A model generated the notes under the pieces. It did not search any database, was not told the DNA's origin, and worked only from the letters and a program-made list of their open reading frames with translations. Of a stretch of 64,000 nt of DNA, positions 1 to 64,000 are shown in pieces. A program made the translations under genes and the position numbers. Positions within the stretch are counted from its first letter, which is position 1. Each line of letters opens with the position of its first letter. The DNA is from an uncultured Verrucomicrobiae bacterium (GTDB lineage Bacteria > Verrucomicrobiota > Verrucomicrobiia > Limisphaerales > Palsa-1400), in the NCBI GenBank assembly GCA_963764165.1, contig CAVXRD010000001.1:768001-832000 (forward strand), given 5' to 3'.

Positions 1-482
1 TGCGCCGCGATGAGGGTGAATTTGAATTGCGGACTCACTTGAATATCGACCTCCGTAAATCCGCGGCTTACCGTCAAGCGACGCCCTTCCAGCAGAAAAT
101 TCTCGTTCGTGTGCGGGTGGCGGGCGGAAAACGGAAACCGGCTCAAGACCGCCAGATGGATGTTGGTGTCGTATCCAGTAATCTCATCCCAAAACGGCAA
201 GTCGAGGCCGTTGGTTTTCAGGTTCGCTTGCAAACTTAACAGAGCGTTGGTCGCGCCAATTTCCTCCAGCGCGATGACATCCGCCTTGAGCGCCACGATG
301 CATTGGCAAACCTTCGCCTGCGCTTCCGGGGATTTGACATGCCGGGTCCCGGAGGCCACATCGAGATAATTTTCCACATTGAAGGTTGCGAGACGAAAGA
401 CATTCGTTTCCGCACGCGCCGCAGCCACGGCCACGAAAACGAACAGCAAGAAAAGCCACAACCGAACTGGTCTCGGTTTCAT
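1..482 (-). CDS. Secreted endonuclease/exonuclease/phosphatase (EEP) family protein, 3' end runs off the window
   Basis: Not in the ORF track. Manual translation from ATG 482: MKPRPVRLWLFLLFVFVAVAAARAETNVFRLATFNVENYL...ADVIALEEIG...LAVLSRFP...FTLIAA. Signal peptide plus the ATFNVEN, DVIALEE and LSRFP EEP motifs. Confidence 0.85.
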   Translation of the reverse strand, partial: MKPRPVRLWLFLLFVFVAVAAARAETNVFRLATFNVENYLDVASGTRHVKSPEAQAKVCQCIVALKADVIALEEIGATNALLSLQANLKTNGLDLPFWDEITGYDTNIHLAVLSRFPFSARHPHTNENFLLEGRRLTVSRGFTEVDIQVSPQFKFTLIAA

Positions 483-496
483 GGGGGAGGACATTA

Positions 497-621
497 GCCA
501 CAGATTTACACAGATCAACACAGATAAATTCATGGGAGGAATGGGAAGTATGCGACGCATGCAAGGCGGGCACGAAGACGCCCTTCGGAAAAATCTGTGT
601 TGGTCTGTGTAAATCTGTGGC
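497..621. repeat. Inverted repeat of ~10-bp subrepeats (GxxExxY-flank type) with no gene inside
   Basis: gccacagatttacacagatcaacacagat ... atctgtgttggtctgtgtaaatctgtggc; inner atgggagga/atgggaagt subrepeats. Related copy at 49239-49312. Confidence 0.8.
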
Positions 622-697
622 CAATTCCGAGAATCTGCGGCCAATCTGCGATTTTGTTTTCTTTTCCGCCACAAACTCATTAATAGTGCCAGTGCCA

Positions 698-1372
698 ATG
701 AAGACATTCGCTGAATTGGGATTTCCCGGTCGGCTTATTGCGGTCGAAGGGCTGGACGGTTCCGGCAAATCGACCCAAATTTATCTGCTTAAACGCTGGC
801 TGGAATTGCAGGGGCTGAAGGTTTTTTTCAGCGAGTGGAACTCCTCCGCCCTTGTCAAAAGCGCCACCAGCAAGGGCAAAAAACGCGAACTCCTTTCACC
901 CACCACCTTCAGCCTGATCCACGCCACGGATTTTGCCGACCGCTACGAACGCCAGCTGGTTCCCCTGCTCCGCGCCGGCTACGTGGTGCTGTGCGACCGC
1001 TATATTTTCACGGCCTTCGCGCGCGACACCGTTCGCGGCTGCCCGCCGGAATGGGTGCGCGGCATTTACGCTTTCGCGGCGATGCCGGACCTGGTTTTCT
1101 TCTTCAAGGCGCCGCTGGAGACCTCGCTGCAGCGCATTCTGGACGCGCGGCCGCAATTGAAATATTTCGAGGCTGGCATGGATTTGCGCCTTTCCTCCGA
1201 TCCTTACGAGAGTTTCCGAATTTTCCAGGGACGCATTCTGGAACAGTATTTGGCGATGAGTTCGGAATTCAAATTTTTGGTCATCGACGGAGGCCAGCCG
1301 ATTGAAGCCCAGCAGAACATCGTCCGCGACCTTGTGGCCGCCAAGGTGGACTTGCGAAAATTTCTGCCGTAA
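698..1372 (+). CDS. Thymidylate-kinase-like P-loop kinase, copy 1
   Basis: LIAVEGLDGSGKSTQ P-loop and VLCDRY motif. ATG 698 preferred over the ORF-track start, which runs through a repeat. Confidence 0.85.
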   Translation: MKTFAELGFPGRLIAVEGLDGSGKSTQIYLLKRWLELQGLKVFFSEWNSSALVKSATSKGKKRELLSPTTFSLIHATDFADRYERQLVPLLRAGYVVLCDRYIFTAFARDTVRGCPPEWVRGIYAFAAMPDLVFFFKAPLETSLQRILDARPQLKYFEAGMDLRLSSDPYESFRIFQGRILEQYLAMSSEFKFLVIDGGQPIEAQQNIVRDLVAAKVDLRKFLP

Positions 1373-1388
1373 AGCGCCCATCGAAATC

Positions 1389-2168
1389 ATGAAAGCCGCC
1401 CGTTCGAGCAAGCCCAAACCTGATGCGCCAGCCGCCAGCAAACACAAGCCATTGCGCTCGAATATTATCGTCCCGAAGTGCAAGCCGCGCCGTTTTTATG
1501 GACAAGGCGTCCCTGGCGTCGATCTTTCCAAATTGGCCGGAAAATTAATTGTGGTGGAAGGCGCGGACGGCTCGGGCCGCTCGACGCAAATTGCTCGGCT
1601 TGTGCAATGGCTGGAGGCCAGCGGACACGCGACGGTGCAGGTGGGATTGAAACGCTCGACGCTGGTCAGCGAGGAACTCGACAACGCCCAGCAAGGCAAC
1701 ATCCTTAGCCACACCACCCTGAGCCTTTTCTACGCGACGGATTTTGCCGATCAATTGGAGAACATCATCCTGCCCGGTTTGCGCGCCGGATTGATGGTGC
1801 TGGCTGATCGTTACATTTACACGCTGATGGTGCGCGACATGGTGCGCGGAATGGACGAAGTGTGGTTGAAAAATCTTTACGGCATCGCGCTGACGCCGGA
1901 CGTGGTTTTTTATTTGAACGTGCAGCCGCAGGAGCTTATCGAGCGCAATTTCGCCAAGAACCAGTGCCTCGATTATTGGGAAAGCGGCATGGACCTGGGG
2001 CTCTCGCGCGACATGTTTGACTCGTTCCTGCAATACCAGGCGCTGGTCGCCGCCAAGTTCCGCGAAATCCAAAAAACCTACGGCTTTACCATCGTGGACG
2101 GCCACCAATCGCCGGATGAAATCAGCATGGAACTCAGGGATCGCATCCAAAGCGTGCTTGAAGATTAA
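1389..2168 (+). CDS. Thymidylate-kinase-like protein, copy 2 (Walker A K replaced by R)
   Basis: LIVVEGADGSGRSTQ, ATDFAD and VLADRY motifs; clear paralog of 698-1372. Confidence 0.85.
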   Translation: MKAARSSKPKPDAPAASKHKPLRSNIIVPKCKPRRFYGQGVPGVDLSKLAGKLIVVEGADGSGRSTQIARLVQWLEASGHATVQVGLKRSTLVSEELDNAQQGNILSHTTLSLFYATDFADQLENIILPGLRAGLMVLADRYIYTLMVRDMVRGMDEVWLKNLYGIALTPDVVFYLNVQPQELIERNFAKNQCLDYWESGMDLGLSRDMFDSFLQYQALVAAKFREIQKTYGFTIVDGHQSPDEISMELRDRIQSVLED

Positions 2169-2202
2169 TTCCGGACTGCCCATTTAAAACCAACGCATTC
2201 CT

Positions 2203-3186
2203 ATGGCTGAAGCCAGCGTCAAACCTGAATATTATATAGGCGTCGATCTCGGCGGCACAAAAATCCTCGCCGGAGTCTTCGACGAAAAACTCAATTGCCT
2301 TGGCCGCAGCAAAATGAGCACCAAGGCCGATCGCGGCCCAGACGAAGTCATTGACCGAATCGCCCGCTGCGCGCGCGACGTGGTTGACGAGTGCGATTTG
2401 GATTTCAAGCAAATCCGCGGCGTCGGCATCGGCGCGCCGGGAGCGATTGATCCAGAGACTGGCCGTGTTATTTTCGCACCCAATCTCCAGTGGACGGACG
2501 TGCCGCTGAAAAAATTGCTCGAAAAGGAAGTGGGTGTTCCGGTGTCCGTTGAAAACGATTGCAACGCCGCCACGCTGGGCGTTTTTGAAAAGGATTTGCT
2601 GGGCAAGCCGCGCTATTTGGTCGGAGTGTTTATCGGGACGGGCCTGGGCGGCGGCATTATTATTGACGGAAAGCTTTATCCCGGATTCGGCGGAACAGCG
2701 GGGGAAATCGGCCACATGGTCATCGAGGTGGGAGGCCCGAAATGCAATTGCGGCAATCGCGGCTGCTTCGAAGCGCTGGCCAGCCGCACCGCCATTTTCC
2801 GGTCCATCCACGCCGCGATCAAGGACGGCCAGAAAACGCTTTTGACGGACATGCTCGGGCCGGACTTGGCCGATTTGCGCAGCGGCGATCTGCGCAAAGC
2901 CATTCGCAAGGGCGACAAGCTCGTGGAAAAAATCGTGGAGAGCGCGGCGGAATACACCGGCATCGCCGTTGCCAATCTCATCAACATTCTCAACCCTCAA
3001 ACAGTCGTCCTCGGCGGCGGGGTCATCGACGCTCTTGGTGACGAAATGATGGCGATTATCGTCGAGACCGCGGAAGATTACATTTTAAGCGGAACCAATA
3101 AGGGTGTTGACATTGTCGCGAGCAAAGCTGGAGACGATGCCGGCATTATCGGTGGCGCAGTGCTGGCGCGCCGAGCGGTGAAATAG
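2203..3186 (+). CDS. ROK family sugar kinase (glucokinase-like)
   Basis: IGVDLGGTK, ENDCNAA, GTGLGGG, GEIGH and CNCGNRGCFE zinc motif; no N-terminal HTH. Confidence 0.92.
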   Translation: MAEASVKPEYYIGVDLGGTKILAGVFDEKLNCLGRSKMSTKADRGPDEVIDRIARCARDVVDECDLDFKQIRGVGIGAPGAIDPETGRVIFAPNLQWTDVPLKKLLEKEVGVPVSVENDCNAATLGVFEKDLLGKPRYLVGVFIGTGLGGGIIIDGKLYPGFGGTAGEIGHMVIEVGGPKCNCGNRGCFEALASRTAIFRSIHAAIKDGQKTLLTDMLGPDLADLRSGDLRKAIRKGDKLVEKIVESAAEYTGIAVANLINILNPQTVVLGGGVIDALGDEMMAIIVETAEDYILSGTNKGVDIVASKAGDDAGIIGGAVLARRAVK

Positions 3187-3231
3187 CGTCGTGTGTCGAA
3201 GGCAAATCAAATTTTAAGGGGCGCCTTTTCA

Positions 3232-3316
3232 AAGGTAGGGACGCCTCGCCGAGGCGTCCGGGGTGAGGTTTCAAATTTGCACGCAACCGGACGCCTCGGC
3301 GAGGCGTCCCTACCTT
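3232..3316. repeat. REP doublet family R1 (GGTAGGGACGCCTCGCCGAGGCGTCC), copy 1
   Basis: Two inverted GTAG-headed palindromes; related copies at 11413-11518 and 34046-34208. Confidence 0.9.
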
Positions 3317-3327
3317 AAAGATTCAGC

Positions 3328-4326
3328 GTGTCCAACATTTCCCAACATCGCTGCGCGGTTATTGATGTCGGAACCAATTCCGTCAAGTTGTTGGTGGGCG
3401 ATGTCGCCGCCGGCGTCGTCACGCCGGTTTTTGAGACAAGCAAACAAACACGGCTTGGTGCGGGCTTTTACGAAACGCGCCGCCTACAGGCAGGCGCAAT
3501 CGCCGCCACCGCAGCCGCTGTCGCGGAATTCTCGAAAGCCGCCCAGCAACTTAACTCCTCCCCTGCCCGCATCATCGCTACCAGCGCCGCTCGGGATGCC
3601 ATCAATGCGGAAGAGCTGGCGGAATCCATTCAGCATGCGAGTGGTTTGGAAATGGAGGTTATCTCGGGAGATCAGGAGGCGGATTGGGTTTTTCGGGGCG
3701 TTGCCACCAATCCAAACCTCGGGAATATGTCGGCGCTCGTTCTGGACATTGGCGGTGGAAGCACTGAATTTATCGTCGGCGAAAATGGGGTTTCGCAATT
3801 CAGGAAAAGCTACAGCCTCGGCACCGTCCGCTTGCTGGAGAGGCTCCGCCCAAGTGACCCTCCCGGCCTGAAAGCGCTCAACGATTGCCGGGCCGGCTTG
3901 CGCGAATTCTTGAAAGCGGAAGTTGAGTGGCAGGTGAAAGCAGCCTTAAACACGAGCCGCCCTGTCCGCCTCGTAGGGACCGGCGGCACAGCCACCTTGC
4001 TCGCGCGCATCGAGACGAAGATGACGGGCTTTGATCGCGAAAAAATCGAATCCACGCCATTGACTTTGGAAGGCATCCGCCGCGAATTGGAATCCGAATG
4101 GCAAATGACACAAGCCGAGCGCCAGAAAATCGTCGGCTTGCCCGCCAACCGAAGCGACGTCATCCTGACCGGCATTGCCATCTACGAATCCATCCTGGAG
4201 CTTTTTGGGTTTAGCGAATTGACAGTCAGCACACGCGGATTGCGGTATTGGGCTCTTCTGGAGCCCCCGAAAGACAAAAAAAGAGCGGACACCATTGCAG
4301 TGTCCGCTCCCCAACAACCAAACTAA
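3328..4326 (+). CDS. ppx: Ppx/GppA family exopolyphosphatase / pppGpp phosphohydrolase (short form)
   Basis: AVIDVGTNSVKL, ATSAARDAIN, LDIGGGSTE, GTGGT and GLR motifs; GTG start. Confidence 0.9.
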   Translation: MSNISQHRCAVIDVGTNSVKLLVGDVAAGVVTPVFETSKQTRLGAGFYETRRLQAGAIAATAAAVAEFSKAAQQLNSSPARIIATSAARDAINAEELAESIQHASGLEMEVISGDQEADWVFRGVATNPNLGNMSALVLDIGGGSTEFIVGENGVSQFRKSYSLGTVRLLERLRPSDPPGLKALNDCRAGLREFLKAEVEWQVKAALNTSRPVRLVGTGGTATLLARIETKMTGFDREKIESTPLTLEGIRRELESEWQMTQAERQKIVGLPANRSDVILTGIAIYESILELFGFSELTVSTRGLRYWALLEPPKDKKRADTIAVSAPQQPN

Positions 4327-4511
4327 CCAACCCTTGGCCTCAGACAGACCGCCTGGGAAAACCAAAAACCCATTCGGCCTCAGTGCTGAGGCTGTAATAT
4401 ATGACGCTTCATTTTTGAAATTGTTCAACAAAATATTTTTCTTTTTTTCCCCACCCATCACCCGCATGATTGGTTGACCGAATGTCCCCGGAGGCAGGCA
4501 GTTTAAACGTC

Positions 4512-5888
4512 ATGCGTATTACAAACCTCAACCCAGATTCCGATATCGGCGCCAGTGCCTGGCTGCTCGAATCGGAAATGGGCACCCTATTAATGGATGC
4601 TGGCATGCATCCCAAGCGCGAAGGCCGGGAAGCCTTGCCGCTTTATAAATTGCTGGATAACAAAGCTTTGGATGCCGTTGCCATCTCGCATTGCCACCAT
4701 GACCACCTTGGCTCTTTGCCGATTGCAGCGCGTTATGGACGCAAGGCGCATCTCATCATGACCGAGCTGAGCTATTGCCTTGCGGGCCGTGTGCTTCACA
4801 ACTCAGTCAACGTCATGGTGCGGCAACGGGATGAACGTGGCGTCCGGGATTATCCGCTTTTCAATCACGACCAGGTTGAAGAAATCGAAGAAATATTTCA
4901 GGGTTTCAAATATAATCGTGAAATCGATTGGGCCTCCTTTACCCGGACGCGGGCCGGACACCGGTCGCCAACTTTGGAATTTTTTGACGCTGGGCACACC
5001 CTTGGCTCGGCGGGAATTCTGGTCCGCTCCGGCTCGAGGACTGTTTTCTATACTGGCGATGTCTGCTTTCACGATCAAACGCTTCTGCAAGCCGCCCGAT
5101 TCAACAAAGTCCGCGCCGACGTGCTGATCATGGAAACAACCCGCGGCGGCGTGGCCAACGGTCCTGAATTTTCGCGGGAAAACGAAATCGCGCGGCTCAC
5201 CGCTTCCATCCAACGCGTCCTGGCGGCACGAGGGAGTGTGCTGATTCCGGCCTTCGCGCTTGGACGGACTCAGGAAATCCTGGCGGAATTGGCGCTGATG
5301 ATGCGCGCCGGAAAAATTCCGCGGCAGCCAATTTACATTGGCGGATTGGGCCGCGTGTTCACCGAAATTTATGACCTGAAATCGTATCTGGCCGACCGCC
5401 AATTGCCGAACCTCCAGCTCATGGAGGAATTGCAACTGGTCGTCCTGGAGCGCGATGAATTGAATTCCATCAAGCTCGGCGGCGGGCGGATTTTCGTGCT
5501 GACGGCGGGCATGCTGACCGAGGGCACTCCCGCCCATGACGTCGCGCGCCGCATGATTGAAGACGAGCGGCACGCGATTTTCTTCGTCGGCTACGCGGAT
5601 CCCGACACGCCGGGCGGGCGCTTGAAAGGTTCGAAGATGGGCGAGGAATTCCTGTTCAGCGCGGACGCGGGAAAACTGACGCGCAAATGCGAGATGCAGC
5701 AATTCGATTTGACAGCGCATGCCAACCGCGAAGCGCTGCTGGAATTCGCGGGGAATATGTCGCCCAAAGTCATCCTGCTCGGGCACGGCGAACTTCAGTC
5801 ACGCACATGGTTCGAGGAGCAACTGCGCGCGCGGTATCCGCACATCAAAGTTGTGCAGCCTGCGCCCGGGCTGACCGTCGAGGCGTAA
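4512..5888 (+). CDS. MBL-fold beta-CASP metallo-hydrolase (probable ribonuclease)
   Basis: SHCHHDHLG, AGHTLGSA, YTGD, PAFALGRTQE, TAHA and GHGE motifs. Confidence 0.88.
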   Translation: MRITNLNPDSDIGASAWLLESEMGTLLMDAGMHPKREGREALPLYKLLDNKALDAVAISHCHHDHLGSLPIAARYGRKAHLIMTELSYCLAGRVLHNSVNVMVRQRDERGVRDYPLFNHDQVEEIEEIFQGFKYNREIDWASFTRTRAGHRSPTLEFFDAGHTLGSAGILVRSGSRTVFYTGDVCFHDQTLLQAARFNKVRADVLIMETTRGGVANGPEFSRENEIARLTASIQRVLAARGSVLIPAFALGRTQEILAELALMMRAGKIPRQPIYIGGLGRVFTEIYDLKSYLADRQLPNLQLMEELQLVVLERDELNSIKLGGGRIFVLTAGMLTEGTPAHDVARRMIEDERHAIFFVGYADPDTPGGRLKGSKMGEEFLFSADAGKLTRKCEMQQFDLTAHANREALLEFAGNMSPKVILLGHGELQSRTWFEEQLRARYPHIKVVQPAPGLTVEA

Positions 5889-6830
5889 TCAAAATGGAAA
5901 CCCGGATTTCGGTTTGTCGCGCTTTTCCCGCTCGCGGTGCTTTTGTGAGACTTTCTGGAGCAAGTCGTGTTCTTCTTTCGTAAGGCTGTGAATGCCTTGC
6001 TCCGAGATCTTTTGGAGGATCGCATCCACCTCCCGGTTGAGTTCCACAGGTGACGCTGGGACAGCGGCCTTTTTCTTCCTGCCGAAATTGAAATTGAGAT
6101 TGAACCATCCGGCACGCTGCGGCCGCCAGGGAATCGGGCGTGATCTCCGCTTTGTGAAATCAAAACCTTCCAGCGGAACATACATCGCATCCCGGCTCAT
6201 GTACATGAACAGCAGGATGGTGCCGACTGAAATGCTGGCAAACCACCAAGGGCACATCCCAATGTGGTTGGGGTGGAGGGCGGCCGCCGTATAAAGCCCC
6301 ACCAATGCGCCGCCGAGGTGCGCATCGTGCCCAACGTTGTTGAGTTGACGATGCATCCCGATGAACGAGGCGAGCAAGTAGGCGATGGCGTAGATTGAGG
6401 CTGGGATGGGAATAGGAAAGAAGATGAACCCGAGGTTGCTCCCAGGGAACAGCAGCGTGTAAGCCAGCAGAACGCCCGACACTCCCCCCGAAGCCCCCAA
6501 TGCGCGGTAGTCGTGGAAACGATGGATGTACAAGCCAAGGAGGCTCCCCCCCACAATGGAGGCGGCATAGATCAAAAGCAGATTGCCCCAGCCAAATCCG
6601 AATTCGATCCACTTTCCGAACAAATACAATGTAACCATGTTTGCTGCCAGATGAAATGGGTCCAAGTGAAGGAAGGCAGAAGTGATAATGCGATACCACT
6701 CTTTCCATGCCAGAATCGCTTCGGGCCAGAAGAAGTATTTCTCGCGAAAGGCCGCTGACTGAAAACCGTAAAAAGAAACACCGCAGGTGATGATAATCAC
6801 CGCGATCGTGAAATAGGCGTCTCCAACCAT
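5889..6830 (-). CDS. Rhomboid intramembrane serine protease with C-terminal helical (DUF6576-like) domain
   Basis: WYRIITSAFLH, HLAANM, GASGG and AHLGG motifs; C-terminal VDAILQKISEQGIHSLTKEE. Confidence 0.9.
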   Translation of the reverse strand: MVGDAYFTIAVIIITCGVSFYGFQSAAFREKYFFWPEAILAWKEWYRIITSAFLHLDPFHLAANMVTLYLFGKWIEFGFGWGNLLLIYAASIVGGSLLGLYIHRFHDYRALGASGGVSGVLLAYTLLFPGSNLGFIFFPIPIPASIYAIAYLLASFIGMHRQLNNVGHDAHLGGALVGLYTAAALHPNHIGMCPWWFASISVGTILLFMYMSRDAMYVPLEGFDFTKRRSRPIPWRPQRAGWFNLNFNFGRKKKAAVPASPVELNREVDAILQKISEQGIHSLTKEEHDLLQKVSQKHREREKRDKPKSGFPF

Positions 6831-6908
6831 GTGCACAACGGTAGCAGTATGGGGAAGAGGCTCGCTCCTGTCGATAAAATGCTTTGGACAGAAATGGCAC
6901 GGGAGCAC

Positions 6909-7046
6909 GAGCGCGGCTGTGTTCGAAGGAGCGAAGCGACGAAGAATCAGCCGCAGCGCGTCGCGATTCACAGGCGCCGGTTATCTTTACAAAACCGCCG
7001 GTTTGAGTTCAGCCTGCTGCGACTGGTCTGCGACACAGTCGCGCTC
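6909..7046. repeat. REP-like inverted doublet
   Basis: gagcgcggctgtgt...cagccgcagc faces gctgcgactgg...acacagtcgcgctc as an imperfect long inverted repeat. Confidence 0.7.
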
Positions 7047-7086
7047 CGCCGAACGGCCCTCGGCAATCCCCCCTTTTAATCGCACT

Positions 7087-7827
7087 CTACGGAGCGAGCG
7101 CATTCGCTCCCGACTTTGGCTCCAAATTCAGGCGATAGCCGATTCTCGGCTCCGTCACCAATAACTCTGGCTGCGCGGAATTGGATTCAATTTTGTCCCG
7201 CAGATGCGTCACGTAAACGTGCAAATAATGAGTCTTGTCAACATGATTGGGACCCCATACGGCCTCGAGAATTTGCGGATGCGTCAGCACCCTGCCGCAA
7301 TTTTGCACGAAGAGCCGCAAGATCGCGTACTCTGTTCCTGTCAATTTCACAACACTGCCCCGCACTTTCACCTGGCGCGAAACCATGTCCACTTTCAGCG
7401 GACCGGCCTCAAACACGCTTGCGCCGGGCTGCGCGGCGGCATGGCGCCGGGCGACCGCGGCCCGCTCCATCAACTCGCCCGTGCTGAAGGGCTTTGTGAC
7501 GTAATCGTCCGCTCCAGCGCGGAAGGCCCGGATTTTGTCCTGCTCCGAATCCCTCACGGAAAGAACGATGACCGGAACGCTCGACCATTCGCGCAGCATC
7601 GCCAGCGCGCCGAACCCGTCGAGCCCGGGCAATCCTAGGTCAAGTATGACCACTTCAGGTTTTTCGCTGGCAATCGCCGCCAGCCCTTCCCTCGCGTCCT
7701 CCGCCTCGATGACCTGGTAGCCTCTGGCCACAAAGCTCAATCGCAGCAGCCGCCGCAGTTGCGGTTCATCGTCAATAATAACAATGATCGGCTTGCCCGG
7801 AGGCTCGATTGCGATATTTGCATTCAT
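7087..7827 (-). CDS. kdpE: KdpE-like OmpR/PhoB family response regulator
   Basis: IDDEPQLRRLL, LDLGLPGLDG, LREWSSVPVIVLS, GADDYVTKPF, RVLTHPQILEAVWGP and TEPRIGYR are KdpE-like signatures. Confidence 0.85.
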   Translation of the reverse strand: MNANIAIEPPGKPIIVIIDDEPQLRRLLRLSFVARGYQVIEAEDAREGLAAIASEKPEVVILDLGLPGLDGFGALAMLREWSSVPVIVLSVRDSEQDKIRAFRAGADDYVTKPFSTGELMERAAVARRHAAAQPGASVFEAGPLKVDMVSRQVKVRGSVVKLTGTEYAILRLFVQNCGRVLTHPQILEAVWGPNHVDKTHYLHVYVTHLRDKIESNSAQPELLVTEPRIGYRLNLEPKSGANALAP

Positions 7828-7917
7828 CGCGGTTGGAGGCTCACGTGAAAAAGGGCAGGCTCCGGGACACCCTCCGGAACCTGCCGCAAACCCCTGGCGC
7901 TCCTGCAAGCGCCAATC

Positions 7918-9510
7918 CTAGAAGTGATAAATAATGTCGAATTGCGCCGTGGCCTGGCTGCGGCGTGTGCCGTTGTCAAAGGGCTTCGCTTCGTCTGTTG
8001 GATCAATCGCGCTCCCGTGCGTTCCGTAGGAATGATCGAAACGAAGCTCAGGGCGGACGGTGATCAATTTTGACGGCCACCATGTGATTCCGATGGAATG
8101 CTCGGAATACAGCGTCGCGTAGCCGGTCCGCTGGCCGTTATTGTCATCGAACACTTCATTGCGGACTGTCAAGAAGACGCTGGGTCCGAGGCGGAACATG
8201 ACGTAATTGAGAGTCGCCCATTCGTCCGCGTAGCCGGGATGCACCGGATACTGCCCGTCGGTGTAACCCATGCCGCCCAATTGGCTGAGCGGCTCATCGG
8301 GCGCCGCCACAGGTACGGGATGCCCGAAACTTGAGCCGGGGCCGCCCGTTTGGCCGGGGGCATTTTCCTGGTACATGTACCAGGTTTCATGGGACACCCA
8401 GATTTTCTCGTTGAACTTGTAGCTGAGCGTGCCGACGTATTGCTGGATGTTGTTGAATCCCCACTGCGCGTTATTGAAGGAATTCGCGCCGCCGTAGAAA
8501 CTGAATTTATTATTGTCAGACTGGTATTGGATCATCACCGAACCGGTCGGCTGCGTGCCGGGATCCTGCGTTTCCCACGGCGTGACGTCGTTGCCGGCCG
8601 AAACGCCGCCCTGGATGATCCAGTTTTTGTTGAGCTTGAGCGTCGCAAACAATCCCCACTGCGTGTATGGATCAAATCCGTAAAGCAGCGAATGCGATGA
8701 CATCAAATTATTCGGGGCCAATTGCGCCTCAATGTCCGCCATGGAGATGATGCGCCCCAGCGTCAAATTCAACCCGTCCGCAATTTTTGGGATGTAGAGC
8801 GTGCCGTACATCATTGGATTATCCGTCCCGTAAAAGGCGTTGTGCTTGAGCAATTGGTCGCTGCCCCATCCGCGCGAAATCATGTAGCGATAGTCGAGTC
8901 CGTAAACCTGCGAAAGGCGAAATCCCCAATCGATGTGGTCGGTCTGGTTTTCGTCCGCGGTGCGCTCGGCGTAAAGAACAAATTGGTTCTGTTCCAGACG
9001 ATCGGAACGCTGGTCGTAAACTTCTGGAAAATTGTTGCCTTGCGAGGTGATTGGGTTGACGCCTTTCTTGTTCGAGGTGCTGACGTTCCCCGAGAAATCT
9101 TCCCAGCCGTAAAACTTGATTCGGTTGTCCGCCCAAAATTGGCCGTGCGGCCCGGCATACAGCGCTTCCATCAATGGGTAATCGGTGGTGATATTGGGGT
9201 CGCCAATGATTTCCGTGCCGCCGACCTGCCATTCCGGGTTTGGATAAGGGGGTGAATCAAACGGCGTCGCATTCCCTCGTCGGTTTGGTTGCGGAACCGC
9301 GTTCGTTCCACCCGCCGGAGCGGCATACGCCGACGCGCCAAGGTCGGCGCGATTCGCCTCGTCGAAACGGCGCCAGAAGCTCTCGTGCGCTTTGTTTGCG
9401 ACCGGCGTGCCACCAACGCTGTTCGTGGTTTCCTCGGCGCTCGGCGCGATGGCGCTTCCGAACCAACCCGCCGCAGCCAGCGCCAGCGTTATACAACGGA
9501 ACCGCATCAT
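7918..9510 (-). CDS. Outer-membrane beta-barrel protein (putative porin, BBP2/OmpL-like)
   Basis: Signal peptide, amphipathic beta strands, TVRPELRFD, C-terminal aromatic residue (DIIYHF). Start uncertain. Confidence 0.75.
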   Translation of the reverse strand: MMRFRCITLALAAAGWFGSAIAPSAEETTNSVGGTPVANKAHESFWRRFDEANRADLGASAYAAPAGGTNAVPQPNRRGNATPFDSPPYPNPEWQVGGTEIIGDPNITTDYPLMEALYAGPHGQFWADNRIKFYGWEDFSGNVSTSNKKGVNPITSQGNNFPEVYDQRSDRLEQNQFVLYAERTADENQTDHIDWGFRLSQVYGLDYRYMISRGWGSDQLLKHNAFYGTDNPMMYGTLYIPKIADGLNLTLGRIISMADIEAQLAPNNLMSSHSLLYGFDPYTQWGLFATLKLNKNWIIQGGVSAGNDVTPWETQDPGTQPTGSVMIQYQSDNNKFSFYGGANSFNNAQWGFNNIQQYVGTLSYKFNEKIWVSHETWYMYQENAPGQTGGPGSSFGHPVPVAAPDEPLSQLGGMGYTDGQYPVHPGYADEWATLNYVMFRLGPSVFLTVRNEVFDDNNGQRTGYATLYSEHSIGITWWPSKLITVRPELRFDHSYGTHGSAIDPTDEAKPFDNGTRRSQATAQFDIIYHF

Positions 9511-9614
9511 TCTATTTGACATCCTAAGCATATGAATCTGATTCTTGTGACAAATCACGATCCTACCGTAGAAGCAGAGGCCAGCGCAGGGTAATCAAAA
9601 CGCGAGTCAAGAAT

Positions 9615-9631
9615 CTTAAAAAAACGTTAAA
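9615..9631 (-). promoter_or_regulatory. KdpE-box-like operator upstream of the porin-kdpE unit
   Basis: Minus strand TTTAACGTTTTTTTAAG has the same TTTA-N3-T7-A layout as the E. coli kdpFABC KdpE site (TTTATACTTTTTTTACA), followed by TTGACT. Confidence 0.6.
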
Positions 9632-9818
9632 ATGGCACTGCTCGCCGCCTCGAATTCGGCGCATGCGGGTTACTCCCCACCCGAATCAGCGACCCGCGAA
9701 TCCGCTTCGCGCGGCCTTTTTTCATAGGTGGGCATGGTGTCTTCGGAGAGGTGTCTCCGCAAGTTGCCCTAGCTCCCAATCAGGTTGTGTCTTCGCCTGA
9801 GCAGACTAGGTTGCCCTC

Positions 9819-11402
9819 ATGGAAGGAGAAGATTCGACGTTAATTATCGGCGCGGGTCCCACAGGATTGGCTCTGGCAATTGAGCTGCAACGCGCCGGCC
9901 TGCCGTTTCGCATTATTGACAAATCAGCCGCGCCCGCCAGGCACTCGCAAGCCTTGGGCGTGCAATCGCGCACGCTGGAGCAGCTCGAACGCTACGGATT
10001 GGCCGAGGAGTTTGTGTCCCGCGGCCGCAAAGCGCATTCCTTCACCGCCACCAGCGATGGCAAGCCGCTGGTTTCGCTCGATTTCCGGGACATCCCGGGC
10101 CGCTATCCTTTTGGGCTCATGATTCCGCAATCAGCGACCGAGGAAATTTTGACCCGCAGCCTCGTGGAGCACGGAGGAGCCATCGAACGGGAGGTGGAAC
10201 TGCTCGGGTGCGAAAATGGTGTTGACGGAGTCCATAGCATTCTCGCCCACAAAACAGGGCGGATCGAGCAGGTCTTCACTCGCTGGCTCGTGGGTTGTGA
10301 CGGGGCGCGCAGCAAAGTGCGCCACGCCACTGGCATCAACTTTTCCGGGGAAATCGCGCCTCTCAGTTTCTTCCTCGCCGATTTGGAATTGAGCGGTCCG
10401 AATGTTCCGACCGAGGCCCTGCGAGTTTATTTGCACGACGGCGGCGCGCTTTTTGTCGCCCATTGGAGCGAAAAGATTTGGCGCCTCGTCATCATTTTCC
10501 ACGAACAAGCGCGGGCGCAAGACACTCCTGATCTGGCCGATTTTCAACGGGCTCTTGATGAATTTGCCGGCGGCGGAATGACCGCCTCGAATCCGATTTG
10601 GATGACACCGTTCCACGTGAACGAGCGCATCGCGGACCATTATCGGACCGGCAACATATTTCTCGCGGGCGACGCCGCGCACATTCACTCACCGGTCGCA
10701 GGGCAAGGGATGAACACCGGAATCCAGGACGCGGCGAATTTGGGTTGGAAACTCGCCGCCGTCCATCGCGGCGGTGATCCCAATATATTTTACAGCTACG
10801 AGGAAGAGCGCGCCACCGTCGGCCATGCGGTCCTGCGAGCCACATCGCGCGGGCTGAATGCGCTCACCACCACCAATCACCTTCTGCAAAAAGTTCGCGA
10901 TTTGTTCATGCCGATTGCCACGCGCTGGCCCCTCGTCCAGCGCACCGCCCTTGGGTTCATTTCCGAAACGGCCATTGATTATCGCGATTCGTCGATAGTG
11001 CATGATGAAGTTGGCGCTGGCCGGCTGCGGGCTGGCGATCGCGCGCCCAATCCGGACATTTATTCGCGCCGCTTCAAACCGCAGCGCCTGCTGGATGGTC
11101 TTTCCAGCGACCAGCATCTTGCCCTCGGCATCAATATTCAGGACGAATCCGCTTTCGATCACACCCTTCCCGGCATTCCCCATTTGCTGCTGATGACGGG
11201 AGCCAGCGCGACGCATTCCGTTCGCGCCGCCTGGAGCGACTTGGATCTCGCCGAGGAATTCGGCAGCGAACCGCAAATCATTCTCGTGCGCCCGGACGGT
11301 TACATCGGCCTGCGCTGCCGCGAAAAAGATCACGACTCGATCGAAGATTATTGCGATCTGGCGGGACTTCCTCTTTCGCACGTGGCGTCCGCCGCGTGGT
11401 GA
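9819..11402 (+). CDS. FAD-dependent monooxygenase (aromatic-ring hydroxylase family)
   Basis: IIGAGPTG, VGCDGARS, LAGDAAHIHSPVAGQGMNTGIQDA and LVRPDGYI motifs. Confidence 0.92.
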   Translation: MEGEDSTLIIGAGPTGLALAIELQRAGLPFRIIDKSAAPARHSQALGVQSRTLEQLERYGLAEEFVSRGRKAHSFTATSDGKPLVSLDFRDIPGRYPFGLMIPQSATEEILTRSLVEHGGAIEREVELLGCENGVDGVHSILAHKTGRIEQVFTRWLVGCDGARSKVRHATGINFSGEIAPLSFFLADLELSGPNVPTEALRVYLHDGGALFVAHWSEKIWRLVIIFHEQARAQDTPDLADFQRALDEFAGGGMTASNPIWMTPFHVNERIADHYRTGNIFLAGDAAHIHSPVAGQGMNTGIQDAANLGWKLAAVHRGGDPNIFYSYEEERATVGHAVLRATSRGLNALTTTNHLLQKVRDLFMPIATRWPLVQRTALGFISETAIDYRDSSIVHDEVGAGRLRAGDRAPNPDIYSRRFKPQRLLDGLSSDQHLALGINIQDESAFDHTLPGIPHLLLMTGASATHSVRAAWSDLDLAEEFGSEPQIILVRPDGYIGLRCREKDHDSIEDYCDLAGLPLSHVASAAW

Positions 11403-11412
11403 CGCGTTTCCG

Positions 11413-11518
11413 AAGGTAGGGACGCCTCGCCGAGGCGTTCGGTTGCGCGTGAAAAATGCCACCGCTTGCGAGTAAATAATGCCTCACCCCGGACGCCTCG
11501 GCGAGGCGTCCCTACCTT
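11413..11518. repeat. REP doublet family R1, copy 2 (inverted relative to copy 1)
   Basis: aaggtagggacgcctcgccgaggcgt...ggacgcctcggcgaggcgtccctacctt. Confidence 0.9.
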
Positions 11519-11608
11519 AGTTAGAATTCTTCTCTTGCCAGAAGGCGGGGCTTGTGAAAAGTTTCACGAACGGGAGGAAAAGCCCTCGACTTCCTTCCCC
11601 ATGCTTTT

Positions 11609-12697
11609 ATGACACACGTGAAATTGCACATACCGGGACCGGTCGAAGTCAGCGAAAAAACATTCCGCGCGTTTTCGTCGCCGATGATCGGCCATCGCGG
11701 CCAGGGGTTCAAAGACCTTTACGCCAAAATGCAGCCGCAGTTGCAACAATTGCTGTACACCAAGCAGCTCGTTTATCTGAGCACCTCCTCCGCGTGGGGC
11801 GTGATGGAAGGCGCCATCCGCAATCTCGTCAAGAAACGCGTGCTCAACTGCATGTGCGGCGCCTTCTCGGACAAGTGGCTCGATGTATCCAAACGCTGCG
11901 GCAAGGAAGCCGAAGGCCTGCAAGTGCCGTGGGGCTCTCCCATTCTCGCCTCCCAAGTTGAAGCGAAACTTTCGACCGGGCAATTCGACGCCCTGACGCT
12001 GATTCACAACGAAACCTCCACCGGCACCATGAGCCCGCTCTACGAAATCGCCGCGCTCAAGAAGAAGTTTCCAGACGTGATGTTTATCATTGATGCCGTC
12101 AGCTCGATGACCGCGATTAAAATGGAGTTCGACGCCCTCGGCATCGACGTCCTGTTGGCGGGAACGCAAAAGGCTTTCGCCATGCCGCCGGGATTGTCGG
12201 TGTTCGTCTGCTCGCCCGCCGCGCTGGCCAAGGCAGCGACGGTGTCCGATCGCGGATATTATTTTGACTTCGTCGAATTCCAGAAAAACGCCGAGCAAGA
12301 CATGACGCCAAGCACGCCCAGCATCGGCCATGTCTACGCGCTAGCCTCGAAGCTTGAGGACATTTTCGCCGAAGGCTTGGACGCTCGTTTTGCCCGCCAC
12401 GCGAAGCTCGCCCGCATGACGCAAGCGTGGGCCCTGCGGAACGGTTTCAATTTCTTCCCCGAGCCCGGCTACGAATCCGTCACCCTGACCTGCGTCAACA
12501 ACGGCGCAAAACCCGGCGGTCGCGCCGTCGACGTCGCGAAGCTGCAGAAGCTGGTCAAAGAAAAGGGATTCCTGATCGACGGCGGCTACGGAAAAATCAA
12601 AGGCACGACCTTCCGCATTTCGAACATGGGTGACGAGACCGAGCAAACCATGAACGAACTCTACACCGCCCTCGACGACGCCTTGAAGAAATTGTAA
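11609..12697 (+). CDS. Class V PLP aminotransferase (alanine-glyoxylate/serine-pyruvate family)
   Basis: LHIPGPV, IGHRG, HNETSTG, IDAVSS, GTQKAFAMPPG (PLP lysine), FRISNMG. Confidence 0.92.
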   Translation: MTHVKLHIPGPVEVSEKTFRAFSSPMIGHRGQGFKDLYAKMQPQLQQLLYTKQLVYLSTSSAWGVMEGAIRNLVKKRVLNCMCGAFSDKWLDVSKRCGKEAEGLQVPWGSPILASQVEAKLSTGQFDALTLIHNETSTGTMSPLYEIAALKKKFPDVMFIIDAVSSMTAIKMEFDALGIDVLLAGTQKAFAMPPGLSVFVCSPAALAKAATVSDRGYYFDFVEFQKNAEQDMTPSTPSIGHVYALASKLEDIFAEGLDARFARHAKLARMTQAWALRNGFNFFPEPGYESVTLTCVNNGAKPGGRAVDVAKLQKLVKEKGFLIDGGYGKIKGTTFRISNMGDETEQTMNELYTALDDALKKL

Positions 12698-12727
12698 GGA
12701 AGCGGCATTGGCGCATGTCTGGCTGAT

Positions 12728-12876
12728 TCCCTCGCCCCGCCTGTGGGGAGAGGTCCAAGGGAGAGGGGAACTTAGCAAATGATTAAGGCCCGTACGATTG
12801 CCATGCAAATGACTTCAAGAAAGCCTTTATTGGACGCCCGTCTTTTCTTTTCTCTCCCCGCCGGGCGGGGTGAGAG
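12728..12876. repeat. CCCTCTCCC/GGGAGAGGG-type palindromic repeat pair (degenerate)
   Basis: ccctcgccccgcctgtggggagaggtccaagggagagggg and ctctccccgccgggcggggtgagag hairpins. Confidence 0.6.
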
Positions 12877-12967
12877 CGATCACTTGTCGGCCTGCCGTGC
12901 GTCTGCCAACCTCGTCAAAAAACTGCCAAATCACCGGAGACCGCACAATTTTACATTTCAAAAACCA

Positions 12968-13007
12968 GTGAGATTGACGGCGATTTGGTGAGATTTGGTG
13001 CGATTTG
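12968..13007. repeat. Four tandem 10-bp repeats, consensus GTGmGATTTG
   Basis: gtgagattga cggcgatttg gtgagatttg gtgcgatttg. Confidence 0.8.
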
Positions 13008-13114
13008 CCGATACTGAAGGGAACCTGGAGCCTCTGTCCTTTTTGCCCAGATGCGATCAGGAGTCACCTAATCAAACAGAGCACAGCATTCAATGTGCAT
13101 ATAATGCATATAAA

Positions 13115-13674
13115 ATCTCCAAAAACCCGCTACACCCGCTACATCGTTGATTATCAACCAGATAAACCCTACAAAAAAGGTTCCTCGCCATTTTCGGTGG
13201 AATGAGACAACTCGTTAGCCGTCGTTGCGGGACAACCCATTTGGAATCCAGGCTTGGCACTGGCTTGGCCAAAGCTCGTTATAGTGTATGATCTCGAAAA
13301 AGGGGCAACACCCGCTACACGGTTGACCATCAACGAGATAAGGGGCAACAAAAATAGCAACAAACCCGCAACAGACCCGCAACATTTCTTCCCGCGCTGT
13401 CGGGTTGCATGAAACGCGGCGTCTTTCCGTCGTTCCCTGAAAATTTTCATCAAGATGCCTGCACCATCATTTGTTCCATTGAAAACAGCGAGGAACCTAC
13501 AAAAACGGCTACAGAGCCGCTACATTCGTTCCCACTGGAGCCAATTGAATGAAACAGGGTGCTTTCTTTGGCATCCCAAGGCTGTCAGCGCGGAAGCGTT
13601 GGCCATAATTCATTTCACTGAAAACAGCGGGGCACTGGCGAAGGTGTGTAACAACGTTGTTAATCAACCACTTA
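13115..13674. repeat. Degenerate array of 3-4 units with a GTTGAnnATCAAC palindromic core flanked by GCWACA repeats
   Basis: Cores at 13146-13158, 13322-13334 and 13656-13668, with a variant near 13473-13486; 13115-13180 aligns with 13291-13357. Confidence 0.7.
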
Positions 13675-13874
13675 GCCGTAAAAACTCAGTCGAAAACGGG
13701 AGCGCGACTGTCTCGGTCGCCTCCGGTCGGCGTCTCGCCGACTGGCCACCGCAGACCAAATCAGTTCACTATTTGGTGAAGCCGGGGTGAATGCAGGATG
13801 CCTTCGGCGGGACGCCGAAGGCGGCGGTCGAGACGACCGCGCTCCCCATTTTCACCTGCATGGATACGGCTTAG
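13671..13874. mobile_element. ~200-bp MITE-like element R3 (terminal inverted repeats around a REP doublet), copy A
   Basis: cttagccgta...tacggcttag ends; internal gggagcgcg...cgcgctccc doublet; homologous to 27214-27416 and 42815-43016. Confidence 0.75.
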
Positions 13875-13920
13875 ACTAGTCCGTCACAAACGATTCCTCG
13901 CCAAACCAAAACAAATAGTT

Positions 13921-14152
13921 AGGGCGCTTGCCTCGCCGCGAAAGCCAAGGGTGCAATAGCGTGCAACGCCCCGACCACGATTTTTAGCCGCCCTTCCTCA
14001 CAGTCCGTTAAAAGGCAACCGCTCCCCCTGGCGGGGAATCCGCAAAATTTCAAAGAACATGCCCTGATGGCGACAGGGAGGAACATAAGGCCGAAGCCTC
14101 TTTTGTCAATTAAGACTGCAATTGCACGCTTCTGTGGTATTATGAGGCATGA
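13921..14152 (-). ncRNA. Conserved non-coding module, copy A (promoter, boxA-like motif, hairpins); candidate structured RNA
   Basis: Reverse complement aligns along its length with 60881-61134. TTGACA-N16-TATGTT, TGTTCTTTGAAA, stem 14011-14020 with 13986-13995. Confidence 0.5.
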
Positions 14153-14332
14153 CAAACGAAACATAATTGCAGCACTAATTCTACCCGATTTCCTGCTTCC
14201 CGCATGGCCCCGCGATTGGACGGTGTCTCCGGCGGAAGCTAAGACGGAACGGGGCGGAATTGACAGGGGAGTTTTTCGGTGAGGAACTCTGCGTTCTCTG
14301 CGCGTCTGCGCGAGATTGCGATTCGTGCCACG

Positions 14333-14445
14333 ATGAAACCAAAGGAGATCACTGTCCAGATCGTCGATACCGCTTGTCGCGTTTTGGCTGGCGCGAATCA
14401 AGGACGGTATCACACACTGCGTCGACGGCCTGCCGGAGGAAAAGA
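14333..14445 (+). pseudogene. Internally deleted GxxExxY protein gene
   Basis: MKPKEITVQIVDTACRV (GxxExxY-like N-terminus) directly followed, in another frame, by ARIKDGITHCVDGLPEE (C-terminus-like); flanked by ctctgcg/cgcagag repeats. Confidence 0.65.
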
Positions 14446-14670
14446 ATTATCGCGCAGAGAAGATGAGTGCGCAGAGGCAAACAAAGACAAACCGCTCTCC
14501 ACTGAAAACGGTGAGGATCGGTCACAGTGCGGCATCTGATTGACGCCACCGGGCCATGCGCGTTTCAGGAGTTTGGTGAAGTTTTCGCGTGCTTTTTTTA
14601 GCTCTGTAAGCAGAATTATTACACTTTAGTTGAAAGCCATCACGAAATTTAACGACGAAAGAATTGCGAA

Positions 14671-16431
14671 ATGACTTCGACCACTCCCCTGCCCGCCGCC
14701 CTTCGCCGCTATAATATTTTCCTCCTGCTGGTCGCCGGGCTCGGCGGCCTGCTTTATGGCGTGGATGTCGGGATCATCGCGGGGGCGCTGCCGTATCTGG
14801 AGGCGACTTCGAAATTCACCTCCGGCCAGCTTTCGCTGATCGTCGCGGCGGTGCTTCTCGGCAGCGTCATTTCCACTCTCTTTGCCGGGCTGTTGTCCGA
14901 TTGGCTGGGGCGGAAGACGATGATGATTATCAGCGGGGCTCTGTTCGTCATCAGCATTCCGGCGATTGCCCTGTCGCACGGCTACGGGCCTCTGATCATG
15001 GGACGGTTGCTGCAAGGCATCAGCGGCGGGTTCATCGGTGTTGTCGTGCCGCTCTATCTGGCGGAATGCCTCAATGCTTCCAATCGCGGCAAGGGCACCG
15101 GCATTTTCCAGTGGCTGCTGACGTTTGGAATTTTGGCGGCGGCAATCATCGGGCTGTATTTCAGCGCGAAGGTCGATGCGGTCAAACTTCTGGGCGACAA
15201 GGACAAGGTTTTCGCGGTCCAGGAATATGCGTGGCGCGGCATTTTCTGGGTGTCGCTGCCGCCGGGAATTCTCTTTGTGATCGGCGGTTTCATGCTGACC
15301 GAATCGCCGCGCTGGCTTTACCGCAAGGGACGGATCGCCGCAGCCCGCGCCGCCCTTCTGCGTTCCCGCACCGAGAATCAAATGGAGGTCGAAATCAAAG
15401 AGATGGAGCTGACCATTGCTTCAGAAAACACCAAGACCGCCGGTTCAGCCGCCAAAGAATCGCTGTTCCATAAGAAGTACGTCATCCCGTTCGTTCTTGC
15501 CTGCATCATTCTTGCCTGCAATCAAGCCACCGGCGTCAATTCGATTTTGGCGTATACGCCGACGGTTCTTCTTCAGGCCGGCCTTTCGGATTTGAGCGCG
15601 CACCAGGCGGATCTTTATCTAAAGACCATCAACTTCCTCGCCACCATCGGGGCCGTCCTGCTGGTCGAGCGCAAGGGGCGCAAGTTCCTGCTGAGCATGG
15701 GGACATTGGGAATCATTTTTTCGCTCTTTTACGCGGGCATCGTATTCCGTGCGGTTGACAACAAACGCGTCGAATGCCGGGATGCGCTGCAAGCGATGGT
15801 GGACAAGCAATCGCTGAAGTTTACCTACGACGATAAACTCGCGGCGGCCCTCGCGCCCAAAGGCGCCGAGGCTTCCAAACCCACCACGCTGGTGGTCATT
15901 TATTCCTACGGCGATTTCCACAGCGCGACTCCGGCTATTCGCTCCGATGCGGGCACGACCAAAGAAATCACCACGAACGACCTTCCGAAAACCAAAGTCG
16001 AGGCGTGGTTCTCCAACCCCGCCGCGGACCTGGATGCCATGCGCGCCGCGCCGCTCCACATCGACAATGCCATCATCACGCCGATACCAGGCTCCAACAC
16101 GGGCTGGACGGTTGCCGTTTGCCTTTACGTTTTCATGGCGTTTTACGCCGTTGGCCCCGGGGTTTGCGTTTGGCTTGCGCTGTCGGAATTGATGCCGACC
16201 CGCATCCGCTCCAACGGCATGAGCATCGCGCTCCTTTTCAATCAGGCCGTTTCCACAACCATCGCCGCCGTCTATCTGCCAACGGTCGGAAAGCATGGCA
16301 ACGCCAGCATGATGTTCCTTTTTGCCGGATGCACGGTGATTTATTTCATCACCGCCGCATTTTTTCTGCCGGAGACGAAGGGCAAAACGCTTGAGGAAAT
16401 CGAGGCGCATTTCGAGCGCAAGAAAACGTGA
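14671..16431 (+). CDS. Sugar porter family MFS transporter with a large loop insertion
   Basis: GGLLYGVDVG, DWLGRK, GRLLQG, ESPRWL, QATGVN, SELMP and PETKGKTLEEIE motifs. Confidence 0.92.
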   Translation: MTSTTPLPAALRRYNIFLLLVAGLGGLLYGVDVGIIAGALPYLEATSKFTSGQLSLIVAAVLLGSVISTLFAGLLSDWLGRKTMMIISGALFVISIPAIALSHGYGPLIMGRLLQGISGGFIGVVVPLYLAECLNASNRGKGTGIFQWLLTFGILAAAIIGLYFSAKVDAVKLLGDKDKVFAVQEYAWRGIFWVSLPPGILFVIGGFMLTESPRWLYRKGRIAAARAALLRSRTENQMEVEIKEMELTIASENTKTAGSAAKESLFHKKYVIPFVLACIILACNQATGVNSILAYTPTVLLQAGLSDLSAHQADLYLKTINFLATIGAVLLVERKGRKFLLSMGTLGIIFSLFYAGIVFRAVDNKRVECRDALQAMVDKQSLKFTYDDKLAAALAPKGAEASKPTTLVVIYSYGDFHSATPAIRSDAGTTKEITTNDLPKTKVEAWFSNPAADLDAMRAAPLHIDNAIITPIPGSNTGWTVAVCLYVFMAFYAVGPGVCVWLALSELMPTRIRSNGMSIALLFNQAVSTTIAAVYLPTVGKHGNASMMFLFAGCTVIYFITAAFFLPETKGKTLEEIEAHFERKKT

Positions 16432-17477
16432 CCGGCAATTCCACGGTTTCGCTCCGCGAAAAAATCGGGCAGATGCTGCTTGTCGGCTTTCGCGGATTGC
16501 AGGTCTCCAGCGGCGACCCCATTGCGCGCGATCTGGAAGAAGGCCGCGTCGGGTCGGTTATTCTATTTGACCAGGAAATGGCCGATCCGTCGATTCGCGT
16601 CCGCAATATTCAATCGCCAGAACAGGTGCGCGCGCTGACGGATTCGCTGCAAGAACGAGCGCGCGCGCCATTGCTGATAGCGATCGACCAGGAAGGCGGA
16701 CGGGTGAATCGCTTGAAGCCCGAGTATGGATTTCCGGCCACGCCTTCGCATGAGGAATTGGGACAGGCAGACGATGCCGCGCATACATTCGCCGAAGCGG
16801 CAAAGATTGCGGACACGCTCGCCACTGCGGGAATTAATTTCAACATCGCTCCGGTGGTCGATCTCGATGCGACGCCTGACAATCCCATCATCAAGGCAAA
16901 GAAACGCAGCTTCAGCGCGAACGCTGAGAAGGTCGCCCTCCACGCCGCGGAATTTGTGCGGGCGCACCGCCAGCATCGAGTCCTCACCTGCCTGAAACAT
17001 TTTCCCGGCCACGGCAGCGCTCGCGGCGATACGCATTTGGGTCTGGTGGACGTGACGCCGCATTGGACCGAAGATGAATTGATCCCCTACCGCTGGCTGG
17101 TCGACGCAAAATGCTGCGACACCATCATGACCGCGCATGTGTTCAATTCGCGCCTCGACGCTTCACGCCCGGCCACGCTATCGCCCGCCGTCGTCACCGG
17201 CATGCTGCGCCACAACATTGGTTTTAACGGTGTCGTGCTCAGTGACGACATGGAGATGCGCGCCATCTCGCGCCAATTCGGTTTGGAGCAGGCCATTCAA
17301 TACGGGATTGAAGCAGGATTGGATTTGCTGTGCTTCGGCAACAACATGAATTTCGACCCCCACATCGGCGAGAAGGCCGCCAACATCATTTATCAACTCG
17401 TCGACTCCGGGGCGGTCACCGAAGCGCGCATCGACGAATCGTTCCATCGAATCCGAGCACTGAAGCAAATTCTATGA
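16428..17477 (+). CDS. nagZ: GH3 beta-N-acetylhexosaminidase (NagZ-like)
   Basis: DQEGGRVNRL, KHFPGHGSARGDTH (NagZ KHFPGHG-x4-D-x-H motif), SDDMEM; GTGA overlap with the upstream MFS gene. Confidence 0.88.
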   Translation: MTGNSTVSLREKIGQMLLVGFRGLQVSSGDPIARDLEEGRVGSVILFDQEMADPSIRVRNIQSPEQVRALTDSLQERARAPLLIAIDQEGGRVNRLKPEYGFPATPSHEELGQADDAAHTFAEAAKIADTLATAGINFNIAPVVDLDATPDNPIIKAKKRSFSANAEKVALHAAEFVRAHRQHRVLTCLKHFPGHGSARGDTHLGLVDVTPHWTEDELIPYRWLVDAKCCDTIMTAHVFNSRLDASRPATLSPAVVTGMLRHNIGFNGVVLSDDMEMRAISRQFGLEQAIQYGIEAGLDLLCFGNNMNFDPHIGEKAANIIYQLVDSGAVTEARIDESFHRIRALKQIL

Positions 17478-17636
17478 AACTCGAAGAAATTTAACAGAAG
17501 GACATGAAGGGGGACGAAAACCACAGACGCTTTGTTCCCCCTTTGCGGGCCACACCAAGCCTTCTATGAACCGCGACGAGCCAGAATAGACTTCTTTCGT
17601 CATTGCAGACCTCACCCAATGAGTTACTATTTCGCG

Positions 17637-17792
17637 ATGAGTGCGGTGGCGGAAATTGAATCAGCGATTGAAAAACTCTCGCCTTCCGAAGTGAGGGAAC
17701 TGGCGGCGTGGCTGGATGAGTATCAGCAAATGATCAATGCTTCCTCTGAAATTTTTTCGCTTTATGATCAGGAGGAAGGGGCGAATTCGTAA
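17637..17792 (+). CDS. Small acidic putative antitoxin (51 aa)
   Basis: MSAVAEIESAIEKLSPSEVRELAAWL..., acidic C-terminus, TAATG coupling to the toxin gene. Confidence 0.75.
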   Translation: MSAVAEIESAIEKLSPSEVRELAAWLDEYQQMINASSEIFSLYDQEEGANS

Positions 17793-18109
17793 TGCCGGTG
17801 GCCAGACGTGGCGAAATCTGGTTGGTGGATTTGGGGATGGCACAAAAAACACGACCGGCGGTCATTTTGAGTATTGCGTTTCTTGACCACGAACGAGCTG
17901 TCGCAACGTACGTTCCTCGCACCACTGTTCTTCGCGGAACGCGGTTTGAAGTTGCTCATCAGGCACGCGGATTTGAGCCGGGCGCATTCGACGCCCAAGG
18001 GATTGGCGGCGTGCCACTCGTCAAGCTGGTTCGCAACTTGGGGTTTCTCGATTCGGAAAACCTTGAAAGAGTGGAACTCGCTGTCAAGAACTGGCTCGGA
18101 CTGCGTTGA
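17792..18109 (+). CDS. mazF: PemK/MazF family endoribonuclease toxin
   Basis: RRGEIWLVDLG...KTRPAVILS...VPRTT, 105 aa. Confidence 0.88.
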   Translation: MPVARRGEIWLVDLGMAQKTRPAVILSIAFLDHERAVATYVPRTTVLRGTRFEVAHQARGFEPGAFDAQGIGGVPLVKLVRNLGFLDSENLERVELAVKNWLGLR

Positions 18110-18277
18110 TGCCTGATCGAAGCGCACCTCCAATACATCTGCATTCCGCAAGCAATTCCTAACCGCCGCATCCAATTCTTTGAGCGTCCGTGCATCTTCC
18201 TCAACGCAGCCCTGGTTTTGCATTGTCATTGGTGGCGTCATCAGGCACTGTCGCCACCAACCAGCGAAAGGACAGCT

Positions 18278-19504
18278 ATGCGTTTTTGCGGAATGATTTC
18301 AGCAGCCGGTTTCGTCGCGTTGACGATCGCCACCACTTCCACACGCGCCCAGGATTGGCCGCAATGGCGCGGGCCCAATGGGGATGCTCGTGTCACGGGC
18401 TTCGAGGCTCCCAAAGCGTGGCCGCAGGCGCTTCATCAACAATGGAAAGTCACCGTGGGCCAGGCCGACGCCACACCCGCGCTGGCGGGCGGCAAACTCT
18501 ACGTTTTTTCCCGGGCCGAGGACAATGAAGTCATCCGCTGCCTTGACGCCGCCACCGGCAAGGAACTTTGGAGCGACAAGTACGAGACGATGGCAGCGAC
18601 CGGCGCGGCCGGGTCGCATCCCGGCCCGCGAAGCTCGCCCACACTGGCGGATGGGAAGGTGGTTACTTTTGGCGTGCGCGGCACATTGTCGTGCTATGAG
18701 GCAGCGAGTGGGAAAATGCTTTGGCGCAAAGATGATTTGCATGGCTGGCCCAAATTCTTCACCTCGGCTTCGCCGCTGGTGACGGATGGAATGTGCATCG
18801 CCCAAATCGGTTCTCCAACCAACGGCGCCATCGTCGCTTATGACCTTGCGACTGGCGCGCAAAAATGGCGCTGGGACGGAGACGGTCCCGGCTACGCCTC
18901 GCCGGCAGCGATGACCGTTGGCGGCACGAGGCTCGTCGTCGCGCAAACGGATAAACGCGTCGTCGCAGTCAGCTTGGCGGATGGAAAACTCGTTTGGGAA
19001 ACGCCGTTTGCTCCCTCGGGAATGGGCGGCGCAAATTGCATCACCCCCGTCATTGATGGCCAGACGATTATATATAGTGGCTCAGGTCGTGGAACCATCG
19101 CAGTGAAACTCGACAAAACGGGTGAGACGTTTGCCGCAACACCGGTCTGGACGAATAAGGAGATTGCGCCGCGCTTTTGCACGCCGGTTTTGAAAGACGG
19201 CTTTCTGTACGGCATTGGTGATAATAAATCCGGGTTCTATTGCATGGATGCCAAGACGGGCAAAACCGCCTGGTCGGATCCGACCGCCCGAGGTCCATTT
19301 GGCTCCATTTTGGACGCGGGTTCGACGCTCATCGCGCTGACTCCGAAACAGCAATTGATCGTTATTCAACCCAGCGAAAAAGCTTACAACGAAGTCGCGA
19401 GCATCAAAGTCGCCGACAGCGACACTTATTCGCAGCCGGTGCTGGCCGGAAAGCGTCTCTACATTGAAGACCAGAATTCGGTGATCCTTTGGACGTTGGA
19501 TTGA
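18278..19504 (+). CDS. Secreted PQQ-like beta-propeller repeat protein
   Basis: Signal peptide, QDWPQWRGP, repeated CLDAATGKELW-type blades. Confidence 0.9.
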   Translation: MRFCGMISAAGFVALTIATTSTRAQDWPQWRGPNGDARVTGFEAPKAWPQALHQQWKVTVGQADATPALAGGKLYVFSRAEDNEVIRCLDAATGKELWSDKYETMAATGAAGSHPGPRSSPTLADGKVVTFGVRGTLSCYEAASGKMLWRKDDLHGWPKFFTSASPLVTDGMCIAQIGSPTNGAIVAYDLATGAQKWRWDGDGPGYASPAAMTVGGTRLVVAQTDKRVVAVSLADGKLVWETPFAPSGMGGANCITPVIDGQTIIYSGSGRGTIAVKLDKTGETFAATPVWTNKEIAPRFCTPVLKDGFLYGIGDNKSGFYCMDAKTGKTAWSDPTARGPFGSILDAGSTLIALTPKQQLIVIQPSEKAYNEVASIKVADSDTYSQPVLAGKRLYIEDQNSVILWTLD

Positions 19505-19514
19505 CCGAAATCTC

Positions 19515-19585
19515 GGCAGGGCGAGACGCGGTCGAGCCCATTTCTAAAACAATCCAATCAGGGCTCGACGGAGTCTCGCCCTACC
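19515..19585. repeat. REP doublet family R2, copy 1
   Basis: ggcagggcgagacgcggtcgagccc...aatcagggctcgacggagtctcgccctacc; second copy at 36344-36461. Confidence 0.85.
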
Positions 19586-19679
19586 ATCTGGCAAGAAACG
19601 ACTTTCGCGCGTATTCTAATTGAGTAGGCTGGAGGTGTGTTTTGTTGTTGGCGATAAATTCCTGAGAAATGTGAATATA

Positions 19680-20768
19680 ATGAATCGAATTGGCAGTTGT
19701 TCTGGGGCAATTTTATTGGCGCTCATCATTCCCTCCGTGGCGGGTGATCAAATTACGGTCTACACCGCGCCGAAAGATCGCCCGGCGATGGCGGCGGGGG
19801 CTCCGAATATTCCTGTCAATTCCTCGCCCATCCACTGGACGACTCCGGCGGGATGGGACGAGAAACCGGCGGACGGAATTCGTCTCGGGAGCTTTGCTAT
19901 AAAAAGTCCAGCGGGCGGGCGCGCGGAGGTTGCCATTACGTCGTTTCCCGGTTCGGTCGGGACGGAATTGGATAATGTCAACCGCTGGCGGGGTGAACTT
20001 GGGATGCAACCCACAGGTCCCGACGGAGTCACGTCGGAGCCCGTCACCGTCGATGGGATCGCTGGCAAACTTTACAATTTGGGAAATGATTCCGCGCGCA
20101 CCATGGTCGCGGTCATCATGCGGGAGGGAAGTTCTTGGTATCTCAAATTGCGCGGCGATGCCCCGGCGGTTGCGGCGGCGGCTCCCGCGTTCATGGAATT
20201 TCTGAAATCGGTTCGGTTCGGCGGCCCGGCAACCTCTCCCGTTCCCGGCGAAGCACCCGCCACTGCTCCAATGGCTGTCGATATGAAGTCACCGGCCTTG
20301 CCCCCCGGCCATTCCGACACGGCGGAGACCGATGATTCGGCGAATACGCCCCAGTGGAAAATTCCCGCCGATTGGACGCCGGCTCCGTCGCGCCCGATGC
20401 TTTTCAAAGTATTCACCCTCGCTGGAGAAGCCGACGCCAAGGCAGAAGTGACGATTAGCTTTTTCCAGGGCGAAGTCGGCGGCATGCTGCTGAATGTGAA
20501 CCGCTGGCGTGGACAATTGGGCCAGCCGCCCATCGACCAGGCGCAGCTTGACTCCGTATTGGATTTGATCAGCACGGCGGAAGGCAAAGCGACGATGGTG
20601 GATTTCACCGGCACCGATATCAAAACCGGCGCCCCGGCGCGCCTCGTCGCGGCCATCGTTCCGCACGCCGGCTACACATGGTTTTACAAGCTGATGGGCA
20701 ATGGCAAGCTCGTTGGCAGCCAGAAAGATAGCTTTGTGCAATTCGTCAAAACCGTGCATTATCGCTGA
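19680..20768 (+). CDS. Exported protein with two NVNRWRG repeat domains, first gene of the cytochrome c maturation operon
   Basis: Internal duplication (W.TPAGW/WKIPADW; DNVNRWRGELG/LNVNRWRGQLG; WYLKLRG/WFYKLMG) with an LPPGH linker; ends 7 bp before resB. Confidence 0.8.
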   Translation: MNRIGSCSGAILLALIIPSVAGDQITVYTAPKDRPAMAAGAPNIPVNSSPIHWTTPAGWDEKPADGIRLGSFAIKSPAGGRAEVAITSFPGSVGTELDNVNRWRGELGMQPTGPDGVTSEPVTVDGIAGKLYNLGNDSARTMVAVIMREGSSWYLKLRGDAPAVAAAAPAFMEFLKSVRFGGPATSPVPGEAPATAPMAVDMKSPALPPGHSDTAETDDSANTPQWKIPADWTPAPSRPMLFKVFTLAGEADAKAEVTISFFQGEVGGMLLNVNRWRGQLGQPPIDQAQLDSVLDLISTAEGKATMVDFTGTDIKTGAPARLVAAIVPHAGYTWFYKLMGNGKLVGSQKDSFVQFVKTVHYR

Positions 20769-20775
20769 GATTTTT

Positions 20776-22092
20776 ATGGTCGATCGATTCATTAACTTCT
20801 TCACCTCGCTGCGCCTGACGGTGGTTTGCCTGGCGCTGGCGATTGTGCTGGTGTTCGTCGGGACGCTGGCGCAGGTGGATCTCGGCCTTTACGCGACGCA
20901 GGAAAAATTCTTCCGCAGCTTCTTCGTTTTTTGGACGCCAGGCGGCACGAGCCTGAAAATTCCCGTCATGCCTGGCGGCTGGCTGCTGGGGCTGCTGCTG
21001 CTGGTGAATCTTATCGCGGCGCACATCAAGCGCTTCAACTTTTCGCGCAAAAAAATCGGCATCTTGTGCATTCACGCGGGTTTGATCCTGCTGCTCAGCG
21101 GGCAATTTCTGACGGAACTTTTCCAGCAGGAAAGCCAGATGCGCCTCGAGCCCGGCGATACCAAATTTTATTCCGAGAGCGGGCGCAAATATGAATTGGC
21201 GGTGATCGATACGACGGATTCAAAATCGGACCACGTCGTGGCCATTCCCGAATCGTTGCTGGAAAAGGGCGGCGATATCAAGACGCCAGAGTTGCCTTTC
21301 ACGCTCAAAGTCAAAAAATTCTACACCAATTCGGTTCCGGACGGACCCGTGACCGCTGGGCCGGAAAGAATTGGCTCCACCAATGAGATTACGAAGATGC
21401 TGCTGTTTTCGCCGACCAATGAGACGCGGACGATGGACACGGTGGACGTGCCCTCGGCTTTGGTGCAGGTGGAAACGGACAAGGGTGTGCTGGGCGAATT
21501 TGCGGTGTCGGCGTGGCTGACCAAGTATCCATTCTTCGTGAATTTCACCAACATGAGCCGCTTTGCGCCGGCCTCGAAACGAAACGATGCGCCGCCCGAT
21601 GCGACCGTTCCACAGTCCTTCGCCTTTAACGGCCGCACCTACACAATTGCCCTGCGTCCGGTGCGCTATTACAATCCCTACAGCGTCCGCCTGATCGCCT
21701 TCAACCACGATCTCTATCCCGGCACCGACACGCCGATCAATTTCTCCAGCAAAATTCATTTGAATGACCCGTCGACTGGCGATGATCGCGACATCTTGAT
21801 TTACATGAACAATCCGCTGCGTTATCGCGGGGCCACGTTTTTCCAGGCGAGTTTCGAGCGGGGCGACGCGGGCACCATTCTCCAGGTTGTGCATAACCCG
21901 GCCTCGCTGGCGCCTTACATCGCGTGCTCGCTGGTGGCGCTTGGGCTGGTGATTCATTTTCTTATGACGCTGTTTGGATTCGCCCGCAAACAAATGCAAA
22001 AACCCGGGACGGCCACTTCCGCTCCCAAAAAAGTAAACGGCGCCAAGGCGCTTGAGCCAGCGATGGCCGCTTCCAAAGGGAGGAACGCTTGA
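20776..22092 (+). CDS. resB: ResB/CcsB-like cytochrome c biogenesis protein
   Basis: FTSLRLTVVCL, GTLAQ, GILCIHAG (conserved His), IYMNNPLRYRGATFFQASF; three N-terminal TMs, large periplasmic domain, one C-terminal TM. Confidence 0.85.
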   Translation: MVDRFINFFTSLRLTVVCLALAIVLVFVGTLAQVDLGLYATQEKFFRSFFVFWTPGGTSLKIPVMPGGWLLGLLLLVNLIAAHIKRFNFSRKKIGILCIHAGLILLLSGQFLTELFQQESQMRLEPGDTKFYSESGRKYELAVIDTTDSKSDHVVAIPESLLEKGGDIKTPELPFTLKVKKFYTNSVPDGPVTAGPERIGSTNEITKMLLFSPTNETRTMDTVDVPSALVQVETDKGVLGEFAVSAWLTKYPFFVNFTNMSRFAPASKRNDAPPDATVPQSFAFNGRTYTIALRPVRYYNPYSVRLIAFNHDLYPGTDTPINFSSKIHLNDPSTGDDRDILIYMNNPLRYRGATFFQASFERGDAGTILQVVHNPASLAPYIACSLVALGLVIHFLMTLFGFARKQMQKPGTATSAPKKVNGAKALEPAMAASKGRNA

Positions 22093-24002
22093 AAAAATGG
22101 ATTCCGCTGGTTGTGGCTTTGATTTTCGCGGGTTGGTTTTTGGGCGGATTTTCCGAGCCGAAATCCAAAGACGGATTTAATTACGCGGCCTTCGGCCGGC
22201 TGCCGGTTTTGCTCGAGGGGCGCATTCAGCCGTTTGACGGGGTGGCGCGGAATTCCCTTCTGAGCATGAGCGGGCTTTCGGAAGTCAAGTTGACGAATGG
22301 CGAATCAATCGCCGCCACCAAATGGCTGCTGCTTTCCATGACGCGCCCGGAGGAAGCGGATAAGCTGCCGATTTTCCGCATTACACATCCTGACCTCGAA
22401 GGATTGCTCGGAACGGAAAAAATGGGGCTGGGATATTATTCGTTCAACGATTTGACGAATCAATTTCCGTCCATTTCCGAGCAGGCGCGAAAGCTGGCGG
22501 AGCGGGAGAAAGACGACCCCGATGCGGCGAAATCCAGGACGCCCTTTGAGAAGGATTTGATGCATGTGTATGGCAGCGTGCAGACTTACATGCGCATCAA
22601 GAGCACGCTTGAGCCGGAAGGCACGGCCGACTTTTCGCGCGAGGTGGCGGTTTATCAGCAGTCGATTGCCCCCGGGCGGGCGGCGCTCGACGCCACCCAG
22701 CAGGGCAAAACCGCGAACCAGGAAGACATGGAACGCATCGCGGCTTTCTTCAAGCGCTACGATCAGTTTGCTGAATTCGCCTACGCGATGGTGATTCCGC
22801 CGCTGGCCTCCGAACCGCGCACCGACTGGCGCAATATGGGAACTTCGCTGAAGGAAACGCTTCGCTCGGGAGAAGTGAGTGCGGCCGTCACGGATTACGC
22901 GGCGATTGCGGATGCCTACCACACCAATAATCCGGCGCAATTCAATCAAGCCGTGGCCAATTACCGCGCCTGGATGCAGGGCAACGGGCTCCACGCTGAA
23001 CTCAAGCAAAGCGGCGACGAGGCGCTGTTCGACCAAGTCGCGCCGTTCCTGAAGAGCATGGCGATTTACCTCGCGGCGATGGTGGCGGGATGCCTTTTCT
23101 GGATCAATTTGTCGCAGCCGGTGCGGCAGACGGGCTTCGCGCTTCTGGTGCTCGCGTTCATTATTCATTCCGTGAGCCTCGTGGTTCGCATGTATTTGAC
23201 AGGCCATCCGCCGGTGATCAACTTGTATTCCTCGGCGATTTTCATCGGCTGGGCGGCGTGCCTCTTCGGGCTTTTTCTGGAGCGCATTTTCAAAGACGGC
23301 ATCGGGCTGGTGGTGGCGGGATTTATCGGCTTCGCGACCTTGATTATCGCGCATCATCTGGCGATGGGTGGCGACACCATGGAACCGCTGCAAGCCGTGC
23401 TGCTCTCGAATGGCTGGCTTGCGACACATGTGGTGGTCGTCACGCTCGGTTATGCTTCGATGTTTGTGGCTGGATTGGCGGCGATTATTTATGTCGTGCG
23501 CGGTTTCTTCACAACGTCACTCTCGGCGGAGATGGGCAAGAGGCTGGCGCGAATTGTTTATGGCGTAGTTTGTTTTGCGACGCTGTTCAGTTTCGTCGGC
23601 ACGATTCTAGGCGGCATCTGGGCCGACCAATCCTGGGGCAGATTCTGGGGCTGGGATCCGAAGGAGAACGGCGCCTTGCTGATCGTGCTCTGGAACGCCG
23701 TGATTCTGCACGCGCGCTGGGGCGGGATGATCCGCGAGCGCGGCATCGTGGCCATGGCCATCGTCGGCAACATCATCACCAGCTTTTCGTGGTTTGGCGT
23801 GAACATGCTTGGCATCGGCTTGCATTCTTACGGGTTTATGGACAAGGCGTTTCCGTGGCTGGTGGGGTTCGACATCAGCCAGGCAATGCTTCTCGTCGTG
23901 ACCTTGCTGCCGCTGCATTATTGGGCGAGTTTCAACAAGTCCGCCGCGCCCAAGCCGCCATCCGGCCCCTCCCTTCCAACTCCTTCTGCTATTGCCTCTT
24001 AA
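22089..24002 (+). CDS. ccsA: CcsA/ResC cytochrome c assembly protein (system II)
   Basis: WWD motif GGIWADQSWGRFWGWDPKE, WLATHV, GLHSYG; TTGA overlap with resB. Confidence 0.93.
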   Translation: MKKWIPLVVALIFAGWFLGGFSEPKSKDGFNYAAFGRLPVLLEGRIQPFDGVARNSLLSMSGLSEVKLTNGESIAATKWLLLSMTRPEEADKLPIFRITHPDLEGLLGTEKMGLGYYSFNDLTNQFPSISEQARKLAEREKDDPDAAKSRTPFEKDLMHVYGSVQTYMRIKSTLEPEGTADFSREVAVYQQSIAPGRAALDATQQGKTANQEDMERIAAFFKRYDQFAEFAYAMVIPPLASEPRTDWRNMGTSLKETLRSGEVSAAVTDYAAIADAYHTNNPAQFNQAVANYRAWMQGNGLHAELKQSGDEALFDQVAPFLKSMAIYLAAMVAGCLFWINLSQPVRQTGFALLVLAFIIHSVSLVVRMYLTGHPPVINLYSSAIFIGWAACLFGLFLERIFKDGIGLVVAGFIGFATLIIAHHLAMGGDTMEPLQAVLLSNGWLATHVVVVTLGYASMFVAGLAAIIYVVRGFFTTSLSAEMGKRLARIVYGVVCFATLFSFVGTILGGIWADQSWGRFWGWDPKENGALLIVLWNAVILHARWGGMIRERGIVAMAIVGNIITSFSWFGVNMLGIGLHSYGFMDKAFPWLVGFDISQAMLLVVTLLPLHYWASFNKSAAPKPPSGPSLPTPSAIAS

Positions 24003-24026
24003 TCGGCGAAGCGACAAGCTGGGCGC

Positions 24027-24731
24027 ATGACGGTCAATCCTGTTCGATGGCTGCTGTGTTTGCTGGCGATGGCTATGCTGCTGGCGCCAGTGCCTGCCCG
24101 CGCCACCGACGCGCGCCTGCCCTACAGCCTGCTTCTCACGATGCAAAAGACGCAATTAAAGCTGTCCCAGGAACACACTAATTTGACACTCGTTCTTCAA
24201 ATCCGCTCGATCAATCCCGAAGTCAAGTATAGCGAAGTTTCTGTGCATATCGATTCAAAATCGGGGAAAGTGCCGATTCCTGTGCTGGCGGAGGGCGTTT
24301 TCACTGTCCCCATCCGCGACGATTTGGTTGCCGAGAATCCGTGGGTTATTGTGAACCAGCCGGCAGGCACGATGGAATTAAGCTGGCACGCCGGGCTTGC
24401 GCCAGCGGTGGCGAAGGAGATGACCAATTCGATTCATTACGGAAAACTGATGCGCGCCGTCCAGGAAATCGAGGGAGTGCAGGAATCGATGCGGCAATTT
24501 TTCCCAAACGCCCCGCGCCTGATCGCCATTGGTGTGAGGCTCACGTTTCACCACGATTCAATAGCGCCCGCCGCCAGAATCCATACCAAAGACGGCCTCC
24601 GCCTGCTCACCGCCGACCACGATAATCAGTTGATTATCCCGATGGTGCAGGACCTCATGCAAGAGGACCCGGTTCTAAACCTGACGGAAAACCCGATCGC
24701 GATTGAGATTGTGACGCGGAAAGAGGAATAA
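24027..24731 (+). CDS. Exported hypothetical protein (possibly DUF2987-like)
   Basis: Signal peptide (…PARA/TD), 24 bp after ccsA; family assignment tentative. Confidence 0.7.
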   Translation: MTVNPVRWLLCLLAMAMLLAPVPARATDARLPYSLLLTMQKTQLKLSQEHTNLTLVLQIRSINPEVKYSEVSVHIDSKSGKVPIPVLAEGVFTVPIRDDLVAENPWVIVNQPAGTMELSWHAGLAPAVAKEMTNSIHYGKLMRAVQEIEGVQESMRQFFPNAPRLIAIGVRLTFHHDSIAPAARIHTKDGLRLLTADHDNQLIIPMVQDLMQEDPVLNLTENPIAIEIVTRKEE

Positions 24732-24916
24732 TCTGGAAATCAGGAAGGCAGGAAAAGGGCTCTGGAAATATTTTACGGCCACAGGCCAACGCGATGGGAC
24801 TTATAGGACCTACCCGTCCTATAGGACGCATACGACTAATGAACTGAATCCCGCAAATTCTCCACTCGCGCGACACCTTTTCCGGCCTCTTTTCCAGAGT
24901 TCCTGATTTCCAGATT
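24730..24916. repeat. Inverted repeat element with 17-bp perfect arms and nested 9-bp subrepeats
   Basis: aatctggaaatcaggaa / ttcctgatttccagatt; inner atgggacttataggacc...ataggacgcatacgac. Confidence 0.8.
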
Positions 24917-24927
24917 AAAAATTCCCG

Positions 24928-26994
24928 CTACCAGACGTGCGCCCTCAAGTTCGGCTCGCGCCACATGGGGTCGCCGGGCTTGATGTTGAAGGCGTCGAAG
25001 AATTGCTGGTAGTTGACCAGCGGCCCCACGGCCCGGAAACGGCCCGGTGAATGCGGGTCGACCGTCACCAAACGCTTCGCTTCCGCGTCGCGGATGTTCG
25101 TCCGCCAGATCTGCGAAAACGAAATGAAGAACCGCTGCTCAGGAGTGAAGCCGTCGATGTTTTTCCGCTTCGACGGGTCCTTGGCCAGAAGGCGCTCCAG
25201 TGCGTCATAGGCGATGCTCACTCCACCGAGGTCGGCGAGATTTTCGCCGAGCGTCAATTTGCCATTCACATGCACGCCGGGCAGCGCTTCGAAGGCGTCG
25301 TATTCGTTGACGACTTTTTCCGCGCGGGCATCGAATTCTTTGGAGTCCTTGTCCGTCCACCATTCGCTCAGGTTTCCTTCCGCGTCGTACTTGCGCCCTT
25401 CGTCGTCATAGCCGTGGGTGATTTCGTGGCCGATGACCACGCCGATGGCGCCGTAATTGACCGCATCGTCCTCGCTCAAATCAAAGAATGGCGGCTGCAA
25501 AATTCCGGCCGGGAAAACGATTTCATTCATCGATGGATTGAAATAAGCATTCACCGTTTCAGGTGTCATGCCCCATTCCGTGCGATCCACCGTTTGGCCA
25601 AGGCGCGCATTTTCCCGATGCTCCTCGAAGGCTGCCGCGCGCCGGACGTTCCCGAGATAATCGTTGCGCTTAATTTTAACAGATGAATAATCGCGGAACT
25701 TGTCGGGGTATCCAATCTTCTGGGTGAAGCGGTCGAATTTTGCCAGCGCCTTGGCGCGGGTTTCATCGGTCATCCACTCCACTTTTTCGAGGTGATCGCG
25801 GAAGACGGCGCGCAGATTATCCACCAGGTCCGTCATCCTCGTCTTGGCTGCCGCCGGGAAATATTTTTCCACGTAAAGCTGGCCCAGGGCTTCGCCGATG
25901 TTGCGGTCGATTGCGTGGAAGGCGCGTTTCCACCGCGGCTCCTGCTCTGGCTGCCCGCTTAAAGTCTTGCCGAAGAAATTGAAGTTCTCCTGCTCCACCT
26001 CCGCGAACAAATAAGGCGCCGCCGCATGCAAAACATGCCAGCGCAGATACGTCTGCCAATCGGAAATCGGGCGTTCCTTGACCATTTTGCTGACAGCCTC
26101 GAAAAATTCCGGCTGACCGACGATTTCATAAGCCGCGCCCGACAAGGAGCGCTCCGACAAATACACATTCCACATGATGCCCGGCGTTTTCGCAATCAGC
26201 TCCGCCGTGGTGAATTTGTTGTAATTCTTGTTTGGATCGCGCAGGTCAACGCGGCTGCGGCTGGCTTTGGCCAATTCCGTTTCCAAATCCATCACCGTCG
26301 CAGCGTCTTTGGCCGCAGCCTCCGGCAATTCGCCAAGGAGCGTGAGCATCTTGGTGACGTGCTCAAGGTAAGCCTTCCGCTGCGTTTCAAAGCTGTCCTT
26401 CAGATAGTAATCGCGATCCGGCAGCGAGAGCCCGCCCTGATCAAATCCCAGCGCATAAATCGTGCTCTGACGCGCATCCGGACCGACACCCGCGTTGAAA
26501 ATGCCACCGAGCCCTGTGTCATGGAAATGCGCCACGAGCTTGAACAAATCTTCGGCCGTTTTGATTTTTTTGATCTTATTCAAATCCGGCTCAATCGGTT
26601 TGAAGCGCAATTTCTCCAGCGTGTTTGTATCCATCGCCGAGATGTAAAAATCGCCCACTTCGGCTTTCACGGACCCTTTGGGATTTTTCGTGGCGGCGGC
26701 GTCTTCGAGCAGAGCGTGGATCAGAAAGGTATTGCGTTCCGCCAACTGGGTGAAGCTGGCCCAGCGCGCCTTGTCGGCGGGAACGGGATTATTCTTGACC
26801 CAATTGCCATCGGCGAATTGGTAGAAATCCGCCCCCGGACTGACCGACTTGTCCATGTAATCGACGGAGAAGGCGGGCACCGGCGGTTCCGCGCCCACGG
26901 GAGCCAGCGGTTCCGCGGCGACAGACAAAGCAGCCAGCGCCGCAGCGGCTCCGGCCCATTTCATTTTGATTTCAGGAAACGGCATAAAATTCAT
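24928..26994 (-). CDS. M13 family zinc metallo-endopeptidase (PepO/neprilysin-like), secreted
   Basis: DFYQFADG, VNAYFNP, GHEITHGYDD (HExxH), GENLADLGG, DPHSP. Start at 26994, 26985 or 26964. Confidence 0.93.
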   Translation of the reverse strand: MNFMPFPEIKMKWAGAAAALAALSVAAEPLAPVGAEPPVPAFSVDYMDKSVSPGADFYQFADGNWVKNNPVPADKARWASFTQLAERNTFLIHALLEDAAATKNPKGSVKAEVGDFYISAMDTNTLEKLRFKPIEPDLNKIKKIKTAEDLFKLVAHFHDTGLGGIFNAGVGPDARQSTIYALGFDQGGLSLPDRDYYLKDSFETQRKAYLEHVTKMLTLLGELPEAAAKDAATVMDLETELAKASRSRVDLRDPNKNYNKFTTAELIAKTPGIMWNVYLSERSLSGAAYEIVGQPEFFEAVSKMVKERPISDWQTYLRWHVLHAAAPYLFAEVEQENFNFFGKTLSGQPEQEPRWKRAFHAIDRNIGEALGQLYVEKYFPAAAKTRMTDLVDNLRAVFRDHLEKVEWMTDETRAKALAKFDRFTQKIGYPDKFRDYSSVKIKRNDYLGNVRRAAAFEEHRENARLGQTVDRTEWGMTPETVNAYFNPSMNEIVFPAGILQPPFFDLSEDDAVNYGAIGVVIGHEITHGYDDEGRKYDAEGNLSEWWTDKDSKEFDARAEKVVNEYDAFEALPGVHVNGKLTLGENLADLGGVSIAYDALERLLAKDPSKRKNIDGFTPEQRFFISFSQIWRTNIRDAEAKRLVTVDPHSPGRFRAVGPLVNYQQFFDAFNIKPGDPMWREPNLRAHVW

Positions 26995-27213
26995 TTCGAT
27001 TCGCAGGGCAGAATAGGCGACTTCCCCCTGCCTGTCATCCGCTAAATTGGCAAGCGTCCGGGGGCCCGAATAATATAAAACTGAACAGAAGTTTTTCATG
27101 GACAGCGTCCACCACCCATGATGAAAAGCTATTTCACGGGAGGAAGACCGAGGGAACGGACATGATCCCGCCAAGGCGGACTCTGTTCTCTCCGCTTTTC
27201 TCCCGTTCAATTT

Positions 27214-27416
27214 CCAAGCCGCAACAGTGCAGTTGAAATTGGGGAACGAGGTCGTCTCGAACGCCGCCTTCGGCGTCCGGCCGAAGACATCTGACGCTTC
27301 TGATAAATCACCGAAAGGCGGACCCACATCTTCCGCCAGAGCCAGTCGGCGGGATGCCGACAGGAGGCGGCCGAGACGGTCGCGCTACCCTTCTCAAATG
27401 CATTGTTGCGGCTAAG
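27214..27416. mobile_element. MITE-like element R3, copy B (inverted)
   Basis: caagccgcaacagtgcagttgaa ... tcaaatgcattgttgcggctaag; near reverse complement of 42815-43016. Confidence 0.75.
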
Positions 27417-27428
27417 GCCGGCGGGTTC

Positions 27429-28940
27429 TTAGCGTATCTTCAATTCCGCGCGGATTCTCTCTTCACACTTCGGGCATACGCCGTGGGAGAATTCGGCGTG
27501 GGTGTGGTTGCCGACATATTCCTCGACGCTTTGCCAAAATCCTTGATCCGAGCGGATGTTTTTGCACCAGGCGCAGATTGGAATCATCCCGGAGAGGGTT
27601 TTTACTTCCGCCAGGGCCTTTTGCAACTCAGCGATGAGCTTTTCCCTTTCAACTTCGGCCTGGTGGCGCAGTTTTCTCTGGTGGCTCGCCATGTAGTAGG
27701 CGGCGAGCAACAGCACCACTGCCATCCCGCTGCCAAAAATAAGCAGCCGCGAAACGCCGCGAAAATCGTCTTGTTCCCGGTTGTCACGCGTGAACAGCAA
27801 CGATTTCTCCTCCTCGTTAAACGCCCTCAGGGTGCTGTTGGCCTCGACAGCCGCCGCACGGCTCTGGCGTTGAGCATCTGAACCCATCGCCGCGCCCACG
27901 CCCGAACGGCGGAAGATGGCAAGCGTCCGCTCATCGGCAGCGAGTTCGCTGTCCACCGCGCCGGACAATTTTGCCAGCCGCTGCGACTGCAATGAGTTGT
28001 CGACCGTCAATGCAGCCAGTTCCTTGAACCGCTTTTTCTCCGCATGAATTGTAGCGCTATAGGACTCCAGGGCGTTTGTGTCCCCCGAGATGACGTAGCT
28101 TCGCAGCCACCGCTGGATATCTGAAATATCCTCCTCCAGGGCCTGCGCCGTCAGGATCACGTCAAACGTGTGCTTTCTCAGGGCGGTCGCGTTCTGCAAT
28201 TCAAAGGTTCCATTGCCTGCCACAATCGCGATCATGATCATTAGCGCCACCGAGCCGCTGACCGGCAGCAAATGCCGGAAATCGAAGTCCTCAATTCGCG
28301 CCGCCTGCAAAACCCATGTCATCATCCCGATCCCCAGCAATACAAAAAGCGTCGCGGTATGAATCGCCATCTGCGAATACGCGCCCCAGCCATAGGCCGC
28401 CGAAATGCCGACCACGTATCCCACCAGCGCCACGCACGCGATCTCGGCGACGACACAGGCCAGAATTCCCACACAGGTCATCACCGTTTGCCGGGCGCGC
28501 CTGGCTTGGGCCAGCATCAATCCCCCGCCGATAAAAATAAAACACACCGCCGTAAGCGGCGACATCCGGCCCGGAAACCTCGAAGCCGGGGCCAGATAGT
28601 GGGTGGAAAAAAACTGGTCGATCCCAAAATTCCTTCCCAGAAGATACTCAAGCCAGGTCAACAGCGAAAGAAACGCCGCCAAGCCACCCAGCCATGCGCC
28701 CAAAAACTTCCGAGCGCCCGCCACGAAAAACAGCGCGGCTCCGCAAAGGATGAAGCAAAGAGCCGTGTTGTACTGAATGGGCGCCGCGTCCGGAATCATC
28801 TTCAGGAACCACGTCCAATGCGCGTGCCAGCCTGCGACGGCAAGCGCGCCGCAAGCTGCGGTCACCGCGCCAGCCACACGCGCAAAACGATGAAGCGGCA
28901 GGGCATTTGCGATGGCCTTATTTTCGTTGGAACCGGACAT
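27429..28940 (-). CDS. Multi-TM + CHASE3 sensor with a C-terminal CxxC...CxxC domain and no kinase domain
   Basis: About 7 N-terminal TMs (GRMSPLTA, MAIHTA), CHASE3-like region (HTFDVI...LRSYVISGD...LTVDNSLQ), IPICAWCKNIR...FSHGVCPKC. Confidence 0.8.
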   Translation of the reverse strand: MSGSNENKAIANALPLHRFARVAGAVTAACGALAVAGWHAHWTWFLKMIPDAAPIQYNTALCFILCGAALFFVAGARKFLGAWLGGLAAFLSLLTWLEYLLGRNFGIDQFFSTHYLAPASRFPGRMSPLTAVCFIFIGGGLMLAQARRARQTVMTCVGILACVVAEIACVALVGYVVGISAAYGWGAYSQMAIHTATLFVLLGIGMMTWVLQAARIEDFDFRHLLPVSGSVALMIMIAIVAGNGTFELQNATALRKHTFDVILTAQALEEDISDIQRWLRSYVISGDTNALESYSATIHAEKKRFKELAALTVDNSLQSQRLAKLSGAVDSELAADERTLAIFRRSGVGAAMGSDAQRQSRAAAVEANSTLRAFNEEEKSLLFTRDNREQDDFRGVSRLLIFGSGMAVVLLLAAYYMASHQRKLRHQAEVEREKLIAELQKALAEVKTLSGMIPICAWCKNIRSDQGFWQSVEEYVGNHTHAEFSHGVCPKCEERIRAELKIR

Positions 28941-29026
28941 GAATCGGCATTAGACTGCAAACCAATCAGGGCGCAAAGTCGAGCTTTATCCGTGCGTGTC
29001 AGAGGGCGCGTCCAGCCATGTGAGAA

Positions 29027-29089
29027 AGTGGCATAGCCGTCCCGGCTCGGCTGATTCTCTTGATTCAGCGGCGGGACGCCGCTGCCACT
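29027..29089. repeat. REP-like inverted repeat
   Basis: agtggcatagccgtcccg ... cgggacgccgctgccact. Confidence 0.65.
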
Positions 29090-29134
29090 CTGTTCGAGAG
29101 GATTTTGACCTGCACCCATTGCCAAACGAGTCAA

Positions 29135-29545
29135 ATGAACATCCGATACGAAACCTCCAGACAAATCAGCCCAGCCGAGTTTGTCGGGCTTCTCAAACGG
29201 TCGACGCTGGCCGAAAGGCGGCCGGTGGATGATCCGATCTGCATCGAGGCCATGCTCCGGCACGCCAATCTTCTTTGCACGGCTTGGGATGGCGAGACGC
29301 TGGTTGGAGTGGCGCGGTCGGTCACGGATTTCGAGTATTGCTGTTACCTTTCGGATTTGGCCGTTGATGAAAAATACCAAAAGCAAGGCATTGGCAAAGA
29401 GCTGATTCGGCTGACCCAATCAAAGCTCGGCCCCAGGGCGAAGCTTATTCTCTTATCCGCGCCAAAGGCTGAATCGTATTACCCCAAAATTGGATTCGAC
29501 GCGCATCGTTCCGCCTGGATTTTGGCGGCGAATAAACGCATTTGA
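29135..29545 (+). CDS. GNAT family N-acetyltransferase
   Basis: YLSDLAVDEKYQKQGIGKELI (motif A) and YYPKIGF. Confidence 0.9.
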   Translation: MNIRYETSRQISPAEFVGLLKRSTLAERRPVDDPICIEAMLRHANLLCTAWDGETLVGVARSVTDFEYCCYLSDLAVDEKYQKQGIGKELIRLTQSKLGPRAKLILLSAPKAESYYPKIGFDAHRSAWILAANKRI

Positions 29546-29670
29546 CTGCAGATTCAGTGGAATAATCGCGTGGTCTTCCAGCATGCAGCAACGGCCTGCC
29601 CAACAATCCCGCAGGGATTGAGAAGTTGGCGTCCAGCTCGAATTCCGCCGAAAACAGCGATGAACCAAAT

Positions 29671-30099
29671 TTATTTGTCCCTCAGCAGCCAGTTCAATTT
29701 CAATTTCTCAGCCAAGCCCAATAGAATCGAAGTCGTGGGCGGCTTTACCAAATAATAATTAGCTCCCAATTCCTTCGCCCTTCTCAAATCCGAAGGCTCC
29801 TCGGATGAAGAGAGAATGACGATCACCACACTGCTCAGGCTGGGTTCGCCGCGCGCCCAAGCCAGGACTTCCAATCCGCTGACAAATGGGAGTTTCAAAT
29901 CCAGGAAAATAACAAAGGGCAGCGGGTTGGATTGCCGGTCGCTGAACCTGCCTTTTCCCGCGAGGTAATTCATCGCCTCCTGGCCATCCTCGGCCAGGGC
30001 CAGGGGATTTGAGATTCCCGCCAGCTTCAACGCGCGCGTCATCAGGAAGACATCATCCTCGTTGTCTTCCACCAGCAAAATGGTTGGCGCGCCGCTCAT
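29671..30099 (-). CDS. Single-domain response regulator (receiver only)
   Basis: ILLVEDNEDD, FLDLKLP, LSSS, YLVKP; ATGA overlap with the upstream kinase stop codon. Confidence 0.92.
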   Translation of the reverse strand: MSGAPTILLVEDNEDDVFLMTRALKLAGISNPLALAEDGQEAMNYLAGKGRFSDRQSNPLPFVIFLDLKLPFVSGLEVLAWARGEPSLSSVVIVILSSSEEPSDLRRAKELGANYYLVKPPTTSILLGLAEKLKLNWLLRDK

Positions 30100-33000
30100 T
30101 CCGCCGATTTCAGCATCACCCAAAAGCGGCTTCCCTTGTTCAATTCCGATTCGACTCCCGCCGATCCGCCCATGCGTTCCGCCGATTTTTTGACGATGGC
30201 GAGGCCAATGCCGGTGCCTTCATAGCGTTTCTCGGGATAGATGCGTCCAAAAATTTGAAAGATTCTCTGATGATGCTGTGGGTCAATTCCTATTCCGTTG
30301 TCCGCGAACCAAAGGCGGACGTCGGAACCGATTCTTTCGGCGGAGATGCGAACTTCCGGAAACACGTTTGGGTTTGAAAATTTCACCGCGTTGCCCAGGA
30401 GATTGGAAACAATTTGGGTCAGCAGCGCTTCATGGGCCATCACCGGAATCAGCGGAGAAACCTCGACTCGTATTTTGCCGGGGCCAAGATTCGGATAATT
30501 CTGCACAATTTCCGAGATGACCGCCCCAACGTCAACGGCCTTGAATTCGATTTCGCCTTTTGCAATCCGGCTGTAGGCCAGCACATCGCGAATGAGCAAA
30601 TCCAATCGGAACGCGGCCCGGTGGATTCTTTGGAGGTGATGGGCTGCTTCGGGATCAAGCTTGTCCTTGTAATCCTCCAGCAATGCGTCGGCATACCCTT
30701 GCATCGCCCGCAGCGGCGCGCGCATGTCATGAGAAATCGTGTAGGAGAACGCTTCCAATTCCAGGATGGTTTCCTTCAGCCTGGCCGTCCGCTGCTGCAC
30801 GGTGTCTTCGAGCACTTGGTTTTGCGCCGCCAGCGCGAGGCGGGCTTCGATCAGGGCTTGGGCGGCCCGCTTGCGTTCCGTGATGTCCTGCACGACGCCA
30901 ACCATTCCAATGACCTTGCCGTCGGAACCGTAAATGCCGCGCCCCCGGGTAGCGACCCATCGCTCCCCGGCAACGTGCGTGTTGAGCGCATATTCAATAT
31001 TGTAATCGGAGTGCGTGGCCAGCGCATGCTGCGAAGCGGCCCTTGACCGGTCACGATCCTTTGGATGCACCAATTCACGGACTCCTTCCCAGGTCCAATG
31101 CGTAATCTCCTTTGCTTGCCCGAAGATCACCGAACCGCGCTCGCTCAAGGTAAGGATTTGAGTGCCCGCGTCCCAGCTCCAATCGCCAAGATCCCCAGCG
31201 TCAAGGGCCAGGTGCAAACGCTGGGCGTTTTCCGCCGCGGCGATTTCGGATAGCTTGTGCCTTGTGATGTCCAGGCACGCGCCTGTCATATGGGTGGGCC
31301 GGCCCGCGTGGTCGAAAAACATTTTGCCCTTGTCATGGAGCCAGTGCGTGCTGCCATCCCGCCAAACCACGCGGTAAGACATGTCAAAATCCCGCCCTTC
31401 CCGCGCGCAACACCGGCACATTTCCACCACGCCCTCGCGGTCTTCCGGATGAACAGCGGCCACGAAATTGTCAAGCGAACGAATCGTTTCGTGCGGGGCC
31501 AGTCCAAAGAGCCTGTCCAGGTTCTCGTCCCATTCCAGGGAATTGTCGCCAATGTTCCATCGAAATGTGCCCGCGCCCGCGGCATTCAGCGCGGCCTGCA
31601 ATCGCTCACCCGTCTCACGGAGGTCTGCCTCCACCTTTTTGCGAATGCGCGAGAGCTTCACGTGGGCGTTGACGCGCGCCAGCAGCTCGCGCGCGCTGAA
31701 GGGCTTTGTCAGATAATCATCAGCCCCGGCATCGGTGCCTTCCAGCCGGGATTCCTCGCCGGCGCGGGCGGAAAGCAGAATGACAGGAATGCCCCGCAGC
31801 GAAGCATCGTTCCTCAAATGCTTGAGCAGTCCGAACCCGTCCAGCTCCGGCATCATCACATCGGTCAAGACCAGATCGGGCGGATTTCTCCTCGCCGCTT
31901 CCAGCGCGAGCGCGCCGTTGGAAACGGCCTTCACGGCATATTCCTTTCCGAGCAATCGCAGGATGTATTCGCGCAAATCCCCGTTGTCTTCCGCCAGAAG
32001 AATGCGCGGCAGGCCGCCCAGCGAACCCGCATCGCCGGCCGTCGTCAGCGCACTTGCGCTGGAGGTGGAAATCTCCAGTGACTGCTGAGGCAGCCAGGAA
32101 GACACCTCCTCCGCGAAAAGCTTGCTCTGCGAGGCCGGATTGGAGCGCGCCAGAATGTTGGATTGTTCGCCCGCGGCGCGATTTTCCCCAAAGGGAATTC
32201 TGATTTGAAACGTGGTGCCCTTGCCCTCCGCGCTTTCCACTTCGGTTGTCCCCTCATGCAGCCTCACCAATTCACTGGCCAGCGCCAGGCCGATGCCCGT
32301 GCCCTCATGGGAGCGCCCCCGGGCATTTTCGATTCGGTAGAAGCGTTTGAAGATTTTGGGCAGCTCCGCCGCTGAAATTCCGATGCCCGTGTCCCACACC
32401 TTCAATATGACACCGTGGCGGCCAGCCCGAAGCGAAATGCCAATTTCTCCGGAAAATGTGAATTTGAAGGCATTGGACAGCAAATTGAAAACGATCTTCT
32501 CCCACATGTCACGGTCAACAAAGACGGGCCTGGGAAGCGGCGGACAATCCACCGTGAACGTCAATCCCGCTTTCTCAACCGCCGCTCGGAAAACGCTGGC
32601 GAGGTCAGCCGTCAATGTGGCGAGGTCCGTTTCGACGAAAACGGCCTGCGCGCGGCCAGCCTCAATGCGGGAAAAATCGAGGAGTGTGTTGACCAGCTTT
32701 AGCAGGCGAAGGCTGTTTCGATGAATGACTTCAAGTTCCGCGCGGTCATCCATGGCGCCCGGCGGCTGCTTTCGCGCGAGCAGATCCTCCAGTTGGCCGA
32801 GCATGAGCGTCAGCGGAGTGCGGAACTCGTGGCTGACATTGCTGAAGAAAGTGGTTTTCGCCCGATCCAATTCCGCCAGCATTTCCAACCGCTGCCTTTC
32901 CTCTTCTGCAACGTGCGCATTTTGGATGGCAGTGGCGATATGGCCGGCGACCAGCTCGAAAAACCTCAGATATTCCGAATCCAGCTTGCGCGCGGCATTT

Positions 33001-33914
33001 GCACCCACGATCAGAATCGCCCATGGTTTTTCCTGCCCACCCGAAAGGACCGGCAGAACGACGGCTTGCGACAATTTCTGGCCAGCCAACCCTGCGGGAA
33101 ATCCGCCTACTCCGCCAATAGACACCACGCGCGGTTGATGATTTTTCAACACCTCGTCCACCGGCCAAAGAACGGGTGCGCCGGGCGGGATCGACTCGGG
33201 GCTGGCGTCCAATCCTTTTTCAATGCCAATCGCCTGCTCCAAAGTCAGCGCCTTCCCGTTCGCGTCGAACAAATAGAGCAGCATGAACGGAATATCATCC
33301 GCATTCTTCGCCAGTATGGCAGCCGCCGAAGAACAGGCGGACGCCGTCGTTTTTTCCACGAGTGATTTCGCGGCAAGTTCGGAGAGGGTTTGCAGCCGCC
33401 GCGCGTTGAGCACCTTTGAAGTCACCTCCGCCGACGGACAGAAAAGGCCGCCGACACCGCCCGATTCATCGCGAATGGGGCTGTAAGAAAACGAATAAAA
33501 TGTCTCCTCCAAAAAGTCCCCGCGGCTCATGAACAGCCGGACATCATTGACGAAGGAAGCCTCGGCTTTTTGAAACACTTTGTCAGCCAGGGGACCGCAG
33601 ATGTTCCAGATTTCGGCCCAGACCGTCGCCGCCGGCTTTCCCAAAGCCCAAGGGTGTTTTGCCTGGCTCAAAACCTGGATGTAAGCGTCATTGTAAAGGA
33701 ATGTTGCTTCAGGTCCCCAGCCGATCCACATCGGATGCTGGGAATTCAGCATGAGGCCAACGGATGTTTTCAGGCTCTGCGGCCAGTGCTCAATCGGCCC
33801 GAGGGGCGACCGCTTCCAATCGAAGGCGCGAATGTTCTCGCCCATGGAGCCGCCGCCGTCAAGAAAGCTGAATGTTTTTTCCAAGCGCATCCGAAACGAT
33901 TCGGGGGATTGCAA
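30096..33914 (-). CDS. Hybrid sensor histidine kinase: PAS-GAF-HK-REC-PAS-PAS-HK
   Basis: Two H-boxes (VSHEFRTPL, ISHDMRAPL), two HATPase_c sets (NAFKFT, NAVKFS), central receiver (LAEDN, TDVMMP, LTKPF). Start uncertain. Confidence 0.9.
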   Translation of the reverse strand: MQSPESFRMRLEKTFSFLDGGGSMGENIRAFDWKRSPLGPIEHWPQSLKTSVGLMLNSQHPMWIGWGPEATFLYNDAYIQVLSQAKHPWALGKPAATVWAEIWNICGPLADKVFQKAEASFVNDVRLFMSRGDFLEETFYSFSYSPIRDESGGVGGLFCPSAEVTSKVLNARRLQTLSELAAKSLVEKTTASACSSAAAILAKNADDIPFMLLYLFDANGKALTLEQAIGIEKGLDASPESIPPGAPVLWPVDEVLKNHQPRVVSIGGVGGFPAGLAGQKLSQAVVLPVLSGGQEKPWAILIVGANAARKLDSEYLRFFELVAGHIATAIQNAHVAEEERQRLEMLAELDRAKTTFFSNVSHEFRTPLTLMLGQLEDLLARKQPPGAMDDRAELEVIHRNSLRLLKLVNTLLDFSRIEAGRAQAVFVETDLATLTADLASVFRAAVEKAGLTFTVDCPPLPRPVFVDRDMWEKIVFNLLSNAFKFTFSGEIGISLRAGRHGVILKVWDTGIGISAAELPKIFKRFYRIENARGRSHEGTGIGLALASELVRLHEGTTEVESAEGKGTTFQIRIPFGENRAAGEQSNILARSNPASQSKLFAEEVSSWLPQQSLEISTSSASALTTAGDAGSLGGLPRILLAEDNGDLREYILRLLGKEYAVKAVSNGALALEAARRNPPDLVLTDVMMPELDGFGLLKHLRNDASLRGIPVILLSARAGEESRLEGTDAGADDYLTKPFSARELLARVNAHVKLSRIRKKVEADLRETGERLQAALNAAGAGTFRWNIGDNSLEWDENLDRLFGLAPHETIRSLDNFVAAVHPEDREGVVEMCRCCAREGRDFDMSYRVVWRDGSTHWLHDKGKMFFDHAGRPTHMTGACLDITRHKLSEIAAAENAQRLHLALDAGDLGDWSWDAGTQILTLSERGSVIFGQAKEITHWTWEGVRELVHPKDRDRSRAASQHALATHSDYNIEYALNTHVAGERWVATRGRGIYGSDGKVIGMVGVVQDITERKRAAQALIEARLALAAQNQVLEDTVQQRTARLKETILELEAFSYTISHDMRAPLRAMQGYADALLEDYKDKLDPEAAHHLQRIHRAAFRLDLLIRDVLAYSRIAKGEIEFKAVDVGAVISEIVQNYPNLGPGKIRVEVSPLIPVMAHEALLTQIVSNLLGNAVKFSNPNVFPEVRISAERIGSDVRLWFADNGIGIDPQHHQRIFQIFGRIYPEKRYEGTGIGLAIVKKSAERMGGSAGVESELNKGSRFWVMLKSAE

Positions 33915-34045
33915 ACCGCCATGTTACGCAGGCGGCCTTGATTGCACGCAGCACAATACCAAGGGAAGGCGTTTTTTCAACGAGAACGTGTCATCATTGG
34001 CCAAGCGGGGATTGATGAAGGGCGTGAGATTGAGGTCGCGAAGCG

Positions 34046-34208
34046 AGGTAGCAACGCCTCGCCGAGGCGTCCAGGGTGAGAATTCCCCTGACGAAGTTCG
34101 CGCATTGAACCCATGAACTCGGTAAGTTCATGGGGGGTTCTCAAAATTTCCGGCGTCTCGATAAATTTCACCCGTCGGCCCGGACGCCTCGGCGAGGCGT
34201 CCCTGCCT
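34046..34208. repeat. REP doublet family R1, copy 3 (degenerate, with inner cccatgaac/gttcatggg hairpin)
   Basis: aggtagcaacgcctcgccgaggcgtcc ... ggacgcctcggcgaggcgtccctgcct. Confidence 0.8.
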
Positions 34209-34225
34209 TTCGTTGAAAGTCCACT

Positions 34226-36316
34226 TTACTGGGACGAGGTCCAGTGATGGCCAGTTCCGTCGTCGGTCACGGTTGGAAAAGCGGAAATCCGTAGGCGGGC
34301 AGCCCCTTCCGGGATCAGCTCCACCGCCTGCACGGCAGCATCCGACGCGGCGGGACTCTGCTGCAGCACGCCGCAAAGCTTGGAACTATCCAGCGTCCAA
34401 CCCGGAATTTGCCGCCCGTGCGCTGTCAACTCAATGGGACTGTGATCGGGCGTGAACGGGTAATTGTCCGCCGGCCAACTGCGCGTGACCACTTCAAATG
34501 AATTCTCCGGATGCTCCTTGTCCAGCGTCAAACCGAAATTCCACGGCGACGCCGGATGGATTTCGTAGGAGGGCCACTTGCTCGTGTCCGCGCCCGGCTG
34601 CCACTTGGAATCTTCGATCGCGGTTTTGACGCTGTTCTTCTCTTCGTAATCCTCGTTGATGTGCAGCGAGAAAATCAACGGACCGCGTTCGACGCTGACG
34701 GAATCGTGATTCGCGGCCCAGCGATGAACATCGATGTTCATCGGCAGCGTGAGCGCAACTTCGTCGCCGCTTTTCCATGACCGCTCGACGCGGGCGAAAT
34801 GGCCGGCCCGAAGGCTTGCGCTGACGGACTTGCCATTCACTTTGAGCGAAGCATTTTTGCACCACGCCGGGATGCGGAAATAAATTGGGAATTGATCGGA
34901 TTCGTCTAATTTCACCGTAAAGCGGATGGATTCTTCGAATGGATAATGGCTTTGCTCCTCGATGTGGACCTTGCCGCCGCTCCCGACCCGCGCCGAAACG
35001 GAGCAGGCCGAATAGAGCGTCGCGCAAATGCCGTTGTCCGGCGTGGCGTACCAGAGATGCTTGCAAAACGCCGGCCAGCCCATCGAATGGTTATGCTGGC
35101 AGCAGCGGGAGCTGAACGGATTCATGATCAGGAACGGCCCGCCGTTGTCCAATCCCGGCGCGTGCGATTCCGAATCGCTCAAGACCATGTTCGGCGCTGT
35201 CAAATATCTCAATGAGCGCAAATCCGGCATCAGCGCGGCGGGATAATCGTTGAAGGCGACCTCCTCGCAGTTGTCCGCCCAAAAAACATCGCCCGTGATT
35301 TCCAATAGCAATTCGTCCGAGAACATTTGCTCGACCATGCCGCAGGTCTCGACACCTTGATGCGGATCGGAATGGCCGGGCCGGCAATTTTCATCGCCGC
35401 CGAACAAGCCGCCAGGCACTTGGCCGTAACGCTTGCGAACTTCGCGGAAATCAGCGTAAGTCGCCTCCAGCTCGGCGCCGTTATGCGTCTGCAAATAGTG
35501 CTCCGCCGGTTCGCGGAATGATTCGGTGATGTTCACATTGTGCCAGTTGGGGAGATCGTTCTTCATTTCCCAATTGGCCGTGCAGCGGTGGATTTTAGTG
35601 GCGACTTCGAGCAGCGATGGGTCGCCGGTGAGGTTGTAAAGCCAGTAAACGCTGTGGAGATTGTCGCCGCCGCGCATTTTCTGCCAGTAATGGGTGAGGA
35701 ATTGATTGTCCGGCACTGTCAACTGAAACTTGAAGTAGCGCGACATCACTTCCGGCACGCGCGCGTCGTGTGTGTGCTCATAATAAGTCTCGAAGCAAAA
35801 AAGCATCAGCATGTTGGCCCAGAAATCGCGCGAATGATCGTCGTCGAAACGCTGGTCAGGGCCGAAATCGCCGTCGGGCCGCTGGCTATTGAGCGCGCCT
35901 TTGACCCAAAGTTCGCCTTCGGCAATCATTTTGGGATCGCCGGAAATGTAGGCCATCTGCAAATAGCCGCGCAGCCAGTAAGGCACTTCCTCCCAGCCAT
36001 ATTTGCCTTTGCCGTCGCGGCTGAGCCAGGCGTTGTCGGACTTTTGCAGCCACGCGCTGATTTCTCCCAGGTGGCCGCACAAGCCATCCGCCTGGCGCTT
36101 CAATGTTTCGCGCAGCCAGCCGCCCGGTTGGACATCGGCAATCGGGAGCGGGATCAATTCCGAGGGCAGCAGCGGGGCGCGATTGCCCATGTAGTAGGAA
36201 TTGGTGGAGTGCATGCCGCTGAAATCACCGGCGCCGGCGGCTTGGGCACTGGGCGTGGCGGCAATGCAAATGAGACACATTGCGGCGGCGATTTTGCGAA
36301 TATTTGTCAAATGCAT
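34226..36316 (-). CDS. GH127/GH146-like beta-L-arabinofuranosidase, secreted
   Basis: Signal peptide, GWEEVPYWLRG, HNVN, ETCGMVE, RCCQHN, YPFEE, FRIPAW, ERGPL. Confidence 0.85.
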   Translation of the reverse strand: MHLTNIRKIAAAMCLICIAATPSAQAAGAGDFSGMHSTNSYYMGNRAPLLPSELIPLPIADVQPGGWLRETLKRQADGLCGHLGEISAWLQKSDNAWLSRDGKGKYGWEEVPYWLRGYLQMAYISGDPKMIAEGELWVKGALNSQRPDGDFGPDQRFDDDHSRDFWANMLMLFCFETYYEHTHDARVPEVMSRYFKFQLTVPDNQFLTHYWQKMRGGDNLHSVYWLYNLTGDPSLLEVATKIHRCTANWEMKNDLPNWHNVNITESFREPAEHYLQTHNGAELEATYADFREVRKRYGQVPGGLFGGDENCRPGHSDPHQGVETCGMVEQMFSDELLLEITGDVFWADNCEEVAFNDYPAALMPDLRSLRYLTAPNMVLSDSESHAPGLDNGGPFLIMNPFSSRCCQHNHSMGWPAFCKHLWYATPDNGICATLYSACSVSARVGSGGKVHIEEQSHYPFEESIRFTVKLDESDQFPIYFRIPAWCKNASLKVNGKSVSASLRAGHFARVERSWKSGDEVALTLPMNIDVHRWAANHDSVSVERGPLIFSLHINEDYEEKNSVKTAIEDSKWQPGADTSKWPSYEIHPASPWNFGLTLDKEHPENSFEVVTRSWPADNYPFTPDHSPIELTAHGRQIPGWTLDSSKLCGVLQQSPAASDAAVQAVELIPEGAARLRISAFPTVTDDGTGHHWTSSQ

Positions 36317-36343
36317 AAACTTTCTTTTACCAAGCCCCCCCTC

Positions 36344-36461
36344 GGCAGGGCGAGACTCTGTCGATCCCATCATGGATTTCGACGCTGGGAAAACTGACAC
36401 ATTCATTATCTGTTTAGAACGCCAAAAATCCAATCAGGGCTCGACTGAGTCTCCCCCTACC
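36344..36461. repeat. REP doublet family R2, copy 2; contains the stop codon of the GH2 gene
   Basis: ggcagggcgagactctgtcgatccc...aatcagggctcgactgagtctccccctacc. Confidence 0.85.
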
Positions 36462-39400
36462 GTGAGAGATGGAAGTATTCGGCGGCATTGGTTGTAAATA
36501 TTGTCACGGAACTGGTTTCGTTGGCGAGCGTCGGCGCAATCGGCACTGGCAGCCACGTTGTGGGGGGTGCGAGATTCGTGGCGTAATACAGCGACAGGCC
36601 GCTTTGCGTTGGCCACGAAAGCGTCATCGCGCCATTTCCAGAATTCGCGGCGGACAGCGTGGCGCTCGACGCTGCGACATATTTGCCGCGCAGCGAACTT
36701 TCAATCGACTGACGTGTGGCGGCTGGCAGAAGCGAGTTGTAAAGTCGAACTTCCGCCAGGTCGCCGCTGAAATAGCCGAGCAGCGATTCAATGCTGCCTA
36801 ACGTTAAGTTTGGAACATTGAGCGCGTTCGTGCCACCCGTGCCGGTGGCCGCCAAGAATCCATCCACAAGCAATGCCAGCGCGCCTGTGCTTTGCGCGCG
36901 CTCGAAAGTCACGACATGCGGATTGCCATCATTGTAGCCGAAGGCGGAAGCAATCGAGACATCCGGATTTCCCGTGCCGGCGGCGATTTGGCCATCGGCG
37001 GTCAGGCTGATACCGAAGTCATTTCCGTAGCCGGGCTCCTGGCCGTTCAGCAAGCCCGCGCCCTGGTAATACCACGGGTTGTGGCCGAGTCCCTGCGTGC
37101 TTTGAAAAACCAGCATCGCCGTGAAATCGTTGGCGACGGGGCGCGCAAAGGTCAGGTCTGTGTATTGCGCGGCGATGAAACGCACGACCGGCGAGCCATT
37201 CATCGCGCCTGTCACATAAACAGGCTGGTAAGCCGCGTTCGTTTGGATGGCATTGCAGCCAAAGCCGCTGATATCCGGCCAATTGGAAACGGCGCTGCCG
37301 TTGACGGCGTTGGTGATGCGGTCGGCTTCGAACCACGCAACGAGCGTCCCCGCCAAGCTGACGCTGGCATAGACGGGAGCGGAGTTGGCGCTGACGTAAA
37401 TGGCGTTGGTGGCGGCGACAGTGTACCAATAGGTGGATCCCGGCGAGACATTCGTGTCAACAATCGGGCCGGCGGCTGCGCTGGCAATGGCCGAAAACGG
37501 CCCGCTGGCGCTGCCGCCGCGTGAAACAATGTAGCCGCTCGCGCCCGCCACATTCGACCAATTCACCGTCACGGAAACAGCGCTGGCGGAAGCAGTGACT
37601 TGCGAAGGCGCGGGAATCGCGTCGATGCCCCACTTGTCGGCCAGTGTGTTTTCCAGGCTGGTGAGCTGTGCGTTGGTGAAGACGCTGTTGTAAATACGAA
37701 TTTCCGCCATGTCGCCCGTCAGGAATCCGATCAGCGTTTGAATGCAGCCGATGGTCAGGACGGGCGGCGCGGTCAGGGATTCGGTCCCGCCCGTGGCGGA
37801 GGAAACAAGGACGCCATCGACGTAGAGCACAATATTCCCCGTGCCTTCCGTGCGCTCGAAAACGGCGAGGTGCGGGTTGCCGTCGTTGTTGCCGTTGCCG
37901 GAATAAATTGCCGTGTCCGGCTGTCCTGTGCCCGCGCAAATCTGGCCGTTTGTATTGAGGCTGGTGCCGAAGTCATTGATGACATTGGGAACTTCGCCGT
38001 TCACCAAGCCTTCGCCGTTGTAATACCAAGTGCTGGTGCCGGAGCCTTGTTTGCTGCGGAAGACAAACGCGATGGTGAAATCATCCTGCACAGGCCGCGC
38101 GAACGAAAGGTAGTTGCTGTTGGCGGAATTGAAATGCACCACTGGAAGCCCGCTGATTGCGTTGTCAAGCAAAGTGGGTCGGGCGCTGGCCGTGGGCTGG
38201 GTGGCGTTGTTCCCCTCCCCGCTCAAATCCGGCCAGTTGGAAATGCTCGCGCCATTGGCTAAATTGGTCAGCGAATCGGCGGCGAACCATGCCACCAAAT
38301 TGACCGGGCGCGCGGCGACCTCGCTTGAATACGCGCCGACGCCATCCGAATCCACCCCGGCGACGACATAATAATAGGTAACACCGTCAACTACATTTGC
38401 ATCCGTAAACTGCTCGGTGTCGATGGTGGCAATGATCGTGAAAGGCCCGCCGGAAGTTTGCGAACGCGCGACGATGTAGCCCGTGGCCGCGGGCGAAGAC
38501 GACCAATTCAACGCCACCGAGCTGCGGCCAATGCTCGCCGTGAGATTGGATGGCGCGGGAGGCGGCGCGGATTCGTCGGCGTAGAGCGCGGCGATTTCCA
38601 AATTGCCGAGAGCGCGGTCGAATATTTTTATTTCATCCAGATTGCCGGTGAAATAGCCGCTGCCGGTTTCGATGCGACCGAAATTAATCGAAGGCGGCCC
38701 GCTCAACGTGTTGGACGAGCCGGCGGCGCTGGCCTGCAAAACGCCGTCAACGTAGAGGCTCATCAGGCCGGTCGATTGCGCGCGGGTGGCGGCGCACAAG
38801 TGCCACGCACCGTCGTTGACTGCATTGGTGGAAAGCAGCGTCGTGTCCGGATCGCCAACGCCGAAGGCCAGTCGATTGCTGATGATCGAGGCGCCAAAAT
38901 CAGTGTTGCCCGCGCCCATCGAACCATCGACGAGGCCAAGGCCGTTGCGCCACGTTCCACTTCCGCCTGTCGCGGTAGTTTGGAACCAGAACACAAGGCT
39001 GAAGTCGTTGGTGACATCGCGATTGATGCGGACGAAGTTGTTCGAGCCGTTGAAGCTGAGGCAGCCGCCAAGTTTTCCATTCACATCCCAAAGCGCTGGG
39101 CCATTGATCGTGCCGTTGTCGCCATTGCCGGAGGAATCGTAAGCAATGCTGCCATTCGTTTCGTTGAGATTCCAATCGCCCGCGACATCGGTCGGAATGG
39201 TGAACGTATTCGCGATGAGAATTTGCGAATTGATGCCGACGTCGATGAATTGTCCGCCCGTGGTTTGATAGCACGAGACGGCCATGACGTTCGTGCCGTT
39301 GGGAATTATCGCGGCTTGCGCTTCCGCGCTCATCGCCAGCGGAATGTAAGTGGACGAATAGCCCGAAGCTTGCGCGGCCAAGACGCCGTTGATGTAAATC

Positions 39401-41511
39401 ACCACGTCTTCGTCGTGATAAACGCTGAAGGTGAGGTTGCTGATTTCCTGCGGCGTCAAATTGCCGGGATTGAACGTGCGGCGAAGCCAGATATATCCCG
39501 TCGTTGTCCACGACGTGTTGGGAGTAACGCCGGGATCGGTCGTGCCAAAGCCAGCGAGGCCGGTGCTCCAGGTGGAATCGTTGAAGTTTGTGGCGTACCA
39601 ATTCTGGGAAGCCGTGTTTGTGTTGATGGTGTACTTCCAAGTCTGCGGCGTCACCTGCGAAGTCGGGATAATAGTGGTCGTATTATAATATCCAGTAATC
39701 GCCTTTTCGTTCGAATACGCGATTTGCGCCGGGTCGGGTTTCACGACCGCGCGGTCATAAGTCAGCAGGCCGTCGCATTCGTTCTCGACGTCGGTGATTT
39801 GCGTGTAGATGGCGGCGTTCAGACCGCCCGCTTTGTAGGAAACCAATTCGTCGGAATATTCGTCGTAAAGCGGATTGATGTCCGCGCCGGTCGGCTCGTT
39901 GATGTAGGCGGGAGAGGCTTGGGAAGGATTCCACAAATGGCCTTGCACCAAGTTTCCGATGCCGCCGTATTCACCATCGACGTTCGCCTGGGTGGAACTG
40001 GTCGGATCGCCGGGCGGCGGGTAATTGTGGTTGTCATACACATTGCCCACTCCAAAATAAGCGCCGCCGCTGGCTTCGTTCACCAAGCGCGATGGATCAA
40101 GTGTGTTGACGACCCCCACCAAATAGGCCGTATTGGTCTGGCCGACGCCGTCGCCGCTCCCCTGCTCGCCTTGATCTTCGTTGAAGACATCCCACATGAT
40201 GATGCACGGGCTGTTGATGTGGTTGGTCACCAGCGCGCTGAGTTCCGCGGTGAATTGGACGGGGTCGACCGCTGGCGGATTGGCCGCGCCGGTGTAGGAA
40301 TTGCAGGTCGGCATGTCCTGCCAGATCATCAGGCCAATCACATCCGCCCAATAATACCAGCGCTGCCGTTCGACTTTTTCGTGCTTGCGGATCGTGTTGA
40401 AGCCGAGGGCTTTGGTTTCCTTAATGTCGAAGGCAAGCGCTTCGTCCGTCGGTGCGGTGTAAATGCCGTCCGGCCAATAGCCTTGGTCGAGCGGCCCCAT
40501 GCCGAATACGGGCTGATTATTCAGGTAAATCAGCGGGACGCCATTGACGAAGTTGGTCGAGATTTTGCGCATCCCGAAATAGCTCGAAAGCGTATCGTTG
40601 GTCACAGCGTTGTGAACGAGTGAAATTTGCAAGCTGTAAAGGAAAGGGTTGCTGGGCGACCACAATTGTTGATTCGTAATAGGGACATAGAACGCCGTCC
40701 CCGACGCCCCGCTGGCCGATCCGACCAGATTCGTGCCTGCATAGGCTTGCGCATTCACGGTAACGGCAGTCCCGCCGTACGGATGGACGGTGACAGCGAG
40801 CCGCGAGTGATCAATGTCCGGCACGAGCAGGATATCTTGCGCCCCTGCGGCATCGACAGGTTCCAGCCAAGCGGGTTGCCAGACGCCGCTGGAGGACGTG
40901 TACATGATGCCCCCCGGATAAAGCGTCTGTTTTCCGCGAGGCTGACCGCCATTGTCCTCGGGGCTGTAAACTCGGAGAATCAGCTCGTTCGTTCCACCAT
41001 TCAAATATCCGGTGATGTCGTAACTGAACGGATCGTAACCGCCTTTGTGCGTTCCAACATCCTTGCCGTTGACGTAAACCGTTGTCTGCCAAGTCACCGC
41101 GTCGAGGTGGAGGATGACATGTTGTCCCGGCCAATTCGTCGGGATGGTGAACGTCCGCCGGTACCACGACCAGGCAGAATACTGCATGACGCCGGAAATG
41201 GCCGACTCCATCGGAAAAGGCACGAGTATGCTCGACGCCAAAGTGTGATTTGTGGGAACCGGATCGGAACTGTTGGTGCCGGGCTGGAATTGCCATATTC
41301 CATTAAGATTCAGCCAATGGCTGCGCACGAGCTGGGGGCGCGGATATTCGGGCAGCGGCGTGTTGGTGTTGACCTGGCTGGTCCATTGGGTTGACAGGGG
41401 CGGTTGCAGCATCTGCCAAGCGTTCGCCCGAGGGGACGACAAGGCCACTCCGAGCGCGATCATCACAAGTGGCCATGCCAAACGGACGAACCGCGATTGC
41501 AGGGCTTTCAT
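36457..41511 (-). CDS. Secreted multimodular GH2 glycoside hydrolase with LamG and FN3 domains and a C-terminal sorting-like domain
   Basis: EYPRPQL, LNGIWQF, HKGGYDPF, GPLDQGYWPDG, IRKHEKVE, FNE (acid/base), GEYGG (nucleophile); then LamG, FN3, LamG-like, FN3, LamG-like modules. Confidence 0.9.
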   Translation of the reverse strand: MKALQSRFVRLAWPLVMIALGVALSSPRANAWQMLQPPLSTQWTSQVNTNTPLPEYPRPQLVRSHWLNLNGIWQFQPGTNSSDPVPTNHTLASSILVPFPMESAISGVMQYSAWSWYRRTFTIPTNWPGQHVILHLDAVTWQTTVYVNGKDVGTHKGGYDPFSYDITGYLNGGTNELILRVYSPEDNGGQPRGKQTLYPGGIMYTSSSGVWQPAWLEPVDAAGAQDILLVPDIDHSRLAVTVHPYGGTAVTVNAQAYAGTNLVGSASGASGTAFYVPITNQQLWSPSNPFLYSLQISLVHNAVTNDTLSSYFGMRKISTNFVNGVPLIYLNNQPVFGMGPLDQGYWPDGIYTAPTDEALAFDIKETKALGFNTIRKHEKVERQRWYYWADVIGLMIWQDMPTCNSYTGAANPPAVDPVQFTAELSALVTNHINSPCIIMWDVFNEDQGEQGSGDGVGQTNTAYLVGVVNTLDPSRLVNEASGGAYFGVGNVYDNHNYPPPGDPTSSTQANVDGEYGGIGNLVQGHLWNPSQASPAYINEPTGADINPLYDEYSDELVSYKAGGLNAAIYTQITDVENECDGLLTYDRAVVKPDPAQIAYSNEKAITGYYNTTTIIPTSQVTPQTWKYTINTNTASQNWYATNFNDSTWSTGLAGFGTTDPGVTPNTSWTTTGYIWLRRTFNPGNLTPQEISNLTFSVYHDEDVVIYINGVLAAQASGYSSTYIPLAMSAEAQAAIIPNGTNVMAVSCYQTTGGQFIDVGINSQILIANTFTIPTDVAGDWNLNETNGSIAYDSSGNGDNGTINGPALWDVNGKLGGCLSFNGSNNFVRINRDVTNDFSLVFWFQTTATGGSGTWRNGLGLVDGSMGAGNTDFGASIISNRLAFGVGDPDTTLLSTNAVNDGAWHLCAATRAQSTGLMSLYVDGVLQASAAGSSNTLSGPPSINFGRIETGSGYFTGNLDEIKIFDRALGNLEIAALYADESAPPPAPSNLTASIGRSSVALNWSSSPAATGYIVARSQTSGGPFTIIATIDTEQFTDANVVDGVTYYYVVAGVDSDGVGAYSSEVAARPVNLVAWFAADSLTNLANGASISNWPDLSGEGNNATQPTASARPTLLDNAISGLPVVHFNSANSNYLSFARPVQDDFTIAFVFRSKQGSGTSTWYYNGEGLVNGEVPNVINDFGTSLNTNGQICAGTGQPDTAIYSGNGNNDGNPHLAVFERTEGTGNIVLYVDGVLVSSATGGTESLTAPPVLTIGCIQTLIGFLTGDMAEIRIYNSVFTNAQLTSLENTLADKWGIDAIPAPSQVTASASAVSVTVNWSNVAGASGYIVSRGGSASGPFSAIASAAAGPIVDTNVSPGSTYWYTVAATNAIYVSANSAPVYASVSLAGTLVAWFEADRITNAVNGSAVSNWPDISGFGCNAIQTNAAYQPVYVTGAMNGSPVVRFIAAQYTDLTFARPVANDFTAMLVFQSTQGLGHNPWYYQGAGLLNGQEPGYGNDFGISLTADGQIAAGTGNPDVSIASAFGYNDGNPHVVTFERAQSTGALALLVDGFLAATGTGGTNALNVPNLTLGSIESLLGYFSGDLAEVRLYNSLLPAATRQSIESSLRGKYVAASSATLSAANSGNGAMTLSWPTQSGLSLYYATNLAPPTTWLPVPIAPTLANETSSVTIFTTNAAEYFHLSR

Positions 41512-41519
41512 TCTATGTT

Positions 41520-41568
41520 ACTTTATGTCCAACGCCCTCGAACGTCATGTGGCATGAATTGGCTACAG
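41520..41568 (-). promoter_or_regulatory. GH2 promoter: 25-bp operator overlapping -35 (ATGACG-N17-TAAAGT)
   Basis: ctgtagccaattcatgccacatgac on the coding strand at 41544-41568; -10 ends 8 nt before the ATG. Confidence 0.7.
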
Positions 41569-41607
41569 CCCGGGTGGGCACTGGCGGAAGGAGCGGAAAG
41601 TGAAACA

Positions 41608-41656
41608 CTGTGGCCACTTTATGCCACATGACGGTGCATGCATGCAGTGTTAGTTT
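41608..41656 (+). promoter_or_regulatory. Pilin-like gene promoter: same 25-bp operator overlapping -35 (ATGACG-N17-TAGTTT)
   Basis: ctgtggccactttatgccacatgac at 41608-41632. Confidence 0.7.
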
Positions 41657-41738
41657 GACTACACAGCACAAAAGGGACATCGGCTCGTCCGAGAAGTCGT
41701 CTTTTGGCACGCGGCAATGCCGCTTGGAAATTGATAAT

Positions 41739-42653
41739 ATGAACTCTAAACATCTGCCGAGAGCGATCAGAGCGGGATTCACGCTGATCGAACTCTTGGT
41801 CGTCATCGCGATCATCGCAATACTTGCAGCCCTCTTGCTCCCAGCCCTGGCCCATGCCAAAGCCGAAGCCAAGCAGACCAGTTGCATTAATAATTTTAAA
41901 CAAATGGGAACGGGTTTGGCCATGTATGTCGTTGATAACAAGGCTTATCCCGGGTGCTGGGCCGCAAACGAAAATACATATGGGTGGATCTCGCGGCTAC
42001 TCCCCCAAGTCGGCAATAATCGCGGTATTTTTTGTTGTCCAGCCGCGCCTTCTTCTTCCTTTTTGGATACCAATTTTAACAAAATGCTTGGGGGAACAAG
42101 TGTGGTCACTGGTCAATACGACGCCTACGCCGTACGCAATACGAGTCAATTCTCCGTCGGGATGAACGATTGGGGGTTGGGCCAAGCAACCGGGAATCTG
42201 GGCACTCCGGAATCAAATTTGGGTCTAGGGGGAGACATTGATGGCGGTGTCGCGCCAGCCCCAGTAAAAGACACCACAATTGTTGCTCCGGCCCAGATGA
42301 TCGCGCTTGGCGATACGCGTGCCATTCAAGGCGGCGGGTGGGAAGCAAATCTCGATCCGACCGATATGCCAAATAGCAGTCAAGGTCAGGACGGTGGTCA
42401 GGAGCCCGCCAATCGACATAGTTATAAGGCGGATATGGCATTTTGCGACGGTCATGTGGAAAAAGTCCAGCGCAACGACAAGGCCCCCGGTAATCCCGCC
42501 CCGCAGAACTTGATTGATGACACCCAAGGCAACATTTGGAGAGCCCGCTGGAATAACGACAACAAAGTCCACAACGAACTGCTCTGGCCCACAGTCGCAT
42601 CAACCGTCGGTATGGGTGCGCAGTCAATGTATCTCCTTGATCCCTCCTTTTAA
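41739..42653 (+). CDS. Prepilin-type N-methylation protein with H-X9-DG motif (DUF1559-like)
   Basis: [26 protein letters not shown]...[25 protein letters not shown]. Confidence 0.92.
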
Positions 42654-42685
42654 TTAACGCGGCTTCAATTTTCGCTGAAACCCAA

Positions 42686-42720
42686 CGGGCGGCTCCAACA
42701 ACGAGCCGCCCGATTTTCTT
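42686..42720 (+). terminator. Probable intrinsic terminator after the pilin-like gene
   Basis: cgggcggctc-caacaac-gagccgcccg followed by attttctt. Confidence 0.7.
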
Positions 42721-42814
42721 GTGGGTTCCTCGCTGTTTTGAGTGGAATGGGATGCTCCCTCTGATGCTTACACTGAAGGCCTTTCCGTAAATCCCGAAGG
42801 GAGAATGGCGCTTA

Positions 42815-43016
42815 CTCAGCCGGACCAATGCAATTGAGAAGGTAGCGCGGCCGTCTCGGTCGTCTCCAGTCGGCGTCCCGCTGACTGGCTCTGGCGGAAT
42901 ATGCGGGTCCACCTTTCGGTGATTTATCAAAAGCGCAAGGTGTCTTCGGCGGGACGCCGAAGACGGCGGTTGAGACGACCGCGCTCCCCGATTTCAACTG
43001 CATGGTTACGGCTTAG
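42815..43016. mobile_element. MITE-like element R3, copy C
   Basis: ctcagccggaccaatgcaattgag ... ttcaactgcatggttacggcttag. Confidence 0.75.
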
Positions 43017-43055
43017 TGCGCAAAACCCTACCGGATAGCCAGAGGTGATAAAGCC

Positions 43056-43091
43056 AAAGAAGCGACCGGAGCTTTTACACTCCGGCCGCTT
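43056..43091 (-). terminator. Probable intrinsic terminator after the LamG repeat gene
   Basis: Minus strand aagcggccggag-tgtaaaag-ctccggtcgctt followed by cttt. Confidence 0.6.
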
Positions 43092-43131
43092 GCGCAATTA
43101 CCTAACTTGATTCTCTAACTCGCCGCCATCC

Positions 43132-46100
43132 TTACGGGCTGACGAGCACTTTGAAGAATTGGGCGCTGCCGGTCGCCGCATTCGTGTAGGGCGACACTGC
43201 CGCGGAATTGGTCGTCCAAGGGCCGAGCAAGCTCGGAGCCTCCAGCAACGTTCCCGAAGCCCAAGTCAGAACCACATTGGATCCAGACTTGGCGATGCTG
43301 ATCGTCACCGGTCCAGCGACAGCGGTGCCGTCGTAGATGCCTTGGATCTGCGCGGCGGTCAGGGCTTCCGTGAAGATCGCCGCATCGGCCACGTAGCCCG
43401 AGAGCATGCGGGCGCCAGGGTAATCAGGCGCGCCGCCAATCCACGCATCGAGCTTATTACCAGCCGGAGCCGGGGTAATGGTGTTGAAGGCTTGAGCCAC
43501 ACCGTCGACGTAGAGCACGCCGTTGTTCTCCTCACCAACGACTCCGTTGTAGGTGTAAGCGACCATGTGCCAGTTCTGGTCATAGATGGTGGCCGGGTCG
43601 GTGGCATCCGCAGGCGGCGCGCCGTCGTTGGCGCCGGGTTCTCCGCTGCCGTTGATGCTAATGCGCCAGGACGTATCACCGTGGCCGAACAAGTCATCGA
43701 AGCCATTTTCCGCCGCCAAGTTCACCCAAGCCATCACAGTGATGGCGTTGGTGATGTTGAACGGCCCTTCAGGAATGTCGACATAGCCCGAGCTGCCGTC
43801 GAAGAGGACCGACAAGCTGTCGCCGCCGAAGAACCCATTGGTCGGCCCCGCTTGGCCGAGGTAGCAGCCGCCCACATAGGATCCGTTGTAACCGTGCGCG
43901 ACATCGTAAGCGATGGTGCCGCTGGTTTCGTTCAACGGCCAATATCCGAGCGGCCCAAGCGCCAGCACTGCCTTCTGATATTGCGTTGGCGCAACGACCG
44001 TCAGGACGACGGGCGCGCCGGGAGCTGTGCCGTAGGCATTGGAAATGACCACCGTGTAAGTGCCGGAATTGCCCAATTGCACATTGGGAATGGTCAGCGT
44101 TCCGTCTCCGCTCAGCGAGCTGATCGGCGTGGAGCCGCCATTATAGTACCAATAATAAACGGACGGCGAGCTGCCGGCGTTGGTGGCAGTAACGGTGAAA
44201 GTCGCGCCTTCCAGCAAGGTCACGTTTGTTTCGGTCTGCATTTCGTTCACCGGGCCGCTCGTCGGAACCGTGATCGCCGCGCTGGTGCCAACTGTTCCGT
44301 CCATGGTGGCGGAGATGGTCGCTGTTCCGGCATTCACCGCTGTCACGAGGCCGCTCGAACTGACCGTCAGCACGTTCGGATTGCTGCTGCTCCAGTTGGT
44401 AATGTCTCCGGTCACAGGAACGCCGGTCACTTGCGCGAAGTTCGCCACGGCCGAGGCCGGTTCGCTTTCACCGGGAATCAACTCGCTGTTCGTCACTGTC
44501 ACGGCGATGTTCAGCGGCGTGGTGTTCGTCACCAGGACACCCGGGCCAGCCGAGGCGCTGAGTGACAAATAGAGCGGCGACACCGCGCCATCCCAAATGC
44601 GGAACTCATAGATCGTTCCCGAGAACTGCGGGTCGCCGTACGTATCGTTTCCGAGCATGTCCTGCGTGGTGCCATTGGCGCCGCCGATGTTGGCGGGCAG
44701 ATAGCTCGAGTTCGGCAGCGTTGTGGAGGAGACGTTCGTGCCGCCTTCATAGAGCGACGCCACGAGGTTCGAAGCTGTCACCGTCAACACAGTATACTGT
44801 TCCGTTCCCACCGGGTAGAGAGTCGGTTGATACAGGTCATCTTCCCCGCCATTCGGGGTGAAGGCGGCGATCGGCAGGTTGCCGCCGCGGTTGGAGTAAG
44901 GGCAAAACTCGAAGTTAATGTTGCCGTTATCCGCGAAGTCCCAAATGGTCGCCCACAAGTTTTGCGAATTCATTGTCACCCAAGTTTCGATGGTCAACGA
45001 AGTGGTGTTCGTCAACAATCCGTTTGGCAGGGACACATATCCAGAAGTGCCGAATCCGCCGCCAGAGCCGGGGAGTTGCAATCCGTCGGAGATGGTTGGA
45101 GTAGAGCCGTTGTTGCCGGTCACGACGGTTCCATTGGCGCCGCCGACGGAGTCGGTCGCGTCACTGACGAAGCTGTAACGGTGCAGCAACTTCGCCTGCA
45201 CCACATTCAGCGTGGCGGTGACGTTGGTCGAACCACGGGAATTGGAAACGGTCAGAGTGTAAACGCCAGCTTGGGAGAGCTGAAGGTTCGTCAATACCAA
45301 TGTCGAATTCGTCGCGCCCGCAAGAGGCGTCGGACCGAGGCTCCATTGGTAGGAGAGGCCGCCGCCGAGCGCTGTCGCCGTCAAGGTCACATTGTCATCC
45401 ACCGCATACGTTCCACCGGAAGGAAGGGCCGTGAAGGAGGGCGGTGTATTGGCCACTGTAATGGTTGCGCTGGTGGCGGTCACGCCATTGACAGTCGCGC
45501 TTACAGTCGCGGATCCGCCGTTAACCGCCGTGATCAAACCACTGCTCGTGACAGTCAGCACAGTCGGGTTGCTGCTCACCCAATTCGTGGCGGAAGGAGT
45601 GAGATTCACACCTGAGACCTGAATCAGATTCGCGATGGCCTGGGCTTGCTGAGTCTGGGAACCGATCATTCCGTTCGTGCTCAGCGAGATCGTCAGGGAC
45701 TGCGGAACCGTGTTGGTGATCACCACGCTCGGGCCGGCTGCGGCCGCCGCGGCAACATAGTCGGGAGAAACTGCGCCGTTCCAGATGCGGAATTCATAGA
45801 CCGTGCCAGCGAACTGGTTGTCGCCATAAACGTCATTGCCAATGTTGTTTTCGTCCGTTCCCGCCGCGCCACCGATGCCGCCGGGCATATAGTTGGTGGA
45901 TGAGAGAACTTTGACTGCGTCGATATAACCGTTGGTGTAAATGTCGGCAGCCAGCGAGTAGTTATTGTAGGTCACAACAGTGTATTCATCCGTGCCATTC
46001 GGATAGGTCGTCGAGGTTTGGAGGTCTTCTTCGCCACCGTTCGGGGTGAAGGCGACTTCAATCTTCGTTCCATTGTTGGCCGGATAGGGGATCAACGCGA

Positions 46101-47424
46101 AATTTTGGTTGCCGTTATTGCCGAAGTCCCACAACTCCGCCCAAGTATTGCCTTGGGTCTGGGAGGCCCAGCACTCAACGGAGATCGAGGTCGTATCGGT
46201 CAGAATTCCCGACGGCAAATTGACGTATCCAGAGTACCCGTAACCTCCATGCGTATTGCCCGGCAGGATCAAACCGTTGTTGATCGAGGCAGCGTTGCCG
46301 CCGTTCGGGCCAACGAGGGTTCCATTGGCGCCGCTGACAGAATCCGTCGCATCGCTCACGAAACTGTAGCGATTTTGCAAGTATTGCGGAGTGACGGTGA
46401 TCTGCGCGCTGGTAGCGGTGATTCCGCCGACTGTGGCGCTGACGGTTGCCGTGCCAGGCGCGACACCGACAATTAATCCGCCGCTGTTGACTTGCAACAC
46501 CTTGGGATTGCTGGTGGTCCAGTTGGTTGCATCGCTGGTGGCCACGATGGGTGTGCTGCCGGAAGCCGCCATGGTGACTGTCACAGCCGCTTGCTCGGTG
46601 CCCGTGACAACGACACTCGGGCCCGCCGTCATGCTGGCGGACGTGGGTGTCAGGTTGGTAACAATTGTGCTCGGCCCGGCAATCGCCGCCGCACCGACGT
46701 AGCGTTCAGAGACCGCACCGTTCCAAATGCGGAATTCATACACCGTGCCTGAGTATTGCGAATCACCCCAAATGTCGTTGCCGAGAAAGTTATGGATGGT
46801 GCCAGCAGACCCACCGATCAAACCGGGTGTGTAACTCAGGTTCGGGTAGGTGTGAGTCGCAACGAGGTTTCCGTCGTCATACAGACTTCCCACCAGATTA
46901 TTCGTGTTAAACGTAAAGACAAAATATTCCTCTGACCCATTCGGCACGGAATAGGCCGAGTCCGTCTCCTGATTGTTATTGTTGGGCGAGAGCGCGACCT
47001 CCAGCTTGTTGCCATTGTTGGCGGGATAAGGAATCAGGGCAAAGTTTTCAGCCGTGACAGTGGAGAAGTCCCAGAGTTCCGCCCACGTATTTTGCGAATT
47101 CTGCGTCGCCCATATCTCAATGGTGACCGAGGCCGTATTGGTGAGGATGCCGGCCGGCAACGTCAAATAGCCGGACGTTCCGTAACCGCCGCCGGAGCCG
47201 GGGAGTTGAAGGCCGTTGGCAATGGTCGCCATTGAGCCGTTGTTGCCGGTGACAAGCGTTCCATTGGCGTTGCCAACGGAATCTGAGGCATCGCTTACGA
47301 AACTGTAACGATGCAAAAGTGTTTGGGCCGACATAAGGGACGGCATGGCGAGCAGCGGTAACGTTATAGCAGCTCGACAGACGCCCTTGCGCAGCAACGC
47401 AATTGTGTTCTGGTGTAATTTCAT
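43132..47424 (-). CDS. Large secreted non-catalytic protein with repeated LamG + Ig-like modules and a C-terminal sorting-like domain
   Basis: Three repeats starting (L)xRYSFVSDAxDSV.GANGT and ending YEFRIW.GAVS, each followed by a Big_2-like WxSSNPxVL module; Ig domains; a fourth LamG (GYWPLNETSG). Confidence 0.88.
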   Translation of the reverse strand: MKLHQNTIALLRKGVCRAAITLPLLAMPSLMSAQTLLHRYSFVSDASDSVGNANGTLVTGNNGSMATIANGLQLPGSGGGYGTSGYLTLPAGILTNTASVTIEIWATQNSQNTWAELWDFSTVTAENFALIPYPANNGNKLEVALSPNNNNQETDSAYSVPNGSEEYFVFTFNTNNLVGSLYDDGNLVATHTYPNLSYTPGLIGGSAGTIHNFLGNDIWGDSQYSGTVYEFRIWNGAVSERYVGAAAIAGPSTIVTNLTPTSASMTAGPSVVVTGTEQAAVTVTMAASGSTPIVATSDATNWTTSNPKVLQVNSGGLIVGVAPGTATVSATVGGITATSAQITVTPQYLQNRYSFVSDATDSVSGANGTLVGPNGGNAASINNGLILPGNTHGGYGYSGYVNLPSGILTDTTSISVECWASQTQGNTWAELWDFGNNGNQNFALIPYPANNGTKIEVAFTPNGGEEDLQTSTTYPNGTDEYTVVTYNNYSLAADIYTNGYIDAVKVLSSTNYMPGGIGGAAGTDENNIGNDVYGDNQFAGTVYEFRIWNGAVSPDYVAAAAAAGPSVVITNTVPQSLTISLSTNGMIGSQTQQAQAIANLIQVSGVNLTPSATNWVSSNPTVLTVTSSGLITAVNGGSATVSATVNGVTATSATITVANTPPSFTALPSGGTYAVDDNVTLTATALGGGLSYQWSLGPTPLAGATNSTLVLTNLQLSQAGVYTLTVSNSRGSTNVTATLNVVQAKLLHRYSFVSDATDSVGGANGTVVTGNNGSTPTISDGLQLPGSGGGFGTSGYVSLPNGLLTNTTSLTIETWVTMNSQNLWATIWDFADNGNINFEFCPYSNRGGNLPIAAFTPNGGEDDLYQPTLYPVGTEQYTVLTVTASNLVASLYEGGTNVSSTTLPNSSYLPANIGGANGTTQDMLGNDTYGDPQFSGTIYEFRIWDGAVSPLYLSLSASAGPGVLVTNTTPLNIAVTVTNSELIPGESEPASAVANFAQVTGVPVTGDITNWSSSNPNVLTVSSSGLVTAVNAGTATISATMDGTVGTSAAITVPTSGPVNEMQTETNVTLLEGATFTVTATNAGSSPSVYYWYYNGGSTPISSLSGDGTLTIPNVQLGNSGTYTVVISNAYGTAPGAPVVLTVVAPTQYQKAVLALGPLGYWPLNETSGTIAYDVAHGYNGSYVGGCYLGQAGPTNGFFGGDSLSVLFDGSSGYVDIPEGPFNITNAITVMAWVNLAAENGFDDLFGHGDTSWRISINGSGEPGANDGAPPADATDPATIYDQNWHMVAYTYNGVVGEENNGVLYVDGVAQAFNTITPAPAGNKLDAWIGGAPDYPGARMLSGYVADAAIFTEALTAAQIQGIYDGTAVAGPVTISIAKSGSNVVLTWASGTLLEAPSLLGPWTTNSAAVSPYTNAATGSAQFFKVLVSP

Positions 47425-47560
47425 GGAATATTCCAAGTGTTTTTTATTAACTACTGATATCAGGTCGTTAGTTCCCCTCCATTGTACCAGGCCGCAAAGG
47501 TTGGTCTTTGCAGACGAAGATGCCTTCGGCAACCGGTTTTTGACGGGTGAACATGGTGGC

Positions 47561-47609
47561 ATAATAAATGCCTTGGCTCAGACTGTCATGTGGCATGAAG
47601 TGGCCACAG
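47561..47609 (-). promoter_or_regulatory. LamG gene promoter: same 25-bp operator overlapping -35 (ATGACA-N17-TATTAT)
   Basis: ctgtggccacttcatgccacatgac on the coding strand at 47585-47609. Confidence 0.7.
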
Positions 47610-47652
47610 AGCGCGTTTTTGGCCACGTCGGGGGGTTTATAGGGAAAAAGTG

Positions 47653-47806
47653 AATCAGGAACGACCGAACTCAGGAACGGAGGCACCGCCCTGTCTTTCG
47701 CGCCCCGGCCATTCGGGCGCGCTATCCATTATTCCCCTACTTTACTGCTCCCCATCGCTCCCGAAATAACGGTGGCCACTTTTCCTGCGTTCGGTCGTTC
47801 CTGATT
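47653..47806. repeat. Inverted repeat element with 18-bp perfect arms
   Basis: aatcaggaacgaccgaac / gttcggtcgttcctgatt. Confidence 0.8.
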
Positions 47807-47906
47807 AAATACCTCCCTGGTTCTACGCGCCAGTTGTAAGAACAGGTAATTCTGTCAACGAACGCAAATCACTTGGCGTCCCCGGCCATTGCTATACTAT
47901 CCGCGA

Positions 47907-49250
47907 ATGAAAGCGCGCATCTTCTATTGGTCGATCACCTCGGCCTTCGCCGGTTTTCTTTTCGGATTTGACATGGTGGTCATTTCGGGCGCAGAAGAAA
48001 CCATCCAGAAATTGTGGAGCCTCAGCCCTAAAATGCACGGGCTGGTCATGGGCTCCGCACTTTACGGAACGGTGCTTGGATCGCTCCTCGGCGGCTGGCC
48101 CACCGATAAACTTGGGCGCAAACGCACCCTGCTCTCCATCGGCGCGCTATATATATTATCGGCTCTCGGATGCGCATTCGCTGACAGTGTTGGACTCTTC
48201 GTAGCGGCTCGGTTTATTGGCGGATTGGGCATTGGAATTTCCACCGTGGCCTCACCGCTCTACATTTCCGAAATCGCCCCGGCCAAATGCCGCGGGCGGC
48301 TGGCGGGAATGTTTCAATTCAACATCGTCTTTGGGATTCTGGTGTCCTACGCGTCCAATTGGGCCATCGTCCAACTCGGCGTTGCCAATGGCTGGCGGTG
48401 GATGCTTGGCGTCGCGACTTTTCCCTCGATTATCTATGCCGCGCTGAGCGTCGGCCTGCCGGAGAGCCCGCGCTGGCTCATCTCCCGCAAGAACGATCGC
48501 GCCGCCGGCCTGAATGTCCTGCGCATGATCGAACCCGAGAAATCCGAAGCCGACTTAAACGCGCACGCCGACGAAATCCTCGCCGCCGCCCGCGCGGAAA
48601 CCAAGGCTGGCGGAGGCTTTTGGACATGGCGCCTGCGAGTCCCAATCATGCTGGCGTTTTTAGTGGCGTTCTTCAACCAGCTTTCCGGCATCAACGCCAT
48701 TCTCTACTTCGCCCCGCGCATATTCGAACTGACTGGACTGCAAAAAAACGCCGCCATGCTGCAATCCGTCGGCATCGGCGTCACCAATCTGGTCTTCACC
48801 TTCGTGGGTCTGTGGCTGATTGATCGGCTAGGACGCCGCACCCTGCTGTTGATTGGCTCGTTCGGCTACATCGCCTCACTGGGACTGACCGCCTGGGCGC
48901 TTTTCACCCAGCATTACGCCATCGTGCCTGCGTGCATCTTCGCCTTCATAGCCGCCCACGCCGTCGGCCAGGGAACGGTTATTTGGGTGCTGATTTCGGA
49001 AATCTTCCCCAACCGCCACCGCGCGCAGGGCCAGGCGCTTGGGAGCTTCACCCATTGGATATTCGCCGCGCTTCTGACCACCTTTTTCCCAATCGCCGTC
49101 GAGTCCATTGCCCCCGGCTATATCTTCGTCTTTTTCTGCGGCATGATGGTACTGCAACTGTTCTGGGTCCAATTCATGGTCCCCGAAACCAAAGGCGTGC
49201 CACTTGAAGAAATGCAAAAGAAATTGGGAATTGAATTGGCCACAGATTAA
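47907..49250 (+). CDS. Sugar porter family MFS transporter (XylE/AraE-like)
   Basis: AGFLFGFD, DKLGRK, YISEIAP, PESPRWL, NQLSGINAILY, SEIFP, PETKG. Confidence 0.93.
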   Translation: MKARIFYWSITSAFAGFLFGFDMVVISGAEETIQKLWSLSPKMHGLVMGSALYGTVLGSLLGGWPTDKLGRKRTLLSIGALYILSALGCAFADSVGLFVAARFIGGLGIGISTVASPLYISEIAPAKCRGRLAGMFQFNIVFGILVSYASNWAIVQLGVANGWRWMLGVATFPSIIYAALSVGLPESPRWLISRKNDRAAGLNVLRMIEPEKSEADLNAHADEILAAARAETKAGGGFWTWRLRVPIMLAFLVAFFNQLSGINAILYFAPRIFELTGLQKNAAMLQSVGIGVTNLVFTFVGLWLIDRLGRRTLLLIGSFGYIASLGLTAWALFTQHYAIVPACIFAFIAAHAVGQGTVIWVLISEIFPNRHRAQGQALGSFTHWIFAALLTTFFPIAVESIAPGYIFVFFCGMMVLQLFWVQFMVPETKGVPLEEMQKKLGIELATD

Positions 49251-49335
49251 CACCGATCAACACAGATAAAGAAACAAAGGGATAATCAGAAAATCTGTGC
49301 CATCCGCGGCTAAACAGCCCTTTGGTGTGCCCGCC

Positions 49336-50262
49336 TCAAATTGACGCTAAATTGACGGCTCCGTCGTCAGAATGCAAACGGCGGCGAAACCCCAAGCTGC
49401 GTCCGGCCATTTTCGCAACAGCAATCAACGCTCCAAAACCTAAAAGCAACACAAGCAGGTTGAGCGTCCCGGCCTCTATGGCAACGCCGGTGCCCACCCA
49501 GAAGGACGGGCCGCGTCTTTCGAGGTTGATCACATTGTATGCGGGTGCCAGCCCAAGGTACGTTTGCAGCCAATCCCAGCTCCAATGCCAGCCGATGCCC
49601 ATCCAGAGCGAACCGGTCATCGTTCTCATCCCTCCCAGCAAAAAACTTCCCACAATCGCGCTGATCACGAAGGGCAGCCCAAAGCCGTCCACGCCCCAAT
49701 GCGATAATCCAAAGACCGCGCCAGTGGCGAGCAATGCGATCCACACCGGAAACTTTTCGCCGAGATTTTGCAGCAGATAGCCGCGCGTGGCGCTTTCCTC
49801 GACTGTGGAGGTGACAAAATAGTGAACGAACCCGCCCAAACCCAGGGCCAGCAAATTGGAGGCGGGAATATCGGTGCGCAGGCCGTGCGGTTGAATCCAG
49901 CCCATTTGCTTTTCCACAATGAAGATCAAGCCCATCATGGCGGCAGCCAATCCAAACCCGGCGAGAAACATCGGCAACGCTCGGGAATGGCTCGAAAACC
50001 AAAAAATCCACCACGATTTTTGATCCACCCATTGGCGGCACGCATATACCGTAACCAAAACAATTGCAGTCAACCAAATGCCAGCTGCAATTTCGACGGT
50101 GGTGAAAACGAACGGCCCGCGCAAGAGATGCTTTGCAATCCAACGGGCACCGTCGGTGATGGGTGCTCTCGAATAAAGGCAAAGCCCGTAGAGGAGGCAA
50201 AACAGGAGCAGCCGCCAGAACAAGTTCACCCGACCATCACGCGAGAGAAGCACGCGTGTCAT
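49336..50262 (-). CDS. CPBP family (CAAX/Abi) intramembrane glutamic protease
   Basis: VEESATRGYL, FGLSH and GSLWMGIGWHWSWD motifs; multiple TMs. Confidence 0.88.
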   Translation of the reverse strand: MTRVLLSRDGRVNLFWRLLLFCLLYGLCLYSRAPITDGARWIAKHLLRGPFVFTTVEIAAGIWLTAIVLVTVYACRQWVDQKSWWIFWFSSHSRALPMFLAGFGLAAAMMGLIFIVEKQMGWIQPHGLRTDIPASNLLALGLGGFVHYFVTSTVEESATRGYLLQNLGEKFPVWIALLATGAVFGLSHWGVDGFGLPFVISAIVGSFLLGGMRTMTGSLWMGIGWHWSWDWLQTYLGLAPAYNVINLERRGPSFWVGTGVAIEAGTLNLLVLLLGFGALIAVAKMAGRSLGFRRRLHSDDGAVNLASI

Positions 50263-50305
50263 CGGCTCGTCCGTTGCCGCCGGAACTCGGGGGAGTTTGC
50301 AAGCA

Positions 50306-50713
50306 TCAGCTTCCGGTGATCATCTGAACTTCGCTGCCTTCAATGCCGTCGTGTCCGCCGCGCTTTTCACAGAGGGACTCTTCCTGCCGCCAAACCGTCT
50401 TCACGGAAGCCGGGGCATGGTCGGGCGCGTAATGGCTGATCCAGACGAAAACTTCCACGAAGTTCGTTTTGCCGTCTGCATCATCGCGAACGATGACGTG
50501 CGGCTTGGCCAGCACCATATTTTCGCGGCGGAAAACGGTCCATGCCTCGGAAAGCACCTGTTGAAATTCCGCCTCCTTTCCCGGCTTGACATGATACGTC
50601 ACAAGCATGTGTTCAGGCTCGCGTTCGGACGCATCACCTTGAACATAATTTGTTGAAGTGGAACAACCGGCAACGGCGGCAATGAGAAGCAAGAGCGTAA
50701 TCAGTTTTTTCAT
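50306..50713 (-). CDS. Putative lipoprotein with an ABM-like ferredoxin fold
   Basis: Lipobox VAG/C; VTYHVKPGKEAEF...FVEVFVW. Confidence 0.75.
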   Translation of the reverse strand: MKKLITLLLLIAAVAGCSTSTNYVQGDASEREPEHMLVTYHVKPGKEAEFQQVLSEAWTVFRRENMVLAKPHVIVRDDADGKTNFVEVFVWISHYAPDHAPASVKTVWRQEESLCEKRGGHDGIEGSEVQMITGS

Positions 50714-50875
50714 AGTTGGCTTTTCGCGCGTTCACTCGCGATGGCTGACAGCATATTCAATATGCCCTTTGCAACGCCTTTTTCTGACGGACGCGACTCT
50801 ATTCCGCCCGCTCCATTTTGTCGACGCCTTAAAAATGGAGAGATTGCGGAAACTGGACCCGCAATGGCATCAGGC

Positions 50876-52519
50876 TCACTTTTGAATTCCCCATGCTTGC
50901 TTTGCCCAAGGGCGCATGGCGTCGTATTTATTTTCCCAAGTCGTGTACATTTCTCCGACGATTCCAGGAACGCTCGCGGTGTTCTTTTCCCAGTCGGCGA
51001 TGTCCGCGCCGCTCTCATCTGAATCGTAGTAGCCGGAGAGAATTTGGCGCAGACCAAGGTCTGCGAAGAACTGGCAATTTTTCCCTTTTGCGCCGCCGTT
51101 CCAATTCACGATGCCAATTCCCTTGTCCAACCCTTTCCACGAACCGGCGAAGCTTCCGTTGACGGCATAGTAATGATCGACCGCATTGTGCATCGGGTCG
51201 AACATATCGCTCCAAACCCAAATCTCGGCGTCCGGCCGTATTTTGCGGATGATCCTGGCGGCGCGCTGGACGTTCCACGCGAGAAGTTCGCCCGCCGACA
51301 TCCCCTTGCCGCGGCAGGCGGCGCATTGGTTGGCCACGCGAATTTCGTCGTGCGACATGAAGAAGGCTTTCGGATGCAGCAATTCGTCAGCGTGCTTTAC
51401 TTCCGCTTCCCAATCCTCAAAAACCTTCGGCTCGCTCAGACATGTGTTGAGGCGATCCTGGTACACGACGATGGGATGATAGCAGCTCACGCGCAATCGC
51501 GCGCCCTCGCGAATGCGCGTGGCGGCGGCCAGCCTGATGGACGGCTCGTCGTGATAGGCCCACCAAGGATTCAGCAGCGGGTCGGCAATGGGCTGGTAAT
51601 CGCGGCCTTCCTCATACTTGACACCATCTTCACCCGCCACTGTGACTGGACAACCCGGACGGCGCAGCACATTGACCAAACCGATTTCCGAAACTTCGAG
51701 ATCATCCCACCACATCGCGCCGTTTTTGCCCGACCATGACCCGAGATAAAGCAGCCCCTTGTCGTGATCGAGGCTGTTGAACACGAGATCGTAATGTTTC
51801 CAGTCTTGCGTGCTCTCTGCGTGAAACGTTTGAAAACTGATGGACTGGCTCGTGTTGGTCGTGAGCAGCTTCACCTCCGCATCAGCGGGCGACAATTTGT
51901 CTGTCTTGAGCCAAAATGAAATTCGATATTGGCGGAAAGGCCGCAGCGCCACCGGCTGCATGAGGCGCGCGTGGCTGTGCTCGTTCTTCCCGATATTCTC
52001 CATGCGCAACGATGTTTTTCCGCCATGGACAACACTGTGATCGGCAAACGTCGTCACCCCTTCATCATCCTGCATCAGCCAACCCTTGAAATGATTTCCC
52101 ACGGCATCCTCAAACCCGCCATTGGCCACGCGTGTCGGATTATCCTGCTCCAAAAACGCCTTTCCGCCGTGCGCGACAAAGAGCGCATTCGACACCGGCG
52201 CGCCCTCGACATAATTGCGGTCCTTGCTCCCTCCCATCACCACCGCAACAAGATCCAGGCCATTGGCTTGCGCCGCCTCGCGCAGCGCCGCCGCCTTTGA
52301 CTCCGCGACATTGCATTGAAAAACGACTCCGTTGCAGCCGCACTCTTTTGCGGCCGGAAACCGCGAGATCATGGCATCGATTTCCTTGGGGTCGTTCATA
52401 TCCCGCCAGAAGAACAGCCACCGCTTCTCCTTCCGAGAATCCGCCGCACTCACCGTAACGGTCAATGCTACGAAAAAGACGCAGCAGGTGAGGCGGACAA
52501 CAAATCGAAGTGCTTGCAT
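50876..52519 (-). CDS. Secreted putative glycoside hydrolase (GH20-like HDE motif) with an inserted CBM4/9-like domain
   Basis: Signal peptide, ANGGFE...GW CBM-like start, CLSEP, FFMSHDEIR, VWSDMF, WN, YTTW. Confidence 0.65.
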   Translation of the reverse strand: MQALRFVVRLTCCVFFVALTVTVSAADSRKEKRWLFFWRDMNDPKEIDAMISRFPAAKECGCNGVVFQCNVAESKAAALREAAQANGLDLVAVVMGGSKDRNYVEGAPVSNALFVAHGGKAFLEQDNPTRVANGGFEDAVGNHFKGWLMQDDEGVTTFADHSVVHGGKTSLRMENIGKNEHSHARLMQPVALRPFRQYRISFWLKTDKLSPADAEVKLLTTNTSQSISFQTFHAESTQDWKHYDLVFNSLDHDKGLLYLGSWSGKNGAMWWDDLEVSEIGLVNVLRRPGCPVTVAGEDGVKYEEGRDYQPIADPLLNPWWAYHDEPSIRLAAATRIREGARLRVSCYHPIVVYQDRLNTCLSEPKVFEDWEAEVKHADELLHPKAFFMSHDEIRVANQCAACRGKGMSAGELLAWNVQRAARIIRKIRPDAEIWVWSDMFDPMHNAVDHYYAVNGSFAGSWKGLDKGIGIVNWNGGAKGKNCQFFADLGLRQILSGYYDSDESGADIADWEKNTASVPGIVGEMYTTWENKYDAMRPWAKQAWGIQK

Positions 52520-52780
52520 AGGGCACATCCTATCGCATTTGCGCCAGCGGCACAGCAAAACAGCGCAGCGAGCGCCGCGGGCGCGTTACTGGACGGCCAG
52601 CCGATAGAACCGCTCCACCTTCGAACTCCAGTTTGTGAAAGCGAAATTGCTGCTGCATTTCTGCGACACTGGCCTGGCCTGCTGACGGCTGGGAATTCGT
52701 AATGCCGCGCGCCTGGACCTCCATCCGCTGAAAGGCCCGATTTCGTGGCGCTTCGGCACGGCGCCGCGCGGCGCACTAGC

Positions 52781-53230
52781 TCACTGCTTCAGCCGGAAGA
52801 ATAAATTTCCGGCCGGAGCAGTGACAATGATGCTGTTAGTGCCGTTGGCAGACGTTATGGTGAAATTGCTTGCCGTCCAAACGCCCGCGCTCAAATTCGA
52901 CGTTTGCTGCAGCGTGTAAGTGTTGGTGTTCGCGTCCGGCCAAAGCACCTTGACACTGTGGGGCCCGTTGGGCGCGATGAGAAGGTTGGGAAGGCCCGGC
53001 TGCGGCACGGCTTGGACGCTCCAGAAGCCTCCCGTGACACTGAAAGAGCCGCCGCTCATGGCCGCGCCTGCATCGGGTTGGCCGATGGTTCCGCTCAGCG
53101 CAAATGGGCCGTTGGTGCTGGTGCCGCCGCCACCTGCAATCTTATACCAGTTGATTGAGTAGCTTTGGGCCGAGGCCCGCAGGCAAAGGACGCCGGCGCC
53201 TATTAAGATAGCAATGGCTTTCAGTTTCAT
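52781..53230 (-). CDS. Small secreted partner protein (GGGG...SGTIGQPDAG...GGFW domain + C-terminal sorting-like domain)
   Basis: Signal peptide; TAATG coupling to the S74 gene; ends in LFFRLKQ. Confidence 0.85.
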   Translation of the reverse strand: MKLKAIAILIGAGVLCLRASAQSYSINWYKIAGGGGTSTNGPFALSGTIGQPDAGAAMSGGSFSVTGGFWSVQAVPQPGLPNLLIAPNGPHSVKVLWPDANTNTYTLQQTSNLSAGVWTASNFTITSANGTNSIIVTAPAGNLFFRLKQ

Positions 53231-56200
53231 TATTTGTCTCCAGTTGCGAGTTTAAGGAGCTTTTCCAATTTCTCCACGCGGGCGGCCAATGCCGCGTTCT
53301 GCTGTTCCAACTTCTGGTTCAACCCCTGAATCGCCGCCAAAGCCACACCTTCCTCGTCCACCGTAGCGATATGCCTATCGTCCGGGCCGAGATTGAAGGC
53401 GGCATGGAAATCCTGGGCCATGGGGCCGATGTGATCCTGCGTGCGATCCTCTTTGAAGTTCCACTGGCTGACCGGCAGAGCGGCGACTTTAGCCAACACT
53501 TCCTGCGGGTTCACGGGCTTGAAATGTTCCTTCGCGTTGCGATCGCTGGTGGTGACGAATGTGGTCGCGGCACAACTGCCACTCACCTGAAGAGGATAAC
53601 CAGGAGTGGTCGTGCCGATGCCGACGTTGTTGGCGATCAGCGCGAGAGGCGCGCCGCCAATACCTTGCTTGAAGGACTGGATTTGCGCATAGCCAGCAGC
53701 GGTGCTGTTCGTGAAGTAACCCAACAAAAGCTCTCCCGCTGTCGTTCCGAGCCCCCCACTGCTCGCTACGATGACTTGCGGCGATCCTGGGTTGCCGGCG
53801 GACTGGACGACCAACGGATTTCCAAACGCCTCGGTGCCGGTGCCAATGCCAATATTGCCGCTAAAGACATTGCTTGCGCCAGCAAAGGTGTTGCCACCCG
53901 CGAGCAACGCCACGCCGGTCAAATTGGTCCCGCTAATGGCAGGCAATGCCCCGGTCAGATTTGACGCCGTCAAGCTGGTTAAACGAGCGCCGTTGATGGC
54001 GGGCAGGGCGCCGACCAGATTTGAAGCTGGCAGGTTGGTCAAATTGGCCCCACTGAGGGTTGGCAACACGCCAACAAGATTCGACGCCTGCAAGTTGGTC
54101 AGATTGGCTCCGCTGATGGCGGGCAGTGGGCCGCTCAGATTGGAAGCCCTCAAGTTGGTTAAATTAGCCCCGCTGAGGGCAGGCAGGACGCCTGCCAGGT
54201 TGGCCGCCGACAAGTTGGTCAAATTGGCCCCGCTGATGGCCGGAAAGACGCCCACCAGGTTGGCCGCTGGCAAGTTGGTCAAATTGGCCCCACTGATGGC
54301 CGGAAAGACGCCCACCAAGTTGGCCGCCGGCAAGTTGGTCAAATTGGCCCCACTGATGGCGGGAAAGGCGCCGGTCAGATTTGAAGCCGTCAAGTTGGTC
54401 AGATTCATACCGTTATTGCTGCTTAGCGTCTGCAGGTTGGCCGGCAAGACGGCGTTCGCCAGCGTCCCGACCGTCAGTGAGGCCGCGTTCAGGTTGGTGA
54501 GGTTCACGCCGGATCCGTTGAAGCTCGTGGCCGTCACTGGGCCGGCGGTGGTGAAACCGCCCGCCGTAATGGTGCCTGCAGTCGTGGCCTGCGAAATGCT
54601 AAAAGTGATCACCGCCAAGCCGTCAGCGCCCGGGCTTTGCACGTTACCGCCGGTTCCGTTCGGAAAGACATAGGATGGATCGCCGGAATTGCCCGCCGCG
54701 GTGTTGGTTCCCCCAATGATTATTGTCCCATAAGAGCCGCCGCCACCTCCGCCGTTCTGATAAGCAGCACTTCCAGAACCGCCACCCCCGAATCCACCGC
54801 CGCCTCCACCGGCGTCACCGACTTCGAAGCCCCCGTTTCCATTGGCGGAGCTTGGAGAACTGATGCCCACATTGGTTGCTCCCGTGGCGTAATTGCCGCC
54901 AACTGCCCCGTCCACGCCGCCCTGGCCTCCAAGGCCGTTATAGCCGCCTGCGCCGCCAGGCCCGCTGCCGTTGGCAATTCCTGTTTGGCCAGGGTTGCCT
55001 CCGGCCCCGCCCGATCCCGCCGCACCCGCGCCACCGCCGCCTCCCGCCACCGCTTCGGTGATGTAGTTGCTGCCGTTGAGATAAAACAATGAGCTGGCCT
55101 GTCCGCCTTGGGCGACTTCGTCACCTGCGGTGGCGTTGCCTCCCATCGCATCTCCAGAGCCATTTCCGCCTCCGTGGTTGTCGTTATAGTCCCCGTGCTG
55201 GCCGACCACGACAAGGAAAGTCTGTCCTGCGACGACATTGAACGTTTGTTCGACGAAAGCTCCTCCGCCCCCGGTGCTCCCAAATAAGCCCTCGCCGCCG
55301 CCGCCGCCCGCGCCCCATAACTTGGCGGTCATTTGCGTGGCGCCCGGGGGTGCCACCACCGTATTGATGCTGGCCGACAAAAAGATATTCGTTTGGCTGA
55401 CCGGAGTGGTCAAAAGAACGTTGGCGGGCAGGAGAGACGATGAAATTGTCCCGCTTGAAAGTTGCGTGGCATTGAGATTGGTCAAGCCGCCGCCATCGCC
55501 GCTCAAGATGGCATTGGTGATGGAGACACCCGCCGCCACGCTGTTGGCCAGGGTGGCGGTGCTGGCGTTGCCGGCCAAAGTGCCGGTAAATGCGCCTCCC
55601 AGGGTCACGCCTGTTTCCGTGTTCGTCACCACTGCGGCGGGCATCTGGGCCAGGGAAATGGTTCCGCTGGAGATTTGTGAGGCATTGAGATTGCTTAACC
55701 CGCTGCCGTCGCCTGCAAATGAAGCCGCCGCAATGATCCCAGAAGCAGTTGCTTCCGGCGCGCTAAAGGTGATGACGACCAGACCATCGGCCCCCGGGCT
55801 GGCTTGGCCGCCGCCGGTTCCGTTGGGAGAAAGATAGGATGGATCACCAGTATTACCTGGAGCGTTGTTGGTTCCCGCAACGACAATGGCTCCATAAGAG
55901 CCGCCGCCGCCGCTGCCAGCGTAGGCGGTACCGGAACCGCCACCGCCAAAACCGCCACCGCCACCGCCATACTGGCTTCCGCCGCCGCCCCCGTCTCCAT
56001 CAGCGGAGCCTAAAGAACTGATACCCGCATTGGTCGCGCCGCTGGCGTAATTGCCGCCGGCAACGCCCCCGCCTGATCCGGCCGCGCCTCCGACACCGTC
56101 ATAACCGCCCCCGCCGCTCAAGGCGCCGTAGGTCGTTTGGCCGGGATTGCCTCCCGCGCCGCCGGATTCCCCGTAGTCCGCGCCGCCGCCCCCTCCCGCC

Positions 56201-57153
56201 ACCGCTTCGGTGATATAGTTGGCGCCGCTGAGATAAAACAATGAGCTGGCCTGTCCGCCCTGGCCGGCCTCGCTGTAGGGGGCTGCACTGCCTCCCGCGG
56301 CGTCTCCAGAATCGCTTCCTCCCGCGCCGCTGTCGTTATAGTCCCCGTGCTGGCCGACCACGACGAGGAAAGTCTGTCCGGGCACGACATTGATCGTTTG
56401 TTGCACGAAAGCTCCGGCACCGCCAGTCGCCCCGGCACCCCCCCCGCCGCCACCGCCTCCAGCGCCCCATAGTTTGGCCGTCAAGACCGTGGCGCCGAAG
56501 GGCACAGTCAATATATTAGTGCCGGCGGACGAGTAAACATTCGTTTGCAGGCCGGTCATCACGGTCGTCAGGACGTTTGATGGGAGGAGAGACGTCGAAA
56601 TGGTCCCGGTCGAGAGTTGGGTGGCGTTGAGGTTGGTCAGCGCCGCGCCGTTGCCGCTCAAGGTGCCGCTGATGCTAAGCCCGCTTTCGCCGTTTGTCAC
56701 CACCGCCGCAGGCAACTGCGCCAGCGCAATCGCGCCCGTGAAGCTGGCGGCTGTCCCTGCCGCTGGCGCATACATAGCGTAGGGCGTGGGAGTAATCGGC
56801 TGGAACGGGCTTAAAGCGGCGAAGCTCCCGCCCCCGTTGGTTCGCACCTCCACCTGAAGCCAGTAATGATTGCCGTTGAAGAAGCCGCCACCGAAATCCA
56901 GACTGACTGAGAATGAGCCATCGCTAACTGCCGTGGCCGTCTCCGTGATGGTCTGCGACACGGGCATGCCGGTGTCCCGGTTGGAGCTGGAGTATAAGGT
57001 AAAGGCCATGTCGTAACTGCCATTGGCCGGCGCGCCTCCGCTGGTCAGGAATCCTTGATAGGTGAAGGCCGTCCCTTGGGCGTGGGCCGTCAAGGCAGCC
57101 AGAGTGAATAGCAACAGACCCACCATTATCTTCATTACTTTTTTCATAATCAT
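53230..57153 (-). CDS. Secreted fibre-like protein: N-terminal TAFTYQG domain, two glycine-rich domains, 20-aa repeat stalk, C-terminal peptidase S74 chaperone
   Basis: Signal peptide AHA/QG; AKLWGAGGGGG twice; TTSDRNAKE...HIGPMAQDF...coiled coil. Start 57153 or 57147. Confidence 0.88.
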   Translation of the reverse strand: MIMKKVMKIMVGLLLFTLAALTAHAQGTAFTYQGFLTSGGAPANGSYDMAFTLYSSSNRDTGMPVSQTITETATAVSDGSFSVSLDFGGGFFNGNHYWLQVEVRTNGGGSFAALSPFQPITPTPYAMYAPAAGTAASFTGAIALAQLPAAVVTNGESGLSISGTLSGNGAALTNLNATQLSTGTISTSLLPSNVLTTVMTGLQTNVYSSAGTNILTVPFGATVLTAKLWGAGGGGGGGGAGATGGAGAFVQQTINVVPGQTFLVVVGQHGDYNDSGAGGSDSGDAAGGSAAPYSEAGQGGQASSLFYLSGANYITEAVAGGGGGADYGESGGAGGNPGQTTYGALSGGGGYDGVGGAAGSGGGVAGGNYASGATNAGISSLGSADGDGGGGGSQYGGGGGGFGGGGSGTAYAGSGGGGSYGAIVVAGTNNAPGNTGDPSYLSPNGTGGGQASPGADGLVVITFSAPEATASGIIAAASFAGDGSGLSNLNASQISSGTISLAQMPAAVVTNTETGVTLGGAFTGTLAGNASTATLANSVAAGVSITNAILSGDGGGLTNLNATQLSSGTISSSLLPANVLLTTPVSQTNIFLSASINTVVAPPGATQMTAKLWGAGGGGGEGLFGSTGGGGAFVEQTFNVVAGQTFLVVVGQHGDYNDNHGGGNGSGDAMGGNATAGDEVAQGGQASSLFYLNGSNYITEAVAGGGGGAGAAGSGGAGGNPGQTGIANGSGPGGAGGYNGLGGQGGVDGAVGGNYATGATNVGISSPSSANGNGGFEVGDAGGGGGGFGGGGSGSAAYQNGGGGGGSYGTIIIGGTNTAAGNSGDPSYVFPNGTGGNVQSPGADGLAVITFSISQATTAGTITAGGFTTAGPVTATSFNGSGVNLTNLNAASLTVGTLANAVLPANLQTLSSNNGMNLTNLTASNLTGAFPAISGANLTNLPAANLVGVFPAISGANLTNLPAANLVGVFPAISGANLTNLSAANLAGVLPALSGANLTNLRASNLSGPLPAISGANLTNLQASNLVGVLPTLSGANLTNLPASNLVGALPAINGARLTSLTASNLTGALPAISGTNLTGVALLAGGNTFAGASNVFSGNIGIGTGTEAFGNPLVVQSAGNPGSPQVIVASSGGLGTTAGELLLGYFTNSTAAGYAQIQSFKQGIGGAPLALIANNVGIGTTTPGYPLQVSGSCAATTFVTTSDRNAKEHFKPVNPQEVLAKVAALPVSQWNFKEDRTQDHIGPMAQDFHAAFNLGPDDRHIATVDEEGVALAAIQGLNQKLEQQNAALAARVEKLEKLLKLATGDK
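53929..54408 (-). repeat. Eight tandem 60-bp (20-aa) coding repeats, consensus ANLTNLxAxNLxGxLPAISG
   Basis: Visible 60-bp periodicity (caagttggtcaaattggccc on successive lines). Confidence 0.92.
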
Positions 57154-57217
57154 TGGCGTCGTTCGAGTTGTTTAGGTTCGAATGTTGTTTTGACAGCGGC
57201 ATTACCGGAACAAGCCG

Positions 57218-57285
57218 GGGCTGCCTCTCAATCACCAATGCGCAAAAGACCGCGAGAAAGTAGGTCAGCTTTTTTGAAAGATTTT
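57218..57285 (-). promoter_or_regulatory. Conserved upstream element of S74 gene 1 (putative ECF-type promoter)
   Basis: 33 bp (57218-57250) identical to 60751-60783, plus a shared GACCTACT further upstream on the coding strand. Confidence 0.7.
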
Positions 57286-57302
57286 GGCGAAGGTCGTTGG
57301 GC

Positions 57303-57531
57303 CGCATCCCAGCACGGATGCAGAGAGTGCAGCCGGCGGTCGAGCGAAGCGAACACCAACGGGAACACATGCAGAGTCCTCCCGCATCCTGGAGGGATGC
57401 CAGATTCACACCAAGGTGACGACTCCATCATCCCTGCCGGGATGAATTTAATTTACTATATTGTCCCGTGGTGTCGCTTCGCTCGACCACCGGCTGCACT
57501 CTGGTGATGCCTCCTGCCTCGGAGATGCATC
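57303..57531. repeat. Long REP-like inverted repeat element
   Basis: agagtgcagccggcggtcgagcgaagcga / tcgcttcgctcgaccaccggctgcactct with gcatcc...ggatgc hairpins. Confidence 0.75.
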
Positions 57532-57601
57532 GTCAGCCGCCGCGCAAATTTGCTTTCTGAAATTCTTTACGCATTGCGCATCGTCGCCTGCGTCGATTGG
57601 A

Positions 57602-60600
57602 TTATTTTATCAAGGCGTTTTTGGCGGTCATCATTTGCTCCAGCTTTTCCAGTCGGGACCGCAACTCCTGAACCTCCGCGTCTTTTTCCTTCAACGCTTT
57701 TTCCGCGCCTTCCAGCTTTTGGTTCAATCCTTGAATCGCGGCCAGCGCGACGCCGGTTTCGTCCACCACGGAAATGTGTTTTTCATCCGAACCGTTCAAC
57801 TTAAACGCGGCATGGAAATCCTGCGCCATGGGGCCGATGTGCGGCTGGCCCTGTGCCGCTTTGTAGTTCCATTTCGTCACGGGCAGCGCCACGACTTTTT
57901 CCAAAACCTCGAGCGGATTGACGGCGGCGAAATTTTCCTTGGCCGTCCGGTCGCTGGTGTAGTCAAACGCCTGGCCGTAAACGGGGCCATAGCAGTAAAC
58001 CTCGCTGGTGGCTATGACAGCGCTCACCTGAATCGAGCCGCCGGAATATGCATTCGCCGTGATCGTCGCTCCGTTGAGTGAGGCTGCGGTGGTGGTCCCG
58101 TTCAACGTCACGTTGCTTAACGTCACGCCTGATTCATTGTTCGTTACCACGGCGGAGGGCAATTGCGCCAGCGGCACGGTGCCGGTGGTCAGTTGGGAGG
58201 CATTCAAGTCGGTCAAGCTCGCTCCGCTTATGGCGGGCAGCGAGCCCACCAATTTGGATGCGTTCAGATTGGTCAATCCACTGCCATCACCCGAAAATCC
58301 CGCCGCCGAAATGTAAACTGTGGGTATGGTTTGCACGATGCTGAAAGTGATCACCACCAAGCCATCCGCGCCCGCGGCCTGTGATGCGCCGCCAGTTGCG
58401 CTGGGAGAAGTGTAGGACGAATCGCCAGTATTGCCGGGAACATTGCCGTTTCCTCCGACAATGATCGATCCATAAGAGCCGCCGCCACCGCCGCCGCCGA
58501 ATGCGTATTGGGATCCGCCACCGCCGCCGCCGTATCCGCCGCCGCCTCCTCCGTCACTGCCTCCGGGCGCGGCGTATCCGCCGCTGCCGCCTGCGGCACT
58601 CACGGAAGCCAGGCCCGCATTGGTCGCCGTGCTGGCGTAATTGCCGCCCGCGCCTGAAGCGGATGAACCGGCGGCGCCACCGAGGCCGTTGCCGCCTCCG
58701 CCACCGCCGCCAGTCAGTGTTTGGCCCGGATTGCCTCCCGCTCCCCCGGAATAAGAGTATCCCCCTCCTCCTCCTCCTCCCGCGATCGCTTTGACAATAT
58801 AATTGACTCCGTTTTGGTAAAACAGCGAGCTGGCTTGGCCGCCCTGGCCGAGACCGCCGCCACCGGAGCTTTGTCCACCCGCGGCGTCGCCGGAACCGGC
58901 ACCGCCGGCATTATTATCCGAACTATCCCCGTGCTGGCCGACCACCACCAAAAAGGTCTGTCCCGGCGCGACATCGACGGATTGTTCGACAAACGCCCCC
59001 GCGCCCCCGCTCACACCGGAACCGTGGCCTCCGCCCCCGCCCGCGCCCCACAATTTGGCGGTCATGAGCGTGGCATTGGGCGGCACCGTGACCGTGATTG
59101 TTCCCGCCGAGGAATAGACATTCGTTTGGATTGCATTCGTCTGCGCGCCCACCAGCACGGTGGTGAAGATATTGGTTGGGAGAATGGAGGCCGGCAATGC
59201 GCCGCCGACAAGGCTGGAAGTATTCACATTCGTGAGGCCCGCGCCGGAACCGCTGAAACCGGCCGCCGCAATGGCTGACGATGTCGTCGTCTCAAAGCCG
59301 CCAAACGTGATCACCACCAAGCCATCAGCGCCGGGAGTCTGCACTTGTCCGCCCGAACCGTTGGGAATGATGTAGGACGGGTCGCCGGTGTTGCCGGCGT
59401 TGTAGTTGGTTCCGCCAATGATGGTCGCGCCATACGAGCCGCCACCGCCGCCGCCGGATTGCGAACTGCCTCCGCTGGCGCCGCCGCCGAAACCGCCACC
59501 ACCGCCGCCGCTGCCGGTTGTGGAGACGGCGCTTCCACCTTGGCCGTCGACGGAGCCGAGTGATGCGATGCCGGTATTGGTGGCTGCGGCAGAGTAATTG
59601 TCACCTGCGGTCCCTCCCGGCACGGATGCTCCCCCGATGCCATTGGAGCCTCCGGTTCCTCCAGCGCTGGCACCCGCCTGGCCAGGGTTGCCACCGGCGC
59701 CTCCGTTGACGGAAGCGTTTGCCGCGCCAGCGCCTCCGCCCCCTCCCGCCACCGCCACGGTGAGATAGTTTGTGCCGCTGTTAAGAAACAAAGAGCTGGC
59801 CTGTCCACCCTCGCCAGCCTTGGCGCCAGGATTGACGATGCCTCCCGAGGCGTCTCCCGAACCGATCCCGCCCCCATTGTTGTTGTTCGTGTAATTCCCG
59901 TGCTGGCCGACGACGACGGTGAACGTTTGTCCCGGCACGACAGCGAGGGACATTTGTGAGAATGCCCCTGCGCCTCCGGTGGACGCCAAACCGCCGCCGC
60001 CACCCGCGCCCCATAATTTGGCGGTCATGTTCGTGGCTCCGGCAGGCACCATTAGCATCGTGACTCCGGCCGTCGAATATACATTCGATTGAATGATGGT
60101 CCGAACCGTCGTCAGGACGTTGGATGGAAGCAGCGACGATGAAATGGCGCCGCTGGAAAGTTGCGAGGCGTTGAGATTGGTCAGGCCGCCGCCGTTTCCA
60201 ACGAAGTTGCCACTGATGCTGAGCCCGGTTTCGCCATTGGTTACCAAGGACGCCGGCAGCTGTGCCAATGAAATCGGCCCGGAAACGCTGGCCGCCGCAC
60301 CGGCGGTGGGCGCGTAAATGGCATAGGGAGTTGGGGTGATGGGCTGGAGTGGGCTCAATGCAGCGAACCCGCTTCCACCATTGGTCTGCACCGCCACCAG
60401 CAGCCAGGCATCGCCGCCGCTGAAGACATTCCCGAAATCGAGACTGACGGTAAAGAGTCCGTTGCTGACCGCGACGGCCGTGTTGGTGATCGGCCCGGCC
60501 ACTGGAGCGCCACCGTTGGCGCTGGCGCAGAGGCTGAATGCCAAATCAAAACTGCCGTTGGCAGGAACGCCGCCGCTGGTCAATGAACCTTGATACGTGA

Positions 60601-60697
60601 AAGCCGTGCCTTGCGCACGGGCTGAAAAGGCGGCCAGGGAGAAGAGCAGCATGCTCCATGTTGTTCTCAGTATTGTCTTCATGGCAATTGGCTTCAT
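57602..60697 (-). CDS. Paralogous secreted glycine-rich fibre protein with C-terminal peptidase S74 chaperone
   Basis: ARA/QGTAFTYQG, two AKLWGAGGGGG domains, YTSDRTAKE...HIGPMAQDF. Start 60697 or 60682. Confidence 0.88.
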   Translation of the reverse strand: MKPIAMKTILRTTWSMLLFSLAAFSARAQGTAFTYQGSLTSGGVPANGSFDLAFSLCASANGGAPVAGPITNTAVAVSNGLFTVSLDFGNVFSGGDAWLLVAVQTNGGSGFAALSPLQPITPTPYAIYAPTAGAAASVSGPISLAQLPASLVTNGETGLSISGNFVGNGGGLTNLNASQLSSGAISSSLLPSNVLTTVRTIIQSNVYSTAGVTMLMVPAGATNMTAKLWGAGGGGGLASTGGAGAFSQMSLAVVPGQTFTVVVGQHGNYTNNNNGGGIGSGDASGGIVNPGAKAGEGGQASSLFLNSGTNYLTVAVAGGGGGAGAANASVNGGAGGNPGQAGASAGGTGGSNGIGGASVPGGTAGDNYSAAATNTGIASLGSVDGQGGSAVSTTGSGGGGGGFGGGASGGSSQSGGGGGGSYGATIIGGTNYNAGNTGDPSYIIPNGSGGQVQTPGADGLVVITFGGFETTTSSAIAAAGFSGSGAGLTNVNTSSLVGGALPASILPTNIFTTVLVGAQTNAIQTNVYSSAGTITVTVPPNATLMTAKLWGAGGGGGHGSGVSGGAGAFVEQSVDVAPGQTFLVVVGQHGDSSDNNAGGAGSGDAAGGQSSGGGGLGQGGQASSLFYQNGVNYIVKAIAGGGGGGGYSYSGGAGGNPGQTLTGGGGGGGNGLGGAAGSSASGAGGNYASTATNAGLASVSAAGGSGGYAAPGGSDGGGGGGYGGGGGGSQYAFGGGGGGGSYGSIIVGGNGNVPGNTGDSSYTSPSATGGASQAAGADGLVVITFSIVQTIPTVYISAAGFSGDGSGLTNLNASKLVGSLPAISGASLTDLNASQLTTGTVPLAQLPSAVVTNNESGVTLSNVTLNGTTTAASLNGATITANAYSGGSIQVSAVIATSEVYCYGPVYGQAFDYTSDRTAKENFAAVNPLEVLEKVVALPVTKWNYKAAQGQPHIGPMAQDFHAAFKLNGSDEKHISVVDETGVALAAIQGLNQKLEGAEKALKEKDAEVQELRSRLEKLEQMMTAKNALIK

Positions 60698-60750
60698 TTC
60701 TGTTTGTTGGAATTCGACGCGTGATTGGCAACGCCACATCCTAACCAGCA

Positions 60751-60817
60751 GGGCTGCCTCTCAATCACCAATGCGCAAAAGACGGAAAGATAGTAGGTCG
60801 GCTTGTGTGAAAAGTTT
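60751..60817 (-). promoter_or_regulatory. Conserved upstream element of S74 gene 2 (putative ECF-type promoter)
   Basis: gggctgcctctcaatcaccaatgcgcaaaagac identical to 57218-57250. Confidence 0.7.
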
Positions 60818-60880
60818 CTCAGGCAGCGGCAAATATGAGTTTCTGTGCTGTTTTCAGAGGAATGCGGATGTCTTTGTGGA

Positions 60881-61134
60881 TCATGTTTTCACGATACCAC
60901 CAAAGCGTGCAATTGCATTCTTTTTTGACAAAAACATCCATTCGGCCTTATGTTTCTCGGTGTCGCCGCCAGGCGTGTTCTTTGACATTTTGCGGATTTC
61001 GCCATCAGGGGAGCAGTTGTTCTTAACGGACAGTTAGGAAGAGCAACTCATTAAATCGTGATCGGAGTCTTGCACTATTGCACTCTATTGCACCCTATTG
61101 CACCCTTGGTTTTCGCGCCAAGGCATCACCCTCC
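60881..61134 (+). ncRNA. Conserved non-coding module, copy B (promoter, boxA-like motif, hairpins, TATTGCAC repeats); candidate structured RNA
   Basis: TGCAATTGCA 60908-60917, TTGACA 60925 - N18 - TATGTT 60949, TGTTCTTTGACA 60976-60987, stem 61015-61024 with 61039-61048. Confidence 0.5.
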
Positions 61135-61168
61135 TGATCAGCCCGGAACAGCATCCTGCCATGCCACG

Positions 61169-64000
61169 CTATTGCGCTTCCACCGCGCCGATGTCCACCC
61201 GCGCGCCGACACGGCGCGGCTTGCCGCGTTGATCGGTCGCGCTGCGGTTCGTCACTGAATCGTCGCCCGCGTCAATTGCCGGGGAACCGGGCAGAGGCGG
61301 CATCGTTTGGATGGGGCCGCCGTGGTCGCCGAGCGCAGCCAGCAAAGGCGGGGCGGTGAGTGGTTTTGCCCCGACGGTCGGAGCGGCGGGCCGGTCGTCC
61401 ATGACAAATGAAACGAGATTCGAGCCGGAGTAAGACAGCACGGCTTGCTCATTAAAGATGTCGCGGCCGTTCGCGGCCGAGCTGTTGCCGGCCACGATGC
61501 TGTTCTCCAAATTCAAACTCGAATACTTGTTGCATACGCCGCCGCCGCACTCCGCCTCATTTCCCGAAATGGTGCAATGGGACACTGTGGTGGGCGCCCG
61601 GCATTGGAGAGCGCCGCCGTATTTGCCCCGGTTCCCAGCCAGCGTGCATTGGATCAAATGCAGCGGCCCCAGGCTGAAGATGGCGCCGCCTTCATCGGCT
61701 GAATTATCCATCAGCGTGCAATTCTTAAGTGTGACGGAAGAATCCCGGAGAGTGTAGACCGCTCCTCCCACCGGGGCGATTGTGTGCGCAATGGTCAAAC
61801 CAATGAGGGAGACATCCTTGGCGCTCACGGCAAAAACACGCAGCTTGCCCCCTCCGGACAGGGTGATGCTTTTATCCAACGCCGAACCATCGATGGTCAG
61901 ACTCTTGTCAATCAAAATATCACCGCTGAGCAGCACAATTGTCCTCCCGGATAGATTCGTGGCGAAGGTGATGGTGTCGCCGTCTTGCGCGTTCAACACC
62001 GTGTCCCGCAGAGAGCCGGCTTGGCCGTTGGAAGCATTGAGAACCACGCGAGTGGCCCCACCGCGGCCGAAACGGGAGGCAACCGAAAAGGGAAGGACGC
62101 CCTTGAGGCGAGCCAGATCGTCCGCGCACAATTCGACCGCTCCGATATCAACCCGCAGTCCAACCAGCCGGCGTGATCCGCGCTGATCAAGGGCAAATCG
62201 AAACGCAACTGCATCATCGCTGCCTGCATCAATGGCCGGCGAACTGGGCAGCGGCAGCATCGTGAGCACCGGGCCGCCATAATCCCCTAGAGGCGCCAGC
62301 ATCGGATCGCCATCCACCAGGTTGTATTCGCCCGTGTAAGATCCGACGATGTTGGTGCCCAGGTTTCCCGCGACGATCGAACCACGCACTTTCAACACGC
62401 CCTTGTTGCAGATGCCTCCTCCGCGCCCGGCGGAATTTCCGCTCAGCGTGCTTTGGGCAACCTCGAGAACCGCCCCGGCGGAGTTGAGGACAGCGCCCCC
62501 TTCCTGCGGCGTCACGTTGCCGCTGAGGGTACACCCGTTGATTGCTATATTGCCTCCCTCGCTATTGAAAATCGCGCCGCCGCCTCCGTCATTGTTGGCC
62601 CGGTTGCCAGCGAGCGTGCACGCGCTCAAGGTCAGGTTGCCGCGGTTAATGATCGCGCCTCCCGCGCTGTCACAGTAACAGTTCGTGAGTGTGAGCCGCC
62701 CCAGAAAAACCGTGGCGCCCTGGCCAATGTCAAATATTCGGCCTGCTTGATTGCCATCAATATAGATGCCTTTGGGCAGGCTATCTGCGGAAACGGAAAC
62801 GTTTCTTCTTATTGCAATATCGCTGCTTGTCAATAAAATCGTCTGGCCGGATAGATTCGTGGCGAACGTGATGGTGGCGTCATTCGTCGCATCGAGAATC
62901 GCCTGTCGAAAGGAGCCATCGCCGTGATCGGCCGAGTTGACCACAATGTTTGTCGCCGGGCGCCTATGGGTGGATTTCCAGTGTTCAAGCACTCCGCCGC
63001 AAATCACGCTCAGGATAATGACACCGCTGGAGATGAAGGCAAACCGATGCCGCCGCACCAGTTTTTCAAAACGGTAGGCCGCGCTGGGCGGGCGTGCGAT
63101 GATCGGTTCATTGGCCAGATGCCTTTGCACATCCTCCGCCAGTCCTTTGGCCGACTCGTAGCGGCGCGCCCGGTCCTTCTCGAGGCATTTCATGGCAATC
63201 CAATCCAAGTCGCCGCGGACGGCATGGAACAGGCGCGGAGGTTCCGACCGGCGCGCTTGCGCCACTGCGGTGGCCTCCGCCGCGTTCATCGTGCTCAAAC
63301 GCTCGCTCGGACGCGGCGGCTCCTGCTCACGGATGATTTTAAGCATGTGCTCGTGGCCCGCTTCCATGAGGGCCTTGCTTTCAAACGGCGGATGGCCGGT
63401 CAGCAGTTCGTAAAGGAGCACGCCCAACGAATAAATATCGCTCCGTGTGTCGGGTTCCAGTCCGCTGCGCGCCGCCTGCTCCGGACTCATGTAGGCGGGC
63501 GTGCCCAGAAATTGATCCATCGCGGTATAAACGGTCTTGTCCGTCAGCGGTTGGTCGCTGATGGCCTTTGCGATGCCGAAGTCGATAACTTTCGGCACCG
63601 CCACTCCATCGTGGGAAGTGACAAATACATTCGACGGTTTGAGGTCGCGGTGGATAATCCCCTTTTGATGGGCGTGCTGCACCGCGTGGCAGACCTGGAC
63701 AAAAAGTTTGATCCGCTCCTCGGTGCTTAGCTTGTGAAAATCGCTGTGCTCGGTGATTTTCCGCCCGCGCACAAGTTCCATCACGAAATAAGGCCGGCCC
63801 GCATCCGTCGCGCCGCAATCGAGCACCTTCGCAATGTTCGGATGATCCATCAGCGCCAAGGCCTGCCGCTCGGCTTCGAACCGCGCGATGACCGCCTTGG
63901 TGTCCATCCCCGGCTTGATCAGCTTGAGAGCGACCCGCCGCCGGACTGGCTCGGTCTGCTCCGCCACATAAACGACTCCGCAACCGCCCTCCCCAATCTT
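61169..64000 (-). CDS. Membrane Ser/Thr (Hanks-type) protein kinase with two extracellular beta-helix / choice-of-anchor-Q-like repeats; 5' end outside the window
   Basis: IGEGGCGVVY, VALK, HRDLKPSN, DFG, GTPAYMSPEQ; one TM; two repeats from GSxRxxxxxA to SPAIDAG..DQRG..VDIGAVE. Confidence 0.92.
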   Translation of the reverse strand, partial: KIGEGGCGVVYVAEQTEPVRRRVALKLIKPGMDTKAVIARFEAERQALALMDHPNIAKVLDCGATDAGRPYFVMELVRGRKITEHSDFHKLSTEERIKLFVQVCHAVQHAHQKGIIHRDLKPSNVFVTSHDGVAVPKVIDFGIAKAISDQPLTDKTVYTAMDQFLGTPAYMSPEQAARSGLEPDTRSDIYSLGVLLYELLTGHPPFESKALMEAGHEHMLKIIREQEPPRPSERLSTMNAAEATAVAQARRSEPPRLFHAVRGDLDWIAMKCLEKDRARRYESAKGLAEDVQRHLANEPIIARPPSAAYRFEKLVRRHRFAFISSGVIILSVICGGVLEHWKSTHRRPATNIVVNSADHGDGSFRQAILDATNDATITFATNLSGQTILLTSSDIAIRRNVSVSADSLPKGIYIDGNQAGRIFDIGQGATVFLGRLTLTNCYCDSAGGAIINRGNLTLSACTLAGNRANNDGGGGAIFNSEGGNIAINGCTLSGNVTPQEGGAVLNSAGAVLEVAQSTLSGNSAGRGGGICNKGVLKVRGSIVAGNLGTNIVGSYTGEYNLVDGDPMLAPLGDYGGPVLTMLPLPSSPAIDAGSDDAVAFRFALDQRGSRRLVGLRVDIGAVELCADDLARLKGVLPFSVASRFGRGGATRVVLNASNGQAGSLRDTVLNAQDGDTITFATNLSGRTIVLLSGDILIDKSLTIDGSALDKSITLSGGGKLRVFAVSAKDVSLIGLTIAHTIAPVGGAVYTLRDSSVTLKNCTLMDNSADEGGAIFSLGPLHLIQCTLAGNRGKYGGALQCRAPTTVSHCTISGNEAECGGGVCNKYSSLNLENSIVAGNSSAANGRDIFNEQAVLSYSGSNLVSFVMDDRPAAPTVGAKPLTAPPLLAALGDHGGPIQTMPPLPGSPAIDAGDDSVTNRSATDQRGKPRRVGARVDIGAVEAQ

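Follow-up and report, generated by a model that had tools for sequence, protein, structure and literature searches.

The boxA antitermination signal is familiar from several settings: rRNA operons, suhB, the leaders of CRISPR arrays and lambdoid phages. Small terminases are oligomers whose helix-turn-helix domains bind repeated sites; Mu gp27 (DUF3486) is a small terminase with a pac site in Mu, and some phages couple transcription to the initiation of packaging. Phage satellites (PICI/SaPI) encode their own TerS and pac, and Correia elements and bacterial MITEs are dispersed intergenic repeats that carry promoters. According to one article (PMC13753749), boxA loads NusB:S10 and occurs at suhB and CRISPR operons, and a small hairpin stands directly before boxA in the rrn operons of B. 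subtilis.

The window (the whole stretch of DNA that was analysed, 64,000 nucleotides from the genome of an uncultured Verrucomicrobiae bacterium, here G000) holds two copies, A and B, of an element that is very probably a selected, likely mobile module of promoter, hairpin, boxA and array, a conclusion much firmer than any account of how it moves. In the openly available literature that our search covered, we found no description of this element. The genes of the window and the taxonomy of homologues likewise appear to indicate Verrucomicrobiota.

Two diverged copies of the element in the window

A preliminary description of the window had proposed two diverged copies with a shared motif order. 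Re-reading of the sequence bore this out: every listed motif of both copies was present at its claimed position, and both match counts of boxA to its E. coli counterpart (given below) were confirmed. The copies align with 78% identity over 198 nt (E 4e-38). Copy A consists of:

14149..14166, plus strand: 5'-end remnant of a gp27-like ORF (ATG ACA AAC GAA ACA, then stop)
14116..14143, plus strand: predicted outward promoter, CTGCAA ... TGG TATTAT, directed towards the ORF remnant (block defined by column conservation; promoter role putative)
14126-14117, minus strand: palindrome TGCAATTGCA
14082..14109, minus strand: predicted inward sigma70-type promoter TTGACA-N16-TATGTT (TTGACA at 14109-14104, TATGTT at 14087-14082)
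14060..14072, minus strand: boxB-like GC hairpin CGCC-ATCAG-GGCA, adjoining boxA
14048..14059, minus strand: boxA TGTTCTTTGAAA, 9/12 matches to E. coli, then TTTTGCG
13968..14047, minus strand: variable body, short form
14020-14011/13995-13986, minus strand: 10-bp wobble stem, within the variable body
13941..13967, minus strand: 10-bp-phased TTGCAC array (GTTGCAC-G-CTATTGCACC-CTTGG)

Copy B consists of:

60893..60918, minus strand: conserved outward-promoter/operator block, with no ORF remnant behind it
60908-60917, plus strand: palindrome site
60925..60954, plus strand: predicted inward promoter TTGACA-N18-TATGTT (TTGACA at 60925-60930, TATGTT at 60949-60954)
60964-60975, plus strand: hairpin CGCC-GCCA-GGCG
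60976-60987, plus strand: boxA TGTTCTTTGACA, 10/12 matches to E. coli, identical to the boxA of this genome's 16S-23S rRNA spacer
60988..61069, plus strand: variable body
61015-61024/61039-61048, plus strand: 10-bp stem, within the variable body
61070..61113, plus strand: four TTGCAC units in a phased array, followed by CTTGGTTTT

Neither copy overlaps any Pfam-supported gene, and each is flanked by two genes on the opposite strand. The outward promoter of copy A overlaps the palindrome, and the array of copy B ends ~55 nt from the stop codon of a convergent kinase gene.

Other features of the window lie close to the copies or further away. Just outside copy A, an inverted-repeat remnant occupies 14300-14460; elsewhere in the family such remnants flank truncated ORFs which we take to be of the GxxExxY family. 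A hexamer array around an IHF-like site is found at 13640-13895, and again at G000 C4:316160-316270; there are ~127 matches to such arrays. Such hexamer arrays follow 27 of the 50 elements of this genome at a distance of up to 500 nt, and also follow two of three DUF3631 genes, so they may be a cis site of lone primase-related genes. On the minus strand, two adjacent genes (53230-57153 and 57602-60739) encode large proteins that look secreted, resemble each other at the N-terminus and each carry a Peptidase_S74 chaperone domain at the C-terminus. Two tandem thymidylate-kinase-like genes lie at 386-2168.

A dispersed family with a conserved head

The two copies are real, but they are a pair only as far as the window extends: an iterated nhmmer model of the head (promoters, hairpin and boxA) gave 52 matches in G000, corresponding to 50 elements, two of which are split by a ~300-bp inverted-repeat insertion in the hairpin loop. 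These insertions lie at G000 C1:913789-914097 and C2:1889231-1889541. In a sister population, whose genes are 89-95% identical to those of this genome, 16 of 20 metagenome matches were further copies.

Conservation was profiled over 64 unsplit copies. Across 48 copies from this genome and 16 from the sister population (the latter picked by these very motifs, so that the figures are inflated, although the 48 genome copies give the same profile), 11 of the 12 boxA columns were 92-100% conserved and the 3' stem arm of the hairpin 91-100%, as against 41-84% for the promoter-spacer columns. The spacing between -35 and -10 was 16-18 nt in 65/66 copies. The promoter, small hairpin and boxA of the preliminary description hold as conserved motifs across 64 copies, in heads that average just 74% identity and reach at least 95% in one of 1128 pairs.

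Upstream of the -35, a block on the opposite strand has the family consensus TTGYAA-N13-TGG-TATTnT and reads as a putative second, outward promoter facing a Mu gp27-like gene. The palindrome TGCAATTGCA, for which an operator role had been suggested, did not survive the comparison: the family consensus at this place is TGTAATTGCA and shows no covariation, and the operator was rejected.

In the hairpin, three inner pairs hold in 61-64 of the 64 copies while the loop varies; because these pairs are invariant within this genome, they show no covariation. The stem is CGCC/GGCG here versus GGCGC-N4-GCGCC at the same place in congeners. A stem of at least 4 bp adjoins boxA in 57 of the 64 copies of this genome and the sister population, and in 22/23 congener loci versus 277/3000 random positions, a count for which the search pattern itself fixed the last three stem bases. 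As for boxA, the word TGYTCTTTGAHA has 49 matches in the genome; 43 lie within the element, and the boxA of the rRNA spacer accounts for one more. Outside the element, a lone promoter-like sequence directly followed by boxA at G000 C1:1316579 (+) possibly belongs to a host Nus-regulated gene.

The boxA pattern had 14, 9 and 28 matches in three of four congeners; it had none in the fourth congener or in 26 other family genomes, and the reversed control had none. These congener modules, detected solely by the boxA pattern and not by BLAST-type search, keep boxA and the array with a different promoter sequence. In four species, the expansions are separate. A BLAST-type search of 60 relatives with copy A gave one chance match inside a coding region. 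The array pattern of G000 gave three single matches in 300 genomes of the phylum (two coding, one intergenic without a module) and three coding-sequence matches in viral contigs, where the head gave none. A scan of genome contigs with the head gave three matches, namely one 16S leader and two unrelated sequences.

Two sites that are filled in the sister population hold other repeats in this genome, and one is clearly orthologous. The element, previously called possibly mobile, is therefore likely mobile on this presence/absence evidence. Fixed ends were not seen: no boundary was common to the 25 most similar copy pairs, in which boundaries differed from pair to pair; no terminal inverted repeats were seen, the ends having in common just a GTGYAA word; and no target-site duplication was seen in filled/empty comparisons that each offered one junction. 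In an orthologous copy pair, changes fall mostly in the spacers and the loop, and boxA is unchanged.

Phased arrays and lone gp27-like genes

Between the head and the array lies a body of ~30 to 500 nt, variable and made up of other repeats which we take to be REP-like and GxxExxY-flank-like. In copy C1:765172, an IS-type transposase gene, presumably of the IS1182 type, is inserted in the body, between head and array; as a mobiliser of the element this gene was rejected, being an insertion into the body. The 10-bp stem of copies A and B is a further component of the body: its pairing and the C-G to U-A change at pair 7 are real, and in the 10 stem-bearing copies most changes preserve pairing, but with 10 of 66 copies the stem marks a minority subfamily and was rejected as a feature of the family.

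Read from the sequence, the region downstream of boxA ends in tandem 10-bp units without spacers. A CTATTGCACC array lies downstream of the head in 50/50 copies, within 2.3 kb, at a variable distance and in every case on the sense strand of the predicted transcript. The array model had 80 matches in the genome. For 30 of these, no head lay within 800 bp, and most of these headless arrays sit behind a second head type, B. Head B has ~45 full copies genome-wide, 22 of the 45 ending in a CTATTGCACC array, and two further gp27-like genes (G000 C1:1236179 and C2:1192456) have it as their upstream region, each gene then being followed by a 10-bp array of its own. Four array types were distinguished: CTATTGCACC, the AAAAGTG-type, AAATGTCACC and AGCAGGTAAA. 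The 10-bp period suggests, as a prediction from sequence, that protein binds on one face of the DNA.

On the other side of the head, a start codon lies within a few bases of the outward promoter motif. A 369-aa gp27-like ORF is intact in three copies (G000 C5:50381-51490, C4:77602 and C2:2574048) and broken or shortened in five more; by eye, a remnant of its start is present in ~30 of the 50 copies in all, copy A included. The 369-aa protein matches PF11985 (Mu gp27) with E 4e-5 and 24.5 bits, under the 28-bit cut-off, and the phrog_426 terminase small subunit with E 1.3e-7; in the lone proteins, the match spans the Pfam domain in full, its C-terminal end included. Its structural model is helical with a confident N-domain. 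Foldseek of the full 369-aa model versus the PDB gave no match at E 0.001, and the top VIA-align match of the N-domain was the G20C small terminase, a weak match (Z 4.9, rmsd 3.0, 54 aligned) tied with Myb and homeodomain folds. In a Mu-like prophage from another family (L091), a relative of the protein is encoded immediately ahead of TerL; the lone gp27-like copies of this genome have neither TerL behind them nor capsid genes. Lone gp27-like genes occur in 26/30 family genomes, a single one of which can have as many as 25 matches, and in 3/30 genomes of other families. Tandem pairs of such genes were also seen (L069, L071-L074, L078, L082), several with a different 10-bp unit before each gene.

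The association of arrays with gp27-like genes was quantified in relatives, where 69 loci out of ~200 matches were examined and 57 had full flanks. A 10-bp-phased array lay beside 39/57 gp27-like loci versus 12/570 control windows, the loci being mutually related so that the counts are not independent events and the control windows being placed on ordinary genes of this genome. The array was just upstream at 15 of the 39 loci and at the 3' end at 24. Arrays phased at 10 bp that accompany gp27-like genes form a class, to which the TTGCAC repeats belong.

Several observations connect these arrays with boxA modules: i) among congener boxA loci with full flanks, a phased array was present within 700 nt in 16/19; ii) in G002 and G004, the array unit behind the boxA modules is the one that also stands behind gp27-like genes of that genome (L107, L109, L110); iii) two loci from two other genera (L068, L095) repeat the arrangement of divergent gp27-like ORF, promoter, boxA and array, although their sequence is unrelated. 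Other counts argue against a tight link. An antisense boxA upstream was listed for at least these two distinct loci among the 69 gp27-like loci, and gp27-like sequence was found within ~1.5 kb of just one of 23 congener boxA loci, where it was convergent. In this genome, the CTATTGCACC unit stands behind no intact gp27-like gene, the intact genes ending in other units, so the cognate pairing of protein and array is here a prediction.

Proposed mechanism and alternative explanations

We tentatively favour, from sequence evidence, a non-autonomous selfish module in which an antiterminated transcript would cross an array bound by a gp27-like protein, Mu-type packaging being borrowed. The layout of a promoter firing across an array, the 10-bp period and the general biology of small terminases are what favour it. 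Starting from direct observation (conserved motifs, the number of copies, their presence or absence in different populations, the divergent gp27-like gene of intact copies, array enrichment and a resident Mu-like prophage with terminase), the common denominator would be a promoter whose predicted transcript crosses a phased array. Translation of the gp27-like ORF could cover the transcript; where the gene is missing, this role could fall to an rRNA-type boxA, on which NusB/S10 would load and replace ribosome cover on untranslated RNA. The array would be a pac-like site, predicted to bind the gp27-like helix-turn-helix protein, which on the array might recruit the packaging machinery of a Mu-like phage, so that the module would spread. 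New intergenic sites may be reached via recombination among the many repeats and not by precise transposition; arrival at new loci is not explained by packaging alone, which counts against this reading, as do the Pfam match below cut-off and the weak fold match.

The resident Mu-like prophage lies at ~318-352 kb of G000 C4 (L182, L183) and has genes for a transposase, a MuB-like protein, Gam, TerL, portal and capsid. Its TerL is 81% identical to the L091 TerL, the neighbour of a gp27-like gene. Less favourable to this reading, the N-domain of its TerS is not related to gp27, so that the C-terminal tail is all that it shares with the L091 TerS, and no CTATTGCAC unit was found in the prophage region.

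Alternatively, the elements might be MITE-like or mini-Mu modules that depend for movement or targeting on a MuA-type transposase, the arrays being recognised by a gp27-like domain at its C-terminus. All four close MuA-like homologues in 31 family genomes carry a C-terminal gp27-like N-domain:

L096:5656-7839, L097:1647-3884, L098:2291-4333 and L099:2479-4599: MuA-gp27 fusions

The fusions sit in Mu-like elements of ~8-10 kb with arrays at or near the ends and few structural genes, and one such element lies ~550 bp from a boxA module. These elements are possibly transposable satellites. On the other hand, G000 and G004, the genomes richest in modules, yielded no such fusion, and the MuA-like gene of the resident prophage differs from the fusion type; moreover, the youngest copy pairs have no common ends, and neither a terminal inverted repeat nor a target duplication was seen. 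We regard transposition of this kind as unlikely.

The preliminary description had proposed a structured RNA, and in modified form this idea would have the elements produce non-coding RNAs under Nus protection, with the repeated units at the 3' end serving as a decoy for a protein. The conserved hairpin and boxA and the sense-strand array (50/50 copies here, 16/19 congener loci) fit such RNAs. However, a structured body was not supported, since the predicted transcripts fold no better than shuffles (z +0.65 for copy A and -1.10 for copy B); the only general structure along the RNA is the 4-5-bp hairpin before boxA. The Rfam check returned no match for the whole window at gathering threshold or for the copy A region at E up to 5, ARAGORN found nothing in the window, and no terminator was obvious by eye. 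Furthermore, the body holds unrelated repeats and even the IS-type transposase gene, and a strict 10-bp period fits the helical phase of DNA. Decoy RNAs are distinctly unlikely.

Less probable still is a host-kept defence, in which arrays and lone small-terminase-like proteins would be decoys that spoil the packaging of Mu-like phages. In its favour are motif-level conservation across many loci, the full-length Pfam match of the lone proteins and the presence of Mu-like prophages in the family; yet decay has reached most copies of the gene, close populations differ in the sites that are occupied, and 50 promoters are needless for defence.

A Correia-like repeat, kept for the promoters that it offers to host neighbours and with boxA and arrays as passengers, is improbable. 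It would account for two promoter motifs and for the 22 of 50 copies that lie between divergent genes, as against a background of 382 divergent among 1125 gaps of at least 300 bp. However, the orientation is not fixed, 12 copies being between convergent and 16 between tandem genes (by a rough gene caller); boxA is the best-conserved part, and congeners retain boxA and array behind a promoter of different sequence. The mixed orientation of the 50 copies also ruled out a dedicated leader of one gene class.

Finally, neutral relics of decayed Mu-like prophage fragments would have the ragged ends, broken ORFs and patchwork bodies that are seen, but the sharp difference in conservation between motifs and spacers, the unchanged boxA of an orthologous pair and the separate expansions in four species make them very improbable.

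If the packaging module is nevertheless taken as a guide, its consequences can be set out. That the elements form a new class of minimal packaging parasites in Verrucomicrobiota, consisting of a lone small-terminase gene or of its cis sites alone, is conceivable but doubtful. Their cis sites would consist of a promoter, antiterminated in the manner of rRNA operons, and of the pac-like array of 10-bp units, particular to each species, into which it fires; thanks to boxA, a copy could lose the gene and still be transcribed across the site. Dozens of copies, each starting the packaging of its own neighbourhood, would then amount to a genome-wide lateral-transduction network, and if the arrays act as packaging starts, chromosomal genes would have a new way of being transferred. 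Apart from packaging, about nine tenths of the boxA words of this genome stand in a dispersed, apparently mobile element, and the four-species expansions keep hairpin and boxA while promoter and array sequence change. The family is a natural mutagenesis set for the promoter and boxA consensus of Verrucomicrobiota, and the link between gp27 and arrays gives a testable handle on what proteins of the Mu gp27 family bind.

Comparison with known systems

At the sequence level, the element resembles an rRNA leader in having promoter, hairpin and boxA in this order, with the order and spacing of two Verrucomicrobiota 16S leaders (L039, of Puniceicoccaceae, and L057), a likeness that is not independent because both leaders were picked by the same pattern. 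Unlike a leader, it has no rRNA downstream or elsewhere in the window, and it occurs as 50 dispersed copies in a genome with one 16S locus. The head model matched nothing beyond the boxA word at the 16S loci of this genus. The element thus mimics a leader and is not a local remnant of one; descent from the 16S leader of this genome was ruled out, no homologous sequence being present in this genus.

With the boxA of CRISPR and suhB operons it shares a position outside rrn, the CRISPR boxA preceding an untranslated repeat RNA (PMC13753749). It differs in having no spacers or cas genes, and in being multicopy and apparently mobile with tandem 10-bp units.

The likeness to Mu gp27 lies in the sequence family, in the relative before TerL (L091) and in the helical N-domain with its weak TerS match, whereas the genes described here are lone and multicopy, have no TerL or capsid genes, and stand beside phased arrays. 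Like PICI/SaPI, the modules are predicted to use a helper terminase via their own TerS-like protein and cis site; unlike them, they have no integrase, att sites or primase/replication genes, measure 0.2-2 kb, occupy many loci and end raggedly. Correia elements and MITEs are likewise dispersed intergenic repeats with promoter motifs, but in the element no terminal inverted repeats or target duplication were seen, the body varies, and boxA and an array are present. Defining features are lacking in each comparison, be it with rRNA or CRISPR leaders, structured RNA families, MITEs or PICIs, while the element borrows parts of several of them.
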